Below, piece after piece: positions 1 through 64,000 of a stretch of 64,000 nt of DNA. Below the pieces are notes generated by a model. The model was given only the letters and a program-made list of their open reading frames with translations. It did no database searches and was not told the DNA's origin. This DNA is from a virus. The stretch lies in the IMG/VR virus record IMGVR_UViG_3300006880_000001, positions 65,360 to 129,359 of that record; one strand, given 5' to 3'. The position numbers were made by a program, and so were the translations under genes. Numbering within the stretch: the first letter of the stretch is position 1; each line of letters opens with the position of its first letter.

Positions 1-701
1 TGGCGCGCGTACGGCGCCTCATCGGCGAAGCGGCTGTTCGGCAGGGTGGTGTCCGCTGCGATCCACCGCTTCGGCGACAGCTTCGGCAGCCCCGCGACGA
101 CGTAGATGTGGCCCCAGTCCTGGCCGCGGACGCGCGTGACGCGTAGGCGGGGCTCGATCTGGTTCAAGGCCAGAAGGGTGGCGACGAGCGCGTTGTGATC
201 GTCGCAGTCGCCGCCCTTGAACTCCCAGGTCCGCCACGGGCTCTGGTAGTAGTCGATCGCCTCGACCGAGCCGTCGGGGAACTTGATCGGCGCGACGTCG
301 CCGGTGTAGCGGACGCGGCCCTTGACCGCGTCGTAGATGGAGCGCGCCTCGCAGTCACCGTCTCGCGCCGGGCACGAGTAGGTGAGCTGCAGCGCGAGCT
401 TGCGCATCCGTGGGTCGTGGACGCCCTTCCACACACGATCCTGGATCAGGCGGACACGCTGGTCGATCGGCAGGAACGCCTGCCGGTAGTGCGCCAGCGT
501 CATGTCACCGATCGTCTGCTGAAAGGCCATCCTGGGCCGACGGGCGACGTGGGTCACGGTCTCGCCGCGACCGGCCAATCCCTTCCGCCCGCGGGCACCC
601 GCGATCGGCCGCCGGCTGTACCAGCTGGCGGCGACGCCGATGCCCAAGGCCGCGGCGGCAACCCCGGTTCCGAGGAGGAGGTACTTCTGCCAGTCCCGCA
701 T
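1..701 (-). CDS. Transglutaminase-like cysteine protease with N-terminal membrane anchor (runs off the left edge)
   Basis: Not in the ORF track; translated by hand from ATG at 701: MRDWQKYLLLGTGVAAAALGIGVAASW...RVRYTGD...GGDCDDH...WGHIYV...WIAADTT. Cys-His-Asp triad pattern of transglutaminase-like proteins. Confidence 0.8.
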   Translation of the reverse strand, partial: MRDWQKYLLLGTGVAAAALGIGVAASWYSRRPIAGARGRKGLAGRGETVTHVARRPRMAFQQTIGDMTLAHYRQAFLPIDQRVRLIQDRVWKGVHDPRMRKLALQLTYSCPARDGDCEARSIYDAVKGRVRYTGDVAPIKFPDGSVEAIDYYQSPWRTWEFKGGDCDDHNALVATLLALNQIEPRLRVTRVRGQDWGHIYVVAGLPKLSPKRWIAADTTLPNSRFADEAPYAR

Positions 702-738
702 CGTGGTCGATGGTACACGGACCCCCCGAACTTCGCTA

Positions 739-754
739 GATCGCACCTTCGATC
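739..754. promoter_or_regulatory. GATC-N8-GATC box (GATCGCACCTTCGATC) between divergent genes
   Basis: Identical 16-mer in reverse complement at 6875-6890 and 58158-58173; followed here by TGG-TAGAGT, 6 nt, then ATG 773. Confidence 0.6.
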
Positions 755-772
755 GACTGGTAGAGTGGGGCC

Positions 773-1321
773 ATGTCGCTCGGCATGATCACGGTTCCCG
801 GTCTCGGCAACATCGCGTACACGGGGGCCTCGCGCCAGGACATGTCCCTCCTCGGCGCGTTCGGCGCGGACGTACCGGACCCCAACGTCAAGGCGTTGCA
901 GGAGTCGCTGATCAAGCTCACCGTGTACGTTCCGACGGCGAACCCCGGCGCCGCCACCGGCATCCTCGACGCCACCACCATCCAAGCGGTCGCCGCGGTC
1001 ATCCCGACCCTGACCCGCTACCTGTCGAAGGACGTTGCGACGGTCATCCAGTTCGCCTTGCTCGGTGCCGGTCTCTCCGAGACCGCCATGAACAAGGCGA
1101 AGCCCTACGTGAAGCAGTACGCTCGGGTCATCAAGACGGCCGTCGACGCCCTCTACATCGAGAAGTCGTCGAAACCCCCGGCGCCAGGGACCACCTCGAC
1201 GCCGTACTACCAGCCGCAGACGTACGCGACCAAACCCTGGTACACGACCGGCGTCGGTATCGCGGCACTGGCGGTCGGAAGCCTTCTTCTCCTCGGCGGC
1301 CTCTACGTCGCGGTGAAGTGA
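773..1321 (+). CDS. Putative virion membrane protein (C-terminal TM helix)
   Basis: 182 aa; ends KPWYTTGVGIAALAVGSLLLLGGLYVAVK; leaderless start after an extended -10-like element. Confidence 0.6.
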   Translation: MSLGMITVPGLGNIAYTGASRQDMSLLGAFGADVPDPNVKALQESLIKLTVYVPTANPGAATGILDATTIQAVAAVIPTLTRYLSKDVATVIQFALLGAGLSETAMNKAKPYVKQYARVIKTAVDALYIEKSSKPPAPGTTSTPYYQPQTYATKPWYTTGVGIAALAVGSLLLLGGLYVAVK

Positions 1322-1330
1322 GAGGTCCTC

Positions 1331-1495
1331 ATGCTCCCGAACATGTTCTTCCCCGGAAGGGGCTTCCCGCCGACGCCGCCACCACCCAACCCCGAGCAGA
1401 TCCAGCGGCGCTCCACCACGCTCACCATCGGCATCACCGCCGGGGTGGCAGTCCTTGCCGCGATCGGCGCGGCGTTCTTCCTCCGCCGTCGATGA
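1331..1495 (+). CDS. Small Pro-rich membrane protein (54 aa)
   Basis: Hand translation MLPNMFFPGRGFPPTPPPPNPEQ...GITAGVAVLAAIGAAFFLRRR; GAGG RBS; fills the gap between neighbours. Confidence 0.65.
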   Translation: MLPNMFFPGRGFPPTPPPPNPEQIQRRSTTLTIGITAGVAVLAAIGAAFFLRRR

Positions 1496-1504
1496 GGTGA
1501 TGAA

Positions 1505-2026
1505 ATGGGTATTCGCGACGACCTGATGGCTCTCTTCAAGCTCATTCCGGGCGGCGGTACCGCAGCCCAGAAGATGACCGACTTCGAGGAGCTGATCAAA
1601 GCCAAGGCCCGCGAGGGCGCCGAGCAGGCGATCCCGACGATCAAGGCACAGGTCGCCCAGCAGGTGACGCCGTACATCGCGGTGGCCCTCGCACTCGGTG
1701 CCATCGGCGCCGTCACCGGCGTCGCCGCCGTGGCGAAGACTCGCCGTCGCAGCCTCAGCGGCTTCGGGCACAGCGCTGGCGATCACCACGACCGCATGCA
1801 CACCTCGCTACGGGCGGTGAGCCGCCACGCCAGCACCGCCGAGGAGGCCGCCTTCAGTCGCCAGTGCAAGCGATCGCTCGCCAACCTCCTGGCGGCGGAA
1901 CGCGGGCACGGCGAGGCCGACGCCGAGAGCTCGGGGGCTGGGGAGACGCACAGCCCGGCGCTCCGCGCCCTCGACCGCGCGACCTCGTCCGCGCAGCGCC
2001 AGTTCGTCAAGCACTGCCTGAAGTAG
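1505..2026 (+). CDS. Putative membrane protein
   Basis: Central hydrophobic helix YIAVALALGAIGAVTGVAAV followed by KTRRRSLSGFG; GAGG RBS. Confidence 0.6.
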   Translation: MGIRDDLMALFKLIPGGGTAAQKMTDFEELIKAKAREGAEQAIPTIKAQVAQQVTPYIAVALALGAIGAVTGVAAVAKTRRRSLSGFGHSAGDHHDRMHTSLRAVSRHASTAEEAAFSRQCKRSLANLLAAERGHGEADAESSGAGETHSPALRALDRATSSAQRQFVKHCLK

Positions 2027-2069
2027 GCGGCCGTCGACAGCCGGCGGCGCCTGATGGTACGCTGCCAGC

Positions 2070-2432
2070 ATGCCTGGCCACGTCGGCGTCTCGCCCGGTA
2101 CGACCACGCTTCTCCTCGCCGGGCCGTGCTTCCCGATGGGCGAGGACAAGCCCGACGGTGGCGTCTGGCCGTGGCGCCACAACTGCCCTCAGTGCGCGAA
2201 GCCGGCAGCCCCGGCTGCGGCGGCACCGAAGGCGGCGCCGGCCGCGCCCCCTCCGATCGAGAACCGTCAGCTGTCGGTCTACTGGCCGTACGCACGGGAC
2301 CAACAGCTCAGAGCCCCACAGCTCCTCGGCGCCGACGGATCGGCGCAGCACCAGGTCGGGATGGTCGTTGGGTTCCTCGCTGGCCTCGGGGGCGTCCTGC
2401 TGCTCGCGGCGAAGATGAAGAAGGGACGCTGA
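2070..2432 (+). CDS. Putative membrane protein (C-terminal TM, CPQC)
   Basis: TGG-TACGCT 6 nt upstream of ATG; C-terminal MVVGFLAGLGGVLLLAAKMKKGR. Confidence 0.6.
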   Translation: MPGHVGVSPGTTTLLLAGPCFPMGEDKPDGGVWPWRHNCPQCAKPAAPAAAAPKAAPAAPPPIENRQLSVYWPYARDQQLRAPQLLGADGSAQHQVGMVVGFLAGLGGVLLLAAKMKKGR

Positions 2433-3019
2433 TGCGCGACATCACCACCATCCTCGGCGCCGCCAACGGCCTGGGCCTTGTCCTCTCCCCCTGGGGCAAC
2501 CTCCCGAACGGAGGGTCGCCGTGGGAGGTCGAGATGCTCTACCCGGTCCCGGAGCCCCTCAAGCCCTACGACGCCATGTACAACACGCGCGGCGAGGCAG
2601 GCTTCTACCACGACTCGCCGATGGGTGGTGCGGGGCTCGGCTACATCCCGACCAACATCCAGGTCTCGAGCCAGGCCTGCTACGTCCCCTTCCAGAACGC
2701 GCCGATCACCACCGCCGAGGTCTTCTGGCCGACCTCGTGGGTGCCGCCGAACGGGTGGTCGCCGGCGGGTGGTTACGGCCCTCAGCCCACGTGGCGGAAG
2801 CGGGGTCTCGGCGAGACGGCGGCCGAAGCTGCGGTCGAAGACGCCGCGCGCCACCAGCGCAAGGTGTTCATCCTCCAGGTCCTCACGACCACCGCCGTCG
2901 TCGCCGTGTCCGCGCTGAACTTCTACCGCGGCATCAAGGAGGAGGCGGTGAAGCGGCGGGTGGCGAGCGCGAGCGGAACCGCGGGGATCGGGCGCGCCCG
3001 GTCTCGGCGTCGGCGTTGA
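2432..3019 (+). CDS. Putative virion membrane protein with poly-Arg tail
   Basis: Start MRDITTILG overlaps upstream stop (TGATG); TM near C-terminus; ends GIGRARSRRRR. Confidence 0.6.
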   Translation: MRDITTILGAANGLGLVLSPWGNLPNGGSPWEVEMLYPVPEPLKPYDAMYNTRGEAGFYHDSPMGGAGLGYIPTNIQVSSQACYVPFQNAPITTAEVFWPTSWVPPNGWSPAGGYGPQPTWRKRGLGETAAEAAVEDAARHQRKVFILQVLTTTAVVAVSALNFYRGIKEEAVKRRVASASGTAGIGRARSRRRR

Positions 3020-3052
3020 GGATCCCAGGTTCGATCTGGTAGCCTGGGAGGC

Positions 3053-3631
3053 ATGACAGCCTTCCTCGCGGCCTCCGACCGGGACAACCTCACGGTCGTT
3101 AAGAGGGGCCTCCTCGAGCCGCTGGATGCGCTGATCCGGAGCCAACTCGGCACCACGCGCGTCCGTACACCCACCTTCGGCTCGGGGCTGGCGACGACCT
3201 CGCTGCTCAACACCGGGGTCATCTACTGGCCGCAGAGCGCGCTCGCCGACGTCCGCCAGGCATGGCAAGGCCTGGCCCAGAGCCACGCGCTCTACGGGCC
3301 GGTGGCCGACTTCCCGCTCAAGCCCAGCCTCGACGCCGAGCCCAGCCTGGCCGAGGGCATCGCGAAGGGCGGCGTCACCGGCGTCGCGCAGGCCACCCAG
3401 GCCTTCGTCCTCTTGACGACGCCGCTCGCGGCCAAGGGCGCCGCGATGCGGTTCTTGACGCTGGCGAACATCGACGAGTCACCGCTCCTCGACACCGCCG
3501 CGCTCGTCGGCGGGTCCAAGACCGGCTTCCTGTGGGGCTTCCTCGCCGGCGTCGGCTACCTGGCGTGGCTCCACCGCGAGGGCATCGGGCACGTCGTCTC
3601 GAAGGTTCGAGGCGCGCTGAGGCAGCCATGA
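3053..3631 (+). CDS. Putative membrane protein
   Basis: GATC-N8-GATC variant (3021-3036) and TGG-TAGCCT upstream; C-terminal hydrophobic segment. Confidence 0.6.
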   Translation: MTAFLAASDRDNLTVVKRGLLEPLDALIRSQLGTTRVRTPTFGSGLATTSLLNTGVIYWPQSALADVRQAWQGLAQSHALYGPVADFPLKPSLDAEPSLAEGIAKGGVTGVAQATQAFVLLTTPLAAKGAAMRFLTLANIDESPLLDTAALVGGSKTGFLWGFLAGVGYLAWLHREGIGHVVSKVRGALRQP

Positions 3632-3879
3632 AGGGTCCGTACTGCGAGAAGGTCGTCCACGCGAAGAGCTACTTCGACAAGCGCAGCTTCCGCACGAAGC
3701 GCCGCGGCAAGGTCGAGCTCCTCATCGGGTGCCCCCGTGGGAAGTGGATGCCCAAGGCGAAGTACAAGGGCAAGAAGGGCCGCTGTGCTGTCGGCACCCG
3801 AGCGCACGTGGTGAGGACTCCCCTCAAGGGCATGCGGTGTCCAGCCGGGGCCAAGCGTCGCACCAGACGAACGAGGTGA
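3628..3879 (+). CDS. Small Lys/Arg-rich, Cys-containing protein (possible DNA-condensing core protein)
   Basis: MKGPYCEK...KRRTRRTR; ATGA overlap with the upstream gene. Confidence 0.6.
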   Translation: MKGPYCEKVVHAKSYFDKRSFRTKRRGKVELLIGCPRGKWMPKAKYKGKKGRCAVGTRAHVVRTPLKGMRCPAGAKRRTRRTR

Positions 3880-3885
3880 TCTTCG

Positions 3886-4308
3886 ATGTCTCGCCCCAAC
3901 CAACGCCGTTACGTTCGAACCCTGCCTCGTGCGCCGCGTCCATACCGGCGGCGGAGCGCGGGAGCGATCTCCGAGTACGCCCTCGGCGCGCCAGCGCTGC
4001 CGACCTACCGGACCGTCGCCGGCGTCCTCGAGAAGAAGACCGGCTCCGGCGCTGCGCTCGCGGGCTGGACCTTCCTGCGGGGCGTCTTCCTGATCGGCCT
4101 GCCGTTCCTCATCGTCGGCACGCCGTGGCGGAAGGTCGTGGCCGGCGCAGCGCTCTCGTCGTCGCTGATGTCGCTCTTCACGCTCCTGCGCATCTTCAAC
4201 GCGCGGGAAGAGATCCGACGTGAGATGATCCGTGCCGAGCTCCCCCGCGTCCCCAACTGGGCGCGGCGGCGGCTCCGCGGTGCTGGCTTCCGTCCGACCG
4301 AGGACTAG
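3886..4308 (+). CDS. Basic two-TM membrane protein
   Basis: Arg-rich termini and two hydrophobic segments. Confidence 0.6.
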   Translation: MSRPNQRRYVRTLPRAPRPYRRRSAGAISEYALGAPALPTYRTVAGVLEKKTGSGAALAGWTFLRGVFLIGLPFLIVGTPWRKVVAGAALSSSLMSLFTLLRIFNAREEIRREMIRAELPRVPNWARRRLRGAGFRPTED

Positions 4309-4640
4309 GTCGTCGCCGGTGGTTCGGTGGGCGGCGTCGACGACTCCTCGAACGTCGCCCGCAACCGCTCTTCGGTCAGGATCACCCGGGTTCCGTTCGG
4401 CAGCGTGACCTCTACGCAATGCGTGCCGTGGACCGCCTTGCGTACGTCGATGGCGCCGGTGAAGTTGTTGGCCGGGAGCTCCTCGGCGCCGCCGTGGGTG
4501 AGGGCAGCGTGGGTGACCACCTGTCCGAGCGCGATGAGCTCCTCGACGAACCGTCGCACGAGGAGGTCCACGTCCCCGGCGTGCGGGGGTTGGTTGTGGT
4601 GCGTTCCCACGCCGCTGATGCTGATGTGCCAATTGCCCAT
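4305..4640 (-). CDS. Hypothetical protein
   Basis: 111 aa; AAAGGGA RBS-like sequence upstream; follows 4653-6857 on the same strand. Confidence 0.55.
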   Translation of the reverse strand: MGNWHISISGVGTHHNQPPHAGDVDLLVRRFVEELIALGQVVTHAALTHGGAEELPANNFTGAIDVRKAVHGTHCVEVTLPNGTRVILTEERLRATFEESSTPPTEPPATT

Positions 4641-4652
4641 CGGACGTCCCTT

Positions 4653-6857
4653 TCAGCCCGCCGCGTCCTCGTCGCTGCCCTCGTCCTCGTCATCTCCCTC
4701 GTCCTCGTCTCCCTCTTCGTCTTCGGAGAGTTGGGGGGCTTCGACCTGCGACTCGGCGACCTTGGTCATGGCCTTCCACGCCTCGGCGAGGTTCTGGACC
4801 ACGCCCGCGTGGTACTCGACCGGCACGTCGGGCAGGACGACGTCGATCAGATCGGCGAACCGAGCCGTCATGAACAGCTCGTGGAACGCGGGGACGTTGA
4901 TCTGGTTCCCGAGGATGTGGTTCGCGGCCTCGATGAGGTAGGCCGCGCACTCCTCCGGCGCCGCGCCCGGCGGCCGTCCGTTGACGAGCTTCGGCGGATC
5001 CTGCATCACCGCGTCGACGAACTCGCCGACAGCGCGACGCAGCTTCTGGATGTGGTCCATCGCCGGACCGAACCACTCCGCGTCGGTCTTGCCGTGCCGA
5101 CGCAGTTGGATGACCTTGGCACCCTCGGGCTTCGCCGACTCGACCTTCGGGGCCTCCGCGGCGGCCCCCTCGACCGCGGCGGACGCTTCCTTCGGGCGCT
5201 TGGCCTTCTTGGCCTTCACGGCGGAGGGTTGGGTCTCCACGCTCGGCGGCGTCGGCGCACTGCGCGGACCCTGGGGGAGCTGCTGCGCCGCCCCGAGACC
5301 ACCACCACGCTGAGCCGCGACGGCCGCGGCCTGCGCCTGAGCGATCTCGCCGCGGGCGCGGTTGGCGCTCACAGCCTCGTCGCGGCGTGCGGCGACCATC
5401 TTGCCGACGATCTCCTTCCCGTCGGAGATGGCGTCACGGATGAGACCGGTCACGGAGTCACCGTTGCCTCCCATCGTCTGCATCATGTTCTCCATCGCCA
5501 CCTTCTGGAGCTGGAGCATGTCGCCGGTGAGGTTGATGACGGTCTTGCGCAGGTCGGAGACGCCATCGCCGCTCTCCTTGAAGATGCCGATCACGTCCCG
5601 CGGCGTCATGATCTGGTTGGCCATGCGATCGGCGACGGCGCGCTGGTCTCGCAGGGCCTCCTTCACGAAGTCGAGCACCGGGTCGTGCTGTGGCTTCGCC
5701 GCGGCAGCGGCCGCGGCAGCCGCAGCGGCGGCGGCCTGCTGCGCCTTGAGCTCGTCGATCGAACGCCGGCTGTCCTCCTGTTGCTGACGGATGAGGTCCT
5801 TCAGCGCCTGCTCGCGATCGCGCGCCTCCAGCCGCTCGCGCTCGCGCAGACGCTCCGCCTCGAGCCGCTCGCGCTCGCGGCGGTTCTCCTCCTCTTGGCG
5901 GCGCATCTGCTCGTTCTGCGCCTTGATCTGCTCCTGGAGGGAGAGCAGCTGCGGGTCCGGCCCCTGCGGCTGCCCTGCCTTCTCCACGACCTTGACGATC
6001 AGGTCCTCGAGCCGCGCGAAGCGCTGGTCGATCGCCGCCTGCTGCCGCTCGCGGTCCATCCGCTCGCGCTCCGCGCGCATCTGCTCGGCCTCCGGGCTCG
6101 GACCGGTGGGGCGCCGGATCTCGGCCTGGATCGCGTCCAGCTGCTGACGACTCGCAGCCTGGATGGCCTCGAGCTGGGTCCGGTTCTGGGCGGCGATCCG
6201 CTCGATCTCCGCCTTGTGCTCGGCCTCGATCCGCTGGCGCTCGACGTCGCGCAGCTGCGTCTCCAGCTGGCGGTTGTGGGCCTCGAGCTCGCGGGTCTTG
6301 GAGTCGTCGCGGAAGGGGTTGTCGAACATGATCGTCTCCTGCCACGGGCGGCGGTAGCCCCCGTTCGGTGTCGCGTACGGAGCGGGGGCCTGGTACACGG
6401 TCCCGATCGGCGCCTGGGCGAAGCTGCCCGGCTGCGAGATCGGTGGCGTCGCCCAGATGGCCGCCGGCGGCGGGAATTGTCCGGTGGGGGTGGTCCCCCC
6501 TGGGGTTGGTGGACTGACGATGGTCTCCAGGGGCGGCCAGGCCTTCTCGACGTAGACTCGCGGGTCGTAGAAGCACTCCCAGGTGTGTGCGTCTCCGTCC
6601 CTATCGGTGACCGTGATGTTGTACAGACCCCCACCGACGGCGTCGCGAAGCCACGTCTCGAGCTGGAGGACGCTCGAGATATCCCACCCCTCCCCAGAAG
6701 CCAGCTCAGGACCGAGTGACGGGAGCGGTGTGATGGGGCTTCGGAGCGCGTTCGGCCCATTCCCCTTGATCCGCTCTACGCGGACAAACAGGGGCTCCTT
6801 CATGCCTCGGACCTTGTTGAGGTCGAAGACCACGGAGGGACGCTTGGGCGGTGCCAT
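4653..6857 (-). CDS. Large coiled-coil protein with acidic C-terminus
   Basis: Long Q/E/R-rich heptad region; start MAPPKR lies 6 nt after TACCGT and downstream of a GATC-N8-GATC box. Confidence 0.7.
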   Translation of the reverse strand: MAPPKRPSVVFDLNKVRGMKEPLFVRVERIKGNGPNALRSPITPLPSLGPELASGEGWDISSVLQLETWLRDAVGGGLYNITVTDRDGDAHTWECFYDPRVYVEKAWPPLETIVSPPTPGGTTPTGQFPPPAAIWATPPISQPGSFAQAPIGTVYQAPAPYATPNGGYRRPWQETIMFDNPFRDDSKTRELEAHNRQLETQLRDVERQRIEAEHKAEIERIAAQNRTQLEAIQAASRQQLDAIQAEIRRPTGPSPEAEQMRAERERMDRERQQAAIDQRFARLEDLIVKVVEKAGQPQGPDPQLLSLQEQIKAQNEQMRRQEEENRRERERLEAERLRERERLEARDREQALKDLIRQQQEDSRRSIDELKAQQAAAAAAAAAAAAAKPQHDPVLDFVKEALRDQRAVADRMANQIMTPRDVIGIFKESGDGVSDLRKTVINLTGDMLQLQKVAMENMMQTMGGNGDSVTGLIRDAISDGKEIVGKMVAARRDEAVSANRARGEIAQAQAAAVAAQRGGGLGAAQQLPQGPRSAPTPPSVETQPSAVKAKKAKRPKEASAAVEGAAAEAPKVESAKPEGAKVIQLRRHGKTDAEWFGPAMDHIQKLRRAVGEFVDAVMQDPPKLVNGRPPGAAPEECAAYLIEAANHILGNQINVPAFHELFMTARFADLIDVVLPDVPVEYHAGVVQNLAEAWKAMTKVAESQVEAPQLSEDEEGDEDEGDDEDEGSDEDAAG

Positions 6858-6874
6858 GCCCAAACGGTACCCCG

Positions 6875-6890
6875 GATCGAAGGTGCGATC
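6875..6890. promoter_or_regulatory. GATC-N8-GATC box
   Basis: GATCGAAGGTGCGATC is the reverse complement of 739-754; lies in a divergent intergenic region. Confidence 0.6.
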
Positions 6891-6958
6891 ATCGAAATGG
6901 CGCGTCTTTCACCCCAGGATTTGCGGGCCCGCAACCGGACTCGAGGTAACGTCTGACC

Positions 6959-7498
6959 ATGCGCAAGCGTCGCCCGCTCGCCCCCAGTGACCCTCGTGCG
7001 CCCTCAGGGATGGCGCATAGGACGTTCGAACGCACCCAGGGTTGCTGGAACTGCGTGAACTTCCGGCAGGGTGAGCCAGCGGTCGCGTTCTGGTCGCGCA
7101 AGCGCGCCGGCGACCTGCAGACCGCCCATGGCTTGGCCCTTCTGAAGGAGAAGGGAGAGAAAGACCCCGTCATCGTGGGCATGCGCCAGATGATCAACAC
7201 GATCGATCAGGGCGTGGCGGCCGGCCTCCTGGGCCTCTGCGGCGTCGGCGCAAGCGAAACGGACCTGGTTCAGAACACTTACCTGTGCGATCGCTGGACG
7301 GCCCAAGCCGGCGCCAGCGTGGCGCGCGCTGGGGAAGGCCTCGACGAGCTCCCGGAAGAGGTCCGGCACGAGGTCGATAGCGCCGTACCCGCCCACGGTC
7401 CCACGCAGGAGAGCACGCCACCGCAGTCCACGGAGGACCTGCCGCAGGTGGACATCTGCTCGATCGCACCTACGACCAAGGACACGGAGGAGAACTGA
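6959..7498 (+). CDS. Cys-motif hypothetical protein (possible metal binding)
   Basis: CWNC...LC...LCDRW pattern. Confidence 0.55.
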   Translation: MRKRRPLAPSDPRAPSGMAHRTFERTQGCWNCVNFRQGEPAVAFWSRKRAGDLQTAHGLALLKEKGEKDPVIVGMRQMINTIDQGVAAGLLGLCGVGASETDLVQNTYLCDRWTAQAGASVARAGEGLDELPEEVRHEVDSAVPAHGPTQESTPPQSTEDLPQVDICSIAPTTKDTEEN

Positions 7499-7500
7499 CC

Positions 7501-7827
7501 GTGCAGCTCCTGATCCTCGCGACCCTGACCACCGCCCTGTTCTACCTGGGGTCCCGCGCCCAGATCACGTCGTTCCTGTGGCGGCGATATCCCACCTGGT
7601 TGGCCCGCTTCGTCGACTGTCCAGCCTGCATCGGTTTCTGGCACGGTTTGTGGGTCGCCGCGACGCTGCGCGCCCTCGACCACCCACTCCCACCGTATCC
7701 CACCGAGGTCTGGAACCTACCCCTCCTCGCCCTGGCCAGCGTCGTGTGGACGCCCCTCGGCGCCGCGCTGCTCCAGCGGGCCCTGGAAGCGGTTGGTAGC
7801 GCCGTCAATGACCCGGAGGCCGGGTGA
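7501..7827 (+). CDS. DUF1360-like membrane protein with CxxC
   Basis: Hydrophobic; FVDCPACIGFW motif. Confidence 0.55.
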   Translation: MQLLILATLTTALFYLGSRAQITSFLWRRYPTWLARFVDCPACIGFWHGLWVAATLRALDHPLPPYPTEVWNLPLLALASVVWTPLGAALLQRALEAVGSAVNDPEAG

Positions 7828-7828
7828 C

Positions 7829-8344
7829 GTGGCACGGTCCCCGTCCAATCCGAACGCGCCCTACTACGTCCAGCTGCGGGACTTCAAGCGGCGCCTGATC
7901 GAAGGGGCGCTCGAGGTCAGCGATGGCAAGGCAGTCCTCGCCGCGCAACGGCTCGGGCTCCCCAAGGCGACCTGGAAGAAGCTCTGCCGCGAGCTCGACA
8001 TCAAGGGCACCTACGCCCCCTACGCCGAACGCACCGCGGCCGGGATGCGGACCAAGGCCGCGAAGGCAGCCCTCGAACAGGCAGCCACCGTGGATGCCCC
8101 TGCCGCCACGGACGCGGACACCCCCGATCCAGGCATCGCCGAAGCTGTCGAGGGCTTCGAGGAAGATGGCCTGTTCCTCATGGCGGACGAGCCGGATGAG
8201 GAGGAAGAGGACACCGAGGAGCTCGACGAGGACGAGGATGAGGATGAAGACGACGAAGACGAGCTCGACGAGGACGACGGCGACGAGGACGAAGACGAGG
8301 ACGACGCCGACGACGATGCCGAAGCAGACACCGACCCCAACTGA
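7829..8344 (+). CDS. Fis-type helix-turn-helix protein with long acidic tail
   Basis: FKRRLIEGALEVSDGKAVLAAQRLGLPKATWKKLCRELDI matches the Fis/HTH_8 pattern; C-terminal D/E tract of about 50 residues. Confidence 0.7.
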   Translation: MARSPSNPNAPYYVQLRDFKRRLIEGALEVSDGKAVLAAQRLGLPKATWKKLCRELDIKGTYAPYAERTAAGMRTKAAKAALEQAATVDAPAATDADTPDPGIAEAVEGFEEDGLFLMADEPDEEEEDTEELDEDEDEDEDDEDELDEDDGDEDEDEDDADDDAEADTDPN

Positions 8345-8353
8345 GGAGCCGCC

Positions 8354-9160
8354 ATGTTCACGTTCCTGCGGAGCCTACTGACCGATCTGACCTCCCACGG
8401 CGATCACGAGGGGCCGACGTCCGACGACACCGACGAACCCGACATCACGATCGACGAGGAGCCGCTCACTATCGACGGCGAGGGCTGGTTCGTCGGCCTC
8501 GGCGTCAAGCGCTTCTCGACGGCCCGGACCCAACCACTCCAGACGCCGTCGGGGCACGTCGAGGGGGTCACCTGGCACTGGACAGCGACCGGCGAAGGCA
8601 CCGGCGAGCGGCTGTGCAAGAACATCAAGAAGCTGCCCGAGCCAGGGCAGCATGTTGGCTCCTGGCACGTCCTGATCCCACGCCAGGGCGGCATCCTGCA
8701 ATGCGCGCCGACGACCGTCGGAACCTGGCATGCTGGTGGACCGACTGCCGCGCGGTTCTTCGCCAAGAACCACGGCTGGGCCAAGGCCCCACCGGGCATG
8801 AGCCGCATCAGCGCCAACGCGCTCTTCCTCGGCGTCGAGCTCGAATGCGTGGGCGAGGTGCGATCGATCGCCGGGTCGTGGATGGGGTGGCCCTTCGGCA
8901 AGAACGGCCAGAAGGGCCCGATCGTCCCTGACCGTGACATCGCCACGGCGGGTGGAAGGACGTACCAGGCGTTCACCAACGCACAGGTCACCGAAGCCAC
9001 GCGCATCGTGCGCGCGCTGGCCACCACCTACCGCCTCCCTGCGATGCAGTTCTCCTGGACCCATGCGGACATCGACCCGAACCGCAAGATCGATCCAGGG
9101 CCGATCTGGACCATGAAGATCCTCCCCGCGATCCTCGCATCCACCGTCCCCAACACCTGA
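8354..9160 (+). CDS. N-acetylmuramoyl-L-alanine amidase (Amidase_2-like endolysin)
   Basis: TWHWTA, SWH, TWHAG, N..GVELE, TH..IDP.RK.DPG motifs. Confidence 0.8.
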   Translation: MFTFLRSLLTDLTSHGDHEGPTSDDTDEPDITIDEEPLTIDGEGWFVGLGVKRFSTARTQPLQTPSGHVEGVTWHWTATGEGTGERLCKNIKKLPEPGQHVGSWHVLIPRQGGILQCAPTTVGTWHAGGPTAARFFAKNHGWAKAPPGMSRISANALFLGVELECVGEVRSIAGSWMGWPFGKNGQKGPIVPDRDIATAGGRTYQAFTNAQVTEATRIVRALATTYRLPAMQFSWTHADIDPNRKIDPGPIWTMKILPAILASTVPNT

Positions 9161-9173
9161 AGGATCTCCTCCC

Positions 9174-9617
9174 ATGGCCGTCACTGTCACCATGCCGCTC
9201 ACGGAGCTCGACGAGCTTCGAAACTCGCTCCGCACTGCCAACGAGGCCGTGGCCGCCCTCCAACAGCAGATCCGGACGCTCAAGGAAGACGGCATCCCCA
9301 TCGAGGCCGCGATCCTCGTCGAGGGCCTCCGAGCCGCGCACATCGTGATCTGCTACGCGATCGCCAACCTCGACCCGGAGTTCGCGCGCCGCTGGCCCGA
9401 GGGCGCCCTGGCGACGTACATGCGCGCCTACGAGACGATGCCCGAGGCCGATCGGGAGTGGATCATCGACACCAAGAACTTCCTCGAGCGGATCACCGAG
9501 TACGAAGTACGGCGCCGCGCGACCGACCGATGGACGGCAGCGCCGGCACGGCACTCTGGTGGCTTCGGGATCGAAGGTGCTCCCGACGTGGACCCCGACG
9601 ACCCGCAAGCCGCCTGA
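9174..9617 (+). CDS. Hypothetical protein with N-terminal coiled coil
   Basis: 147 aa, co-oriented, RBS-like AAGGA. Confidence 0.55.
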   Translation: MAVTVTMPLTELDELRNSLRTANEAVAALQQQIRTLKEDGIPIEAAILVEGLRAAHIVICYAIANLDPEFARRWPEGALATYMRAYETMPEADREWIIDTKNFLERITEYEVRRRATDRWTAAPARHSGGFGIEGAPDVDPDDPQAA

Positions 9618-9625
9618 CCCAAACG

Positions 9626-9646
9626 GTCACCGCGGCGTGGTAGTGG
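9626..9646 (+). promoter_or_regulatory. GTCACC-N6-TGnTA promoter-like motif
   Basis: GTCACC GCGGCG TGG TAGTGG; GTG start 6 nt later. Confidence 0.65.
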
Positions 9647-9652
9647 TGTCCA

Positions 9653-10921
9653 GTGAACCTGGACGACCTGGACGACGTGGACGACGACCTCGGTGACGAT
9701 CCTGCGATCGACGTCACCCTGACCCCTGATCAGCGCCAAGCACTGGACCAGATCATGTCGTGGCTGGGGCGCGACGGGCAGCAGACGCTGGCGCTGACCG
9801 GCCCCGCCGGGTCGGGCAAGTCGACGCTCCTGAAGGCGCTACAGCACCAGCTCCAACGCCGAGGCCGTGATGCCACCTGGTGCGCGACGACGGGCAAGGC
9901 GGCCGTGCGACTGGCGCGCGTCACCGGCCAGGCTGCGACACTCCACAGCACCCTCTATGGCCCTCCCAAAGAGGTCAAGGGCAAGCTGCGGTTCGACGAC
10001 CTCAAGCCAGAACCGGACACGGACGTCGTCGTCATCGACGAGGCTTCGATGCTGACGCCGACCCTCTTCCACGACGTCCAGACGTGGTCGCAGCACCTCC
10101 TCTTCGTCGGGGACGGCATGCAGTTGCCGCCAGTACTCGACCCCGACGACGAATCGAAGCACGGCAAGACCTACAGCGTGTTCGATCACGTGACGGGCCC
10201 CGAGCTGACCACGATCGTCCGTTCGAACGACGAGGTCATCGACATCGCCACCGAGCTCCGCACGAAGCACAAGATCCCTCGCAAGGCGGTCACGACCGTC
10301 CGGGACCCGATGACCGCGGCGGTCGAGGCCTACCTCGCCGACCCCGACGACCACATGCTCATCACCTGGCGCAACGAAGCCCGGATGGCGGCCAACCGCC
10401 TCGTCCGTCAACGTCGCGGCATCGAGGATCCGATGCTCCAGGCGGACGAGCCTTTCCTGGTCCGCAAGAACAGCCGCACGGCCATGAACGGTGACATCTT
10501 CACCGCGGAGCGCGTCCGCTCCGGGCCTCAACTGGGCCCCATCGCCACGCTCGAGGTGACCACAACCTGCGGGCGCCACCTGCTGGTCTACGCCGCCGGC
10601 TCCAAAGAGCCCATGGACGGCGCAATGCCGTTCCTCGGAGAGGAGGGCTTCCGCGACTACCTCTCCGGCAAGAAGCACGCGAAGGTCTACAACGACCCGG
10701 TCCCCGTCACGTACGGCTACTGCGGCACCTGCCATGTCTACCAGGGCAGTGAAGCCCGCCGCGTGTCGATCTTCCTGACCGGGCGCGACGCCGGCAACCG
10801 CGCGTTCGTCGAGAAGGTCCCCCTCCCGCGTCGTGCCGGCATGGTCGAGTTCTCGATCCGCTGGCTCTACACCGCCGTCACGCGCGCCAAGGAAAAGGCC
10901 ACCCTCTTCTACGACGCCTGA
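9653..10921 (+). CDS. Dda/RecD-like SF1B DNA helicase
   Basis: LTPDQ, GPAGSGKST, IDEASM, VGDGMQLPPV, YCGTCHVYQGSE, WLYTAVTRAK. Confidence 0.9.
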   Translation: MNLDDLDDVDDDLGDDPAIDVTLTPDQRQALDQIMSWLGRDGQQTLALTGPAGSGKSTLLKALQHQLQRRGRDATWCATTGKAAVRLARVTGQAATLHSTLYGPPKEVKGKLRFDDLKPEPDTDVVVIDEASMLTPTLFHDVQTWSQHLLFVGDGMQLPPVLDPDDESKHGKTYSVFDHVTGPELTTIVRSNDEVIDIATELRTKHKIPRKAVTTVRDPMTAAVEAYLADPDDHMLITWRNEARMAANRLVRQRRGIEDPMLQADEPFLVRKNSRTAMNGDIFTAERVRSGPQLGPIATLEVTTTCGRHLLVYAAGSKEPMDGAMPFLGEEGFRDYLSGKKHAKVYNDPVPVTYGYCGTCHVYQGSEARRVSIFLTGRDAGNRAFVEKVPLPRRAGMVEFSIRWLYTAVTRAKEKATLFYDA

Positions 10922-10922
10922 T

Positions 10923-11279
10923 ATGAACATCGAGGTCAGACGCCACACGCCGCGTCCTACGCCCCCACCGTGGCGGTCCATCGCCATCCTGATCCGCACC
11001 ACCCCCGTTGACAGCACCGAAGCCGTCAACGAGCGCAAGAAGGTGCTCGTCGCCATCCTTCGCGAAGAGCTTCGTCTCAAGCCCCACCAACTCCGCGTCG
11101 CCTTTCGCTTCCGGTACGGCTACGCCATTCACATCCACGTGTACCGCGGCGAGGGGTCGGACGCCGACCACCGGCTATACCAAGCGTGGGAGACGACCGT
11201 CCATCGCTGGGCATACGCGTCGGAGGCTCAGCTACTGGCCCGCTTCCGCCGCGTCAAGGACAAGATCGACCATGGCTAA
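10923..11279 (+). CDS. Hypothetical protein
   Basis: ATG 2 nt after the helicase stop. Confidence 0.5.
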   Translation: MNIEVRRHTPRPTPPPWRSIAILIRTTPVDSTEAVNERKKVLVAILREELRLKPHQLRVAFRFRYGYAIHIHVYRGEGSDADHRLYQAWETTVHRWAYASEAQLLARFRRVKDKIDHG

Positions 11280-11691
11280 CGACTTCAACACCTGGGTGCT
11301 GATCCACATCGACGAAGCCGAGAACGAGGCGCCGCTCATCGTCGCGCACGCCCTCGATTACGACATCGTCACGCAAGGTCCCTCCATCCCCGAAGCCATG
11401 ATCGCGGTCTGCGAGGCCGTCCGCATGTTCGTCAGGGAGGCCGACGACGTACACGTCCGCGCCCCCCAAGACGACTGGGCCATCCTCCACCGGACCCTCG
11501 ACGGTTCACCCGTAAGCCCAGACGTCATCGCGGCGATCGATCCCTGGTCGATCGTCAGCGCCGCCTTCTACGTCTGGGGAGATCAGACGCTGTTCAACAT
11601 CGCAGGCACGGCCTTCGTCCGTCTCCAGGACACGAACAACGAGGAGGTCGAGGAGACCGATGAGACCCCGGAGGGGACCCTCCTTTCTTAA
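11272..11691 (+). CDS. HicB-like fold protein
   Basis: IVAHALDYDIVTQGPSIPEAMIAVCEAV resembles the HicB N-terminal motif. Confidence 0.5.
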   Translation: MANDFNTWVLIHIDEAENEAPLIVAHALDYDIVTQGPSIPEAMIAVCEAVRMFVREADDVHVRAPQDDWAILHRTLDGSPVSPDVIAAIDPWSIVSAAFYVWGDQTLFNIAGTAFVRLQDTNNEEVEETDETPEGTLLS

Positions 11692-11726
11692 CGCGTTCGC
11701 CGGCGGAGCTCTGGTACGCTGAGCGA

Positions 11727-12125
11727 ATGTCGACCAACCTTCCGCCGGAGCAGATCGTCATAGCGGCCCTGCACGACGTCATCTCGCGTGGATACGTTGT
11801 CGGCCCGAGCCAGACGTGGGGTGTTCGCCCCTCGTCCCATGGAACCTGGGCGCCTGACGGCGACCCGATCTGCGCGATCGGTGCGGTCCTCCTCGTGATG
11901 CAGCCCTGCACGGACATCGGGACCTGGGCCGAGACCGCGGCGGTCGCGCTGGGGACGTCGAAGGCGTGGACGAATGGGGTCTCCTGTGGATTCGAGGACA
12001 TGCACCCCTCGGTCCTGGGCCCATGCTCGGATGACAACGTGGCCGGGTACGAGTTCGGCCAGCGCCTGCGCAAGATGGTCCCGAGCCTGCTCCTCCGGTA
12101 TCGACAGACGGTCACCCCGGTCTGA
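11727..12125 (+). CDS. Hypothetical protein
   Basis: TGG-TACGCT 6 nt before ATG. Confidence 0.6.
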   Translation: MSTNLPPEQIVIAALHDVISRGYVVGPSQTWGVRPSSHGTWAPDGDPICAIGAVLLVMQPCTDIGTWAETAAVALGTSKAWTNGVSCGFEDMHPSVLGPCSDDNVAGYEFGQRLRKMVPSLLLRYRQTVTPV

Positions 12126-12131
12126 TAGCTT
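12111..12131 (+). promoter_or_regulatory. GTCACC-N6-TGnTA promoter-like motif
   Basis: GTCACC CCGGTC TGA TAGCTT; ATG 12138 6 nt later. Confidence 0.7.
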
Positions 12132-12137
12132 CTGGGC

Positions 12138-12653
12138 ATGCCACGTGGGCGGTTCGCACCGGACGAGAGCGGGCACCTGTACGGTCGCCTTACCGTCATC
12201 GCCAGAGAGCCGAATCGCGGCAGCTACGCGACCTGGCGCTGTCGTTGCGTGTGCGGCAACGAGGTCGTCGTGACGGCGACCATGCTGCGTTCTGGCAATA
12301 CGACTTCGTGCGGCTGCCTGCGGACCGAGAAGACTGTTGCGCGGAGCTTCCGCCACGGAGCCGCTCGCCGTAGGAGGATCTGGCCAGAGTACTACGTCTG
12401 GGCCGAGATGGTGCAGCGTTGTACGAACACCGCGCATCCCCAATACCGCGACTACGGTGGTCGAGGTGTAGCGGTGGAGTTCCGATCGTTCGACGAATTC
12501 ATAGAAGAAGTTGGACGGCGCCCGTCGCCAGACCTGACGATCGATCGGATTGACAACGATCGTGGCTACGCGCCAGGGAACGTCAGATGGGCCACGTACA
12601 CGGAGCAACGCCTGAACCAACGGCGCATGAAGCCCTCCAAGGGAGGTATTTGA
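12138..12653 (+). CDS. Phage HNH-family homing endonuclease
   Basis: YGRLTV, WRCRCVCG, SCGC, YGGRGV, TIDRIDNDRGYAPGNVRWAT; paralogous to 49958-50479. Confidence 0.85.
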   Translation: MPRGRFAPDESGHLYGRLTVIAREPNRGSYATWRCRCVCGNEVVVTATMLRSGNTTSCGCLRTEKTVARSFRHGAARRRRIWPEYYVWAEMVQRCTNTAHPQYRDYGGRGVAVEFRSFDEFIEEVGRRPSPDLTIDRIDNDRGYAPGNVRWATYTEQRLNQRRMKPSKGGI

Positions 12654-12655
12654 CG

Positions 12656-12964
12656 GTGGCTAACGAGTTGAAATTATATAACATTGTGGTAGGATACGAA
12701 TGTTGGGTCCTGGCCGCGTCGCAAGATGCCGCCTTCGAGGTGGCGGATGCCGTCTTGCAGGACGGGCAGGCGTCGATCGTCGACCGTGTCTGCTACGACG
12801 TCCGCAACGCCAAGGACATCCGTCCCAGTCTCGACGGTCAGCTTCCGTGGTATGACGAGGGGGAGGCAGAGCAGCTGGCGCAGCTGGGTGTCGACCTCGA
12901 CCACGACGACATCAAGACGGCCTTCGCGAAGGTCGCCAAACCGAATCGGGAGAAGCAGAGATGA
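12656..12964 (+). CDS. Hypothetical protein
   Basis: GGAGG RBS before GTG; AT-rich 5' end. Confidence 0.55.
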   Translation: MANELKLYNIVVGYECWVLAASQDAAFEVADAVLQDGQASIVDRVCYDVRNAKDIRPSLDGQLPWYDEGEAEQLAQLGVDLDHDDIKTAFAKVAKPNREKQR

Positions 12965-13725
12965 GCAGGAAGAAGCACCCGCGTTCCGACGACCGGCTGC
13001 CCGCCCGCGAGCAGCTCGACCTGATGTCCGCGCCGGCGCAGCTACCATCGCCGGGCGAGGTCCTGGACGCTGCCTTCCCTCACCTCACCGCAGCGGGGCC
13101 GGCGGTCGAGGTCGAAGTCGAGGACGTCGTCTACGCTGATCCAGTGCAGCCGCACGCCCCAGCGACGATGATGATCCTCGGCCCCGACGGCAACCCACAG
13201 GAGATCGCCTACACCAACATCGACCCAGCCACGGCGGCCGTGGCGAACTTCACGGCGGCGGGGGTGGGCTACACCCCGACCGAGGTCAAGCCACAAACCT
13301 TCGAGGCGGTGCTCGCGTTCGGAGACATCCCCGACGCGCCGCGCACCGAGGCGGACGAGCTCCGTCTGCAGATCGCGCGGCTCGAGGCCAAGATCGCCGG
13401 CCACGAGCTCCTCGAGCAAGAGTCGCGCCGCCTTCGCGACATGATCCGCGAACTTCAAGAACGCGACATCGCCACGACCAAGGCCAGCTTCGATCGCGAG
13501 AAGCGCCTCCTCGACCTCGAGATGCATCGAGCGACCCTCGAAGACGCCCGTATCTGGCAGATCATGCCGAGCCGAAGCGCGACCCAGAACGGTTGTCCGC
13601 CGAAGATCTACGTCGTGGCGCGCCACCCCGGCGAGGCGGTCCAGAAGGCACTCGACGCCAAGCACGTCTTCAACGCCGCGGACGTCGAGAACGTCACCGT
13701 CCTGGGCGGGCCCGCAGTCGTCTGA
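12961..13725 (+). CDS. Hypothetical coiled-coil protein
   Basis: 254 aa; ATGA overlap. Confidence 0.6.
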   Translation: MSRKKHPRSDDRLPAREQLDLMSAPAQLPSPGEVLDAAFPHLTAAGPAVEVEVEDVVYADPVQPHAPATMMILGPDGNPQEIAYTNIDPATAAVANFTAAGVGYTPTEVKPQTFEAVLAFGDIPDAPRTEADELRLQIARLEAKIAGHELLEQESRRLRDMIRELQERDIATTKASFDREKRLLDLEMHRATLEDARIWQIMPSRSATQNGCPPKIYVVARHPGEAVQKALDAKHVFNAADVENVTVLGGPAVV

Positions 13726-13735
13726 CCCCCTTCAC

Positions 13736-13856
13736 GGGGAGGTAGCTCAGAGAGCCGTCATCGTGGCCGTGCGTACGACGCGCAAACACACGGCGTCCTG
13801 GAGCACCAGCTTGCTAAGCTGACCGACGGCGGGTCCCAACAGGCCGCCCCTCCCCT
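13736..13856 (+). ncRNA. tRNA-like RNA (GCU anticodon) with a large D-loop insertion and non-canonical T loop
   Basis: GGGGAGG/CCTCCCC acceptor, TA, GCTC...GAGC, CCAGC-TTGCTAA-GCTGA, GGCGG-11nt-CCGCC; occupies an intergenic gap. Confidence 0.55.
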
Positions 13857-13872
13857 CCTTTCGAGGTCGCTA

Positions 13873-14211
13873 ATGGACAAGGTGAAGCAAGCCCTCGCGG
13901 GCTTCGAGTGGTCCCGTCCTGGCCGTCGCGCAGCGGCGCTCTCGGCGCTGTGGATCGCAGCCACGGGTCGATCGGCGGACGCCAAGGGCATCGGCTGCAG
14001 CGAGGAGGCCCTGGCCGTCTACCGGTTGGTGCCTTCGGAGCAACGCGCGGCGACCCGAACTGCCATCGATCGCGCGATCGACTGTGAACCCCACCGCGAG
14101 ACCCGCGAGACGATGATCCGCATGCGGGACGCCCTCCTCCTACTCGAGGAGCGTGCGGTCGCGCCGGTCCGTCGGCGCCTACCGGATCGCCGCCGTCGCG
14201 AGCTCCGCTGA
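13873..14211 (+). CDS. Hypothetical protein
   Basis: GAGGT RBS; 112 aa. Confidence 0.5.
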   Translation: MDKVKQALAGFEWSRPGRRAAALSALWIAATGRSADAKGIGCSEEALAVYRLVPSEQRAATRTAIDRAIDCEPHRETRETMIRMRDALLLLEERAVAPVRRRLPDRRRRELR

Positions 14212-15294
14212 GCGGAGCCGGTCCGCGATCGGGCGGAGGACCGCGTCGTCCTCACTGAACGGGAGGGCGTCGAGGGGTACGTACCGCGGTGGGCCGATCC
14301 GCGTCAGGAAGTCGAAGAAGTCGTTGGTCGCCGCTGCCTGCTCCTCGTGTGGATGCGGCGTCGCGTGCTTCGGCCCCTGGAAGGTGTACGAGTATGGCGG
14401 CTGGCCGGCGAAGAACATGTCGATCGGCACACAGAGGTCGTTTTCCTCCGCGACCGTCACGTTGTTCGTGTTGCCGAACTCGACGGCGACCGGCAGCCCC
14501 AGATGATACCCCCACCAATAGATGTACAGACTGCACTGCGCCGCGCAGACCTGGATGAACGACGGGTTCACGGCCGGACCCCAGCGCCGTGAGGGTAGGG
14601 TCCGTGCGGCCTGGCGTGCCCGCTCGACGGCATCCACCATCTGCTGCGGAACGAGACGGATGTCGCGGTAGATCTCGAGGTGGCGGCGCTCGCTCTTGAC
14701 CGCGTGCTGCTCCTGCACGCGCTCCATCCGACGCTCCTTCGCCGCCTGCGCCCGCTCCGCCGCGGCGCGGAGCTTGATCTCCGCCTCGATCTGCACGCGT
14801 TCCAGCCGGCGCTCGTGGGCCGCCTGAGCCCTCTCGGTTGCGGTCCGCAACCTGAGCTCCGCCTCCGCCTCCATGCGCTTGATGCGGAGCTCCTCGCGGA
14901 GGAGGATGACCGCTTTCTGCGCCTCGACCTTGTCGATCGGAGGCGCCGCCACCGCTGCTTTCCTCCCCGCGCGTTGCTTCGCGAGGTGCGGGTTGGGGGC
15001 CGGCGGCACGATCCCGTTGTCGCGGTACCAGACGACCCGCGTGATGGCTGCGGCCTCCGCTGTGGTCTGGTCGGGGAGCCACTTCCGCACACCCGGAGAT
15101 GGGCGCACGCACGCGCGGAAGCCCTGGCGGCGTTGGTACACGTCTCGGTACCCGGTCGGGGACCCCGGGTCCCGTTCTGGGACCGGGATCTGGTCCCACG
15201 CGAGTAGCCCTCCGGTGCGTGTTCCTCGGGTCTGATCCAGCATAGGATCAGCGTTGTGGTCGGATCCGTGATCACGGTCCTTGGTCGACATCAT
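14179..15294 (-). CDS. AP2-like DNA-binding domain protein with coiled coil
   Basis: TGYRDVYQRRQGFRACVR...WLPD..TAEAAAITR resembles AP2; GAGGGGAG RBS before the MM start. Confidence 0.55.
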   Translation of the reverse strand: MMSTKDRDHGSDHNADPMLDQTRGTRTGGLLAWDQIPVPERDPGSPTGYRDVYQRRQGFRACVRPSPGVRKWLPDQTTAEAAAITRVVWYRDNGIVPPAPNPHLAKQRAGRKAAVAAPPIDKVEAQKAVILLREELRIKRMEAEAELRLRTATERAQAAHERRLERVQIEAEIKLRAAAERAQAAKERRMERVQEQHAVKSERRHLEIYRDIRLVPQQMVDAVERARQAARTLPSRRWGPAVNPSFIQVCAAQCSLYIYWWGYHLGLPVAVEFGNTNNVTVAEENDLCVPIDMFFAGQPPYSYTFQGPKHATPHPHEEQAAATNDFFDFLTRIGPPRYVPLDALPFSEDDAVLRPIADRLRSAELATAAIR

Positions 15295-15493
15295 CTCCCC
15301 TCTGTTGGTAGTACCACGCGGCGCGTGCAATGGCCGCGAGGTCCGCGTCATCCTCGTCGGGGAGCCACATGCGGCGCCCCTCCGGCGTGCGGACGCTCGC
15401 CCGGAACTTGGCTCCGTGTCGGTGGACGTCCCGGTACCCGGACGGCATCTCCGGGTCATGTTCCAGATCCCATGGCGGCAGCGGCCGTAGCAT
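15272..15493 (-). CDS. Stand-alone AP2-like domain, paralogue of the downstream gene's N-terminus
   Basis: SGYRDVHRHGAKFRASVR...WLPD..DADLAAIARAAWY aligns by eye with 14179-15294. Confidence 0.5.
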   Translation of the reverse strand: MLRPLPPWDLEHDPEMPSGYRDVHRHGAKFRASVRTPEGRRMWLPDEDDADLAAIARAAWYYQQRGDDVDQGP

Positions 15494-15848
15494 CTGGATC
15501 AACCTACCACAGGGGGGTGACCGTCCGGCGGAGCAGCCTCCGGCCTCCAACGACCCTCTTCCTCTCCGTCTTTCTACTGTATCTACTATTACTTCTACTA
15601 GTAGGTAATGTAAGATCACTACAGAGACAAGTAGACGAAGGATCCGGCAAGAGTCCTACGGCCCCAAAACCAAAAACCAGCAGAACCGGAGACGGAACCT
15701 GAGGCCGATCCCAAGAACGAGAATGGGATCCCCCAAAGAATCAGGCCGGCTCCCGGCCGTTTTGCGGTTTCACCCTGCGGGCTACAATGGGAGGTGACCG
15801 CGTCGTCTACCAGATGGGACTGGCGTCACAGCGACGCCGCCTAACCCA

Positions 15849-16709
15849 TCATCGCCTCGTGCGACGTCCTGGGATCGACCTCCGCCGCCACCAGACAGCG
15901 GCGGCTGGCAGCCCCAGCGCCGCAACCGCGGCCCAGATGACCCCCTCCGCGCGCCACCACGGCGCCGAGGGAGGCGCCGGCGCGCCTGCGCGCTGCGCGG
16001 CGGCGGCTGCCGCCTGCGCGGCCTGGGTGGCCGTCAGGAGCTCGGCGGCGACCTGCGCCGACGCGACCCCGCCTCCGAGGCTTGCCACCGCCGCCTTCGC
16101 GGACGCCAGCGCCACCACCGCGCGCTGGCGCTCCAGCGTCGTGGGCGCGACGCCGTACCAGGCCACCTGAGGGAGCCACTCCTCGAAGACGCGCAACGCC
16201 TCGAGCAGGTAGTCCCGGTCGAGCAGCAACCACGGGGCTGCCTTCGGCTTGTCGGCGAACGAGGCGATTGCGTTCAGCGCGTCCACGACCTCCACCGGAG
16301 CCGGTCCCTTGGTCGGCCGGGCGGTGCGACCGGCGTACGACTCGGCCACCACGACGCGGTAGACGCGGCCGGCGATGACGTCGGCGAGAGCGCGGGTGAT
16401 GCTGAGGTAGTGGTTGCCGGGAAAGGTGAGGTCTGGAGATCCGCGGCGGACGACGAGGGCGACCCAGGCGCGGCGCTCTTCGCTGAACCGGATGCCGAGG
16501 GGGACCGCACCGGAGCTGAGGACGCCTCCGTACCAGAGTGGGTCGTTGGCGGTCGGGCCGCCTGCGGCGACCACACGGCTGACGATAGCACGGTCGTCGT
16601 TCGAGGTGTTGTAATAGCGGTCGCGGTACTTCGACCAACTCGGGTCCCGACCCTGATAGAGCCGCTGCAGCCACGTGAGGTCGGCGTAGAAGCCGCTGTA
16701 GATCGCCAT
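15849..16709 (-). CDS. Putative virion membrane protein (C-terminal TM plus basic tail)
   Basis: Ends PWWRAEGVIWAAVAALGLPAAAVWWRRRS...; TGA-CAGAAT 6 nt before ATG. Confidence 0.6.
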   Translation of the reverse strand: MAIYSGFYADLTWLQRLYQGRDPSWSKYRDRYYNTSNDDRAIVSRVVAAGGPTANDPLWYGGVLSSGAVPLGIRFSEERRAWVALVVRRGSPDLTFPGNHYLSITRALADVIAGRVYRVVVAESYAGRTARPTKGPAPVEVVDALNAIASFADKPKAAPWLLLDRDYLLEALRVFEEWLPQVAWYGVAPTTLERQRAVVALASAKAAVASLGGGVASAQVAAELLTATQAAQAAAAAAQRAGAPAPPSAPWWRAEGVIWAAVAALGLPAAAVWWRRRSIPGRRTRR

Positions 16710-16720
16710 GCCCCGATTCT

Positions 16721-16741
16721 GTCACCCCGTGGTGCTAGAAG
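16721..16741 (+). promoter_or_regulatory. GTCACC-N6-TGnTA motif upstream of the vWA/Ubl operon, possibly bidirectional
   Basis: GTCACC CCGTGG TGC TAGAAG; the reverse strand reads AGCACC ACGGGG TGA CAGAAT N6 ATG (16709). Confidence 0.55.
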
Positions 16742-16814
16742 GGAACGCTGATGATCGACGACGCCAAGTAGACCTTGCCCACGAGTAGGAACTCGTGATA
16801 GCCATGAGGCCGAT

Positions 16815-18695
16815 ATGACCACTGCCCGCGAGAACCTCGGTCCCGCCGAGACCATCATTCAGGCACTACTCGCGTACACGGACCACCTGGTGCACAACCG
16901 CCCCGGCATCGTCACGCCGGATCGGACGGTGACCATTGGCCTTCGCTGGGAACCCGTGACCCACAAGGTGGAGCAGGACCAGAAGGTCGTCTACCGGCTG
17001 ACCAAGGTCGGCAAGAAGACGCAGCGGGTCCGCGTTGGGGCCCTGCGGCCCGACAAGAAGGTGGTCGAGGCCGGGCGGGAGGTTGCCGAGTACCGTGACA
17101 GCGGCCTCTTCCCCGAGGTGGCGACCTGGTTCTACCAGCAGGTCGCCAATGTCTGGCGCCTCGACAACGAGTTCGCCGCGCGGTGGGCGTCGTACGCCTA
17201 CGGCCAGGAGCACCGTGACCTGAAGTGCGTCCTCGCGGCTTTCATGCTCGTCCAGACCCGCAAGGGCGACCCGATCGTCGAAGGTGGAGAGGTCCTCTTC
17301 CACGACGAAGACTTCCGCGACGTCGGCGAGGCCATGATGCTCCTCCACAAGAAGGGGGACGACAAGGGCCTGAACCCGAAGCTGCTACTCCGGATCTACG
17401 ACATCCTGACGCTGCCGGCGGTCGCGGCCATCAACCACGACCTCGGCTTCGGGCAGTCGACGCGTCATCCATTCCTCGGCCGCTGGCCGCGGGTGGTGGA
17501 GAAGTGGCTCCGCCACCGCGAGGAGAACCCGAAGTTGCTCGAGGGTCTCATCAAGGCCGGGTTCCGCACGGCGGTCATGGAGCTCGCGCGGCGCGTCGGC
17601 TACAAGCCGACCTCCACCCGCTTCTTCGAAGTCCTGCGCTGGAAGCAGGTCCAGGCCGACGACGGTCGGCGGGAGCTCGCCATCGGGCAGGCTACCGCGG
17701 CCGCGGAGAGCTGGGCAGGCCTCTCCGAGGAGCAGATCTGCCAGGCGATCGTCGCCGCCCGCTACGACTGGAAGCGGATCGTCAGCCTCCTGCCGAAGAC
17801 CGTCGGCGTCACGCGTGCGGTGATCGCCGCGGCGATGGAGTCCGGCGGCCTCTCGAACAAGGATCTCGTCATCCTGACGCCCACGCTCGAAGAGCTCGGC
17901 CTGCTCGACGTCGGATCGATCAAGGATCGCTGGTCCGCTGCGCTCAAGGCGGCTGACGACATGCGCGCCAGCAACGTCGCCCGCAACGTTCGCAACAAGG
18001 AGACCAAGGAGAAGCTCGAGGAGGCCGCCGACGGCGCGCTGCAGAAGCAGGTCGAGGCGGTGACCCGCCAGCTGCGGGTCTACTTCATGGTCGACATCTC
18101 GGGATCCATGGAGAGCAGCATCGCCACGGCCAAGGAGTACCTCGCCAAGTTCATCCAGGGATTCCCGTCGGACCAGGTCCACGTCGCGGTCTTCAACACC
18201 CAGGGCAAGGAGGTCGCCATCAAGCACCGTTCGGCCGCGGGGGTCGAGAATGCCTTCCGTGGCTACGTCGCCGGCGGTGGCACCGACTACGGCGCCGGCG
18301 TCCGCGCGCTACGTGACCGCAAGCCCAAGGCGGACGAGGACGTCCTCTTCATCTTCGTCGGCGACGAGGAGGCTGAGCCCTTCGCCTCGTCCGTGACGCT
18401 GTCGGGTCTCAACCCCATGGCCTTCGGCCTGCTCAAGGTTCGCCCGACGGGGGCCGGGTTCCGGGGGGTCCAGGATCACAACGCCGCCGTGCGCGAGACG
18501 GCGCGGCAGCTCAAGATTCCGTGTTTCCCGATCGAGGAGGCGATCTTCGCCGACCCCTACGCGATTCCGCGCACCATCCGCGCGCTGATCGCGGCGACGC
18601 CGATCACGCAGACGACGACGACGGTCACGCCGCGCAAGACCCTGATCGACCAGATCCTCAAGACCGAGCTCCTGACGAAGCCGACCTGGGCCTGA
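16815..18695 (+). CDS. vWA-domain protein with TROVE/Ro60-like helical N-terminal region
   Basis: vWA MIDAS is clear (VDISGSM, FNT, GGGTDYG, FVGDEE). TROVE-like resemblance (FAARWASYAY, VEKW, MELARRVGYKP) is weaker. Confidence 0.7.
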   Translation: MTTARENLGPAETIIQALLAYTDHLVHNRPGIVTPDRTVTIGLRWEPVTHKVEQDQKVVYRLTKVGKKTQRVRVGALRPDKKVVEAGREVAEYRDSGLFPEVATWFYQQVANVWRLDNEFAARWASYAYGQEHRDLKCVLAAFMLVQTRKGDPIVEGGEVLFHDEDFRDVGEAMMLLHKKGDDKGLNPKLLLRIYDILTLPAVAAINHDLGFGQSTRHPFLGRWPRVVEKWLRHREENPKLLEGLIKAGFRTAVMELARRVGYKPTSTRFFEVLRWKQVQADDGRRELAIGQATAAAESWAGLSEEQICQAIVAARYDWKRIVSLLPKTVGVTRAVIAAAMESGGLSNKDLVILTPTLEELGLLDVGSIKDRWSAALKAADDMRASNVARNVRNKETKEKLEEAADGALQKQVEAVTRQLRVYFMVDISGSMESSIATAKEYLAKFIQGFPSDQVHVAVFNTQGKEVAIKHRSAAGVENAFRGYVAGGGTDYGAGVRALRDRKPKADEDVLFIFVGDEEAEPFASSVTLSGLNPMAFGLLKVRPTGAGFRGVQDHNAAVRETARQLKIPCFPIEEAIFADPYAIPRTIRALIAATPITQTTTTVTPRKTLIDQILKTELLTKPTWA

Positions 18696-18704
18696 GGGGG
18701 CATC

Positions 18705-19076
18705 ATGGCGAACCCCGTCGAGATCCCCGTCCTCGAGATGCTCGAGGCCTACCGCAAGCTGGAAGATGCCCTCGCAGCCGTCTTCGGCTTCGATCCCTGT
18801 GCGTACGCCGGATTCGGCGACTGCACAGACATGTGGTGGGTGTCGGATGGCCGGAAGGTGTGGTCGAGCGATCAACAGCTCACCGAGGAGGTGATCACGG
18901 CTGGGCGCCACCTCTATTCCCACGTGATCAAGGAGACGCGACGCTGCGGTTCCTACGTCGCGTTCCAATTCGAGACGGACACCGACTCGGAGATCGTAGA
19001 TCTCGTTCACGTGTTCACCACCGATCTCCAGATCCATGACGAGGGACTCCTCGAGATCGCCCAGGAGACCTGGTGA
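18705..19076 (+). CDS. Acidic hypothetical protein in the Ubl operon
   Basis: GAGGGG RBS; GTGA overlap with the next gene. Confidence 0.6.
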   Translation: MANPVEIPVLEMLEAYRKLEDALAAVFGFDPCAYAGFGDCTDMWWVSDGRKVWSSDQQLTEEVITAGRHLYSHVIKETRRCGSYVAFQFETDTDSEIVDLVHVFTTDLQIHDEGLLEIAQETW

Positions 19077-20023
19077 GCTGGCGAGATCTCCTCGGATCGT
19101 CTGACCAGACGATCACGTTGCCGTGGGTGGGTGGAGCGACCCTGCACGGACCGCGGTCTTGGTGGACCATCACCTACGAGGCGATGCGGTTCCTACGAGG
19201 CCACGATCACGGCTGGTACACCTTCCGCATCGATCGCCGCTGCGTCACCGATCCGCAGCCGGCGGAGCCCGATCCGACGGCCCTCCACTTCGACGCCCAC
19301 GGGTACCTCGTCGGGGACCGCCTCGCGCGCTGGGACATCCGGCCTCGCGCAACTGAGCCTGCCGCCATCATCAGCTACACGGAGCCCGTCTTCCTCATCG
19401 ACCCGGGCCTCGACCGGTTCGTACGCGTCAGCGCGGGCCGCGTCTACGAGCGCGGTCCCCTCATCTACCGCCAGCAAGAGATGCCGGTCGGGCCGGAGCA
19501 GGAGGTCCTCACGGCCTTCCTCGATCGGGCAGAGAACGTCGACGCGGTCAGCGGTGTGTCGCCGGCGCTCGAGGCGGCCTTCCGAATGGAGACCCACCAG
19601 CGCGCGGAGGCGGAGCGACGTCGAGAGGAGCTCCGCCAAGAAGCGGCCCGCCTCGAGACGGAGCGTCAGGAGGCGGAACGTCGCCAGCAGATCGTCCAGC
19701 AGCTCGGCGACGGAGCGGGCCGACGCGCGGTCGCCCGGACCGACTTCGGCGACGCCGCGCGAGCGGCCCTCGCCATCGTGGACGCCGAGCTCATCGACCA
19801 CCGTCGAGGACAGCGCGGAGAGTACGTCGTCCGCTACCGGATCGAGAACCGACGCTTCGAATGCGTCTGTGACGAACAGCTCCGGATCATCGACAGTGGT
19901 ATCTGCCTCGCTGACCACGCGACCGGCGAGAAGGGCGATACACGCTTCACGCTCGAGTCCCTCCCGACGGTCATTCGCCAAGCCATCCGCGAGAACCGCC
20001 TCGTCGTCTACCGACACGTCTGA
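19073..20023 (+). CDS. Putative E2-like (UBC-fold) conjugating protein
   Basis: C-terminal IIDSGICL...FTLESLPTVIRQAI resembles the E2 G.ICL...TL..(V/L) active-site region (Cys278); lies among JAB, Ubl and E1 genes. Confidence 0.5.
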   Translation: MSWRDLLGSSDQTITLPWVGGATLHGPRSWWTITYEAMRFLRGHDHGWYTFRIDRRCVTDPQPAEPDPTALHFDAHGYLVGDRLARWDIRPRATEPAAIISYTEPVFLIDPGLDRFVRVSAGRVYERGPLIYRQQEMPVGPEQEVLTAFLDRAENVDAVSGVSPALEAAFRMETHQRAEAERRREELRQEAARLETERQEAERRQQIVQQLGDGAGRRAVARTDFGDAARAALAIVDAELIDHRRGQRGEYVVRYRIENRRFECVCDEQLRIIDSGICLADHATGEKGDTRFTLESLPTVIRQAIRENRLVVYRHV

Positions 20024-20037
20024 AGAGGAGCAGGGAC

Positions 20038-20391
20038 ATGGACATGAAGCTACCCCTCGTATCGCCAACGAACTCCGATCAGGATGTGGTGTTCGTATCC
20101 AACCTCGTCATCGGCCCCGGTGTGGTCCTGGAGGTGCAACGGACGGCTCCTGCCAAGGCAGGCAGAGTTGTCCAGGTGTGCATCCACGGTTGCATCGTCG
20201 ACGGACGTCCGTCGCAGCACAGCGATGCCCCGCTCATCACACTCGTCGATGCTGACGATCGGATGGTCCTCGTCATCAAGGACGCGATCATCACACGCCA
20301 AGGACCTGATCTGGCGTCCCCGATCCCCGCCGAAGTGCCGGTGGTCGAGTGGACCTCGCTGCCGCCCGAACCGCCCGAGCCCAAGGAGTGA
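20038..20391 (+). CDS. Hypothetical beta-rich protein
   Basis: GAGGAG RBS; 117 aa. Confidence 0.55.
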   Translation: MDMKLPLVSPTNSDQDVVFVSNLVIGPGVVLEVQRTAPAKAGRVVQVCIHGCIVDGRPSQHSDAPLITLVDADDRMVLVIKDAIITRQGPDLASPIPAEVPVVEWTSLPPEPPEPKE

Positions 20392-20396
20392 CCGTG

Positions 20397-20831
20397 ATGG
20401 AAACCGGCGTCCTCATCGCCAGGGGCATGGCCCCCCTCTACTGGCACTTGCCGGAAGGGCGAACCTCCGGTAGCTTGCCCGACTCGCGCGTGCTGTGGGA
20501 CACCATCTGGCTCCACCGCCACGACCTGGAGGGCTTCGCGCATACCCACCCCGGCGGCGGCCAGCCGTGGCCGTCGACCGAAGACATCACCACCTTCTTC
20601 GCCATCGAGCTCGCGCTCGGGCGCAAGCTGACCTGGTGGATCAGCAACCAGGAGCGGACCGTCGTCGTCGTCACCACCGACGACTACGAATTCGACCACG
20701 GCGACACGCGGGTCACGAAGTCCGGCGAGGTCATCGAAGGTCAGAAGTCCCGCCGTCAATCGTATCGCGTCTTCCCGATCCCCGACGAACCGTCCTGGGT
20801 CGCCGAACTTCGCCATCAATCCAACCTCTGA
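20397..20831 (+). CDS. JAB/MPN+ (JAMM) metallopeptidase
   Basis: N-terminal E (MET G), then FAHTHP...WPSTED, matching the JAMM E..HxH..S..D motif. Confidence 0.85.
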   Translation: METGVLIARGMAPLYWHLPEGRTSGSLPDSRVLWDTIWLHRHDLEGFAHTHPGGGQPWPSTEDITTFFAIELALGRKLTWWISNQERTVVVVTTDDYEFDHGDTRVTKSGEVIEGQKSRRQSYRVFPIPDEPSWVAELRHQSNL

Positions 20832-20840
20832 AGGAGCACC

Positions 20841-21137
20841 ATGAACGAACTGATCCATGTCGAGGGCCGCCGCGAGCTGGTGCGCGACGACGAAGCCCGC
20901 GTCAACATCACCTACAAGGGCGAGAACGGGGACCTACCGGACACCATCACCTTCGATGCCACCGACGCTGACGTCAAGACGTGGGTCACGGAGGCAGTCC
21001 GGGGCGGGCACGTTCCGGGCATCGCCGCCGACCCCGGCGCGAACTTCCGCGACTTCGTCGTCGATCGCTTCACGCCCACCGACGCGCGGCCGTTCAACCT
21101 CATCTCGATCCGCCCGAAGACGCCGTTCGGCCGATGA
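20841..21137 (+). CDS. Putative ubiquitin-like (beta-grasp) protein ending PKTPFG-R
   Basis: 98 aa; beta-beta-alpha-beta pattern by eye; penultimate Gly; lies between JAB and E1; AAGGAG RBS. Confidence 0.6.
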   Translation: MNELIHVEGRRELVRDDEARVNITYKGENGDLPDTITFDATDADVKTWVTEAVRGGHVPGIAADPGANFRDFVVDRFTPTDARPFNLISIRPKTPFGR

Positions 21138-21490
21138 TGAACGTCGTCAAGCGATGCCCGGGGTGTGGCGCTACGTGGGTTACGCCCCCGGGATCGATCA
21201 TCAAATGCCGGAACTGTGGGACGACCTGCGCCGGCACGACGTCCGTCGCGTTTACCACTGACGCCCCCACGGTACAGACGGCGGACGGTGATGAGACCGC
21301 AACAGCGCTCCAACTGGCCGACGCCAAGGTCACGGAGGCCAGGGATGCGCTGCAGGCTCTCGTCAAGGCGAACCCTGCCCTCGTCCATCCTCAGTGCCGC
21401 ACGTGGCAATGTCGTCGGTGTCGGCTACGCAACACGATCGAGATGCTCGAGTGCTGGGAGCCACTTTCACAGGAGGCGAAGAAGTCATGA
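21134..21490 (+). CDS. Zn-finger protein
   Basis: CPGC...CRNC and C..WQCRRC...C; ATGA overlaps at both ends. Confidence 0.55.
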   Translation: MMNVVKRCPGCGATWVTPPGSIIKCRNCGTTCAGTTSVAFTTDAPTVQTADGDETATALQLADAKVTEARDALQALVKANPALVHPQCRTWQCRRCRLRNTIEMLECWEPLSQEAKKS

Positions 21491-22080
21491 CCACCGTAGC
21501 GGGTGAGCAGCGGATCGTCATTGCGGGCATCGGAGCGTTGGGGTCGCATCTCGTGCCCCTGCTGAGGAATCTCCCCGCCGACCTTGTCGTGGTCGACTTC
21601 GACCGCGTCGAGAAGAAGAACGTGGCCTCGCAGTTCTACGGCACCTCCACCGTGGGCCAAACGAAGGTGGAGGCCCTGAAGCGCCTCATGCTGTTCCTCT
21701 ACGCCGCGCCCGTGCAGGCGAAGGGGTATCGGATCTCCGAGGCGAACGTCGATGTGCTTCTGGCCGGCGCGACGCTGGTCGTGGATTGCCTCGACAACGG
21801 TGATGCGCGTCGACTCGTCCAAGGCTTCGTGCGCCGGCACAAGGTACCGTGCGTGCACGGCGCCCTCGCCGCCGATGGCAGCTTCGCCCGCGTGATGTGG
21901 GACGAGGCGTTTGTCATCGACAACGAGGACGTCGTCGGTCAGCCGACCTGCGACGGCGGCGAGCACCTGCCGTTCATCGCCGCCACGGCGGCGTGGCTCG
22001 CGCAGGCGGTGCAGACGTTCTGCCGGAGCGGAAAACAGTTCAACTACTATGTTTCTCCGGCGAACGTCATCTTGCTCTGA
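21487..22080 (+). CDS. ThiF/MoeB-family E1-like activating enzyme
   Basis: GIGALGS, VDFDRVEKKN..Q, GQTKVEAL, VDCLDN, QPTC (Cys155); no CxxC Zn pairs. Confidence 0.9.
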   Translation: MTTVAGEQRIVIAGIGALGSHLVPLLRNLPADLVVVDFDRVEKKNVASQFYGTSTVGQTKVEALKRLMLFLYAAPVQAKGYRISEANVDVLLAGATLVVDCLDNGDARRLVQGFVRRHKVPCVHGALAADGSFARVMWDEAFVIDNEDVVGQPTCDGGEHLPFIAATAAWLAQAVQTFCRSGKQFNYYVSPANVILL

Positions 22081-22088
22081 TCTCGTCC

Positions 22089-22117
22089 TTGACAGGACGG
22101 CCACGAGTAGCTAGGTT
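22089..22117 (+). promoter_or_regulatory. Sigma70-type promoter for the tRNA-like cluster
   Basis: TTGACA-17 nt-TAGGTT, ending 33 nt before the first RNA. Confidence 0.7.
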
Positions 22118-22150
22118 GCTTCTCGGACGCGACGAGAAACGGCCCATCAC

Positions 22151-22281
22151 GGAAGGGTAAGGGGACCGGGTCCCCGCCAACTGCTAAATTGGTCCACCCC
22201 GACAACGCCTCTCGCTGGCCTCGGCTAGCACACGGCAGCTGTCTACAAGAACGGTCGGTTCGACTCCGACACCCTTCCCCA
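22151..22281 (+). ncRNA. tRNA-like RNA 1: 8-bp acceptor, 6-bp D stem, 8-nt anticodon loop CTGCTAAA, about 60-nt extra arm, encoded CCA
   Basis: GGAAGGGT/ACCCTTCC-CCA; GGGGAC-CGG-GTCCCC; GCCAA/TTGGT; GTCGG-TTCGACT-CCGAC. Confidence 0.75.
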
Positions 22282-22410
22282 CTTCGCTGACAACTGAATA
22301 ATGACCATTTCCGGGGGGACGTCGCCTGGTGGCGACACTTTCATATGACGAAAGCAATCCCGACAACGCCTCTCGCTGGCCTTGGCTAGCACATGGCGCC
22401 TGTCTACAAG
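22198..22410 (+). repeat. 52-nt direct repeat (22198-22249 and 22359-22410) inside two tRNA-like RNAs
   Basis: 48/52 identical by manual alignment; folds GACA/TGTC, GCC/GGC, GCTGGC-CTYG-GCTAGC. Confidence 0.9.
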
Positions 22411-22444
22411 GAAGCCGTGACAGGTTCGATTCCTGTACCCCCGA
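22312..22444 (+). ncRNA. tRNA-like RNA 2: 6-bp D stem, anticodon loop ATATGAC, same extra-arm insert
   Basis: CGGGGGG/ACCCCCG; GTCGCC-TGGT-GGCGAC; CTTTC/GAAAG; ACAGG-TTCGATT-CCTGT. Confidence 0.75.
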
Positions 22445-22473
22445 CTGAGCGCAGTCATTTCGAGGTGCTTACA

Positions 22474-22548
22474 CGCGAAGATGCTCATTGGTCGAGCATC
22501 GGCCTTAAGAGCCGACAGGAGTCGGTTCAAATCCGACCTACGCACCCA
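22474..22548 (+). tRNA. Atypical tRNA with UAA anticodon, short variable loop and C1:A72 mismatch
   Basis: CGCGAAG AT GCTC-ATTGGTC-GAGC A TCGGC-CTTAAGA-GCCGA CAGGA GTCGG-TTCAAAT-CCGAC CTACGCA C CCA (75 nt). Confidence 0.7.
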
Positions 22549-22633
22549 ACTCAGCCCCTCTCCTCGACCGCGCTCGTTATTTGACCGAAGGGTTGTGGGT
22601 CGCCCGCCAGATCGGTGCGGTGAACTACACCTC

Positions 22634-22683
22634 GGCCGCCATCCTCGCCAACCAGCTGCAATTGGTTGGTGAGGGTGGCGGCC
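22634..22683 (+). terminator. 21-bp GC-rich hairpin closing the RNA cluster
   Basis: GGCCGCCATCCTCGCCAACCA / TGGTTGGTGAGGGTGGCGGCC with G-U pairs; short T run a few nt downstream. Confidence 0.55.
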
Positions 22684-22738
22684 TCAGCCTTTTGGGGTGA
22701 GCGGAATGGTCACTGCGCCGATGTACTATGGTTTGACC

Positions 22739-23191
22739 ATGAGAACCATCGTCGCTCTGACAGCCCTCCTCGCAGCCGTCTTCTCCGTCGGCGCCGCCCT
22801 GGCCGACACCGCCCCTCTCGATCCCGATGAGGGAGTCTCCCCGGCCGCGCCGGGGATGATGACCCTGGTCGTCTACGTGCGCGGCGAGCGCCTCGACACC
22901 ATCGCGGTCAGGACCTGCGACTACGACATCCGGATCCAGGAGCCGCGGGTCGGGTGGATGCGCCGGTACTGGTGCGGCAACCTGCCGGGGACGGATGGCG
23001 CCGAGATCACCAGCGGCTACACCGTCGACGTGCCGGCGCGGGTCGGCTGGTACCAAGTCTGGGGGTGGCGGGTCGTCGGCGCCGACTGGTGGACGCTCAT
23101 GCCCCACGCGACGGCCTACCGGATCACCGCCGAGGACGTCCGTCGCGGGTACCTGATGACCTGGGCGAGCTACACGTTGCCGAAGACCTGA
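22739..23191 (+). CDS. Secreted protein (signal peptide)
   Basis: MRTIVALTALLAAVFSVGAALA; GTCACT-N6-ATG-TACTAT motif at 22709-22729. Confidence 0.6.
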   Translation: MRTIVALTALLAAVFSVGAALADTAPLDPDEGVSPAAPGMMTLVVYVRGERLDTIAVRTCDYDIRIQEPRVGWMRRYWCGNLPGTDGAEITSGYTVDVPARVGWYQVWGWRVVGADWWTLMPHATAYRITAEDVRRGYLMTWASYTLPKT

Positions 23192-23194
23192 CGT

Positions 23195-23851
23195 TCACGG
23201 CCGGCGGCGTCGAGTCCGCCGCAGCCGCGTCCTCGTCGCAAGGCGCCGGAGCGCGCGGCCGAGGAGATCCGCCGCCGGCTGTGCCGGGTACCGGGTGCCG
23301 ACGTCGAGGATGGTCACGCGGCCGTTGTCGTCGATGCCGACGTTGTCACTGTGGAGGTCGTCGAGGGCGGGGATGCCACGCTCGTCGAGCTCCGTGACCG
23401 TCTCGTGGAGGTGCTCCATGACGTACCGGCACTCGTCCATCTCCGACCGGCGCGCCGAGACGGTGCACACCTCCTTGGCGATCTGGCTTCGTGGCGTCTT
23501 CGCGCGGAACGCGTCGACGAAGTTGATGAACCAGTCGCTCCAGTAGCCGGGGGAGGGCCGAAGCCGGTCAACCACCACCGCGTAGGCGTACGGCTGTCCG
23601 TTCTGGCGCAGGAGGTAGGTCTGGTGGACCTTGACGACGCCGCGGATGCCTTGCCCTCGTTGGAGGCCATCGACGTCGCTGGCGTCGGTGGTGACCTTCA
23701 CCAGCTTGCCGTCGTCGCGCTCGTAGACACAGGCCTGAGACCCGCACGCGATCGGCTTCGTACCCTTCAGACGAAGGGCCTCCTCCTGCTTCGAGCTCAA
23801 GCAGAGGAGGGTCCTCTTCGCCGCGCGGACGCAGCTCGGTGGCTTCGCCAC
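23195..23851 (-). CDS. Protein kinase-like enzyme with poly-Arg tail
   Basis: IACGSQACVY (Gly loop), LVKVT, DDLHSDNV (catalytic loop), ILDVG; ends LLGRALRRLATRTRLRRTRRRRP. Confidence 0.7.
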   Translation of the reverse strand: MAKPPSCVRAAKRTLLCLSSKQEEALRLKGTKPIACGSQACVYERDDGKLVKVTTDASDVDGLQRGQGIRGVVKVHQTYLLRQNGQPYAYAVVVDRLRPSPGYWSDWFINFVDAFRAKTPRSQIAKEVCTVSARRSEMDECRYVMEHLHETVTELDERGIPALDDLHSDNVGIDDNGRVTILDVGTRYPAQPAADLLGRALRRLATRTRLRRTRRRRP

Positions 23852-23859
23852 GGGCCGCC

Positions 23860-24687
23860 TCAGCGGCGCGAGCGCGACACGCCGTAGGCGACTCCGCCCA
23901 CGACGGCCAGCGCCAGGCCGACCTTGAGCCACTTCGGGAGTCCGAAGTGGATGGCGCCCTCTGCCGAGGTGGTCATCGACGTCTCATCCGGGGGAGGGAT
24001 CGGGAGGCCGGCCTGCACCGGCGGCTGCGTCGGGATCTGCGAGCCCGGCACCGGTGAGGAGGGGGGCTTGATGGGCGGGGACGGCAGCTGCGAGCCCGGG
24101 ATCGGCTGGCCGGGGATCGGCAACGACGGGGGCTTCACCGGCGTCGAGCCGGTCGGCATGCAGACACCCGGACCGATGATGGGGACGACGTAGTTGGTCC
24201 CGGCGGGGCACTGGGTGTTGTACGTCTGGGGCAGCGTGGTCGGCTTGGCACAGAGCCACGCTCCGCTGGCCTGGAGGACGGGCGTCGTCCCGACGGGGCA
24301 GGATGGCTTCGGCGCCGGCGTCGGCGTGGTGCAGACCCACCTGCTGTTCGCGGCGCTCCAGACCATGGTCTGGCCCGGCTGGCAGCGCGGGATGGGGGCT
24401 TTGAGGCAGGACCAGCCCGTCACGATGGTCTTGAGCGTGGATCCGATGGAGCCCGGTACCGCGGCGGTTCGGGTCGGCGTCGCCACGTAGCCCACCTTGC
24501 ACGTCGGCTTCGGCGCCGGCTTCGGTGCCGTCGTCGTGGGTGTGGTCGACGTCGGAATCCCGCCGCCGCCACCGTAGTCGGTGGGGCTGGGGGTCATCGT
24601 GGCGTTCAACGCCGGGCCAGCGAGGCGCGCGCCGAGCAGAACCGTACGCCCGTCGGGGCCCGTGATCTCACCGCTGATCCAGGACAT
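23860..24687 (-). CDS. Pro/Thr/Cys-rich repeat membrane protein
   Basis: Repeated C..G....W.C modules, Pro-rich stalk, C-terminal TM followed by RSRR. Confidence 0.65.
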   Translation of the reverse strand: MSWISGEITGPDGRTVLLGARLAGPALNATMTPSPTDYGGGGGIPTSTTPTTTAPKPAPKPTCKVGYVATPTRTAAVPGSIGSTLKTIVTGWSCLKAPIPRCQPGQTMVWSAANSRWVCTTPTPAPKPSCPVGTTPVLQASGAWLCAKPTTLPQTYNTQCPAGTNYVVPIIGPGVCMPTGSTPVKPPSLPIPGQPIPGSQLPSPPIKPPSSPVPGSQIPTQPPVQAGLPIPPPDETSMTTSAEGAIHFGLPKWLKVGLALAVVGGVAYGVSRSRR

Positions 24688-24741
24688 GTCTGGAGCATCG
24701 CACGAGGACCGTCCCAGATCCACGGCCAACCACGTCGAGCT

Positions 24742-24762
24742 GTCACCGCGCCGTGGTAGACG
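24742..24762 (+). promoter_or_regulatory. GTCACC-N6-TGnTA motif
   Basis: GTCACC GCGCCG TGG TAGACG; ATG 24770 7 nt later. Confidence 0.7.
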
Positions 24763-24769
24763 TGGGTGC

Positions 24770-25402
24770 ATGCCGAAGCGCAACCGCGCCAAGCTGACCA
24801 GGCGGTTGGTCGACGTCATCCCCAACGACGTCGACCTGCAGGAGCTCTTGGAGGTCCTGATCGAGGGGAGTGCGACCCACAAGGCGTCGGAGACGCCATG
24901 GCGATCCTGGGTGTTCGCTACCCGGTTCTGCATCGATGTCTACTGCCGCGCGGTGATGGACTCCAAGGACATTGACGCCGACGCGCAGGACATCTTCCGG
25001 TTCCTGGTTCGGTTGGTGAACGAGGCCAACCAGCCGCTCGCCGAGACCTTCCGCGCCAACAACTACGACCGCGCCATCGAGCTCGAGTACGTCGCCGACA
25101 AGCTGAACGCACCGTTCGCAGCGGTCGCCGCGCTCCGGGATGGGTTGGCCATCGTCCGCCTCGGGCTCGCACGATCCGATGGAGGTGGGGCCGCGTTCCT
25201 CGGGCGCCTTGATCGGTTCGTTGCGCAGTGCGAGGTCCATGGCGTGGACGTCGATGACCTTGTTGAGAAGTGGCGAATGGAGGACGCCCTCTACGGTTGT
25301 CCAGCTGAGGATCGGGCGAAGCTCGAGAGAGCCTTCCGTACGGCCTGGCGCCGCGGCTTGATAGGATTGGCGTATGCCATCCACCCCCACCCCCACGGTT
25401 GA
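24770..25402 (+). CDS. Hypothetical protein
   Basis: MPKRNRAK start fixed by the upstream motif. Confidence 0.6.
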   Translation: MPKRNRAKLTRRLVDVIPNDVDLQELLEVLIEGSATHKASETPWRSWVFATRFCIDVYCRAVMDSKDIDADAQDIFRFLVRLVNEANQPLAETFRANNYDRAIELEYVADKLNAPFAAVAALRDGLAIVRLGLARSDGGGAAFLGRLDRFVAQCEVHGVDVDDLVEKWRMEDALYGCPAEDRAKLERAFRTAWRRGLIGLAYAIHPHPHG

Positions 25403-26252
25403 TGTCCCGCCCCTCCACCTACTCGTCGAGGTGTCGAAGAATGGCTACAAGCTCCCGCCCGAGAAGTCGCAGTACAAGGTCGCCAGCTGGGACGCGCTAC
25501 CCGCGGTCATCGCTGGCGTCATCGGCCGAACGTTCGTCGACGCCATCCACGTCTCCGCGACCACCGCGGAGCTCCTCCGCACCCTCGCCACCACCGCTAT
25601 CACCGACGACGATCGCAAGGCCCACGTGGCGCTGAGCGCAGGTGGGACCGGACGCCCGATCTACAAGCTTCGGATCCTCATCGATTGAATGTCGGCGACC
25701 TCTATAAGGCCCCGTGGGGGACGTACCGCCTCCACCGCTTCGGCTACGACCCGATCGGATCGTTCGTGGTCGTCCTCCAGGATGTTCTGAATCATTCGGC
25801 TTTCGTGCAACCCAAGATCCAACGTCTCTTCGGTGTCTACCTTCGCATCACGTGAGAGGCCCATGTCCGTCTACGTCATCCACAACGACTCTCTCGAGGA
25901 AACCCTCCACAGCGTCGTCGGCGAGGCGAAGATCCACCGCTGGAACTGCCCCTGTGGATGCTCCGATTGCCGGGGCTACGTGCTCTACGCGTGGAACGCG
26001 CACCGCCCCTCGGTGTGCATCGTGGCGTCAACGGTCTACGCCTACGACGACCACGTTCACCTCTTCGGTGCTGAGACCCTCGAAGAGATCGACACCTTCC
26101 CAGACTTCGCGACGCGTTTGTTGAGCGCGGACGACGGCCTCCAGTTGGAGGTCTGGCTGATCGCCGGACTGCGGGAGGTCCTTCGCGACTTCTTCACAAC
26201 CTCTGTGCAGGAGAGCGTGTCCTGCAACCTTCAGAATCAGCCCAACAACTGA
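25374..26252 (+). other. Two hypothetical CDS (25374-25688, 25863-26252)
   Basis: Co-oriented ORFs with plausible composition; no recognisable motifs. Confidence 0.45.
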
Positions 26253-26264
26253 GAGGACCCGTCC

Positions 26265-26798
26265 ATGAGCAAAGCGCCCCACAAGTACTGGACCGACCAA
26301 GACGACCCCGACAAGCTCACCGTCAGCTTCGGCTGGCGCCTCTTCGTCGGCATCGCCGTCGCCTGCCTGTTCCTGTTCACCCTCGGGGGCATCCTGTGGA
26401 TGCTCAAGGTCGGCAGCTCCGACATCCGCGGCCGTGGCGACGCCTACACACAGAAGACAAGTGGCGCCAATCGGGTCTTCGCCCAGGAGCAGTTCGAGCG
26501 CCTCTTCGCCGAGGTCCGCGCCTCCGATCAGAAGATCACGATCGCCCGGCTGGCCCTCGCCGAATGGCAGGCGCGACACCCCGAAGGCTGTCGGCCGCCA
26601 CTGCCATGCGAAGGCGATCGCCTCTCGACCGACATGCGCGGCATGCAGAACTATTGTCTCTCGATTCGGGCCCAGTACGAGGCCGAGGCGCGCTCCTACA
26701 CGAAAGAGCAATTCCGCGCCGGGGATCTGCCGGCTCGTCTGTCCGAAGCAGACCCCGCCTTCAGTCGTTGGGGCTTCGGCGACTACGACTGTCAATGA
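26265..26798 (+). CDS. Single-TM membrane protein, partner of the downstream lipoprotein
   Basis: N-terminal TM then helical region with Cys and Y.AEAR.Y; GAGGA RBS. Confidence 0.65.
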   Translation: MSKAPHKYWTDQDDPDKLTVSFGWRLFVGIAVACLFLFTLGGILWMLKVGSSDIRGRGDAYTQKTSGANRVFAQEQFERLFAEVRASDQKITIARLALAEWQARHPEGCRPPLPCEGDRLSTDMRGMQNYCLSIRAQYEAEARSYTKEQFRAGDLPARLSEADPAFSRWGFGDYDCQ

Positions 26799-27013
26799 CC
26801 ATGCCGCGGCGGGGACCCCAGGGGCCGTTCCGTGGCCGCATCGTCGCCTTCGACGCCGCCTCCTACGCGGGTCGAGTGGCCATCGACCTGGAGGTTTGGC
26901 CGTTCCGTGCTACGTGCTGCAACCACGACCTTGTGGTCGATTCTGTCGTCAGCGTGTACCTCGACCACCGCGATCGCGTCTTCGCCATCCGTCGCCCAAA
27001 GGAAGAAAAATGA
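26795..27013 (+). CDS. Small cold-shock-like OB-fold protein
   Basis: GRIVAFDAASYAGRV...F... pattern; overlaps both neighbours by 4 nt. Confidence 0.4.
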   Translation: MTMPRRGPQGPFRGRIVAFDAASYAGRVAIDLEVWPFRATCCNHDLVVDSVVSVYLDHRDRVFAIRRPKEEK

Positions 27014-27588
27014 AGCTCGTCATGGCCGTCGTCCTCATCTGGCTGTCCTTCGGCTGCCAGGAGATGAAGAACACCAACAAGGAAGCCCAGCGCGAACAGC
27101 AGATCACCGAGGCCTACCAAAGCCGCCTCAACCAAGCGGTCCCGTACCCGTTGGCGCAGATGCACGACAGCCTCGAGCGTCGCAACATTCGCGAGCGCCT
27201 CCTGCGGTTCAACAACCCAGCCAAGATCGGGTACGTCTACCTCTTCACGCCGATGGGTCAGATGATCGGCTACTACACGATCAAGGGCAAGGTGACATCC
27301 ACCCAGAGCCAAATGACGGTGCCGCAGACGGTCGTTTGCCCCGACGTCTACGACAAAGGCGGTACGCTCGATCCGTGCTTCACGATCGATGCGATGGGCG
27401 ACGACGGTAGCTATGGACCCAACGAAGGTGGTGACGATGGGATCTTCTTCTTCACCACCGAGGGGGTGATGCTCTCCTGGAACGGCCTCTGGCTGTACAG
27501 CGACGCTCCCCTCAGCGTCGACGTCAAGCCGCTCACCATCTACGACGCCACGACCGCGAAGCCGTCGAGCACGGCCGAGTTGCCATGA
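27010..27588 (+). CDS. Phage lipoprotein
   Basis: Lipobox-like LSFGC; SLERRN, YVYL, KGKVTS, DGSYGPN, GIFFFT motifs seen in phage lipoproteins. Confidence 0.65.
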   Translation: MKLVMAVVLIWLSFGCQEMKNTNKEAQREQQITEAYQSRLNQAVPYPLAQMHDSLERRNIRERLLRFNNPAKIGYVYLFTPMGQMIGYYTIKGKVTSTQSQMTVPQTVVCPDVYDKGGTLDPCFTIDAMGDDGSYGPNEGGDDGIFFFTTEGVMLSWNGLWLYSDAPLSVDVKPLTIYDATTAKPSSTAELP

Positions 27589-28036
27589 GCCGACCATCCG
27601 AGATGGCCCCAAACTGGCCGATGATCGTCATCGTGGCCATTGCGCTCGCGGCCCTCGCCGGCGCGGTCGTCCAGAGCTGTACGACCCGAGGAGCGGACGA
27701 GGCAGCCTACGATGCTGCGGCCATCTTGGGCGAGCAGGTCGAATGCTTTGGGATGGGACACCTCAGCGACAACGTATGCATCGGCAAGACGTCCAAACGC
27801 GGTGTCCGTTGTCCACTCAGTCCGAGTCGTCCTTGCTTCCTCATCACCCCAGCCCAAGCGGAGAGACCGTGATCCTGAATGTGTTCATTTTCATCCTGGT
27901 TGTTGTCATCTACTGCGTTCCGGTCCTCGTTGGCTACCTCGTCGGGGGTGACGTCGATACGGCGATCGCCACCGGACTGGCTAGCGCCAGCATCCCCGCT
28001 GTCTTGTGGATCGTCGGCCTCGGCCGCGGCAAATGA
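27585..28036 (+). other. Two small membrane CDS (27585-27872, 27869-28036)
   Basis: Hydrophobic segments; 4-nt overlaps. Confidence 0.5.
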
Positions 28037-28653
28037 AGAAGCCGTACCCATTGCAGTGGCCGGAAGGCTGGCCGCGGACCAAGACGTCTCGGCGTCGGCG
28101 GGCTCGCTTCGACACCGGCCTCCACGACGCCGCACGGGGCATCGTGGACAACCTGCGCATGATGCAGGCCCGCCAGGTGGTCATCACCACCGACATGCCG
28201 GCGCGCAGCGACGGCCTGCCCTACGCGACCGCACGTGAGCCGGAGGACGTCGGCGTCGCGGTCTGGTGGGTCGACGAGCACGGCAACGAGCGGGTCATCG
28301 CGTGTGATGTCTGGGAGAAAGTCGGAGACAACCTGCACGCCATCGAGCTCAGCCTGGCTGCGCTCCGAGGCCTCGATCGCTGGGGGGCGAGCGAGGTAGT
28401 CAAGCGTGCCTTCGCGGGCTTCGCGGCGTTGCCACCGGGTGGGGATAGCCCACCTCGACGATCGTGGCGTGAGGTGCTCGGCGCCGAGGGACTCGAGAGC
28501 TTCCCACCCGAGGATCAGTGGGTCATGGTCAAGGCACTCCATCGGTCTCGGATGGAGGCGGCGCACCCGGACGCAGGTGGGACCACCGAGCAGGCGCTGG
28601 AGCTGAACGCGGCCCTCGACGAGGCCAAGCTCGAGCTGCAGCCCAGTCGGTAG
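28033..28653 (+). CDS. Phage DnaJ (J-domain) protein
   Basis: YPLQWPEGWPRT N-terminus; C-terminal WREVLG...AHPDAGG...LNAA. Confidence 0.85.
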   Translation: MKKPYPLQWPEGWPRTKTSRRRRARFDTGLHDAARGIVDNLRMMQARQVVITTDMPARSDGLPYATAREPEDVGVAVWWVDEHGNERVIACDVWEKVGDNLHAIELSLAALRGLDRWGASEVVKRAFAGFAALPPGGDSPPRRSWREVLGAEGLESFPPEDQWVMVKALHRSRMEAAHPDAGGTTEQALELNAALDEAKLELQPSR

Positions 28654-28795
28654 CACGTGGGATCGTCTGGTCCAGCCAGTCGGTCACCCCTACCGGGCTA
28701 ATGTCTTAGGATTCCACATCAATTAGGATTGGATGTGCCGTTCGTTGTGAACGGGAGTACGATTTGAACGTTGTTACTCCGCGGAGGCCTCTCCA

Positions 28796-29412
28796 ATGCG
28801 CATCGCTTGGCAAAGCGGTTCCTGGCGAGATGAAGACGGAATCCTCGTGGACCTGACAGACGCCAAGCTCGGTGATCGCCGGATCACCTGCTACTGCAAG
28901 GCGGAGGTTCAGACCGACGGTGCGCCATTGGCGGCTGTCGCCGGTCTCGTCGCGGGTGCCGTGCGCGCGTTCCGAGAGGTCAGCTGGACAGTCATGCTCT
29001 GCGATCGGACGTGGGCACTCCCAACGTACGCGGACCTTCTCAACTTCTGGTACGGGCTCGACCTCGCGCTCACTAACTTCGACTGTATGTTGCTTCCCCT
29101 GGCCGCGATTGCATCGAGGACCAACTGATGCTCCGTCGACACGTCAAACCGGGACAGCGTTTCTACTACCTCTACTGCGGCGCCCCAGGACACTTCTCGT
29201 GGACGGCGATCGACGGGGAGACCGACGACGGCCCAGGTCACGTCGGCGTCCACCCAGCGCGCGTGACGTGGGACGTGGCGCTTGTCGACGCGGACTACCA
29301 GGCGGAGCTCGAACGTAGGATCCACGACGTCTGCACCGATCCGACGCTCGAGACGATGCGCGCCGAGGACTTCGGCCGCTGGCTAGCGGACCTGCAGTTC
29401 GGATCGGGCTGA
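28796..29412 (+). other. Two hypothetical CDS (28796-29128, 29128-29412)
   Basis: GGAGG RBS; TGATG coupling. Confidence 0.5.
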
Positions 29413-29415
29413 TCG

Positions 29416-29436
29416 GTCACCGCGCGGTGGTAGCGT
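29416..29436 (+). promoter_or_regulatory. GTCACC-N6-TGnTA motif
   Basis: GTCACC GCGCGG TGG TAGCGT; ATG 29444 7 nt later. Confidence 0.7.
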
Positions 29437-29443
29437 CGCGGTG

Positions 29444-29860
29444 ATGAATCTGACCTTCCCCCGCCTGACCTACATCGCGCATCCGATCGGGCGCCCGCCC
29501 GATCGCGACAAGAACCTGCAGCGCGTCCTGCGCTGGTTCGCCTGGGCGATCGTCCAGGATCCCAACTCGGCCTTCGTCATCCCCTACAAGCCGTACTGCG
29601 ACGTGCTCGAGGAGACCGACGAGAACCGGGCGCGTGGCATCCGCGACGATCTCGTGGCGCTTAGCCGCTGCGACAACATCTGGCTCGTCGGCGGACTGAT
29701 CTCGCCGGGCATGCAGGGCGAATTCGACTACATGGTGGAGCTTGGCCGTCCGGTCCACGACTTCACCGCGCTCGGCCCTGAGCCGCCGGTCGGTCCTGTC
29801 CGCATGACCGGCGAGCAGACACCCTACGGCTTCCTCTGTACGGGGTGGGCGCCGTGCTAG
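29444..29860 (+). CDS. DUF4406/nucleoside deoxyribosyltransferase-like protein
   Basis: YIAHP...LSRCDNIWLVGG.ISPGMQGE pattern. Confidence 0.65.
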   Translation: MNLTFPRLTYIAHPIGRPPDRDKNLQRVLRWFAWAIVQDPNSAFVIPYKPYCDVLEETDENRARGIRDDLVALSRCDNIWLVGGLISPGMQGEFDYMVELGRPVHDFTALGPEPPVGPVRMTGEQTPYGFLCTGWAPC

Positions 29861-30921
29861 GCCGGCTGCCGGGGGTTGGGACGATCCGCCAAGGCTTCCC
29901 GATCCTCGCCTTCTACCACCCGCGCGACGTCCGCAAGGCCGCATTCGAGGGCCGCAAGGTCTTCGTCTTCGATCCGAAGACTGACCCCAAGGCGTACCGC
30001 CGCGCGCGGCGCTTCGTCGACCGCGAGGAGAACCGACGCCGCGCCATACAGCGTAGCGGCCGCCGCCATGGTGAGCACGTGCCGCCCACACTCGGGCGAC
30101 GCCTCGACGCCCACGGACGCCACCGCATCCTGGCCATCATGGAGCACCGGGCGTGACCTGCCAGACCTGCCAGACCTGCGGGCGCACGAGGATGACGGAC
30201 GAGGAGTGGCAACGTCTTCGCGACACCATCGACGCCCTCGGGCTCCGGCACGAATGGTGGCGACGCGTTCGCGAGATGGCCCCGCACCTCTTCCCAGGGA
30301 AGTGCTACGGGAGCACGGACTGCGTTCCCATCGACTGGAAGTCTCGTGCGGTCGCCGCCGAAGCCGACCTGGTGAAGCTCGCGACCTGCGTGCACGGCGA
30401 CCGCGCCGACATCGTCGTCTGGCCGCTATGGTTCGACGGCAAGACCCGCGTCGACATCGTCTGGTGTCGCCGTTGCGGCGCCGCGCGTGTGGACAAGGAC
30501 GGCCGTCAGGGAGAATGGATGCGGCCCTACCAAGTTCGCGTCCAAGCCGCGGAAGGGAATGGTCACCCCGGCGTGGTAGATTCTTCGGATGAACCTCCCG
30601 ACACCGCCGAACGGCGCGACGATCGAGGCGGCCTTCAAGGCTGACCCCGGCCACACCGCCGTCTACCTGCGGAGCCGGACCGCCACGGGCTCCCCCGAGT
30701 ACAGCCTCTACCCGGTGATCCTCTGGGTCGTCGTCCGCGACGACCAGGGCCAGATCATCCGTCCCTACACCCACCGCTTGGACGGCGCCGTCGTCGATGT
30801 CGAAGACATCGGCATGCCACTCGTCTGCGTCGTGACCCCCAACGAGGACGCCATCAAGACGGCCGACGCCGTCATCGCCGTCACGGAGGGCCTCCCGGAG
30901 TCGGTGGGGCTCCCCTCCTGA
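29854..30921 (+). other. Three hypothetical CDS (29854-30156, 30153-30644 Cys-rich, 30589-30921)
   Basis: Coupled ORFs; 30589 start is 6 nt after the motif at 30562-30582. Confidence 0.5.
30562..30582 (+). promoter_or_regulatory. GTCACC-N6-TGnTA motif
   Basis: GTCACC CCGGCG TGG TAGATT; ATG 6 nt later. Confidence 0.7.
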
Positions 30922-30962
30922 ACCTGCTGGTGCCGTCACCCAACTTGGGCGATGCTCGTCGA

Positions 30963-31202
30963 ATGGTAACGCTCGAAGCCACACAGACGTTCCTCGGTCA
31001 TGCCCGTCCGCAGGTGGGGCTCCTTGGCCGCGCGGCCGCGCTTCTCGGCCTGCCCCTACCGGAACGGACGGTGACCTACTCCTCGCTCAGCGGAGCGTCG
31101 ACGGGTTCCCTCGGGGCCGTCATCGGCCTCGGCCTCGGCGCCGCGCTGGGGGCGCACCTGCTGCGCCGCCACCGGCCGCATCGCCGTCGGCGCCGGCGAT
31201 GA
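30963..31202 (+). CDS. Small membrane protein with poly-Arg tail
   Basis: ...LGAVIGLGLGAALGAHLLRRHRPHRRRRRR. Confidence 0.6.
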   Translation: MVTLEATQTFLGHARPQVGLLGRAAALLGLPLPERTVTYSSLSGASTGSLGAVIGLGLGAALGAHLLRRHRPHRRRRRR

Positions 31203-31528
31203 GGTGGCGCGCGTTCTGGCGTGGGTTCCTCTCCGGCCTCGACCTCACCGGAGCCTTCCCGTCCACCCCGCGACGACTGCTGCGCAGGCCGGTGGCGGAG
31301 GCGTTCGCCGACGACTGGCGCGCGGTCGGCAACGACCTCCGCAAGGCCCTGCACCAACTGAAGCATGGACGAGACGACGATCCTGCGTGAGCTGACGGCC
31401 AAGAAGAAGCCGATCGTGGATCCGTTCTACTGCCCACTGTGCGGGTACCACATCGTGCTCGACCTTGATGGTCATTTCCTGCCGTGCCTGCTCCGACACG
31501 CGATCACCGTCCAGTTCGATCCCCGCGC

Positions 31529-31557
31529 TTGACACGCTTCCTACCCGTGGGTAGGGT
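31529..31557 (+). promoter_or_regulatory. Sigma70-type promoter
   Basis: TTGACA-17 nt-TAGGGT, 8 nt before ATG 31566. Confidence 0.6.
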
Positions 31558-31565
31558 GGAAGGCC

Positions 31566-32996
31566 ATGAGCCATCGCCACCCCAAGACGACGAAGCCTCC
31601 GAAGCACCTCTCCGAGCCCGAGCGGATGGCGTTCGTGGGTAAGGGGCCGACGACCCGGTACGTGGGGGGTGACAAGACACCACCGACGCCGTCGCCTCCC
31701 CCCATCCAGGCACGCGTTCCTCCCGAGGTCGTCCGCCTGGCGAGGGAGGTGGCAGTGGGGTCCATGCGCCACGGTCGACCGCGCACGGCTACCGAGCAGC
31801 TATTCGCCAAGGTCATCATCGCCATGGACGAAGCCATCCAGGTGGCTCCGATCTGCCAGGGTGACTGCATGCACGGAACCTGCGCTGTCATCCGCGGCTT
31901 CAAGGCTGCGCTCGATCCGAGGTGACCGTGACGAAGGCCAAGACAAAGGAGCGCCCGTTCAAGAACGGCGACGTCGTCGTCTGGCGCTCCCCCACATCAT
32001 GGAGTGGCAGTCGATGGATCTGGGGGCGGGTTCGTCGTGTCACGTTGGCGGGGACGGTCATCTGCAACGCGGTCGGGTCAGCGGAGACCGTTCAGTTCCG
32101 TCGCGGCAAGCACGGGGAGATGTCGCGGGGGATGCGTCACGCGACGACCGAGGAGATCGCCCAGCGCACCTGGCGCGCCCGTCGTCCGTCCTCCATCCTC
32201 ATCTCGTTCCGGTCGGGGTTCGATGGCGGCGACCGTTTCACAGTCGCCGACGTCGACCTCACCGAGTTCAACCTCACCAGGGTCATCGACGATCTTACGG
32301 CGCTCCAGAAGTGGTTGCGGGAGAAGCCATGACGTCGGAATACGAGAAGATGCTCGAGGACGCCAGGGCCGCAGCCGAAGCGACCTGGGCACGCCTGACG
32401 GCTGCGACCGAGTACCACGTCGAGGCCGACGAGTTCGCCACCGGCGAGCTGTGGCTGACCTGGTGTTACCACGGCGGGCTCCCGTGGGAGGCTCAGAGTC
32501 CTGGGATGTGGACCGAGATCGGCAAGTTCCATGGCGAACCGGTCTGTGTCAGCGTCAGCTGGATCAAGGTCGACGCGTACACCATCGCGTTGTGGAACCC
32601 GACCAGCCGCGTCGTCAGCTACGACCTCGTCGAGGCGTGGTTGCGCGAGACGTTTCCCAACGTGAAGCGGAGATCCAACGCCCTCAACTTCCACAACATC
32701 GTACTCGACATTGGGCATCGCCGTGGCAGCCGGTTCCAGCTCGACATGGATCGGCTGAGGAAGCGATGAAGAATCCCCATAACCTACTCGTCGCGTTGGA
32801 CCCGCCTCGGGACGCCCCGCCACGACGGTGGCGGTGCCGTTACTGCGGCGTGGAGGGGTTGTGGGAGGAGGTCGACGCCGCGGCCTGCACGTACGTCTAT
32901 CCGCCCTGCGATCACTGCGGTCAGACGCCGACCTGCGCCAAGGACTGCGCCGGGATCGCCATGGCCCTCGCGAGCCTCGATCCCAACGTAAACTAG
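31566..32996 (+). other. Four coupled hypothetical CDS (31566-31925, 31922-32332, 32329-32769, 32766-32996 Zn-finger)
   Basis: ATGA/GTGA overlaps; last has CRYC...CDHC...C...C. Confidence 0.55.
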
Positions 32997-32998
32997 GT

Positions 32999-33019
32999 GT
33001 CACCCCGCTCTGGTACGGT
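32999..33019 (+). promoter_or_regulatory. GTCACC-N6-TGnTA motif
   Basis: GTCACC CCGCTC TGG TACGGT; GTG 33027 7 nt later. Confidence 0.7.
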
Positions 33020-33026
33020 CTCGCCC

Positions 33027-35339
33027 GTGAAGACCTACCGTATCGACAAGAACCTCTTCCTCGTCCTCCAGCCCGTGCCGAAGACGCGCGCGGCCATCCC
33101 GGTCCCGCAGCCGACCAACCACATCGTGGTCGTCGACTGCAGCGGGAGCATGACGGGCGACCTGCCCAAGCTGCGGACGCACCTGAAGTCGAAGCTGGTG
33201 ACGCTCCTGCGCACCGACGACACGCTGACCGTCATCTGGTTCTCGGGCAAGGGCGAGTTCGGGGTCTTGGTCGAGGGCCAAAAGGCTGCCACCGCCAAGG
33301 ACCTGAAGGGGTTCCACGACGCCATCGATCGGTGGTTGCGTCCGATCGGCCTCACCGGCTTCAAGGAGCCGCTCGAGGAGGTCGCCAAGGTCATCAAGCG
33401 CGTCAAGAACGGCAACCCGTTCTCGCTCTTCTTCATGAGCGACGGCTGCGACAACCAATGGCCGCGCGCCGACATCCTGAAGACGGTCGAGCAGGCGACG
33501 GGAGGACTCGCCGCCGCGGCCTTCGTCGAGTACGGCTTCTACGCCGACCGAGCTCTCCTCGCCGCCATGGCCGAGCGGGCCGGCGGCCGGCACCTCTTCG
33601 CCCGTGACTTCGCCGAGTACGAGCCGGTCCTGAACAACACCATCGAGACGCGTGCCCTGAACGCCGTGCGCGTGCCGGTGACGATCCGGCAGTCGGTCAT
33701 CGACGGCGTGGCCTTTACCTTCGGAACCGATCATCGGGAGCTCTTCACCTTCACCGTCGAGGGCACTGCCGACGCCGGTGCGGATCAGGTCGTGGTCCCC
33801 GAGAACCTCGACGTGATCGCCTACCTGTCGGAGGAGCATCGCGGTGACGTCGACGACCTCCCGATGATCGCCGCGAACGTGAACGCGCGGAAGAAGGGGT
33901 CGCCGATGACCGAGGCCTACGCTGCCCTCGCCCTCTTCGCTATCCGCATGCGGCCCAACGTCGTCTACCCGATCCTGAAGGCGCTCGCCGACGCCGCGCT
34001 GATCGAGCAGTTCTCCGGGTGCTTCGGCAAGCAGCGCTACTCGGACTTCGTCGACAAGGCGCTCCACTTCGCCACCTCGCCGACCAGTCGGTACCCGCAG
34101 GGCTGGGACCCGACCAAGGTCCCCGACGACAACGCCTTCACGGTCCTCGAGCTCCTCCAGTACCTGTCCTGGGACCACAACAACCGGCTCCTCCTCGACT
34201 CACCCGAGTTCAAGTACAGCCGCATCAGCCGCGGTCGGGTCGACGCCACCGAGGTCATGACCGACGTCGAGCAGACCCGCATCGCCGAGATCACGGCCGA
34301 GATGGCCAAGACCAAGGCGGCCAAGAAGGTCAAGGAGCTGCAGGCCGAGCTCGATCGGCTGATGCAGGCCAAGGGTACCGCCTTCACGTTCACGCCCGAG
34401 CCGAACCCGGACGGCTACCCGATCGAGAACCTGACCTACAACGAGGACCGCCCGAACATCTCGGTCCTCGTGAAGAAGTCCGGCACCGTCGATCTCACGG
34501 GCCGCATCCCGGCGGGGCTGAAGCTGCCCGCGCAGCTCCCGACCCACATCTGGCGCAACTACGCCATCATCCGCGACGGCCTCGTCAACGTCGACATCCT
34601 GCCGGCGCAGGTGGTGCCGACCACGGCGAAGGACCTCCGCACCCGCGGCTGCGACATGACGCCGGTGAACGGGGTCGAGGCCATCCGCGTCCACCTCCTG
34701 CCGATCCTGAACCGGACGATGGTCAAGGAGGCCAGCGCCGAGGACCTGATCCGCATGCAGTGGAACCTGACCCGACTGCGGGCCGCCCAGAAGGTCCTCA
34801 ACCACTTCAAGAAGAAGGTGGCTGCCCTCGATCCGAAGCCGCCGGCGACGCTCGCCTCGACGTACGGCGAGGCCGAAGCGACCTGGCTCAAGGATGTCGT
34901 CGGAGTCACCGACGGCGGCTTCGCACCCAAGCACACCGTCCAGGCCGAGTCGAAGGACTTCTACCTGGGCAAGGAGCTCACGGTCAAGCTCAAGGGCTAC
35001 TCGAGCCTACCGACCGTCGACGAGGTCGCTGCCAAGCTGAAGGGGGGCAAGCTCAACGGACCCGGCGCGCTCATGGTGACCACCCTCGAAGAGTGCCTCA
35101 ACCGAGGCCTCTCAGGCCCGACGGGTGACGTCGCCTGGCTCGAGAAGCAAGCCCGGCTCGCGACGGTGTCGACCCGCCAGCTCATCCAACAGATCGCCGA
35201 GATCAAGTTCGCCATCATCGTCGGCCAGGTCTGGTTCAAGGAGTGGGCGTCCCTCGCCGAGAACACGATGCGCCTCGCATGCGACGGCGTCGACATCCTC
35301 GGCACCATCGAGATGAAGGACGTGGAGATCCGGGTATGA
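33027..35339 (+). CDS. Large phage vWA-domain protein
   Basis: NHIVVVDCSGSM, IWFSG, GLTGF, FFMSDG MIDAS elements at the N-terminus. Confidence 0.8.
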   Translation: MKTYRIDKNLFLVLQPVPKTRAAIPVPQPTNHIVVVDCSGSMTGDLPKLRTHLKSKLVTLLRTDDTLTVIWFSGKGEFGVLVEGQKAATAKDLKGFHDAIDRWLRPIGLTGFKEPLEEVAKVIKRVKNGNPFSLFFMSDGCDNQWPRADILKTVEQATGGLAAAAFVEYGFYADRALLAAMAERAGGRHLFARDFAEYEPVLNNTIETRALNAVRVPVTIRQSVIDGVAFTFGTDHRELFTFTVEGTADAGADQVVVPENLDVIAYLSEEHRGDVDDLPMIAANVNARKKGSPMTEAYAALALFAIRMRPNVVYPILKALADAALIEQFSGCFGKQRYSDFVDKALHFATSPTSRYPQGWDPTKVPDDNAFTVLELLQYLSWDHNNRLLLDSPEFKYSRISRGRVDATEVMTDVEQTRIAEITAEMAKTKAAKKVKELQAELDRLMQAKGTAFTFTPEPNPDGYPIENLTYNEDRPNISVLVKKSGTVDLTGRIPAGLKLPAQLPTHIWRNYAIIRDGLVNVDILPAQVVPTTAKDLRTRGCDMTPVNGVEAIRVHLLPILNRTMVKEASAEDLIRMQWNLTRLRAAQKVLNHFKKKVAALDPKPPATLASTYGEAEATWLKDVVGVTDGGFAPKHTVQAESKDFYLGKELTVKLKGYSSLPTVDEVAAKLKGGKLNGPGALMVTTLEECLNRGLSGPTGDVAWLEKQARLATVSTRQLIQQIAEIKFAIIVGQVWFKEWASLAENTMRLACDGVDILGTIEMKDVEIRV

Positions 35340-35359
35340 CCGCACCCGAAGGAGGAGAC

Positions 35360-35557
35360 ATGAGCAGCGACTGGGACGGCTACGAACGGAGCGAGGCCAC
35401 GGAACGCGCCCAGGACCGTCACGAGGAGGAACTGCGGAAGCGGGACGAAAGGCTCCTGCGCATCACCGAGATCTATAACGCCTGGGCTGACGGCGACCGA
35501 TCCAGTCCGACCGCCACCCTGCTCTTGATCGGGAAGGCGCTCGGTGAGCCTTTCTGA
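35360..35557 (+). CDS. Hypothetical protein
   Basis: AGGAGG RBS. Confidence 0.5.
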   Translation: MSSDWDGYERSEATERAQDRHEEELRKRDERLLRITEIYNAWADGDRSSPTATLLLIGKALGEPF

Positions 35558-35597
35558 CCGCACCTCCGTCAACTACTAACGCCCGACGAAATGATCC

Positions 35598-36419
35598 GTG
35601 AGTCATCACCAAATGAAACCCATCGCGCTTGTGGACATGGACGGGACTGTCGCCGACTTCGACGGCGCCATGCGACGGGAGCTCGCGCTACTCCGTGCTC
35701 CGGGGGAGCCGGAGACGCATGACGAGACCATCTACGAAGATGTCCCGCACATCAAGGTTCGTCGGCGGCTCATCAAGGGCCGCCCCGGCTTCTGGCGGAA
35801 CCTCGAACCCATCCAACGCGGGATGGATCTCGTGACCGCGCTCCAGTGGCTCGGCTTCGGGATCCACGCCCTCACCAAGGGACCGCGGTCCACGCCGGTG
35901 GCGTGGAAGGAGAAGGTCGAGTGGTGCGTCGAGCATCTGCCGGACGCGATGATCACCCTGACGGAGGACAAGTCCCTCGTCTACGGCAAGGTCCTCGCAG
36001 ACGACTGGCCCGCGTACTATCGGCCGTGGCTGGCGCACCGTCCTCGTGGAATGGTCATCGTTCCCCGCCAGCCGTGGAACGTGGAGGACCTGCTGCGCCC
36101 CGAAGACCAGGATCGGATCATCGCCTACGACGGCACCGGGGACATCGTGACCCGACAGCAAGAGATGGCGGCGATCTGCGCGCGGCTCGCGCTGCAGCTC
36201 TCTGATCCAGCGCCACCAGCCACCGCACCACCGCCCACGCCGTGGCCTGGCCATGCGGTGGTTCTGCCGCCCGGCAGCGTGACCCGCGAGCTCCACGACT
36301 TCGCTGACGCCCTCGACGCGCAGTACGCGAGAGGTCCGATCTCGAAGTCGAGCGGCCGCACGACGACGCGCGCTGGGGGGACGCTGCGCTGGGCCTACGA
36401 CGCGAAGGACGCGAAGTGA
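35598..36419 (+). CDS. HAD-family 5'(3')-deoxyribonucleotidase-like protein
   Basis: LVDMDGTVADF, FWRNLEP, KVEW, DKSLVYG..LADD, PWN. Confidence 0.85.
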   Translation: MSHHQMKPIALVDMDGTVADFDGAMRRELALLRAPGEPETHDETIYEDVPHIKVRRRLIKGRPGFWRNLEPIQRGMDLVTALQWLGFGIHALTKGPRSTPVAWKEKVEWCVEHLPDAMITLTEDKSLVYGKVLADDWPAYYRPWLAHRPRGMVIVPRQPWNVEDLLRPEDQDRIIAYDGTGDIVTRQQEMAAICARLALQLSDPAPPATAPPPTPWPGHAVVLPPGSVTRELHDFADALDAQYARGPISKSSGRTTTRAGGTLRWAYDAKDAK

Positions 36420-36829
36420 TGCCTCGGCCGCGCATCGAGACCCCCGACGAGCTCCTCGACGCCCTCCTGAAGGAGCAGTACGGCGTCTCCGCCCGGCTGC
36501 ACTGCTTCGGTGACCACGATTCGCACCCGGCTGTGTGCGTCCATCGCGACGTCGGTTGTCACGTGGACATAACCGCCATCGACGTGGCACCCGAGGTCGC
36601 GCAGTGGGGGATCGCCAGCCGGTTCCTCATCAACGCCCCGGTGTGGGGACGACGATCGGCCTCCGTATGGCGCCTGACCGAGGAGGGCGAGGCGGAGGCC
36701 AGGCAAGCCCGGGTCCGGCTACGAAGCCGACCCAAGCCCCTCCCCCCGGTGTACATCGTCGACCGCGACCCGGGAGACGAGGACGATCATGGGAAGTCGA
36801 AGATGATCTCCTGCGTCGATGTTCCGTAG
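36416..36829 (+). CDS. Hypothetical protein
   Basis: Coupled to the upstream gene. Confidence 0.45.
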   Translation: MMPRPRIETPDELLDALLKEQYGVSARLHCFGDHDSHPAVCVHRDVGCHVDITAIDVAPEVAQWGIASRFLINAPVWGRRSASVWRLTEEGEAEARQARVRLRSRPKPLPPVYIVDRDPGDEDDHGKSKMISCVDVP

Positions 36830-37260
36830 ACGCGGACGAAGTACGCGGCGACGGTCTCCGACGTGGAGCTTCGGTTCAGTTCGACCACGATGTAGTAGTA
36901 GTAGTTGATGAAGTCGTAGGTGTGCGTGAAGTCCTCGATGAGTCGGCGCGTGCCCGGCGCCGACCCGTTGTCCGAGCGGACGGACGCGATCTGGGCCGCC
37001 ACGCCGGTGTTCTTGTGGGCGCGGAACAGGTAGGCGTTGACGTGCGCTGAGGTCCCGGTACCGGTGCTGTCCGTGTAGAGCAGCTCGAGGTACTTGTACT
37101 GCTCGTTCGTCAGCCAGTCCTGGATGTCGCCGACGAGCTGGATCGTCCCGACTTGGCCGGAGGCGAAGCTGATGCCGCCACCGGGGATGGTGGCGTACTT
37201 ACCAGCGCTCTGGGTACTGGGAACGCACGCGTTCGCAACGCTCTGCCATTGCATGATCAT
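36787..37260 (-). CDS. Beta-rich hypothetical protein (possible virion or surface protein)
   Basis: GAGGTG RBS; Tyr/Thr/Ser-rich. Confidence 0.55.
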   Translation of the reverse strand: MIMQWQSVANACVPSTQSAGKYATIPGGGISFASGQVGTIQLVGDIQDWLTNEQYKYLELLYTDSTGTGTSAHVNAYLFRAHKNTGVAAQIASVRSDNGSAPGTRRLIEDFTHTYDFINYYYYIVVELNRSSTSETVAAYFVRVYGTSTQEIIFDFP

Positions 37261-37355
37261 CGACGGTCACCTCAGGTTGGTTTCCCCGAGTTTGTTGACC
37301 GCCCCAAAATCCGTCAAGAAGGCTCACGATGGCTGCGACGGCTTCCTACACGAGT

Positions 37356-37670
37356 TCATCGGAGTCCAAGAGCCATCTCGTCGGCGAGCATCACCAGGAC
37401 ATGACCGTGGCACGGCTCGCCGGCGACACAGTAGCAGCCCAGTCGCTTGCCGTGGAGTTCGAGGATCTGCTCCCGCGACGGCTTCTGCCAGTCCGCGATC
37501 TCGAAGTCGGTCGTGAGCCATCGCGCGTACGCCGAGACCGCGGAGGCCTGGTCGCGAACCACGAACACGGCCTTCGTGCCCTCCTTGTGGCTATACGGGT
37601 TACCGAACGGCGACCCGCGACCGATGAAAACGTCGTACGTCTCGAGGTGGATGTTGACGACGCGGGTCAC
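37356..37670 (-). CDS. DUF4326 family protein
   Basis: YDVFIGRGSPFGNPY...ELHGKRLGCYC...CHGHVL; GTG start 7 nt after the motif at 37678-37698 (-). Confidence 0.85.
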   Translation of the reverse strand: MTRVVNIHLETYDVFIGRGSPFGNPYSHKEGTKAVFVVRDQASAVSAYARWLTTDFEIADWQKPSREQILELHGKRLGCYCVAGEPCHGHVLVMLADEMALGLR

Positions 37671-37677
37671 CGCCATT

Positions 37678-37698
37678 CCCGTATCATGGCGCGGTGAC
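37678..37698 (-). promoter_or_regulatory. GTCACC-N6-TGnTA motif
   Basis: GTCACC GCGCCA TGA TACGGG on the minus strand. Confidence 0.6.
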
Positions 37699-37870
37699 CG
37701 TCCATCTCCAACCACCGCGGTGACCGACGGCGCGGCGTGCGTCGAGTAGCCGCCGCCGGGTGGGATCGGTGGGATGGCATGCGACCAGTCGCCTCAACTC
37801 CGCGTCGATCGCGCGCCAGATGTTGTAGACCAGGTCGATCTTCGCGAACCACGCCGCGGCCCGCGTTCGC

Positions 37871-38095
37871 CTACCCACACCGGATCCGCGTCGCGCTCTC
37901 CCACCAGTCCGTGCAGTAGTTCTGCGGTGGGCAGGGGATGAGGTTCGTCCCCGCCCACGCCTGGTAGTAGCGGTTGTAGCAAGAGCCATAGCGACCCCCG
38001 GTGGGGCGGTAGAACTTGCAGGAGGCGCAGTTGGCGCCGCCGTCCGGGACGACAACCCCTGGTTGGTGGCTTCGCGGGAGGAAGAAGCGACCCAT
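37871..38095 (-). CDS. Small Cys-rich (HiPIP-like pattern) protein
   Basis: CASCKFY...SC...YCTDW; GGAGGT RBS. Confidence 0.55.
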   Translation of the reverse strand: MGRFFLPRSHQPGVVVPDGGANCASCKFYRPTGGRYGSCYNRYYQAWAGTNLIPCPPQNYCTDWWESATRIRCG

Positions 38096-38110
38096 CTGAG
38101 GTACCTCCGG

Positions 38111-38938
38111 TCAGGGTTTGATGAAGCGCAGGCCCAGGTACCGGACCACGTAGTCGTAGATCGACGTCGCCTCGGGGATGGCCGGATTCTTGGTGTAGCC
38201 CATGGGCTCGAAGCGGGCGCCGGCGAAGCGTGCGACGAGATCCTCCACCGTGGTCCCGGTCTGAAGCCCGATGGACACCATCTTCGCCCATCCGTCGACG
38301 AGCGCGCCCAGGGTCGAGCCCTCCTTGGCGATCCGGAGGAAGATCTCACCTGGGGTCATGTCCTCGTAGAGCCCCACGATCAGATAGCCCTCGCAGTTGG
38401 CGATCGTGAACTTGTGGGTGATGCTGAAGCGCTCGGGTGGCATGTGGCGCCGTGCGCGCGGCGCGGGCGTCGGGGTCTGTGGTGCCACCTCCAGCGTCGG
38501 CTCCTGGGTCTCGGCCTCGGTCTCGTCGGCCAGGGGAACGATCTTGAGGAGGGCTGCGTCGGCAGGAGCCATGGGCGTGTCCTTTGGGTAGAGGTGCTGG
38601 AACAGGTTGCAGAGATCGTCCAAGAGTTGGACGTCGCGTTCGATGTGGTACTCGACCTTCTGCACGGCGATCACGACCGTCGTGTGGTGCCGGTTCCCGA
38701 AGGCGCGGCCGAGCTCGGGGTAGCTGAGCCGCGTGAAGCGCCGTGCGAGGTACATCGCGACGGCGCGGACGTACGTGATGTTGTGAGCCCGTGACGGACC
38801 GACGATGGGACCGACCGTCGTTCCGTAGAAGGCGGCGACCGTCTTCAGGATGGTCGGCACGGTGAGAACCGGACGTGGCGTGTGGTTCTCTTGCACCTTC
38901 CGGTTCCCAAAGCTGCGAAGACGGTGGAGAGACGTCAT
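38111..38938 (-). CDS. Fusion of DnaA domain IV HTH and NrdJ-type TSCPD domain
   Basis: R.VAMYLARRFTRLSYPELGRAFGNRHHTTV (DnaA C-terminal) and ERFSITHKFTI...GEIF...KEGST...SIGLQ.G...FEP.G...TSIYDY (class II RNR C-terminal domain). Confidence 0.8.
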   Translation of the reverse strand: MTSLHRLRSFGNRKVQENHTPRPVLTVPTILKTVAAFYGTTVGPIVGPSRAHNITYVRAVAMYLARRFTRLSYPELGRAFGNRHHTTVVIAVQKVEYHIERDVQLLDDLCNLFQHLYPKDTPMAPADAALLKIVPLADETEAETQEPTLEVAPQTPTPAPRARRHMPPERFSITHKFTIANCEGYLIVGLYEDMTPGEIFLRIAKEGSTLGALVDGWAKMVSIGLQTGTTVEDLVARFAGARFEPMGYTKNPAIPEATSIYDYVVRYLGLRFIKP

Positions 38939-40602
38939 AGGTCCCCGATCTCGATGTAGAGCCCCTCGCGCTTGGCCTGCTCCTTCTTCTCCTCGGCCGC
39001 CCTGTCGACGGTCTTGCCGCCTGGCAGAGCGGTCAGCCCCTTCGGGGACTTGGGCCAGAGCGCGAAGGTCTTGTGGCCATCGGCAGCGCCTTCCTGGACG
39101 ATGAAGTGCGTCTTGAGATGCTCCGATCGCAGCTTCTGCGAGAGCATGCGCGCCGAGCGGTAGAAGGTCTTTTGGTTTTCCTGCGCCAGCTGGTTCAGAT
39201 CCGCGTAGAGGTCGGTCACCGACTTCGGGCGGCCGACGCGGTGTGGCCAGCGCAGGTAGATGGTGAGGAGGTCGATCAGCGGATCGTTCTCGTTGGCGAG
39301 CGCTTCGGACTCGGCCTTGAGCGCCTGGAGCATGTCCTCGATCTCGGTGCGGTCCCAGTCGAGGACGCGCCCGACGAGGAAGGCCATCTGCGCGTAGTCG
39401 CCCATCCGGTTCCAGTCCGCGGCGGTCTCCGCCTCCTCCTCCCAGGCGCCTGCGCGGATCAGATCGACGATCTTGTTGCAGTAGAAGAGGTACTCGCCGA
39501 AGAGCCGCGGGCGGAGCGCGGCGAGGCGCTCGTGAAGTACGTTGTCCGGGAGCGAGGTACCGACCTCACGCTTGGCGAGGCGAAGGACGATGAGGCGTTC
39601 GGCCGTGTCCTCGCGTCGGAACGAGGCCGGGTCCTTCGAGGCGACCGCGATGAAGCTCTGCGGCCTCATCTTCACGACGGCCTTGTCGCTGTAGAGCTTG
39701 CGGCGGTCCCAACCACCGCCAGTGACGTAGCTGCACACCGCGTCGGGGATCCACTCGATATAGTTGTCGGTGTTGTCGAGGACCGTGATCGGGTTGGCCA
39801 GGAGCTGGACCGGGAAGTCCCGTTCGCCGTCCTTCGAGATCATGATGGGGTTGATGTTCCCGTGGACGACCTGTTGGATCTTGCGCGCGGCGGTCGACTT
39901 GCCGGACCCCGGAGCGCCTTCGAGTAGAAGGAGGGGCTTCGAGGCGATCAGGTCGGGGAACGCCAAGCAGAAGAGCCACGTCGTGAGGGCCATCTGCTGC
40001 TGCTCGGGCAGGATGCCACCGATCGAGTTGTCGGCGTAGCAGAGGTCGACCAGTGCGGGCAGTAGCTCGCCGTGAGGGCCGATCTCCGGCTCAGCGACGT
40101 CGCTGCCGCTGTCGTCGTCGAGGAAGAGCGCGCTGTAGCCGTTGGGCTCGCTCACGACCGTCGTGCCGTCGAGGACGCGGATCGATCCGTTCCAGCGCGA
40201 CATGTAGAGCGTGCACGACGTCCGATCGAACATGGCGAAGCGCCGCGCTTGACGCGGGACGCCGGTCAGGCAGGACGTGCGGATGGCGTTGAATGCGAGA
40301 CGGGCCCACTTCTCGGCGGGGTTGAGGCCGTAGCTGTAGTGGAGGTAGGTCGCGATCGCGATGCCTTGACCATCGAAGGAGAGGAGCTGGCCGTCGCACG
40401 TGAGCAACAGCGCTTCGTCCTCGGGCTTGGCCAGGACGAACTGCGATCCCAGCTCCAGCTCACGCGTGCGGATGTAGGCCTCGAGCTCTTGCTGCCGGTC
40501 GCGCTCGCGTTTGTCGGTGTTGCCGACGATGGCATTGATCTGAAGGCTGTCGCTACTCGCGGTGGACGAGGACGCAAAGGTACCGTATTGACCACGTGGC
40601 AT
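38935..40602 (-). CDS. SF3-like ATPase/helicase (replication initiation)
   Basis: LLLEGAPGSGKST, VLDN, R.LY, D.AER; no recognisable primase domain; likely start MPRGQ. Confidence 0.7.
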   Translation of the reverse strand: MPRGQYGTFASSSTASSDSLQINAIVGNTDKRERDRQQELEAYIRTRELELGSQFVLAKPEDEALLLTCDGQLLSFDGQGIAIATYLHYSYGLNPAEKWARLAFNAIRTSCLTGVPRQARRFAMFDRTSCTLYMSRWNGSIRVLDGTTVVSEPNGYSALFLDDDSGSDVAEPEIGPHGELLPALVDLCYADNSIGGILPEQQQMALTTWLFCLAFPDLIASKPLLLLEGAPGSGKSTAARKIQQVVHGNINPIMISKDGERDFPVQLLANPITVLDNTDNYIEWIPDAVCSYVTGGGWDRRKLYSDKAVVKMRPQSFIAVASKDPASFRREDTAERLIVLRLAKREVGTSLPDNVLHERLAALRPRLFGEYLFYCNKIVDLIRAGAWEEEAETAADWNRMGDYAQMAFLVGRVLDWDRTEIEDMLQALKAESEALANENDPLIDLLTIYLRWPHRVGRPKSVTDLYADLNQLAQENQKTFYRSARMLSQKLRSEHLKTHFIVQEGAADGHKTFALWPKSPKGLTALPGGKTVDRAAEEKKEQAKREGLYIEIGDL

Positions 40603-40654
40603 CGGTGGGCTCGTCACCTGGCGGAGGTCGATCCTTCCCGGCGAGGGGATCGAA

Positions 40655-40715
40655 CCTAGCACGGCGGGGTGACCGCAGCGGAGGTACCTCACGGTGGTCA
40701 CCCCGCCGTGCTAGG
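40655..40715. promoter_or_regulatory. Perfect 20-bp inverted repeat forming back-to-back copies of the GTCACC motif
   Basis: GGTCACCCCGCCGTGCTAGG at 40696-40715 (+) and 40655-40674 (-), between the divergent helicase genes. Confidence 0.8.
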
Positions 40716-40724
40716 GCTCGGTGG

Positions 40725-42302
40725 ATGCCGGATCGTACCTTCGAGCCGCCGCGCGTTTGGCCCAGCGACAAGGGTTCCGACTGGTTCGTCGTGGAAGGTG
40801 CGATCGAGCCTACCAAACAGCTCCTCGGGGGCTCGCCGGGCTACCGGGAGCGTCGCGGGAGGATCGAGATCCACCGGAGCCAGTTTCCTGTCGTAGGCCT
40901 TGACGCCGACCGCTTGCTCACACACCAGGTCCGCGATCCCTCGCGCGCCGCGCGGGATCGTCGGCTCGGCGTCGCGCTCTACCCGCATCAACACGTCGGC
41001 GTGGACTTCTGTGACCGGCGCCGGGGCATCCTCGTCGCCGACGAGCCCCGCACCGGCAAGACCCTCCAGGCCCTCGCCAGCCACGACCCCGCCCGCGGAC
41101 CGCTCGCCATCGTCTGCCCCCTGCACGTCCGCAGCGTCTGGCTCGGCTGGTTGGCGAAGGTGTTCCCCGGGATCGAACCGTCGATCGTCACCGGGGCCAC
41201 GTTCCGCGCCGAGGCGCTGCGGCGCCCCCTCGTCGTCGCCCACTACGACATCCTGCGGCACCACAAGGACCTCGGGGCCCACTTCGGGACGTTGATCCTG
41301 GACGAGGCCCACGCGTTGTCGCGCTTCCGGTCCGAGCGAACCCGTGCGGTCGCGCTGTGGGCGTCGCTCTCGGACCAGGTCCTGGCGTTGACCGGGACCC
41401 CGCTCTGGAACGAGGTCGCCGCACTCTGGTCGCTCCTCTCCCTCGTCGTCCCCGGCGCCTTCGGTTCGGTGCGGGACTTCGGGATGCGGTACGGGGACCC
41501 CGAGCTCACCGCGTGGGGGTGGCGCTTCGAGGGGAGCTCCAACCGTGAGGAACTGAAGGAGCGGCTCGCCGAAGTGATGCTGTACCGACGCCTCGCCGAC
41601 GTCGCGCCGACGCTGCCCCAGATCACCCAGGAGGCGATCCTGGTGCCGATCTCGCCGGACATGGCCCTCGAGATCGATCTCGCCGCCGAGGCCATGCGCA
41701 CCGGCGTGACCAACACGATCGGCGGCATGGCTCGGACGCGCCACGCGGTCGCTGCGGTCAAGGTCCCCGCAGCCGTCGATCTCGCCATGGCCGATCTCGA
41801 CCGCGGCGAACCGATCGTCATTTGGACCTGGCACCGGGACACGGCACAGGCGATCGCCAAGAAGCTCGGCAAGAAGCACCCAGCCTTCGTGGTCACCGGC
41901 GACGATTCCATCGCCAAGCGGGACGCCGCGCTGAACGCCTGGCGAGCCGTCCCCGGCGCGCTCTGCATCACCATCACGGTCGGCAACAGCGGCATCGACC
42001 TCTCCCACGCACGGCTCGCGTGCTTCGCCGAATTCGACTTCACCCCGGCGCTCGTTGGCCAGGCCAGCTACCGCACCTACCACGCGTCGCGACCGATGCA
42101 CGTCCGCTACCTCGTCGCCGACCATCCGATCGAGCAACGAATCGTCGACGTTCTCCTCAAGAAGGTGGGCCATTCGCAGGCGGTCGGCGTCCCGGCGTCC
42201 GAAGCTGCGATCGACACCCTGTCGAAGGCCTTCCTGGGAGGGGGTCAAGACGGCGAGGGCGACCTCGACCGGCTGCTCCTCGACATCCTGGCCGGCTGCT
42301 GA
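40725..42302 (+). CDS. SNF2-family helicase
   Basis: LYPHQ, VADEPRTGKT, ILDEAH, LTGTP, GIDLS, QA.YR; ATG 7 nt after the motif. Confidence 0.9.
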   Translation: MPDRTFEPPRVWPSDKGSDWFVVEGAIEPTKQLLGGSPGYRERRGRIEIHRSQFPVVGLDADRLLTHQVRDPSRAARDRRLGVALYPHQHVGVDFCDRRRGILVADEPRTGKTLQALASHDPARGPLAIVCPLHVRSVWLGWLAKVFPGIEPSIVTGATFRAEALRRPLVVAHYDILRHHKDLGAHFGTLILDEAHALSRFRSERTRAVALWASLSDQVLALTGTPLWNEVAALWSLLSLVVPGAFGSVRDFGMRYGDPELTAWGWRFEGSSNREELKERLAEVMLYRRLADVAPTLPQITQEAILVPISPDMALEIDLAAEAMRTGVTNTIGGMARTRHAVAAVKVPAAVDLAMADLDRGEPIVIWTWHRDTAQAIAKKLGKKHPAFVVTGDDSIAKRDAALNAWRAVPGALCITITVGNSGIDLSHARLACFAEFDFTPALVGQASYRTYHASRPMHVRYLVADHPIEQRIVDVLLKKVGHSQAVGVPASEAAIDTLSKAFLGGGQDGEGDLDRLLLDILAGC

Positions 42303-42356
42303 TTCTTGAGTCGTTGCTCGCACCTACGATCTAGTCGATCCGGACCGCGTGGAAGT

Positions 42357-42377
42357 GTCACCCCGCGGTGGTAAGCA
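42357..42377 (+). promoter_or_regulatory. GTCACC-N6-TGnTA motif
   Basis: GTCACC CCGCGG TGG TAAGCA, upstream of the exonuclease operon. Confidence 0.6.
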
Positions 42378-42423
42378 TGGACCCTCGTCGAATTGTCCTG
42401 TCCGTCCCGTCCGCGCGACATCC

Positions 42424-43620
42424 ATGAAGACGCCTGATCCGACGTGCCTCCTCTGTGGCGCTGCGCTCGAAGCCTATGGCGAAGGGCTGCACCTGCATCC
42501 AGACAGCGCCCTCTGCGCGGTCGTCGTGACCGATCGCTTCGGACGCTGCGTCGATGATCGATTCGAGTTTGTCGACGGGGAGATCTATGAGCGCGACGGT
42601 GCCCCGCTGATCGTCCCTTCGACCTTGATCCAGCCCATCGACGTCCTGCCCAAGCAGAAGGCGGCGACCAAGGAGTTCTCGATCGACATCGCCGAGGACC
42701 GCTTCATGCGCGTCGAGCCGGCGGTCGAGCTCTGCTTCCGCGAGGTCGGTCTCGAGAAGCTCGGCGGCGCGTCGGGCGACTACGGCTGGTCGAGCTACTC
42801 CCTGTACCAGCGCTGCCCGTACGCCTGGTTCCGCCAGCATGTTCTGGCTCGGCAGCTCGCCTCCAAGGACGCCATCGCCCTCTACGGCGACGAGCCCAAG
42901 GCGCTCTCCCTCGGCATCCTCGTCCACGTCTTCCTCGCCTGCCACTACGAGGCGATGCGCGACGACAACTTTCCGCTGCCGCCGGACCTGATGGCGCAGC
43001 AGCTCCGAGGACGCATCAACCCGGAGTTCTTCGACGAGGCGTGGCGTCTCTTCGAGGGTTACCGCAACTTCTACACCGAGGTCTCCGCCGATCCCTTCAT
43101 CCCTCTCGCGGTCGAGCATCATGTCGTCGACCCCGAGACCAAAGACTCCTGCCGCTACGACCTCGTCGCCAAGCTCGATGAGCCCTGGCAGTTCTGGCCG
43201 GAGGGGACCTACATCATCGAGCACAAGACAGCGCCACGCCGCGACCAGACCTCCCTGAACTCCTGGTTCAACGACGGCGAGATCCTCGGCCAGATGCGGC
43301 TGTGGCGGAAGCTCAAGCTCGATCGTAGGTTCGGTCCACTCCGCGGCGTCATCGTCAACCTGATCTTCAAGACGAAGGAGCTCGGCTTCGAGCGCATCTT
43401 CGTCTCACCCGATCGCTGGCAGCTGAAGTCGCACGAGTCCGATCTGAAGATGTGGCGCGCGATCCGCAGCCTGGCGATCGCGTCCGGGCACTTCCCGCGG
43501 TCGCGCGCGAACTGCGTCAACCGGTTCGGCTTCTGCCAGTTCTGGACCCACTGCGCCACCAACGACAACCCATCCGACGAGACCACGCCAGAGGGGGGTG
43601 ATGAAGCCAAAGTTGGATGA
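42424..43620 (+). CDS. Cas4-like PD-(D/E)xK exonuclease
   Basis: WSSYS.YQRCP, G.LVH, AVE, RYDLV, IEHKT, Q...W, C....GFCQF...C Fe-S pattern. Confidence 0.85.
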   Translation: MKTPDPTCLLCGAALEAYGEGLHLHPDSALCAVVVTDRFGRCVDDRFEFVDGEIYERDGAPLIVPSTLIQPIDVLPKQKAATKEFSIDIAEDRFMRVEPAVELCFREVGLEKLGGASGDYGWSSYSLYQRCPYAWFRQHVLARQLASKDAIALYGDEPKALSLGILVHVFLACHYEAMRDDNFPLPPDLMAQQLRGRINPEFFDEAWRLFEGYRNFYTEVSADPFIPLAVEHHVVDPETKDSCRYDLVAKLDEPWQFWPEGTYIIEHKTAPRRDQTSLNSWFNDGEILGQMRLWRKLKLDRRFGPLRGVIVNLIFKTKELGFERIFVSPDRWQLKSHESDLKMWRAIRSLAIASGHFPRSRANCVNRFGFCQFWTHCATNDNPSDETTPEGGDEAKVG

Positions 43621-43837
43621 AGGCTACGACATTGCCGACGGGTTCGAGTGGTGCACCCACTCCGAGTGCCGTCTGATCGGCCTCCATCCGGCGCACGTCG
43701 TTGTTCCCCGCGGTCGCCCACCATCGAAGTGCCCTGAGTGCGGCGCCATGATCATAACGAAGGGCAAGATCCGCCGCTGTGTCGCCTGTCCATGGCAGCG
43801 CGAGTACGGCAAGAAGAAACGGAGCTCCGACCGATGA
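43601..43837 (+). CDS. Zn-ribbon protein
   Basis: CPECG...CVAC. Confidence 0.55.
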   Translation: MKPKLDEGYDIADGFEWCTHSECRLIGLHPAHVVVPRGRPPSKCPECGAMIITKGKIRRCVACPWQREYGKKKRSSDR

Positions 43838-44775
43838 GGGTGATCGACATCTCGAAGCCGCAGGAACGCTGGATCATCATGGCCTATGGTGATCTTCGTT
43901 CTGGTAAGACGCATTTCGCAGCGACTTGGGAACGTCCTCTCTTCTTCTCCGACCCTACGGAGAATGGGTTCACGACCATCGGTTCGATGGACCCGAGCTG
44001 GTTCTACGACCCCAAGGTGAAGCCCCAGGTTTGGGCCTGGGACCAGTTCTCGGACCTTCCGGGCATGATCCAGAAGGCGCTGCCGCTCGTGCAGAAGGGG
44101 GAGGTCAAGACCATCGTCATCGACAGCGCGACCTACCTCTCCGAGATGCTCCTCGCGGAGCTGAGCACGCGATACAACGACACGCGCAAGCTGTACGCCG
44201 ACATGGGCAACAAGTTGCGCGAGCTCCGTCTCGCCGTGCATCGCCTGCCCTGCAACGTAGTCTGGCTCTGCCACGACCAACCGCCGGATGAACAGAACCC
44301 GACCGGTCGCCCGCAGATTCCCGGCAAGCAGGCCAAGGGCTTCGCCGGCGCCTGCGACTTCATCCTCTACCTGCGCTCGGAGGTCGTCACCAAGGGCAAG
44401 GACAGCCGCGTCACCTACGAGATGCGGACCCTGCGCTACGGCGCCTTCATCGCGGGCGGTCGCTACCGATTACCGAACCCGCTGCCGACGACGACCGCGC
44501 GTGACTTCCTGGCGCACGTCGCTGCAGCGCCGCGGGTCGCCTTCAACGTCGACGAGGTCTTCGACGAGAGCGAACCGGAGCAGACCGAGGAGGGAGCCGC
44601 CGACGCCGACGCCTCACCGCCGGGCGACGATGCCGGTCGTGAGCTGCCGATGTCGAGGAAGGCCGCCCCCGCCGCAACCCCGTCGAGACCCACAGCCCCG
44701 GCACGACCCGCGCCCGGTCCCACCGCTGCCCGTCCCATCGCCTCCACCGCCCGCCCAGCGCCAACCAAGCGCTGA
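43834..44775 (+). CDS. Sak4-like AAA_24 ATPase (phage recombination)
   Basis: YGDLRSGKTHFA, TIVIDSAT, VVWLCH, CDFILYL; lies between exonuclease and SSB. Confidence 0.85.
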   Translation: MRVIDISKPQERWIIMAYGDLRSGKTHFAATWERPLFFSDPTENGFTTIGSMDPSWFYDPKVKPQVWAWDQFSDLPGMIQKALPLVQKGEVKTIVIDSATYLSEMLLAELSTRYNDTRKLYADMGNKLRELRLAVHRLPCNVVWLCHDQPPDEQNPTGRPQIPGKQAKGFAGACDFILYLRSEVVTKGKDSRVTYEMRTLRYGAFIAGGRYRLPNPLPTTTARDFLAHVAAAPRVAFNVDEVFDESEPEQTEEGAADADASPPGDDAGRELPMSRKAAPAATPSRPTAPARPAPGPTAARPIASTARPAPTKR

Positions 44776-44819
44776 TCTGACCGTTCAACGTAAATGGAAC
44801 ACAGCACAGGAGCACAGAC

Positions 44820-45356
44820 ATGTCTTTCGTCGATCTGAACATTCAGCTGCCCGATCTGTCCGATGTCGATGCTTGGGGTGGTGGCAACCGCCCGCTCGTG
44901 CCGCCCGGTCTCTACCTCCTCGAGCTCATCGAGGCCGAGTCCAGCAGCTCGAAGAGCACGAACCAGCCGACCCTGAAGACCACCTTCCGTGTGCTCTCCG
45001 ACGGCGACGCGCACGGCATGGAGCTCCAGAAGTCCTACTCCCTGCAGGGTGACAAGTGGGTTCGGGCGCGCCTGAAGAGCTTTCTTCAGGCGATCCAGCA
45101 CCCGCTCGATCAGCCGATCACCGGCGCGATCGTCGGCAGTCGCATGTTCGCGGAAGTGACGCAGAAGCCGCTGCCGAAGCGCGACACGGATCCGCCCGAC
45201 GCCGAGGTCAAGTACATCAACGAGATCAGCAACGAGCAGGCCGAGGAGGCGATGGAGGCGGCACCGCCGCCCCCTCCGCAGCAGGCGGCCGCGCCCGCGC
45301 CGAGTCGCCGTGCGGTCAGCCGCACCAACGGCGCGGCGGCCCAGAAGACGCGCTGA
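44820..45356 (+). CDS. DUF669-like single-stranded DNA-binding protein
   Basis: LVPPGLY.LEL..AE...SK...P.LK..F.V; typical position after Sak4. Confidence 0.7.
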   Translation: MSFVDLNIQLPDLSDVDAWGGGNRPLVPPGLYLLELIEAESSSSKSTNQPTLKTTFRVLSDGDAHGMELQKSYSLQGDKWVRARLKSFLQAIQHPLDQPITGAIVGSRMFAEVTQKPLPKRDTDPPDAEVKYINEISNEQAEEAMEAAPPPPPQQAAAPAPSRRAVSRTNGAAAQKTR

Positions 45357-45372
45357 CCCGGTCGGCGTTCGC

Positions 45373-45406
45373 CTGGGGTGATCTCTCACCAGGGGGATCA
45401 CCCCAG
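45373..45406 (+). terminator. Strong hairpin after the SSB gene
   Basis: CTGGGGTGATC / GATCACCCCAG 11-bp stem; no clear U tract. Confidence 0.5.
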
Positions 45407-45674
45407 TACTCCCATTCCTCACGCTAACGAAAGCCATAATGATTTGGTCATCTTGTCAGCGTGACGTGTGTTCCGCGGGGACAACGCCCCCACAAGGGGC
45501 TTGCCGATGAAGTTCATTTGTCCTACAACGAGTAGGACGGAAGGAACCCACGAGTCGTAGACGCCACGTCTACGCCTTCCCGGGCATCGGGGGACCAGTC
45601 TGCTCGCAAGGCCGGCGCACGGCCACACCGTGCCCTGAGCCAGAACCGTCTTCACAACCACATTGGGGGGCCAC

Positions 45675-46169
45675 GTGGCGCTGCAACAGCGTCGGGCGAT
45701 TGCTACGCCCGAATCCGATCTCCTTGTTGCCGATCTCTGCCGTGAAGAGCACTGTCGCCGGATCGGGACACACCGGAAGGGTGAGTGTCGAATCGGGTCT
45801 GACGTCGTATCGAAGCGGGAGTTGATGGAGATCAACGAGGAGGCCCACACTACCGACGGTCGTACGTGCCGCTTCCGGTACAAGGCCATCGACTGTTGCA
45901 TCATCGCCTCGATCGGGCGGCACCGCGGCCTCATCCTCCGCGAGATCGTGGACCGGGTTCGCAATGACTACGGCCATATCGAACGCCGGAGCATCCTGCG
46001 CCGGATCCAGAAGCTCGCCGCCATCGACCGGATCTTCATCTACAAGAGCCCCCGCTACCCGCAGCGGCTCTACTTGAGCCACCTGTCGCCGCTCAAGAGC
46101 GATCCGGAGATGCCGCTCATCCTCGACGAGCAGATCGGCGACGCCCTGTCCGGCCTGGACCACCACTGA
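45675..46169 (+). CDS. Hypothetical protein, possible winged HTH
   Basis: LREIVDRVRNDYG.IERRSILRRIQKL....RI pattern. Confidence 0.5.
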   Translation: MALQQRRAIATPESDLLVADLCREEHCRRIGTHRKGECRIGSDVVSKRELMEINEEAHTTDGRTCRFRYKAIDCCIIASIGRHRGLILREIVDRVRNDYGHIERRSILRRIQKLAAIDRIFIYKSPRYPQRLYLSHLSPLKSDPEMPLILDEQIGDALSGLDHH

Positions 46170-46179
46170 GGGATCCCCG

Positions 46180-49100
46180 GTGAACGGGGACGACACGGAA
46201 GCCCTCCCGGCCCGACCTGCGATCCGCGGGACCACGGAGGGTGCCGAGTGCTGGCGCTGCCCGTTTGCGGCGGCCGGGCGCCCAGCCCGTGCGGTAACGG
46301 CGGAAGGTCCTGAGGATCCCACCTGGATCCTGCTCTCCGACTACCCCGGACGTACCGAAGTCATCTTCGGTCGTCCGCTTTGTTTGGTGCCGGAGACCCT
46401 TGTCCTGATGGCTGATTTGACTTGGCGTCCGTTGGGAGATCTCCTCGTCGGCGACAAGATCTTGACGATCGAAGACGAACCACAGCCTGATCCAAGGTCC
46501 CGCTTCGGACGAGCCGCCAGACGCTGGGTCGTCGCGGAGGTGACCGCCGCCGTCCGGCATAGATCACCAACGGTCCGTGTTGCAACATCTGAGGGTTCTC
46601 TAGTTGGATCAGGGGACCACCGCGTCCTCACGTCCATCGACATCAAGGACCCCGACGGTCGGCGGCGAAAGGGCAGGAAACAGTGGACACGGATGGATCG
46701 GCTAGTCTGCGGTCCAACGCGCCGATCACAGATTGTATTCGTCGAAAAGCCGTGGGGTACGCTGACCAGCTACGACGCTGGTTGGTTGGCGGGTGCGTTG
46801 GATGGCGAAGGGTACGTCGCCGGTTCAAAGCGCATGGGGAAACGGACCGGGAAGTACGGAACGATCGGGTTCTCGCAAAACGTTGGAGATGTCTACGACC
46901 GATTCGTAACAATCGCGGAGACGTTGGGCTTCGCGCTCCGAGCCAGAGAAGACGTCGCTGAGGGCACCCAAACCAACCGTGGCCGCCACAGCACCACGCA
47001 CGTGAAGAGCCACGTACGCGGTGGCACGGTAGCGTGGATGCGGTTGATTGGATCCGTGCGTCCGGTACGGCTCCTCCCGCAATTCGTCGACGCTATCCAG
47101 GGGAAGCAGTCCCACCATTCTTGGCGGAGGGCGGTCGTCCATACCCGTGCAGACGCCGGCGTTCAGGACGTCGTAGACATTACCACGACGGCTGGAACCT
47201 TCATTGCTAACGGTTTCGTAGTCCACAACTGCGGCCAGACCGGCAAAGTCGTGGATCGGATGCTCGCCGCCGTCGGCCGCCCGCGGAAGGAGATCTGGAT
47301 CACCAACACCACGCTCTGCATCAAGGACGGCGCCACCGACGACGACAAAGCGGCCGCCGTCCGCGCCTGTCGGCCGCGCCTCCTGCACGAGCTCCGGCGC
47401 TTCCCGGGCAAGCCCATCCTCGCCCTGGGCGGCTACGCAGCCCGTGCCGTCATCCCCCACGTCCTCCAGCTCAGCAAGGCCGAGCAGATCGCCGCCGCGG
47501 CCGCGATGGCTACGGAGGCTGTGGAGCCGCCGCTCCCGCCCGAGCTCGTCGCCAAGGACGATCCCGAGTACCGCCGGCTCATCGAACGCGGCCAACGCTT
47601 CGCGGACGAGGTCGACGCCGGAACCCGCCTCCTGCCCAAGGATCGGGCCAAGAAGAAGCGGACGCCGGAGGAGCGCGAGGAGGAGATCCGCCGGCGGCAC
47701 GAGACGCGAGAGGCCAAACAGTTGGCCAAGGAGCGGCAGAAGGAGGAGCGGAAGCGGTTAGCGAAGGGGCTCCAGCTGACCGACGTCCTGTCGACGCTCC
47801 ACACCGCGGACGTCGACGGGTCGGGGCCGCGGGAGATCGTCGTCAACGTCAACCCGGCTGCGCTGCTGAAGGCGGGGGGCCGGGCCATCGCCGGGTCGCA
47901 CACCCCGGACCTGGGCTACTACAACATCCTCTACGACATCGGTAAGATCGACGCCCTCGCCCGCGGTGTCGACATCCGGCTCCACGCCGAGACCGACGTC
48001 GAGTACGTCGACGACGCCCGCGCCACCTTCATCTTCCTCGAGATGCTCCGGGAGATCCGCAACGGGTGCAAGCGGGCCACCATCGACCTCGAGACCTACG
48101 TCGAGGACGACGTCCGCCACACGGCCCTCATGCCGTACGTGGCCCGGATCCGCGCCATCGGGATCGGGACCCCGGACCGGGCGGTCTGCGTCCTCTGGGA
48201 TCTCTTGTCGCCATACGCCAAGGAAGTTTTGAAGGCGTTCCTGGTCGACATGACCGTCACCAAGGGCGGCCACAACTTCCTCCTGTACGACTGCGCGGTC
48301 TTCGAGGCGAACGGCTTTCGCATCGACGGACCCACCTTCGACACGATGTTCCTCCACCACGCCGCGTTCCCCGGTGTGGCGCACCGCCTGCAGCTCGTAA
48401 CGGCGCAGTTCTACGGCGTCCCGCCCTGGAAGTCGGAGTTCCGCGACGGCGACGAGTCCATCCCCGAGCTCGTCGACTACTGCGCCAAGGACGTGGCTGG
48501 AACCGCCAAGATCGAGATCCCGCTCGCAGCCTGGGTGCGGAAGACCGACACCGAGCGGGTCTACGAGATCGACAAGGTCCAGGGCGACATCGCGCGTGCC
48601 ATGCACCTGGTTGGCGTCCCCATCGACCGGGACGTCAACGAGCACCTGCTCCAGACCTTCCGCAAGAACGTCGCCGACGCCGAGGAGAAGATCCTCGCCA
48701 TCGCGCACGAGCCGTCCATCCAGGAGCGGATCCGGAGCTTCATTTCCTACGAGCAGGCCAAGACCCGACGGAAGAGCGACCCCGTCGAGTTCATGCCGCG
48801 GTACCACACCCGGCTCGCGGATCTCGGCAAGAAGGAGGCCAAGGGTAAATGGGCATGGTCCGTGACCAAGAACGCGGACATCATCGGCCTCCTGCGCGCG
48901 CTGGGCATCAACCTCTACAAGCTGACGCCGACCGGCAAGATCTCGACCTCGAAGGCGGTCTTCGAGGACCTGATCCACCACGACATCGTCCGCGAGATCG
49001 TCCTCTACCGCGAGAACGACAAGCTGCTCTCGACCTTCCTCTTCCGCATGTTCGATCGGGAGACGAAGAAGGGTCTGGTCCCCGGCTACACCGACCGCAA

Positions 49101-49965
49101 CAGCCGCTGCCATCCGGTCTGGCGGACCATCCTGATCTCCGGTCGATGGGCGTCGACGACGCCGGTCATGTCGAACGTGCCCAAGGCGGACAAGAAGAAG
49201 AACCGCCCCAACCTACGCGCCCAGGTGGTGGCTCCAAAGGGGCGAATCTTCTGCGGGTTCGATTTTTCGCAGATCGAAGCTAGGCTCATCGCGCTCCGCT
49301 CCGGCGACCCTTGGCTGACCAACGTCTTCGCCACCGGCCAGGACATCCATACCGTTTGCACTCGCGAGTGGTACCCCGGCTTCGACGAGCTCAAGAAGGC
49401 GGATCCCGAGCGCGCCAAGAACGTCCGTGACGCCACCAAGCGCTTCGAGTACGGCGCCTTCTACAAGGGCTCGATCGAGACCTTGTGGAAGACTCTCATG
49501 AAGGACGGCTACCAGGTCAAGATCGCGGACGTCGAGAAGGCGGTTCGTATCCTCATGACCAAGATGGCGCGGGTCCCCATCTGGCAGGATGACTGCCTCC
49601 GCAAGGCCACGACGCCGCCGTACACCATCTACTCGGCCATCCTCAAGCGCCGCCGGGTGTTCCCCCTCAACGTGGACCCGGGTGAAGCTGTGAACTCGGA
49701 GATCCAACCTTCGGCCGCCGACATCATGAACATCGGCATGTGGCGGATGTGGCAACGACTTCCGAAGTACAACGGCTACCAGACGATCCAGGTCGGTAAG
49801 GGCTGCTACCCCTTGCTCCAGATACACGACGCCTGCGTCTACGAATGCGACGAAGACGACGCCGACGAAGTGGCAAAGGACATTAAGGAATGTTTCGAAC
49901 AGGAATATGGAGGCGTTCCATTCCCCGTCGAAATCGACATCGGAAAGAGTTGGGCTGATGTCTAG
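46180..49965 (+). CDS. polA: Family A DNA polymerase with N-terminal family-4 uracil-DNA glycosylase-like domain, 3'-5' exonuclease and an intein
   Basis: CWRCP, DYPG..E...GRPL/CG.TG, ITN...C, LALG (UDG); IDLET, HN..YD, YCAKD (exo); DFSQIEAR, K...YG..Y, QIHD (pol motifs A, B, C). Confidence 0.92.
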   Translation: MNGDDTEALPARPAIRGTTEGAECWRCPFAAAGRPARAVTAEGPEDPTWILLSDYPGRTEVIFGRPLCLVPETLVLMADLTWRPLGDLLVGDKILTIEDEPQPDPRSRFGRAARRWVVAEVTAAVRHRSPTVRVATSEGSLVGSGDHRVLTSIDIKDPDGRRRKGRKQWTRMDRLVCGPTRRSQIVFVEKPWGTLTSYDAGWLAGALDGEGYVAGSKRMGKRTGKYGTIGFSQNVGDVYDRFVTIAETLGFALRAREDVAEGTQTNRGRHSTTHVKSHVRGGTVAWMRLIGSVRPVRLLPQFVDAIQGKQSHHSWRRAVVHTRADAGVQDVVDITTTAGTFIANGFVVHNCGQTGKVVDRMLAAVGRPRKEIWITNTTLCIKDGATDDDKAAAVRACRPRLLHELRRFPGKPILALGGYAARAVIPHVLQLSKAEQIAAAAAMATEAVEPPLPPELVAKDDPEYRRLIERGQRFADEVDAGTRLLPKDRAKKKRTPEEREEEIRRRHETREAKQLAKERQKEERKRLAKGLQLTDVLSTLHTADVDGSGPREIVVNVNPAALLKAGGRAIAGSHTPDLGYYNILYDIGKIDALARGVDIRLHAETDVEYVDDARATFIFLEMLREIRNGCKRATIDLETYVEDDVRHTALMPYVARIRAIGIGTPDRAVCVLWDLLSPYAKEVLKAFLVDMTVTKGGHNFLLYDCAVFEANGFRIDGPTFDTMFLHHAAFPGVAHRLQLVTAQFYGVPPWKSEFRDGDESIPELVDYCAKDVAGTAKIEIPLAAWVRKTDTERVYEIDKVQGDIARAMHLVGVPIDRDVNEHLLQTFRKNVADAEEKILAIAHEPSIQERIRSFISYEQAKTRRKSDPVEFMPRYHTRLADLGKKEAKGKWAWSVTKNADIIGLLRALGINLYKLTPTGKISTSKAVFEDLIHHDIVREIVLYRENDKLLSTFLFRMFDRETKKGLVPGYTDRNSRCHPVWRTILISGRWASTTPVMSNVPKADKKKNRPNLRAQVVAPKGRIFCGFDFSQIEARLIALRSGDPWLTNVFATGQDIHTVCTREWYPGFDELKKADPERAKNVRDATKRFEYGAFYKGSIETLWKTLMKDGYQVKIADVEKAVRILMTKMARVPIWQDDCLRKATTPPYTIYSAILKRRRVFPLNVDPGEAVNSEIQPSAADIMNIGMWRMWQRLPKYNGYQTIQVGKGCYPLLQIHDACVYECDEDDADEVAKDIKECFEQEYGGVPFPVEIDIGKSWADV
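46381..47229 (+). mobile_element. Intein (283 aa) with LAGLIDADG endonuclease motif
   Basis: Begins CLVPETLV; block B DHRVL; WLAGALDGEG; ends VVDITT..GTFIANGFVVHN followed by Cys+1; visibly more AT-rich codons. Confidence 0.92.
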
Positions 49966-50479
49966 GGCCACGGACCTTACCAGCCGCAGATTCGAGCGCC
50001 TGGTCGTGCAGCACGAAGCCGGCCGAGACAAGGGAGGCCGCGCCATTTGGTGGGCAAAATGTGATTGTGGCAGTGTGGTTCGCGTAATGGCGACGAACCT
50101 CATGCGCGGTCAGGTACGGTCTTGCGGATGCCTACGGCGAGAACGGTCGGCGGCCGTACACCACAGACACGGGCACAACAAGCGAGGGGATGCAGGTCCG
50201 AGTCGCGAGTATCTGACCTGGTTGAGGATGAAGGCGCGGTGCTGTAACGCTAACAACCCAGATTATCCGGCCTATGGCGGCCGAGGCGTCCGTCTACATC
50301 CTGCATGGCAACAAGACTTTGTTGCGTTCTTGGCGTACCTGCACAATACCATCGGGCCTCATCCCGGGAAGGGATACAGCGTCGATCGCATCGACAATGA
50401 GAGCGGCTACGTCCCAGGCAACATCCGATGGGCAACGGCCAAGGTCCAAGCTAACAACCGTCGCCAACGCCACCGATGA
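49958..50479 (+). CDS. Phage HNH-family homing endonuclease
   Basis: FERLVV, KCDCG, SCGC, YGGRGV, SVDRIDNESGYVPGNIRWAT; overlaps the polymerase stop. Confidence 0.85.
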   Translation: MSRATDLTSRRFERLVVQHEAGRDKGGRAIWWAKCDCGSVVRVMATNLMRGQVRSCGCLRRERSAAVHHRHGHNKRGDAGPSREYLTWLRMKARCCNANNPDYPAYGGRGVRLHPAWQQDFVAFLAYLHNTIGPHPGKGYSVDRIDNESGYVPGNIRWATAKVQANNRRQRHR

Positions 50480-50514
50480 CCGGCTGCGCCAAGAGCTGGG
50501 ACCTCGTCTGAACG

Positions 50515-50535
50515 GTCACCGGGAGCTGCTACGCT
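50515..50535 (+). promoter_or_regulatory. GTCACC-N6-TGnTA motif
   Basis: GTCACC GGGAGC TGC TACGCT; GTG 50542 6 nt later. Confidence 0.7.
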
Positions 50536-50541
50536 CCCGCC

Positions 50542-51583
50542 GTGCACTACAAGCTGGATCTGGCGCGCATCACTGGGATCACCGTCACCGGGGGCAGCAC
50601 CGGGACCATCACCGTCGTCGCCACGCCACCCGGCTACGTCGTCGCGGAGCTCCCTGCCATCGTCATCCCCTACGAAGTCGTCGACGACGACGACTGCGAA
50701 GGACACCCCATGTCGATCGTGAACAACCTCGAGCACCACACCGGAGAGAACTCCATGACCGCGCGAACCATCCCCATCGTCGAGAAGACCCCACCCGCGA
50801 CCGTCAAGATCCACAAGGGGACGCTCATCCTCCACGGCCAGCGCAGCAAGAGGGCGATCGCACGCACGTCGATCACCGCGATCGAGATCTGGCGGCCTGG
50901 TCCAGGTAACTCGCTCCAGGAGGGTTGTGTGGTGGCGTCCATCGGCGGGATCGGTCCGTCATCAACGCCGTTCGAGATCGTCATGACGGAGGCCGACGCC
51001 GAGAGCGTCTTCGCCTGGTTCTGCGAGGGTGCGGAGAACGGTCACCGGGAGGTGTTAGGTTCGGGTCGATGAGCACCAAAGTGGTCTACCGAACTGAGAG
51101 CATCGAGGTGGAAATCCCGGTCGGAGACGGGATGCGTACCATGCGCCTGGTGAATTATGGGCATGGCTGGGATGCCTACATCACCCTGGGCACGCCGGCG
51201 GACCACCGCAGCAACACCCCAGACGACGCGGCACGACTCCTCAAGGAGGAGATCATCGTGCTCGCCGAGGCCCTCTCCAAGGTCCAGTTCTGATGTTCTT
51301 CGGGAAGCTCCTGGGTAGGATTAGCAACAAGCGCTGCGTCGAGATCCGAACGGACGCGAAGGAGGCGACTGTCGGCGAGGCGAAGCTCATGGCCGAGGAG
51401 CTGTTGTACTGGCGCGCCAGGGCGATGCTCATCACCAACGGGCAAATCCTGGCGCTCAAATGCGACTACTGCGGACATGAGCAAGATGTCCGCCTCGACC
51501 CAAATACGAGACCCATCTTCAATGGCGTCCCCTGCGACCGCTGTGGGCTGTTCATGCCCGCGAAGGACTACGAAGGCCCATGA
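50542..51583 (+). other. Three hypothetical CDS (50542-51072, 51069-51293, 51293-51583 Zn-ribbon)
   Basis: Coupled ORFs; a second motif copy at 51041-51061 precedes ATG 51069. Confidence 0.55.
51041..51061 (+). promoter_or_regulatory. GTCACC-N6-TGnTA motif
   Basis: GTCACC GGGAGG TGT TAGGTT; ATG 7 nt later. Confidence 0.7.
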
Positions 51584-52704
51584 CCGCCATCACCGCCCAC
51601 ATCCTCGCCGACTCCATCTCCTACCGCGGCCACCGGCTCACGACCTGGGAGCTCACCTACCCGCGCTTCATCCACTCCGAGCTCCTGACCCACGGCCTCT
51701 TCCGTCGGAACGCGGCGTCGTCCCGTGCGATCCCGACTGCGAAGCTGCGTGAGCGAGTTCTGACCGGACCGGCGATCCCGGTTCACTGGGGGCAGAACCA
51801 GAAGGGGATGCAGGCGGACCACGAGGTCTCCGATCCGGAGATCGCCCGCGAGTGGTGGCTGCGTGGCCGCGACCTCATGGCGGCCCACCACGAGGAGGGC
51901 GAGCGGCTGGGCCTCCACAAGCAGATCGTCAACCGGGTGATCGAGCCCTGGATGATGATCACGGTCATCCTGTCGGCCACCGACTGGGCCAACTACTTCC
52001 ACCAACGCGCACACAAGGACGCCGAGCCCAACTTCCAGAAGCTCGCCCACCTCATGCGCGAGATGTACTTCGACACCCTTCCGGTCGAGGTCGCCACCGG
52101 CGATTGGCATATGCCGTTCGTCCAAGACGAGGACTGGAAGTTGACCGCTGGCATGGCGAGCCAACTCATCACCTTGTTGAGGGTCTCGGCCGGACGCTGT
52201 GCTCGTGTCTCATACCTCACCCACGACGGGCGACGCGACCTTCAGGAGGACGTCGACCTCTGCGGGCGGCTCATCCAGGTCGACAATCCAGAGGCACCGA
52301 TGCATGCCTCGCCACTCGACCACCCGGCGCAAGCCACCGGCGACGATGTCCGTCACGGAACCTTCCTCGGATGGAAGGGCTTCCGCAAGACGTTCACCGG
52401 CGAAGACGGACCAGACACGACCATCAAATGCCCACGCTGCGGCATCTGGGGAGGCCAGCATTCTTCGAAATGCCGCTGGAGGGCGTACAGCCTGCGCCAG
52501 CAGATCGTCAACATCGCCGTGGGCGAAGGCCTCGACATCATGTACGGCACCGACAACCTGGCTACGCTGCTCGACGCGTTGGCGATGAAGGCGTTCCGCG
52601 CAGGTTGGGCGTTGGAGAGCCCGGAGACGCGGGCGATCCGGCGAGGGCTACAACTCGTGGAGAGGGGATGGATCCCTGAGGACGAGCCGGCGGTGTTGCG
52701 ATGA
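51580..52704 (+). CDS. thyX: Flavin-dependent thymidylate synthase (phage Thy1/ThyX type) with C-terminal extension
   Basis: ILADS, YPRFIHSELLTH..F.RNAASSRAIP, HKQIVNR.IEPW, SAGRCARVSYLTH, HASP..H.A. Confidence 0.88.
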   Translation: MTAITAHILADSISYRGHRLTTWELTYPRFIHSELLTHGLFRRNAASSRAIPTAKLRERVLTGPAIPVHWGQNQKGMQADHEVSDPEIAREWWLRGRDLMAAHHEEGERLGLHKQIVNRVIEPWMMITVILSATDWANYFHQRAHKDAEPNFQKLAHLMREMYFDTLPVEVATGDWHMPFVQDEDWKLTAGMASQLITLLRVSAGRCARVSYLTHDGRRDLQEDVDLCGRLIQVDNPEAPMHASPLDHPAQATGDDVRHGTFLGWKGFRKTFTGEDGPDTTIKCPRCGIWGGQHSSKCRWRAYSLRQQIVNIAVGEGLDIMYGTDNLATLLDALAMKAFRAGWALESPETRAIRRGLQLVERGWIPEDEPAVLR

Positions 52705-53607
52705 AGGGGACCGGCCACGCGGAGGATTGTCAATTCGTCAGCTACGGCGGCCCGACCTGCAACTGCGACTCCACGCAAGGCGACCACGCGGTCGCGTGCG
52801 AAGCCCGGCGTCGGATCGTTCAGTCCATGCAGGTGCAAGGCTGGCAGCTGGAGGCACGTAACGACCCGCCAAGCTCCCTCCACTTCGCCCGTCGGATGGG
52901 CGACCACGTCGTGCTGGTGACTCGGCTCATCGACGGTTGGCAGTTCCATTGGTTCAAGCGACAGCTCGTGATCGCGGAGTCCCGTGGCTTCGCGACCGTC
53001 GAGGAGTGCCTCGAAGGCTTCTGGAAGGCCATCGGCGACACTTGGGATGCGCTGCGCGAGGCCCTCGTCGCCGCACTCAAGGAGGCGAAGTGAAGGTCGG
53101 CATCATCGCCAAGGAGCCTCGTAAGGGCCGCCCGACCATCGCGGAGCGCAAGGCGGCCGAGAAGCTGATCTCCGACCTCCAGGAGCTCCTGGACAACGAG
53201 ATGGAGCCGTACCGCGTCAAGGGTGCAGGTGCGTCCGGTCGCATGAAGGAAGTCGTGGCTGGCATCGAAGCCTACTGGCAGACCCGCGGCGTCTCCGCGA
53301 GAGAGGCCAGCGGTTGGCGGCTCAAGCAAAGCCTGAAGGCCGCTGCCAAGGAGGCGGCTGCGCTGCCGGACTGGATGCGCGCCGGAGCCCAACGCCGAGA
53401 GGAGACGTGATGGGGAGGTCGAACGGCAAAACGTTTGTCATCCTCCTCGTCACCGTGATCGCTCTTGGGACGATGGTTTTGGTCGGCCTGTTCCTGGAGG
53501 GCGGCGACAAGGAAACGGCGAAGGCGGTCGCTGCGATCGGTGGTGCCATGGCAGCCTTCGTCGTGGTCGTCAGCGTCGTATGCCTCCTCGGGGAAGACGA
53601 GACGTAG
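52701..53607 (+). other. Three small CDS (52701-53093, 53090-53410, 53410-53607 two-TM)
   Basis: Overlapping start/stop codons. Confidence 0.5.
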
Positions 53608-53730
53608 TTCAAGCGCCGTGACGTCGCGGTAGCAAGCCGGGGAAGCGGGGGCGCGGGCCCTTCTGGATAGCCGGTCATGAACTGATGACGAAGGGTCCGC
53701 ACTTTTGTAGCTCGCAGAGGAGACGAACCG

Positions 53731-54498
53731 ATGATCGTATGTTTCGAGGGAATCGACGCGTCGGGCAAGAACACCCAATCGAAGGCGTTGGCTACTCACC
53801 CCGACATCCTGGCCGCCTTCACCGAGGTGCGGCTGTTCGACTTCCCCCACTACCAGGGCCTCGCCGGTGGTGTCGTCGGCCGCATCCTGAAGGGCGAGGT
53901 CATCATCGCGACGCCGGATCAGATCGACGCGAACTACGACGACCTGCCCGACTACAACGGCCTGAAAAAGCTGTGGAGCCACGACAAGGCGGTCATCATT
54001 CAGTCGGTGATGCTCGCCGACCGCGGTGAGTTCTCGGCGATGCTGCGCGACTTCGAGGACGACCCGACGCGTCTCCTCATCCTCGATCGCTACTACCTGT
54101 CGGGCAACGTCTACGGCCAAGCCGACGGCCTTCCGCTCGAGTGGCTTGACGCCATCCACAGCGTCCTGCCGCGGCCGGACATCGCGTTCCTCCTGGACAT
54201 CACCGTCGAGGAGTCGTTCCGCCGACGGCCGGAGCGGCGGGACTACTACGAGAAGAACACGGACAAGCTCCTTGCCGTTCGCGAGCTCTACCACACCGAG
54301 TTCAAGCGCGTGACGAACCTCGACGAGTTCGACTGTCACATCCTCGCCGCCGATCGCCCCGACGGGGACATCACACGCGAGGTCGTCGGCATCGTCGTCT
54401 CCCTAGCCAGCATGGACTGCCCCAACTGCCAATGGCTGTCGTCGGACCCGGACGACTTCTGCAGCCGCCACAAGCCCCCGCACCACCAGGAGCCATGA
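53731..54498 (+). CDS. tmk: Thymidylate kinase
   Basis: FEGIDASGKNTQ, FP.Y, ADR, ILDRYYLSG.VY, PDIAFLLD. Confidence 0.92.
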   Translation: MIVCFEGIDASGKNTQSKALATHPDILAAFTEVRLFDFPHYQGLAGGVVGRILKGEVIIATPDQIDANYDDLPDYNGLKKLWSHDKAVIIQSVMLADRGEFSAMLRDFEDDPTRLLILDRYYLSGNVYGQADGLPLEWLDAIHSVLPRPDIAFLLDITVEESFRRRPERRDYYEKNTDKLLAVRELYHTEFKRVTNLDEFDCHILAADRPDGDITREVVGIVVSLASMDCPNCQWLSSDPDDFCSRHKPPHHQEP

Positions 54499-55468
54499 CG
54501 ATGAACCAGAGCGAGGAAGGTTGGAAGAAGGCCTGGCAGCCCCGCATCCAGTGGAGCTGGCTGCGATGGGACGCGCCGGAGGCGCAGCGACTCGGCATCA
54601 AGGATCGCCCCGCCTACATGCGCTGGGAGCCGACCACGGGCGGCGCATCCTACGTCGCCGTGCTGGACCTCCTGTGGGTCTGGGTTAGCCCCGTCGAGGC
54701 CCTGCACATCGTCCTGCGCGACTGCCCGAGCAACATGGAGCCGCGCCTCGCCGAGTGGCGCTACCTCGGCGGCGTGCTCTGTCGCCGACTCGCCACGACC
54801 GAGACGTTCACAGACATCGTCCTCTCGCTCTCGTCGCCGGTCCGCGCCCACTCCGGCTGCCGCCTGCCGCCGACGTCCCTCTGCGCTGCCGCTTCCGGTG
54901 CCCTTCGCTCCGACGCGGGGATGGAGCCGCTGGTCCAGCGGTGGCGCAACTACAACGACGCTCAGAACTTCCGGGTCAACCCACCGCAAGGAGTCTAGGT
55001 CATGAACAAGCACGAACGGGAGTGGCGCCGCCGCCAGGCGCAGGAGAAGCGCGAGGCGGAGCAGCGCGAGGAGCTGAAGAAGGCCTTCAAGGCCGAGCTC
55101 GAAGGCGTCGAGAAGGCCGTCATGGCTCTCAGCGATGCCATGCTGAACGAGAAGAAGTACGCCCCGTTCGTCGGACGCCAGGCGAGGAGGTCGGTCCTGG
55201 GGGCGGTCTTAGCGCTCCGCACCGCGCGCAACGACATGACCAAGCCAAGCGGGGCCCGATGAGCAATCAGGTCGCCAAGGAAGGGCACGTCTTCGTCTGC
55301 CAGGCCTGCGGCAAGATGAGCAGGGACCGCTACGGCAACCAGCCGATCAGTGGGGGCTGGGACGAGTCGTGCATGCTGAACTGCACCGAGGTGGCCGAAG
55401 ATCGGCTCACCATCCGCCATGGCCGTGTCGTCGAGGTCGCCGATCCGAAGGAGGTTGTGTCGCCATGA
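54495..55468 (+). other. Three hypothetical CDS (54495-54998, 55002-55262, 55259-55468 Cys motif)
   Basis: Coupled co-oriented ORFs. Confidence 0.5.
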
Positions 55469-56073
55469 AGAAGTGGCCGATCGGCGGCGAGGAGGTCCAC
55501 CTCATGCGGTCCACCGTCGCGCACCTCGTGGAGCGCAGCACGAAGGAAGACTGGACCGTCCAAGGGTTGGGCATGGCGCGCCTACGCATCGGCGACAGCA
55601 TGCGGATCCATGTCTGGAGCCCCGACTTCGGATGGGAGTCCGACCGGATCCACACCCACCCATGGTCCTTCACCTCGTTCGTCCTCGCCGGTTCGCTGCG
55701 CCAGGATCGCCTCGTCCAGCGCTACGACGGACCTGCGGAGGCGTGGTTCACGACCTGGAACCGGTCCCTGATCCGATGCGGGGAGGGGGGAGGCATCGAG
55801 TCCGCTCCTACGCAGGTGCACCTGGCGCCGGAGGCGGAGGGGGAGCTGATCCGATCCGGTGAGGCATATCGCATGGAGTACTCCGAGATCCACGCCACCT
55901 ACCCCGACGAGGTTGCGATCACCCTCGTCCACAAGCATATCCTGGCGCATGTCTCGCCCGAGCACGCCAACGTCTACTGGCGCGGCGAACGCTGGAAGTC
56001 CGCCGAGCCGCAGCCAGCCACCACCGCCGAGTGGGCCAAAGTCGTCGACATCGTCAGCGCTCGCCTGGGCTGA
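55465..56073 (+). CDS. Cupin-fold protein
   Basis: RIHVW...IHTHPWSFTSFVLAG...YRM...IH. Confidence 0.65.
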   Translation: MKKWPIGGEEVHLMRSTVAHLVERSTKEDWTVQGLGMARLRIGDSMRIHVWSPDFGWESDRIHTHPWSFTSFVLAGSLRQDRLVQRYDGPAEAWFTTWNRSLIRCGEGGGIESAPTQVHLAPEAEGELIRSGEAYRMEYSEIHATYPDEVAITLVHKHILAHVSPEHANVYWRGERWKSAEPQPATTAEWAKVVDIVSARLG

Positions 56074-56166
56074 CATGCTCCTCATCCACTGCCTCGTGAT
56101 CGTCCCCGCCGCCTGCGTGGCCTTCTGGTTGAACGTGGGCGCGGTGGTGGTCGGAATCGGAGAACC

Positions 56167-57268
56167 ATGAGCACGCTGCACCTTCCCTCCGTTGCGGGTT
56201 TCCTCGCCGAGGTCCGCCAGATCGTCCACACGTTCGCCGACTACGACGTGACACCGCAGCGCGCCGACCACACGCGTACGGGGGTGGACCTCCCTGACCA
56301 GTGCGCGCACCTCCTCTGGATGCTGGACGAGATCCGTCCCATGGCCGAATCGAAGCCGGACAAGGCCATGCGCTGGATCTGTTTCCTCCAGGGGGTGCTC
56401 TGGGCCTGGAACCTCATGAACGTCCAGGTGGGAGGAACCTGGAACTACCGCATGCTCAACGGGGGCGCGGATCCGGAAGGTGCGATCCCGGCACCGAGGA
56501 CCCCATGATTCGCTACCTGCTCCTCATGGTCCTCATCGTCTGCGTCACCATCTCCTTCGGTTGGCGCGAGGCGTTGCCGGCCTGGGACGTCGCCATCATC
56601 CTCGGCCTCGGGGTCTGCTACGGCGCTGCTGCAGCGCGAGTCATCGCCGAGCCCTCACTGCGTCGTTACCGGAAGCTGACGCAGATCGGTGCGGCGGCGA
56701 TCCACGCCCGCGAACAGGGTCCGGCGTGGACCCCAGAGCTCGAGGCTGCCGTCGTGGACGCCGCCACCTACTACGAGAAGATCGTCATCAAGAAAGGTTG
56801 AGGGCGATGGCCAGCGACTACGACGAGGAGTTGCGCGAGCTCCACAAACAGATCTGGAAGGAGGAGCAGCGCCACAGCACCCGGCGCGGGCTGCCCCACA
56901 ACTACACCGCCCTGGTGCGCGCCCGGACCCTCACGAAGCCCGAGCTGGAGCGCGTGTTGTTCGTGTGGCGAGACGCCGTCCGACGAGACCTTGGCTACGC
57001 CTTCGCGATGGGGAATGAGGAGTTCGGGTTCTCACTCGCGATCGACGTCTACGCGCCTGGCCAGCACATCTTCCCCGGCGCGGACGTTCCGCCCTCCCAC
57101 CTGATCACGGTGGGTGCGAACCATCTGCCCTGGTACAAGGGCTACAAGGAGTCGTGGCAGAAGGCGTGGGAGCTCTTCTCGGAGTTCACGCACTCGGAGA
57201 AGAACCGGAAAGCGCTCCGCGAGTGGGGCATGCCCCATCCGCGCGATGAGAGCTACTACGACTACTAG
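56167..57268 (+). other. Three hypothetical CDS (56167-56508, 56505-56801 membrane, 56807-57268)
   Basis: First has HLLWML...KAMRW..F.QG, common in phage hypotheticals. Confidence 0.55.
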
Positions 57269-57280
57269 GAGAGCCCGAAC

Positions 57281-58150
57281 ATGAGCCGGAGGTCACCGCT
57301 GCGTTGGGTGGGTGGGAAGGCGTGGCTCGCAGAGGAGGCCACCTTCGAGATCGGGCACCTGCTCGCGCGGGCGCCGCGCGCGCGCTTCTTCGAGCCGTTC
57401 CTGGGCTCGGCCGCGGTGGCCCTCGAGCTCCTCGCCCACCGCCCGCAACTGAAGAGCGTCCTCTCCGACGTCAACGAGAGCCTGATCGGATTCTGGCAGG
57501 CCGTCCAGCTCTACCCGGGGCCGCTGTCCCACGCCGTCGCGTCCGCGATCACCCACTACGGCATCGACGAGGACGGCTACTACGCGATGCGTGACGCGTA
57601 CAACGCGCTGCGGCCGCGCATCGGCATCAAGTCGTCGGCCCTCTTCTTCTGCCTGAACAAGCTCGGCTTCAACGGCATCTACCGCGAGAACGCCGACGGG
57701 GCCTACAACGTCCCCTGCGGCAAGAAGAAGGCCTTCGGCTGGGGCGGCCTCGACGAGTTCAAGGCGCTGTCGCGAACGTTGGCCGGCGCCAAGCTCCACG
57801 CCAGCGACTGGCGTCCGCGCGTCGCCGAAGCGGGCCGAGGGGACGTCCTCTACTGCGACCCGCCCTACGACGGCACCTTCGACGACTATGCCGCCGGCGG
57901 CTTCGCGCTCACGGATCAGATCGAGCTCGCCGCGCAGCTGCGCGGAGCCGCGGATCGCGGTGTCCACGTCCTCGCCAACAACGCGGACACCCCGCGCGTG
58001 CGCGAGCTCTACACCTGGGCGGACATCGAAGACGTCGACGAGAGACGATCCGTCGCCGCCGACGGTAAGCGGCGCGGATCTGCATCCTGTCTCGTGATCC
58101 GATCCCCCGACGCGGCCGCGCTTCGGGCTGTGGCGTCAACAGGTAGTTGA
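57281..58150 (+). CDS. dam: D12-class N6-adenine DNA methyltransferase (Dam-like)
   Basis: PLRWVGGK, FFEPFLGSAAV, SDVN, GFNGIYREN..G.YNVP.G, YCDPPY. Confidence 0.9.
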   Translation: MSRRSPLRWVGGKAWLAEEATFEIGHLLARAPRARFFEPFLGSAAVALELLAHRPQLKSVLSDVNESLIGFWQAVQLYPGPLSHAVASAITHYGIDEDGYYAMRDAYNALRPRIGIKSSALFFCLNKLGFNGIYRENADGAYNVPCGKKKAFGWGGLDEFKALSRTLAGAKLHASDWRPRVAEAGRGDVLYCDPPYDGTFDDYAAGGFALTDQIELAAQLRGAADRGVHVLANNADTPRVRELYTWADIEDVDERRSVAADGKRRGSASCLVIRSPDAAALRAVASTGS

Positions 58151-58157
58151 CTACCCG

Positions 58158-58173
58158 GATCGAAGGTGCGATC
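58158..58173. promoter_or_regulatory. GATC-N8-GATC box
   Basis: Part of a 20-bp stretch (CCCGGATCGAAGGTGCGATC) identical to 6871-6890; precedes basic small proteins. Confidence 0.6.
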
Positions 58174-58219
58174 CTCGTGCCAGAGCCTCGCGCTCCCACC
58201 CATCGAAAGGATCGTCACC

Positions 58220-58357
58220 ATGGCCAAGCACAAGCGCAAGCGCAAGCACAGCCGGAAGGCCTGCCTCGTCACCTCCGGGCGCAAGAAGGGCAAGCCGAAG
58301 AAGGGCTGGCGCCTCGGCAAGGGCGGCCGATGCATCAAGGCCAAGGGCAAGCGCTGA
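58220..58357 (+). CDS. Protamine-like basic peptide (45 aa)
   Basis: MAKHKRKRKHSRKAC...RCIKAKGKR; AAAGGA RBS. Confidence 0.65.
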   Translation: MAKHKRKRKHSRKACLVTSGRKKGKPKKGWRLGKGGRCIKAKGKR

Positions 58358-58359
58358 CC

Positions 58360-58485
58360 ATGGCCAAACGAAAGCACAAGAAGGTGGGCGGCAAGGGGAC
58401 GTGCTTCGACAAGAACAACAAGTTCGTGAAGTGCTCGTCCCCGAAGGCGGTCCGCAAGGTCCCCCGGCGCCGGAAGCGCAAGTAA
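58360..58485 (+). CDS. Protamine-like basic peptide (41 aa)
   Basis: MAKRKHKKVGGKGTC...KC...RRRKRK. Confidence 0.65.
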   Translation: MAKRKHKKVGGKGTCFDKNNKFVKCSSPKAVRKVPRRRKRK

Positions 58486-58504
58486 CACCACGACGGGAGG
58501 TCCT

Positions 58505-58783
58505 ATGGTGACTCTTGGCCTGGCGCAGCTGGAGCGTTGGGAGCAGGTTCCCGACTTCGAGCCGAGCAACGTCAACCAGCTGGTCATCCAGGACCACACG
58601 GGCATCCCCGGGGCGTACACCTCCGGGGGCTACTCGTCGTTCTTCTTCAACCGGATCGAGCCGGGAGGGACCAGCTTGTACGGTGCAACCGACGATCGGC
58701 GGCCCCTCCGGGCCTTCCTGGCTGGCGCGGCGGTGGCCGGGTTCTTCACCTGGCTGTTCGCTGGCTCCTGCAAGCGACGCTGA
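58505..58783 (+). CDS. Small membrane protein (C-terminal TM)
   Basis: GGAGG RBS; FLAGAAVAGFFTWLF followed by KRR. Confidence 0.6.
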   Translation: MVTLGLAQLERWEQVPDFEPSNVNQLVIQDHTGIPGAYTSGGYSSFFFNRIEPGGTSLYGATDDRRPLRAFLAGAAVAGFFTWLFAGSCKRR

Positions 58784-58816
58784 CGCTGACGCAGAGGTTC
58801 CGATCCCGGAGCTGAG

Positions 58817-59377
58817 CTACGGGATCGGGCCCTGCGAGGGCGCGCAGCTGTCCACGCACGACTGCCACCGGATCCGGTTCGACGCATCGCAGACCTCACG
58901 CGACGCGTCGCAGATCTCGTGCTCCGCTGCGGTCTCGACCGACACGGAGCAGAACTGAAAGTCCGAGCGGCAGCGTGTCGCGCGCTGCCGGAACTGCCTG
59001 TCGCACGCCTGGGTGCAGGTCGGCGGAGGTGTCGGGGACCCGGGTCCCTCGGCGCCGAGCGGCCCGTCTCCGTCTGGAAGATCGAGCGGCGGCGCCAGAT
59101 CGTCGTCATCGCCACCGTCGTCGTCGGTCGCGCACGCGTCCCCCGGCCGGCAGATGATGATCACGGTGTTCGCGACGCCGGCGTCGACGTCGGGGGCGTC
59201 GGTGGGGCGGGGGCTCGTGGCGATGCCAGATGCGACGGGGCCGGGGTCCTCGACGTCATCCGACGAGGGGTTGCCGGCCAGCTCCTCGTCGTCCGACTGG
59301 CCCAGTCCGTTAGTGGGTACCACACAGGCGGTCGCGACGACGAGGGAGAGGGCGATGCCGTAGGTGACGATCTTCAT
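58817..59377 (-). CDS. Lipoprotein with Cys-rich C-terminal domain
   Basis: Signal peptide ending ATAC; acidic linker; multiple Cx3C motifs. Confidence 0.6.
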   Translation of the reverse strand: MKIVTYGIALSLVVATACVVPTNGLGQSDDEELAGNPSSDDVEDPGPVASGIATSPRPTDAPDVDAGVANTVIIICRPGDACATDDDGGDDDDLAPPLDLPDGDGPLGAEGPGSPTPPPTCTQACDRQFRQRATRCRSDFQFCSVSVETAAEHEICDASREVCDASNRIRWQSCVDSCAPSQGPIP

Positions 59378-59483
59378 GATGGCTCCGAACCGATCGCGGT
59401 CGATTCAGCGCGTAAATTCCCGCTCCCCGCGACATAGGAGCAGACGCGCTGTACAACCATACGTCGGCGCGAGCTCGAGGGCT

Positions 59484-59846
59484 CTACCCCCCGGGGGGTG
59501 AGGGGGGAACGTGGGTGCGAGGAGCATGGAGCTCCAGGGTGACGCCGTCGACCTCCACCACGACGACGCTGGACCGCATCCCGCCGACGCAACCGTCGCG
59601 GCCGACCACCGCGAGCGCCTCGGCGAAGGCTTCCTCGGTGAGGAAGCGGACGGCGATCGACGTGACGACGCACTCCGTGCTCTCGATCAGGCGCTTGGTG
59701 AAGATACCGGTGGTGCGACGTTGCGCGAGGAACGACCCGGGCGGTGGACTCTCCGGCGGACCATCCTGCGCCTGCTTCAACATCCAGTCGGGCTGGACCT
59801 GGCCCCACAGCTCGGCCATGCGCAGGACCTTCAGGATCGTCGTCAT
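59484..59846 (-). CDS. Hypothetical protein
   Basis: ATGA overlap with the deaminase. Confidence 0.5.
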   Translation of the reverse strand: MTTILKVLRMAELWGQVQPDWMLKQAQDGPPESPPPGSFLAQRRTTGIFTKRLIESTECVVTSIAVRFLTEEAFAEALAVVGRDGCVGGMRSSVVVVEVDGVTLELHAPRTHVPPSPPGG

Positions 59847-60382
59847 CGGCCCGGCTCCGGATCGCTGGCGTAGGTTCTGACGAGGTCGGCGTAGGTTCCG
59901 ACCGCTGCCTCGGGGTCGGCGTAGGTTCCGATGACCACCGCATTGGGGTACCCGAGTTGTTGGAGGACCACACCACCCTGAAGCATGAGCTCGAGGCTCG
60001 AGTCGGTCCCCTGGCTGCGGTAGTACTCGTGGTAGTACACGACGAGGATGCCGGCCTGGATGATGCGCAGCGCGCAGAGCCGGCACGGGACGACGGTCGT
60101 GTACAGGGTGCAGCCCTCGGCGTCACGGCCGGCGAAGTCGATGGCGTTCGACTCAGCGTGCAGCGTGCGCACACACGACGGCTTGCCCTCGATCTCGCGC
60201 AGATCGCAGCCGACCTCGAAGCAGTCGGGCTGGCGCCTAGGCGCGCCGTTGTAGCCACTGGCGACGACGCGGTGCGCTTGGTTGACGATGAGGGCACCCA
60301 CCCGCTTGCGGGGGCACGAGCCGCGCTGCGCCACCACGTAGGCCTGGCGCATGAACCATAGATCCCAGTTCGGTCGGGTCAT
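59843..60382 (-). CDS. dCMP deaminase
   Basis: RP.WD..FM, C.R.RVGA, GYNG, HAESNA, PCRLC; start 7 nt after the motif at 60390-60410 (-). Confidence 0.92.
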   Translation of the reverse strand: MTRPNWDLWFMRQAYVVAQRGSCPRKRVGALIVNQAHRVVASGYNGAPRRQPDCFEVGCDLREIEGKPSCVRTLHAESNAIDFAGRDAEGCTLYTTVVPCRLCALRIIQAGILVVYYHEYYRSQGTDSSLELMLQGGVVLQQLGYPNAVVIGTYADPEAAVGTYADLVRTYASDPEPGR

Positions 60383-60389
60383 CGATCGG

Positions 60390-60443
60390 GATCTATCACG
60401 ACGGGGTGACCATCCCGGAACGGTCACCGGGCCGTGGTAGCGA
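60390..60443. promoter_or_regulatory. Divergent pair of GTCACC-N6-TGnTA motifs (60390-60410 minus, 60423-60443 plus)
   Basis: GTCACC CCGTCG TGA TAGATC and GTCACC GGGCCG TGG TAGCGA. Confidence 0.7.
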
Positions 60444-60454
60444 TGACGAGAACC

Positions 60455-61198
60455 ATGAGCAACCCACGCGCTCCCCGCGCCCCTCAGCCCGCCTTCCACC
60501 ACCAGCTCACCGAACTCCTCGAAGCCATTTACTGCTACGACCGCGCCCTCCGCCGCGCGGGCGGCCCCGCGGGACCCCGCAAGGGCAAAGAGGCCGTCGA
60601 CGCCGCCGTGGACAAGATCCGCCCTGCTGTGCGCAGTCTGTTCGAGGAGTCGGAGAACACCGATGACACCCCCGCCGCCACCCCTTGACGTCTTCCTGCA
60701 GTCCGACTGGAACCTCATTCTCGACGCCGCACGGAGGGCTGGGTGGACGAATCATCTCGAGTCACTGATCCGCGAGAGGCTGCGATTCCTGGGCGAAGAC
60801 CGTCGACGACGCTGGGTCAACTGGGGACCGAACGCGCAGTCGGCCATGGAGGCCATCGTCCTCAGCAACGAGGTGGCGCTCCTCACCGGCATCCTGGCGA
60901 CGCTGCAGGGGAAGTAGCCATCCTCTTGCCAACCGGGCCGCGGACGCGGTCAACTGGGTGGCAGGGTCCCACGATGCACGATACGTCCTCCGTCGCCACC
61001 TTCGACCGCCACGATATCGACGAAGACGAGACCGACGATCGTGTTCTAGCGGCGCCAGCACCGGATCCGGATCGGAGGCCGACGATGCCGATCCCGTACG
61101 AGACGATGGCACAGATCGTCGACGACGCGACCTGCCCTCACTGCGACCGTCTGTGTGGCCGCCACGAGAGCTGGTGTCGCCTGGCGCCGGGTCGATAG
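60455..61198 (+). other. Three small hypothetical CDS (60455-60688, 60663-60917, 60974-61198)
   Basis: Co-oriented small ORFs; last has CPHC...H...C. Confidence 0.45.
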
Positions 61199-61821
61199 CG
61201 GCGGTACGCCGCCCAGCCGACGAGGCCGAGCACGGCCACCACAGCGAGCACAGCGGGCCCCAAGCCTGCGTTGCGCGCCGTGTAGAGCGGGATGCCGTTG
61301 ACGACGGCGTCGATGACCGTCCGCGGGCTGTACCCGTCGACGGGGACCCACGGCTCGGCGGGGACACCGATGCCGAAGCCGGTCTGGAGTGGGAGGTAGC
61401 CCGTCCTGGGCCGACCCACCTCGGCCTCGAGTTGCGGTAGGAGCTCAGCGCTCGTCGCCTTGAGGTCGAGGTGGAGGTGGGGCCCCGTCGAGCCGACGCC
61501 GGTGTTGCCGCTGCGCGCGATCAGCTGCCCCTTCTGGACGACGGCTCCCTTCTTCACCAGGAGCTCGTCCAGGTGCATGTAGCGGCTCATGAGGCCGCTG
61601 GCGTGCCGGATCGCGATGTACTTGCCGCCCGATCGGCTGGGGTCGGCGTTGGCGTGGGTGACCTCGCCATCCTGGACAGCGGTGACCGGCGTCCCGATCG
61701 GCACCCAGATGTCGATGCCCGGGTGATGGACGTCGCCGTCCCGCGGCCGCCACCAGCCGCTGCCGACGATGGCCTTGATGCCGGGAGGCACCGGCCGGCC
61801 GAAGGCGGGGTCGAAGGCCAT
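61138..61821 (-). CDS. M23 family peptidase with C-terminal membrane anchor
   Basis: HPGID, GTPV.A..DG.V, YMHL, V.KGQ.I..SGNTG..STGPHLH; then GPAVLAVVAVLGLVGWAAYRR. Confidence 0.9.
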   Translation of the reverse strand: MAFDPAFGRPVPPGIKAIVGSGWWRPRDGDVHHPGIDIWVPIGTPVTAVQDGEVTHANADPSRSGGKYIAIRHASGLMSRYMHLDELLVKKGAVVQKGQLIARSGNTGVGSTGPHLHLDLKATSAELLPQLEAEVGRPRTGYLPLQTGFGIGVPAEPWVPVDGYSPRTVIDAVVNGIPLYTARNAGLGPAVLAVVAVLGLVGWAAYRRYRPGARRHQLSWRPHRRSQ

Positions 61822-61843
61822 GCCGCCCAGGGTACCACGAGGT

Positions 61844-61864
61844 GTCACCCCCGCGTGGTAGTCC
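61844..61864 (+). promoter_or_regulatory. GTCACC-N6-TGnTA motif
   Basis: GTCACC CCCGCG TGG TAGTCC. Confidence 0.6.
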
Positions 61865-61874
61865 TCAAAGGGCG

Positions 61875-62374
61875 ATGATCGGCTTCCTGCGCGAACCCGA
61901 AGCGGTCGATGACCGGGCCTGCCCCGGCGAGGGGCGGTGCCACGGGTGCGCGGTGTGGTGCGATGCCTGCGGCGACGTCGGCGTCACCTGCGACGCCCCG
62001 GTCTGCGATCGCCACCGCTGCAACCGCTGCGGCGTCTGGGTCGTCAGCATCGACGACATCTACGACGGCCAGGCCTGGTGCCCATCATGCGTACGGGAGG
62101 ATCCATGACGGACGACGACTGGAAGTTCTCGTGGCCGAAGCCGACGTCCATCTACGCCAGCGATGGACCCCACCTTCAGCAGGGGCAGGTCCACCTCGAG
62201 ATCGTCGACGGGCTCGTCTTCGAGATGAGCGTCGTCGGGTCCGGCCTCACGACGGGGCGATCGCGGTACGCGGTGCGTTGCCAGGCCTGCGCCACCCTTC
62301 TCCATCGTGGGACCACCGGACCTAGCTTTCACATCCTGGATCACCTGATGACCCGACACACGCCGCGAGGCTAG
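61875..62374 (+). other. Two small Cys-rich CDS (61875-62108, 62105-62374)
   Basis: Multiple CxxC motifs; ATGA overlap. Confidence 0.5.
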
Positions 62375-62718
62375 CGCTCGCCGCCGACGACGTACGTCCC
62401 GGACGGGACGTAGAAGATCATGTCCTTGCTGGTGGCGATCGGGTTGGTCTTGAACGCGTGCCAGCCTTCCGCCGTCTTGATGTACTGCTGGTTGGTACTG
62501 TGGCGGATGTAGAGGGACCCGATCGGGTACGGTCCGTTGGGTGGCGGAGCGGTGCCGACGGAGAGCGTCGGATGCTCGCTGCGGTACGGGACATTCCCTT
62601 GGCGCAGGTTGTGATCTTCGCCGTCGGCCAAGGCCTCCTCGGCGGACACGAAGCCGACCTTCGCGGCACCGACGCCGATGCCGAGCGCCTTGAGAAAGGT
62701 TCTGCGCTGCATGGTCAT
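62371..62718 (-). CDS. Small protein with twin-arginine (Tat)-like signal
   Basis: MQRRTFLKALG; G.APP...IGSLYIR...YIK...GW; TGA-TAGACT 7 nt before the start. Confidence 0.6.
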   Translation of the reverse strand: MTMQRRTFLKALGIGVGAAKVGFVSAEEALADGEDHNLRQGNVPYRSEHPTLSVGTAPPPNGPYPIGSLYIRHSTNQQYIKTAEGWHAFKTNPIATSKDMIFYVPSGTYVVGGER

Positions 62719-62731
62719 GACGCGCAGTCTA

Positions 62732-62992
62732 TCACCAGCGGGCAACGAGAGCCGCGAAGTCGTCGCGGCAGGCGGTGTCGGGGGCTCGGAGCCGTGCGAT
62801 CACCGCGCGTTCCTCGGCGGAGAGCCGCAGGATGGCCCGACCCGGCAGAAGGTGATCGGGAAGGTCGCGGCCGCCTATCTCGGCTGTGACCTCCGTGACC
62901 GTGCGGCCGTTGCGGGCCTTGATCGCACGCCAGGTGAGGGCTTCGTCGACGAGGCGTTCGAGGAGACGGGCAGGGCTCACGGGGAGGATCAT
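62732..62992 (-). CDS. Hypothetical protein
   Basis: 86 aa ORF filling the gap. Confidence 0.4.
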   Translation of the reverse strand: MILPVSPARLLERLVDEALTWRAIKARNGRTVTEVTAEIGGRDLPDHLLPGRAILRLSAEERAVIARLRAPDTACRDDFAALVARW

Positions 62993-63001
62993 GCCATAAC
63001 G

Positions 63002-63022
63002 GTCACCGGGCGCGGGTATTGT
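63002..63022 (+). promoter_or_regulatory. GTCACC motif variant
   Basis: GTCACC GGGCGC GGG TATTGT; ATG 63031 8 nt later. Confidence 0.55.
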
Positions 63023-63030
63023 TGATCGCG

Positions 63031-63483
63031 ATGGTCACGAATGAGGACGTCATCCAGGACGGCATGCGGGTCGTTGGCGACGGCGATCAACGTCGTCGGT
63101 TGCTCTGGGTCGAACCGGGCACCTACACGCTCGAACTCGGAATGCTACCCACGGTGGTGATCCTCCGGGAGCCTGCGTACCTCGTGGCGATCGAACGCGC
63201 GAAGGTCACGTTGCAGGACCACCGCCGGGCGCGCGTCATCTGGGAGTTCATCGGGTACGCCTTGCCGGTGGCCAGCGAGCTCACCCCAGCAGAGGGGTGG
63301 GTCCGCGGGCTCGTGTGCCTGCCGCTCCGCATCCTCGTCGGGATCGCGGTGTTCTGTGGGTTCGTGTCCCGGCGTCGGTGGCCGCCGCCGTCCCGCCTCC
63401 TCACGGAGCCAGACGACGATTCCGAGGAGATGTCCGAGGCCATGTCGGAGGCGAACAACGCCCTCACCGAGGGGCAGTCGTGA
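63031..63483 (+). CDS. Hypothetical membrane protein
   Basis: One hydrophobic segment; acidic tail. Confidence 0.5.
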   Translation: MVTNEDVIQDGMRVVGDGDQRRRLLWVEPGTYTLELGMLPTVVILREPAYLVAIERAKVTLQDHRRARVIWEFIGYALPVASELTPAEGWVRGLVCLPLRILVGIAVFCGFVSRRRWPPPSRLLTEPDDDSEEMSEAMSEANNALTEGQS

Positions 63484-63794
63484 GGTGGGCGGCACTCCTC
63501 GTGGTCGCCGCGTGCGGTGGTGGCGGCAACGTCTGCCCTCGCCAGTCGCCGGCGGCACCGCCACCTCCACCGCAGGAACGCCACGACGACTGCCACTTCC
63601 CGAAGCCGCCGGCGATGCAACCGCGCTACCGCGACCTCCGTGTCTGGTGCGACGCCGACAAGGAGGCGTGCGCGCCACTGTCGGCCCAGGACGAGGCGGC
63701 GCTGCGCTGGCGGGTCGGTGACCTCGAGCTCTACGTCGCCAAGGTGCGGTTCGCCGCGGCCGAGATCGGATGCGATCTGGAAGGCGCGGACTAG
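63480..63794 (+). CDS. Putative lipoprotein
   Basis: MRWAALLVVAAC lipobox-like start. Confidence 0.55.
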   Translation: MRWAALLVVAACGGGGNVCPRQSPAAPPPPPQERHDDCHFPKPPAMQPRYRDLRVWCDADKEACAPLSAQDEAALRWRVGDLELYVAKVRFAAAEIGCDLEGAD

Positions 63795-64000
63795 GCCTTG
63801 GGCTTCTTCAGCAGGATCGCGGCCGCGACGCTGAGGACGAGGACACCGGCGCCGGCGGCGATGTACAGGCCGTAGCTCTTCGGCGCCGTCGGCATCATCG
63901 GCATCGGCGACTGGTTGACGGTCGCGGTGGCCCCCGCCGCGACCGGGACCGTCGGGTTCGGGATGGACGTTCCGCCCTGGGCCACCTGCGTCGTCTGGGC
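63791..64000 (-). CDS. 3' end of a putative virion membrane protein (start beyond the window)
   Basis: Pro/Thr-rich linker then YGLYIAAGAGVLVLSVAAAILLKKPKA. Confidence 0.6.
   Translation of the reverse strand, partial: AQTTQVAQGGTSIPNPTVPVAAGATATVNQSPMPMMPTAPKSYGLYIAAGAGVLVLSVAAAILLKKPKA

Follow-up and report, generated by a model that had tools for sequence, protein, structure and literature searches.

A conserved five-gene module amid tRNA genes of large phages, with a candidate ubiquitin-like protein, E1 and JAMM peptidase

The IMG/VR record IMGVR_UViG_3300006880_000001 represents a complete phage of 129,359 bp with direct terminal repeats, the second half of which (positions 65,360 to 129,359; 64,000 nucleotides) constitutes the window analysed here and carries phage replication and lysis genes that mark it as viral. 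From position 16815 to 22080 of the window, eight genes on the same strand overlap or are tightly packed, and the coordinates that an initial annotation, made from the sequence alone, had assigned to these coupled and co-oriented genes were all borne out. The eight genes, five of which form a core, and the RNA features downstream of them are the following.

16815..18695, plus strand: vWA protein, 626 aa (Pfam VWA_2), core gene 1
18705..19076, plus strand: 123-aa ORF (GC3 0.83), non-core
19073..20023, plus strand: p316, 316 aa (structure model and homologues), candidate acceptor (E2-like) of a ubiquitin-like protein (Ubl), core gene 2
20038..20391, plus strand: 117-aa ORF (GC3 0.76), non-core
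20397..20831, plus strand: JAB/JAMM metallopeptidase, 144 aa from ATG 20397 (JAMM motif), core gene 3
20841..21137, plus strand: predicted Ubl precursor, 98 aa, ending PKTPFGR, core gene 4
21134..21490, plus strand: Zn-ribbon protein, 118 aa (two CxxC pairs), non-core
21487..22080, plus strand: E1-like adenylyltransferase, 197 aa from ATG 21487 (Pfam ThiF), core gene 5
22151-22278, plus strand: tRNA-like element 1 (tRNA-Sec model, 30.9 bits at a gathering score of 47; fold z -3.5)
22313-22442, plus strand: tRNA-like element 2 (tRNA-Sec model, 27.8 bits at a gathering score of 47; fold z -2.8)
22474-22548, plus strand: tRNA-Leu(UAA) (ARAGORN and Rfam)

The GTG start of p316 overlaps the stop codon of the 123-aa ORF, and the likely start codons of the Zn-ribbon gene (ATG 21134) and the E1 gene (ATG 21487) form ATGA overlaps with the stop codons of the Ubl and Zn-ribbon genes, respectively. 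For the JAB gene, an AAGGAG stretch is located 8 nt 5' of ATG 20397, and an alternative GTG start is open at 20349. GC3 amounts to 0.76-0.92 across seven of the eight frames, the Zn-ribbon frame being absent from the GC3 list.

A synteny search, which the initial annotation had suggested for viral metagenomes, showed that five of the eight genes co-occur in the order vWA, p316, JAB, Ubl and E1 on the same strand at 55 loci in IMG/VR and 34 in MAGs, with p316, JAB and Ubl present in all 55 viral loci, vWA in 53 and E1 in 50, and with p316 present in all 34 MAG loci, Ubl in 30, E1 in 29, vWA in 28 and JAB in 24. Order and strand are also kept in three of four more distant chromosomal loci. This recurrence shows the gene set to be conserved beyond chance. 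Some of the MAG loci are clearly chromosomal, stem from Myxococcota and lie in ordinary chromosomal surroundings, with housekeeping or metabolic genes flanking the module in four chromosomal loci; the occurrence in Myxococcota is sparse (9/401 sampled genomes). The earlier statement that the virus itself encodes the pathway is thus correct in that the genes are phage-encoded, but too narrow, as Myxococcota MAG chromosomes carry the module too. The module is mobile; among large and huge phages, one clade carries it as a conserved trait. No description of the five-gene module was found in the literature searched. In relatives, homing endonucleases of the HNH and LAGLIDADG types interrupt the core, being placed between the core genes.

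The three remaining genes do not belong to this core. The 123-aa ORF, which has no Pfam, PHROG or NCBIfam match, and the 117-aa ORF, which has no family match, each occur in 0/55 viral and 0/34 MAG loci and, by this comparison, appear specific to this phage. The Zn-ribbon protein, which harbours the two CxxC pairs N-terminally and gives weak matches to the Pfam L37ae and RPAB4 zinc ribbons (E 0.02), is an occasional companion in one of the 55 viral and two of the 34 MAG loci; the possible E3-like factor proposed initially is not supported as a core component, given its presence in just 3/89 other loci.

The E1-like protein matches Pfam ThiF (PF00899) with an E value of 3.3e-21 and 76 bits (cut-off 28.1), has ThiF models as its best NCBIfam matches and, in a profile search of the PDB, retrieves MoeB (3.9e-15), followed by Uba4 (2.5e-12), TcdA, ThiF, Uba5, SAE2 and Cap2 (1.1e-6). 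Its GxGxxG motif (G14, G16, G19) and the Mg-binding stretch D100-C-L-D-N are invariant in 36 sequences and align with MoeB, while Cys155 of the 'PTC' stretch, invariant in 36/36, aligns with the MoeB crossover cysteine ('LTC'). A cysteine in the crossover region is required for thioester or acyl-persulfide chemistry. The Pfam match and the invariant Cys155 uphold the assignment as a ThiF/MoeB-type E1 with a PTC cysteine; a rhodanese, UFD or zinc motif was not found in the protein.

The model of the 98-aa protein (pLDDT 89) displays a beta-beta-alpha-beta-beta topology, and the fold-search lists consist mostly of Ubl domains, with Atg8, LC3 and GABARAP among the best Foldseek rows, none of them significant (best E 0.2). 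The conserved end reads RP...[FYLV]G in 79/79 unique sequences and is followed by 0-61 variable residues, the terminal Gly being invariant and preceded by Phe, Tyr, Leu or Val, never by a second Gly. In this phage the end is RPKTPFG, and a single Arg follows Gly97; nine longer forms possess extra C-terminal sequence past the Gly, with a domain of ~120 aa common to five of them, and some relatives carry a fused CxxC stretch behind the Gly. Predicted topology, invariant Gly and variable tail agree with the initial proposal of a Ubl and mark the 98-aa protein as a probable beta-grasp Ubl. Modifiers of the Atg8 family end, once a protease has removed the extra residues, in an aromatic residue and Gly. 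The Ubl of the module is alike in its aromatic-Gly end and predicted trimming, a likeness confined to fold and logic, whereas homologues of Atg7, Atg3 and Atg4 are not part of the module.

The JAMM consensus consists of a Glu, His-x-His and Ser-x-x-Asp as metal-binding and catalytic residues. In the JAB protein, the motif HTHP..PS..D spaces its second His one residue further from the Ser than this consensus, and all 26 sequences compared share E2, H49, H51, S60 and D63 (numbering from ATG 20397), in line with the JAMM peptidase recognized initially. The match to Pfam Prok-JAB (E 0.002, 18.4 bits) is under the cut-off of 25, that to PHROG tail family 5556 reaches 1.1e-4 only, and in the PDB profile search Rpn11/PSMD14 accounts for 13 of the 15 matches listed, including the first 12, at E values of 0.08-0.84. 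The Ubl ends exactly at the Gly in 8/8 JAB-less loci vs 13/71 JAB-bearing loci (Fisher p = 7.8e-6, uncorrected for relatedness and overstating independence because the JAB-less loci may represent two or three lineages), and JAB is missing only in loci whose Ubl ends at the Gly. Since the JAB-less loci encode a Ubl already ending at the Gly, this comparison supports the predicted trimming of the Ubl precursor by JAB, as does the invariance of the Gly, and the earlier proposal of a JAB-processed terminal Gly gains accordingly. Phages lambda and T1 likewise encode a Ubl, tail assembly protein I, whose conserved C-terminal Gly precedes more sequence and which adjoins the JAB domain of gpK (Iyer et al., 2006; PMC1779556); as presented in the available text of that work, this system lies among tail genes and is without an E1, while the module includes an E1 and has tRNA neighbours.

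The model of p316 (pLDDT 89.2) contains two OB-like barrels (~1-66 and ~70-144); these are followed by a long helix (164-212) and then by an alpha/beta domain at the C-terminus, built from a helix, a four-strand meander, a cysteine loop directly past the meander and a further helix. Cys278 in this loop is invariant in 79/79 sequences down to 26% identity, as are Gly276, Leu279 and Asp289; His282 lacks conservation (44/79), and a His-Pro-Asn (HPN-type) motif was not found ahead of Cys278. None of the 120 matches listed for the 873 p316 homologues is named or has a Pfam family. A profile search of 1.84 billion representatives yielded 408 matches at E <= 0.001, with 149 of the 150 listed belonging to the p316 family or its fragments and a repetitive surface protein as the exception. 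Foldseek retrieved no match from the PDB and BFVD at E <= 0.001, the C-terminal domain reached a best VIA Z of 4.0-4.6, 0/34 C-terminal domains match the UBC (UQ_con) or Prok-E2 Pfam families at E <= 10, and the PDB profile list contains no E2. Of the E2-like protein proposed initially, the invariant cysteine and a compatible topology thus stand, but a significant fold or sequence match to an E2 does not accompany them, and p316 as an E2 is unproven.

The vWA gene immediately precedes p316, its end lying ~10-100 nt upstream in most loci. Its product matches Pfam VWA_2 at residues 422-514 (E 1.1e-8, 36 bits vs a cut-off of 27), has an intact MIDAS with D427, S429, S431, T490 and D517 invariant in 32 sequences, and consists of ~410 N-terminal residues with no assigned family followed by the C-terminal vWA domain. 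The initial label of a TROVE/Ro60-like head gene is not supported, as PF05731 (TROVE) matches 0/32 members at E <= 1 and is not found in a six-frame search of the phage, the PDB profile search retrieves vWA domains only, and hhalign against 12 real TROVE proteins gives a probability of 3.1% (E 0.014); a language-model Atlas feature score of 0.91-0.92 is the sole hint of TROVE and serves as a lead only. Ro60/Rsr with its Y RNA, as depicted in the available text of Chen et al. (2014; PMC4201824), likewise has a helical N-terminal region of ~400 aa followed by vWA/MIDAS and tRNA-like RNAs encoded nearby, while the two tRNA-like elements of the phage differ from the permuted YrlA layout outlined there.

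The embedding of the module in tRNA arrays, which the initial annotation had missed, is a new observation. Of the 49 unique viral loci, 44 have the module in the midst of tRNA genes that share its orientation, and 610/615 tRNAs are co-oriented with it. In both tRNA-like elements downstream of the E1 gene, the ends fall in an acceptor-like stem. Among the MAG loci, one is preceded by EF-Tu and followed by three tRNA-Ser genes, and in 21/34 no tRNA is nearby.

Taken together, we give about an even chance to the reading that the five core genes encode a pathway of Ubl activation and transfer. The JAMM peptidase would cut the 98-aa precursor behind Gly97 with removal of one Arg, and in relatives of up to a whole extra domain. 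The minimal ThiF/MoeB-type E1 would then adenylate the exposed Gly carboxylate with ATP, the Ubl probably being loaded onto Cys155 of the E1, before it would be handed to Cys278 of p316, with the C-terminal domain of p316 as an E2-like carrier and the OB-like barrels and long helix possibly holding a partner or substrate. The vWA protein, via its intact MIDAS, may be the receptor, adaptor or target. Among these steps, the predicted trimming is supported by the comparative evidence and the probable E1 chemistry follows from family membership, while the transfer to p316 and the role of the vWA protein are inferred. JAMM trimming of precursors is also known for sulfur carriers, so the trimming step does not discriminate tagging from sulfur carriage.

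The main rival, which we consider unlikely, is such a sulfur carrier: the trimmed Ubl would be adenylated and converted to a C-terminal thiocarboxylate for tRNA thiolation, as in Urm1/Uba4 and TtuB/TtuC, or for a thio-cofactor, with p316 Cys278 as a persulfide relay and the OB-like barrels binding tRNA. The systems with JAMM-trimmed precursors (CysO/Mec+, QbsE/QbsD, TtuB/TtuC and Urm1/Uba4) resemble the module in a minimal MoeB/ThiF-like E1, a beta-grasp protein, a JAMM exposing the Gly and a tRNA link; the nearest E1 profiles, which belong to the sulfur-carrier enzymes MoeB, Uba4 and ThiF, the co-oriented tRNA genes of the viral loci and the EF-Tu and tRNA-Ser genes at one MAG locus point in the same direction. 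On the other hand, rhodanese (PF00581), PP-loop ATPase (PF01171) and cysteine desulfurase (PF00266) were each found in 0/5 phage records, of which 5/5 (cysteine desulfurase) and 4/5 (rhodanese, PP-loop) were at least 90% complete and which include the whole genome of this phage, as noted for rhodanese and TtuA-type genes in the initial annotation; host enzymes could substitute. To our knowledge, sulfur carriers end in Gly-Gly, in contrast to the Phe-Gly or similar end of the module's Ubl. Additionally, no vWA/MIDAS partner takes part in the sulfur relays known so far, p316 is likewise extra, most MAG loci have no tRNA nearby, and the large cargo domains fused behind the Gly resemble ubiquitin fusions more. 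Very unlikely, in our estimate, is that the E1 acts on a substrate other than the Ubl, for instance on a base of tRNA in the manner of TcdA or, like MccB, on the C-terminus of a peptide, with Ubl, vWA protein and p316 forming a non-covalent scaffold or regulatory complex in which the Ubl sits on the MIDAS.

A Bil/CBASS-type anti-phage or superinfection-exclusion island, carried as mere phage cargo and tagging proteins of competitor phages, is distinctly unlikely; it concerns the biological role and is compatible with the chemistry of Ubl activation and transfer. Bacterial Ubl operons are described as antiviral in the available text of PMC10557695, the bacterial distribution of the module is sparse and patchy, it occurs on phages and chromosomes alike, and the E1 matches 27 'E1-E2' (Cap2) models of PADLOC 2.0 (best 7.2e-12). 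However, PADLOC 2.0 matches none of the seven other proteins, the phage module is a syntenic clade feature at a fixed tRNA-array position rather than variable cargo, and the flanks of the four chromosomal loci hold no defence genes. The Bil (ISG15-like) and related E1/E2/JAB/Ubl operons, as far as portrayed in the available portions of PMC10557695, PMC11601596 and PMC11601603, share separate genes for Ubl, E1, JAB and cysteine carrier and a patchy, mobile distribution with the module, which differs in that Ubl and p316 have no PADLOC or Pfam match and JAB none above cut-off, in the OB-like barrels and coiled coil ahead of the cysteine domain of p316, in an obligatory vWA/MIDAS protein, a term absent as 'vWA' from these three papers, and in being phage-borne in tRNA arrays. 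CBASS type II, in which Cap2 is an E1-E2 fusion and Cap3 a JAB, has a similar E1 Rossmann core and a JAB partner, whereas the module is without an E1-E2 fusion, CD-NTase and effector and has a dedicated small Ubl as the predicted substrate. The vWA-MoxR 'FtsH ternary' conflict systems that possess a full set for Ubl conjugation, and that are found preferentially where bacterial development is complex, likewise couple a vWA gene to JAB, E1 and Ubl genes; the MoxR AAA+, FtsH, RING E3, Ubl-E2 fusion and caspase-like effectors described in the available text of that work are all absent from the module (Kaur et al., 2020; PMC7159879).

With respect to the biology of these phages, the genomic company of the module suggests that a Ubl activated and transferred by the five core proteins may have its target in the translation or tRNA apparatus, or may serve in phage-host conflict.

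The eight co-oriented ORFs of the window harbour a five-gene core, encoding a vWA protein, the 316-aa protein p316, a JAB peptidase, a small Ubl and an E1 enzyme, which is a real, conserved and unannotated module.

16815-22080, + strand: the eight ORFs, including the five core genes
19073-20023, + strand: p316
20841-21137, + strand: Ubl, a 98-aa protein ending PKTPFGR

As the ORFs are co-oriented with high third-position GC and tightly joined, the sequence description of the initial annotation is correct. The intergenic gaps are in order 9, -4, 14, 5, 9, -4 and -4 nt, assuming starts at ATG 20397 for JAB, ATG 21134 for the Zn-ribbon protein and ATG 21487 for E1, and most starts are preceded by Shine-Dalgarno-like purine runs. 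The last gene encodes a ThiF-family E1 (76 bits versus a cut-off of 28.1) and the first a protein with a vWA domain at residues 422-514 (VWA_2, 36 bits versus a cut-off of 27), and the JAB assignment combines a sub-threshold Prok-JAB match (18.4 bits versus a cut-off of 25) with the motif. The Zn-ribbon protein gives weak zinc-ribbon matches only, and the 123-aa, 316-aa, 117-aa and 98-aa proteins match no family in Pfam, PADLOC, PHROG or NCBIfam. PADLOC recognises E1 alone, via 27 Cap2-type 'E1-E2' models (best 7.2e-12). Membership in the PRTRC system was rejected, with PRTRC_ThiF matched by E1 alone (5.9e-7, far under the cut-off) and no match to PRTRC A-F.

A complete virus record of 129,359 bp with direct terminal repeats contains the window as its second half (65360-129359), and the GC content is 63-70%. 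Elsewhere the window encodes functions usual for a phage: a DNA polymerase of family A carrying a UDG-like domain, an SNF2 helicase and a PD-(D/E)XK nuclease, besides AAA_24, a Dam-type methylase, dCMP deaminase, thymidylate kinase, an amidase and an M23 peptidase. A second vWA candidate of 780 aa lies at 32997-35339 (+), with a weak N-terminal VWA_2 match below cut-off (E 9.2e-4), and a 275-aa protein at 38111-38938 (-) joins a DnaA C-terminal helix-turn-helix (E 1.5e-21) to a TSCPD domain (E 3.6e-10). The sole named relative in a phage collection of 50,697 records is Virus Rctr197k (46% query coverage, 69.6% identity), which carries the same five genes with seven others inserted. Its p316 homologue (L001, 7929-8867) is unannotated in GenBank, where a 'hypothetical protein' on the minus strand, Rctr197k_234, has been placed over the same stretch, and its vWA homologue (5935-7926) is annotated merely as a misc_feature.

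An alignment-based IMG/VR scan with p316 retrieved 55 viral loci, unlike a single-protein p316 scan of viral contigs, which gave no match; 28 of the 55 reside on contigs of at least 200 kb, the largest of 618,736 bp. When the eight window proteins were searched against these loci by tBLASTn, p316, JAB and Ubl were each found in all 55, vWA in 53 and E1 in 50, always in the order vWA-p316-JAB-Ubl-E1 on a single strand. The 123-aa and 117-aa ORFs occurred in none of the 55 and the Zn-ribbon in one, so that the proposed role of the latter as an E3-like factor is not borne out. Independent clustering of all ORFs recovered the same five families as the sole widely shared genes. Between the core genes of the relatives (L002-L056) stand mostly HNH and LAGLIDADG homing endonuclease genes, inserted repeatedly (for example L015:9366-9905, L054:10048-10653 and L045:6221-7171). 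In total, p316 has at least 873 homologues at 90% clustering (408 representatives at 50%), with none named or assigned a Pfam family among the 120 listed, and Ubl has 312.

The module extends beyond viruses into chromosomes. Scanning prokaryotes at one genome per species yielded 34 loci, mostly in Myxococcota MAGs, with the gene order kept; some are probably binned phage contigs, since tRNA genes lie nearby in 13 of the 34. The four MAG loci examined have ordinary chromosomal flanking genes, among them those for a sulfatase, histidine kinases, a Ser/Thr kinase, ABC transporters, an acyl-CoA dehydrogenase and a TonB receptor, and more distant copies of the module are located on contigs of 1.2 and 3.2 Mb. 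The distribution is sparse, as p316 is present in just 9 of 401 sampled Myxococcota genomes. One chromosomal copy, L107 (G301:C12:128500-144500), looks decayed, with the vWA frame down to 211 aa and E1 to 74 aa.

The initial annotation had at its core the idea that an E1 and a JAB serve a Ubl trimmed at its glycine, and this idea holds on the invariant Gly end, the motifs and the correlation between JAB and tail. In the AlphaFold model of Ubl (48-sequence alignment, pLDDT 89.4), the strands and helix follow the beta-beta-alpha-beta-beta order as in beta-grasp proteins, with a flexible tail thereafter, and the matches in both fold-match lists, all non-significant, are nearly all ubiquitin-like, PB1 and Ras-binding beta-grasp domains, including MoaD. 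The decisive evidence for a putative Ubl comes from comparative data. All 79 unique sequences possess RPKTPFG or a closely similar end, in which the Gly is in every case preceded by an aromatic or aliphatic residue. Beyond it follow 0 to 61 unconserved residues, with CxxC stretches in some tails; an invariant Gly end with a variable tail is the signature of a modifier made from a precursor. Nine longer Ubl proteins have extra C-terminal sequence past the Gly, and five of these (P0392, P0394-P0397) have in common a domain of ~120 aa without a Pfam match, which looks like a ubiquitin-fusion-type arrangement.

All 26 JAB sequences share the motif residues Glu, His-x-His, Ser and Asp, and the family profile searched against the PDB gave weak matches (E 0.08-0.84), with Rpn11/PSMD14 accounting for 13 of the 15 listed, including the first 12. 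Eight unique loci are missing the JAB gene, the gap from p316 to Ubl being too short for one. The Ubl ORF stops right at the Gly in 8/8 of these loci versus 13/71 JAB-bearing ones (Fisher p = 7.8e-6, which overstates independence because the JAB-less loci are related to one another). From this natural experiment, trimming by JAB at the Ubl Gly is taken as the best-supported step of the pathway.

The E1 is minimal (about 190-200 aa), with GxGxxG, the DCLDN Asp and a single Cys invariant in 36 sequences. This Cys, Cys155 counted from ATG 21487 and initially pointed out as the 'PTC' cysteine, aligns on the crossover-region Cys of MoeB, whereas the CxxC zinc site of MoeB has no counterpart in the phage E1. 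MoeB is the best match of the family profile in the PDB (3.9e-15), followed by Uba4, TcdA, ThiF, Uba5, SAE2 and Cap2.

With respect to p316, the model built from 44 sequences (pLDDT 89.2) predicts a pair of small beta-barrels (about 1-66 and 70-144), a helix of 49 residues (164-212) with two short helices following, and a four-strand meander (239-274) leading directly into a loop with Cys278 and then a helix (297-306). In 79 unique sequences, with identity falling as low as 26%, Gly276, Cys278, Leu279 and Asp289 never change; His282 is not conserved (44/79) and Cys266 is variable. As the Cys is invariant and the His is not, Cys278 fits the role of a thioester or persulfide carrier more readily than that of a papain-like protease, and by the same reasoning the earlier designation 'E2-like' is a reasonable functional guess. 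It is plausible as such, with family membership unproven: the invariant Cys278 (79/79) speaks for an E2, but neither sequence, profile nor structure searches gave a significant E2 family or fold match. Specifically, p316 had no significant E2 match in Pfam, PADLOC or NCBIfam, 34 C-terminal domains of the family matched no E2 family in Pfam at E <= 10, and no significant match to an E2-like fold was returned by Foldseek (PDB, BFVD) or two VIA structure searches. An Atlas search with residues 211-316 gave no usable match, and neither Prok-E2_A nor Prok-E2_B was detected in 201 Myxococcota genomes or 14 control genomes. The best rows of the PDB profile search, cholera toxin B at E 0.014-1.5, were taken as chance. 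In a profile search of 1.84 billion representatives, the 150 matches listed comprise the p316 family and one repetitive surface protein, judged spurious. A 432-aa homologue, P0275, displays an internal duplication around the second barrel.

The vWA protein, the MIDAS residues of which are invariant, had initially been labelled TROVE/Ro60-like, a label not supported by four kinds of test. No TROVE domain was found by Pfam in 32 family members, by a PDB profile search of the vWA protein or by six-frame Pfam searches of this phage, five other phage records and five MAGs, and hhalign against an alignment of 12 genuine Myxococcota TROVE proteins gave a probability of 3.1%. That hhalign alignment is collinear over 210 columns and ends at the MIDAS motif, and a language-model feature search placed TROVE clusters at ranks 15 and 21 (0.92 and 0.91), a lead only. 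A Ro60-like overall architecture is a possibility.

The module occupies a fixed position inside the phage tRNA array. In Rctr197k it sits between two tRNA arrays, and flanks scanned over 6 kb in this locus and up to 8 kb elsewhere contain at least one tRNA gene in 44 of 49 unique viral loci, five or more in 31/49 and tRNAs on both sides in 29/49, counts that exceed the number of independent events because the phages are related. The tRNAs are co-oriented with the module in 610 of 615 cases, and the association persists across lineages with proteins only 40-60% identical. The phage under study has one tRNA-Leu(UAA), 394 nt downstream of E1, and ahead of it two paralogous tRNA-like elements.

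22151-22278, + strand: tRNA-like element, 128 nt
22313-22442, + strand: paralogous tRNA-like element, 130 nt

Both have acceptor, D, anticodon-like and T arms and share a nearly identical insert of ~55 nt at the variable-arm position. Against the Rfam tRNA-Sec model they reach 30.9 and 27.8 bits, short of its gathering score (47), and ARAGORN called neither; their shared 22-nt core occurs only these two times in the phage and in 0/56 other loci. An identity as Y RNAs was rejected, as no Y-RNA family matched at E <= 10 and the layout is unlike that of YrlA in the available text of its description (Chen et al., 2014; PMC4201824). On a 544-kb contig of a Polyangiaceae MAG (L063:4555-5937 and 9912-10488), EF-Tu is encoded directly upstream and three tRNA-Ser directly downstream of the module, and a 452-kb phage contig has an ARAGORN tmRNA with tag peptide inside its tRNA array (L016:15517-15877). 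RtcB, encoded upstream in four loci, was dismissed as a module member; it is present in three of five whole phage records, at a distance of hundreds of kb. Both the setting of the module in tRNA arrays and its copies in myxobacterial chromosomes are new, and they recast the question.

A candidate conjugation-type Ubl transfer pathway, to which we assign about an even chance, fits better with the second invariant-Cys protein, the MIDAS receptor and the patchy distribution over phages and chromosomes. The tRNA context and the MoeB/Uba4-like E1 favour a sulfur carrier, a reading we consider rather unlikely: Gly-Gly never occurs at the Ubl end, the Gly can be followed by large fused cargo domains, and known sulfur relays contain no equivalent of two other conserved proteins. 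Rhodanese, PP-loop ATPase and cysteine desulfurase are moreover found in 0/5 phage records, although host enzymes could serve. Other readings together take up the remaining probability; a defence-island reading concerns the biological role and not the chemistry.

A more far-reaching combination of proposals, improbable when taken jointly, is that p316 founds a new class of Ubl carrier (OB-OB, coiled coil, Cys domain) which, with the MIDAS receptor, would attach an Atg8-like modifier, encoded by the phage and ending in an aromatic residue plus Gly, to some part of the translation apparatus. Even a target other than protein would be conceivable, for instance tRNA or another RNA to which the OB barrels bind. 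In this way huge phages would shield or reprogram the tRNA pool of their own while infecting, and myxobacteria would have captured the module.

No description of a module of vWA, p316, JAB, Ubl and E1, or of a phage-encoded E1, was found in full-text searches of the literature available without subscription. The E1 and RING surveys of Burroughs and colleagues from 2009 and 2011 could be relevant to this claim of novelty. Iyer et al. (2006; PMC1779556) describe bacterial E1/E2/JAB operons and, in lambda, the TAPI/JAB pair, and Kaur et al. (2020; PMC7159879) describe vWA-MoxR systems that include a Ubl-conjugation set. That some jumbo phages have ROT/TROVE proteins is mentioned by Iyer et al. 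(2021; PMC7824862), where the terms JAB, E1-like and ThiF do not occur.

Two partner proteins of the module are without an assigned family, and the p316 family is large and unannotated. Descriptions of ubiquitin-like conjugation in bacteria have up to now concerned the defence of hosts against phages; in the present case an entire clade of large and huge phages would have such chemistry as a conserved trait with kept synteny. Either way, the five-gene set is defined and can be rebuilt in vitro: if sulfur-carrying, it would provide a phage-encoded tRNA-thiolation route without any of the known transferases, and if conjugating, a virus-side Ubl system together with a new carrier-enzyme architecture.
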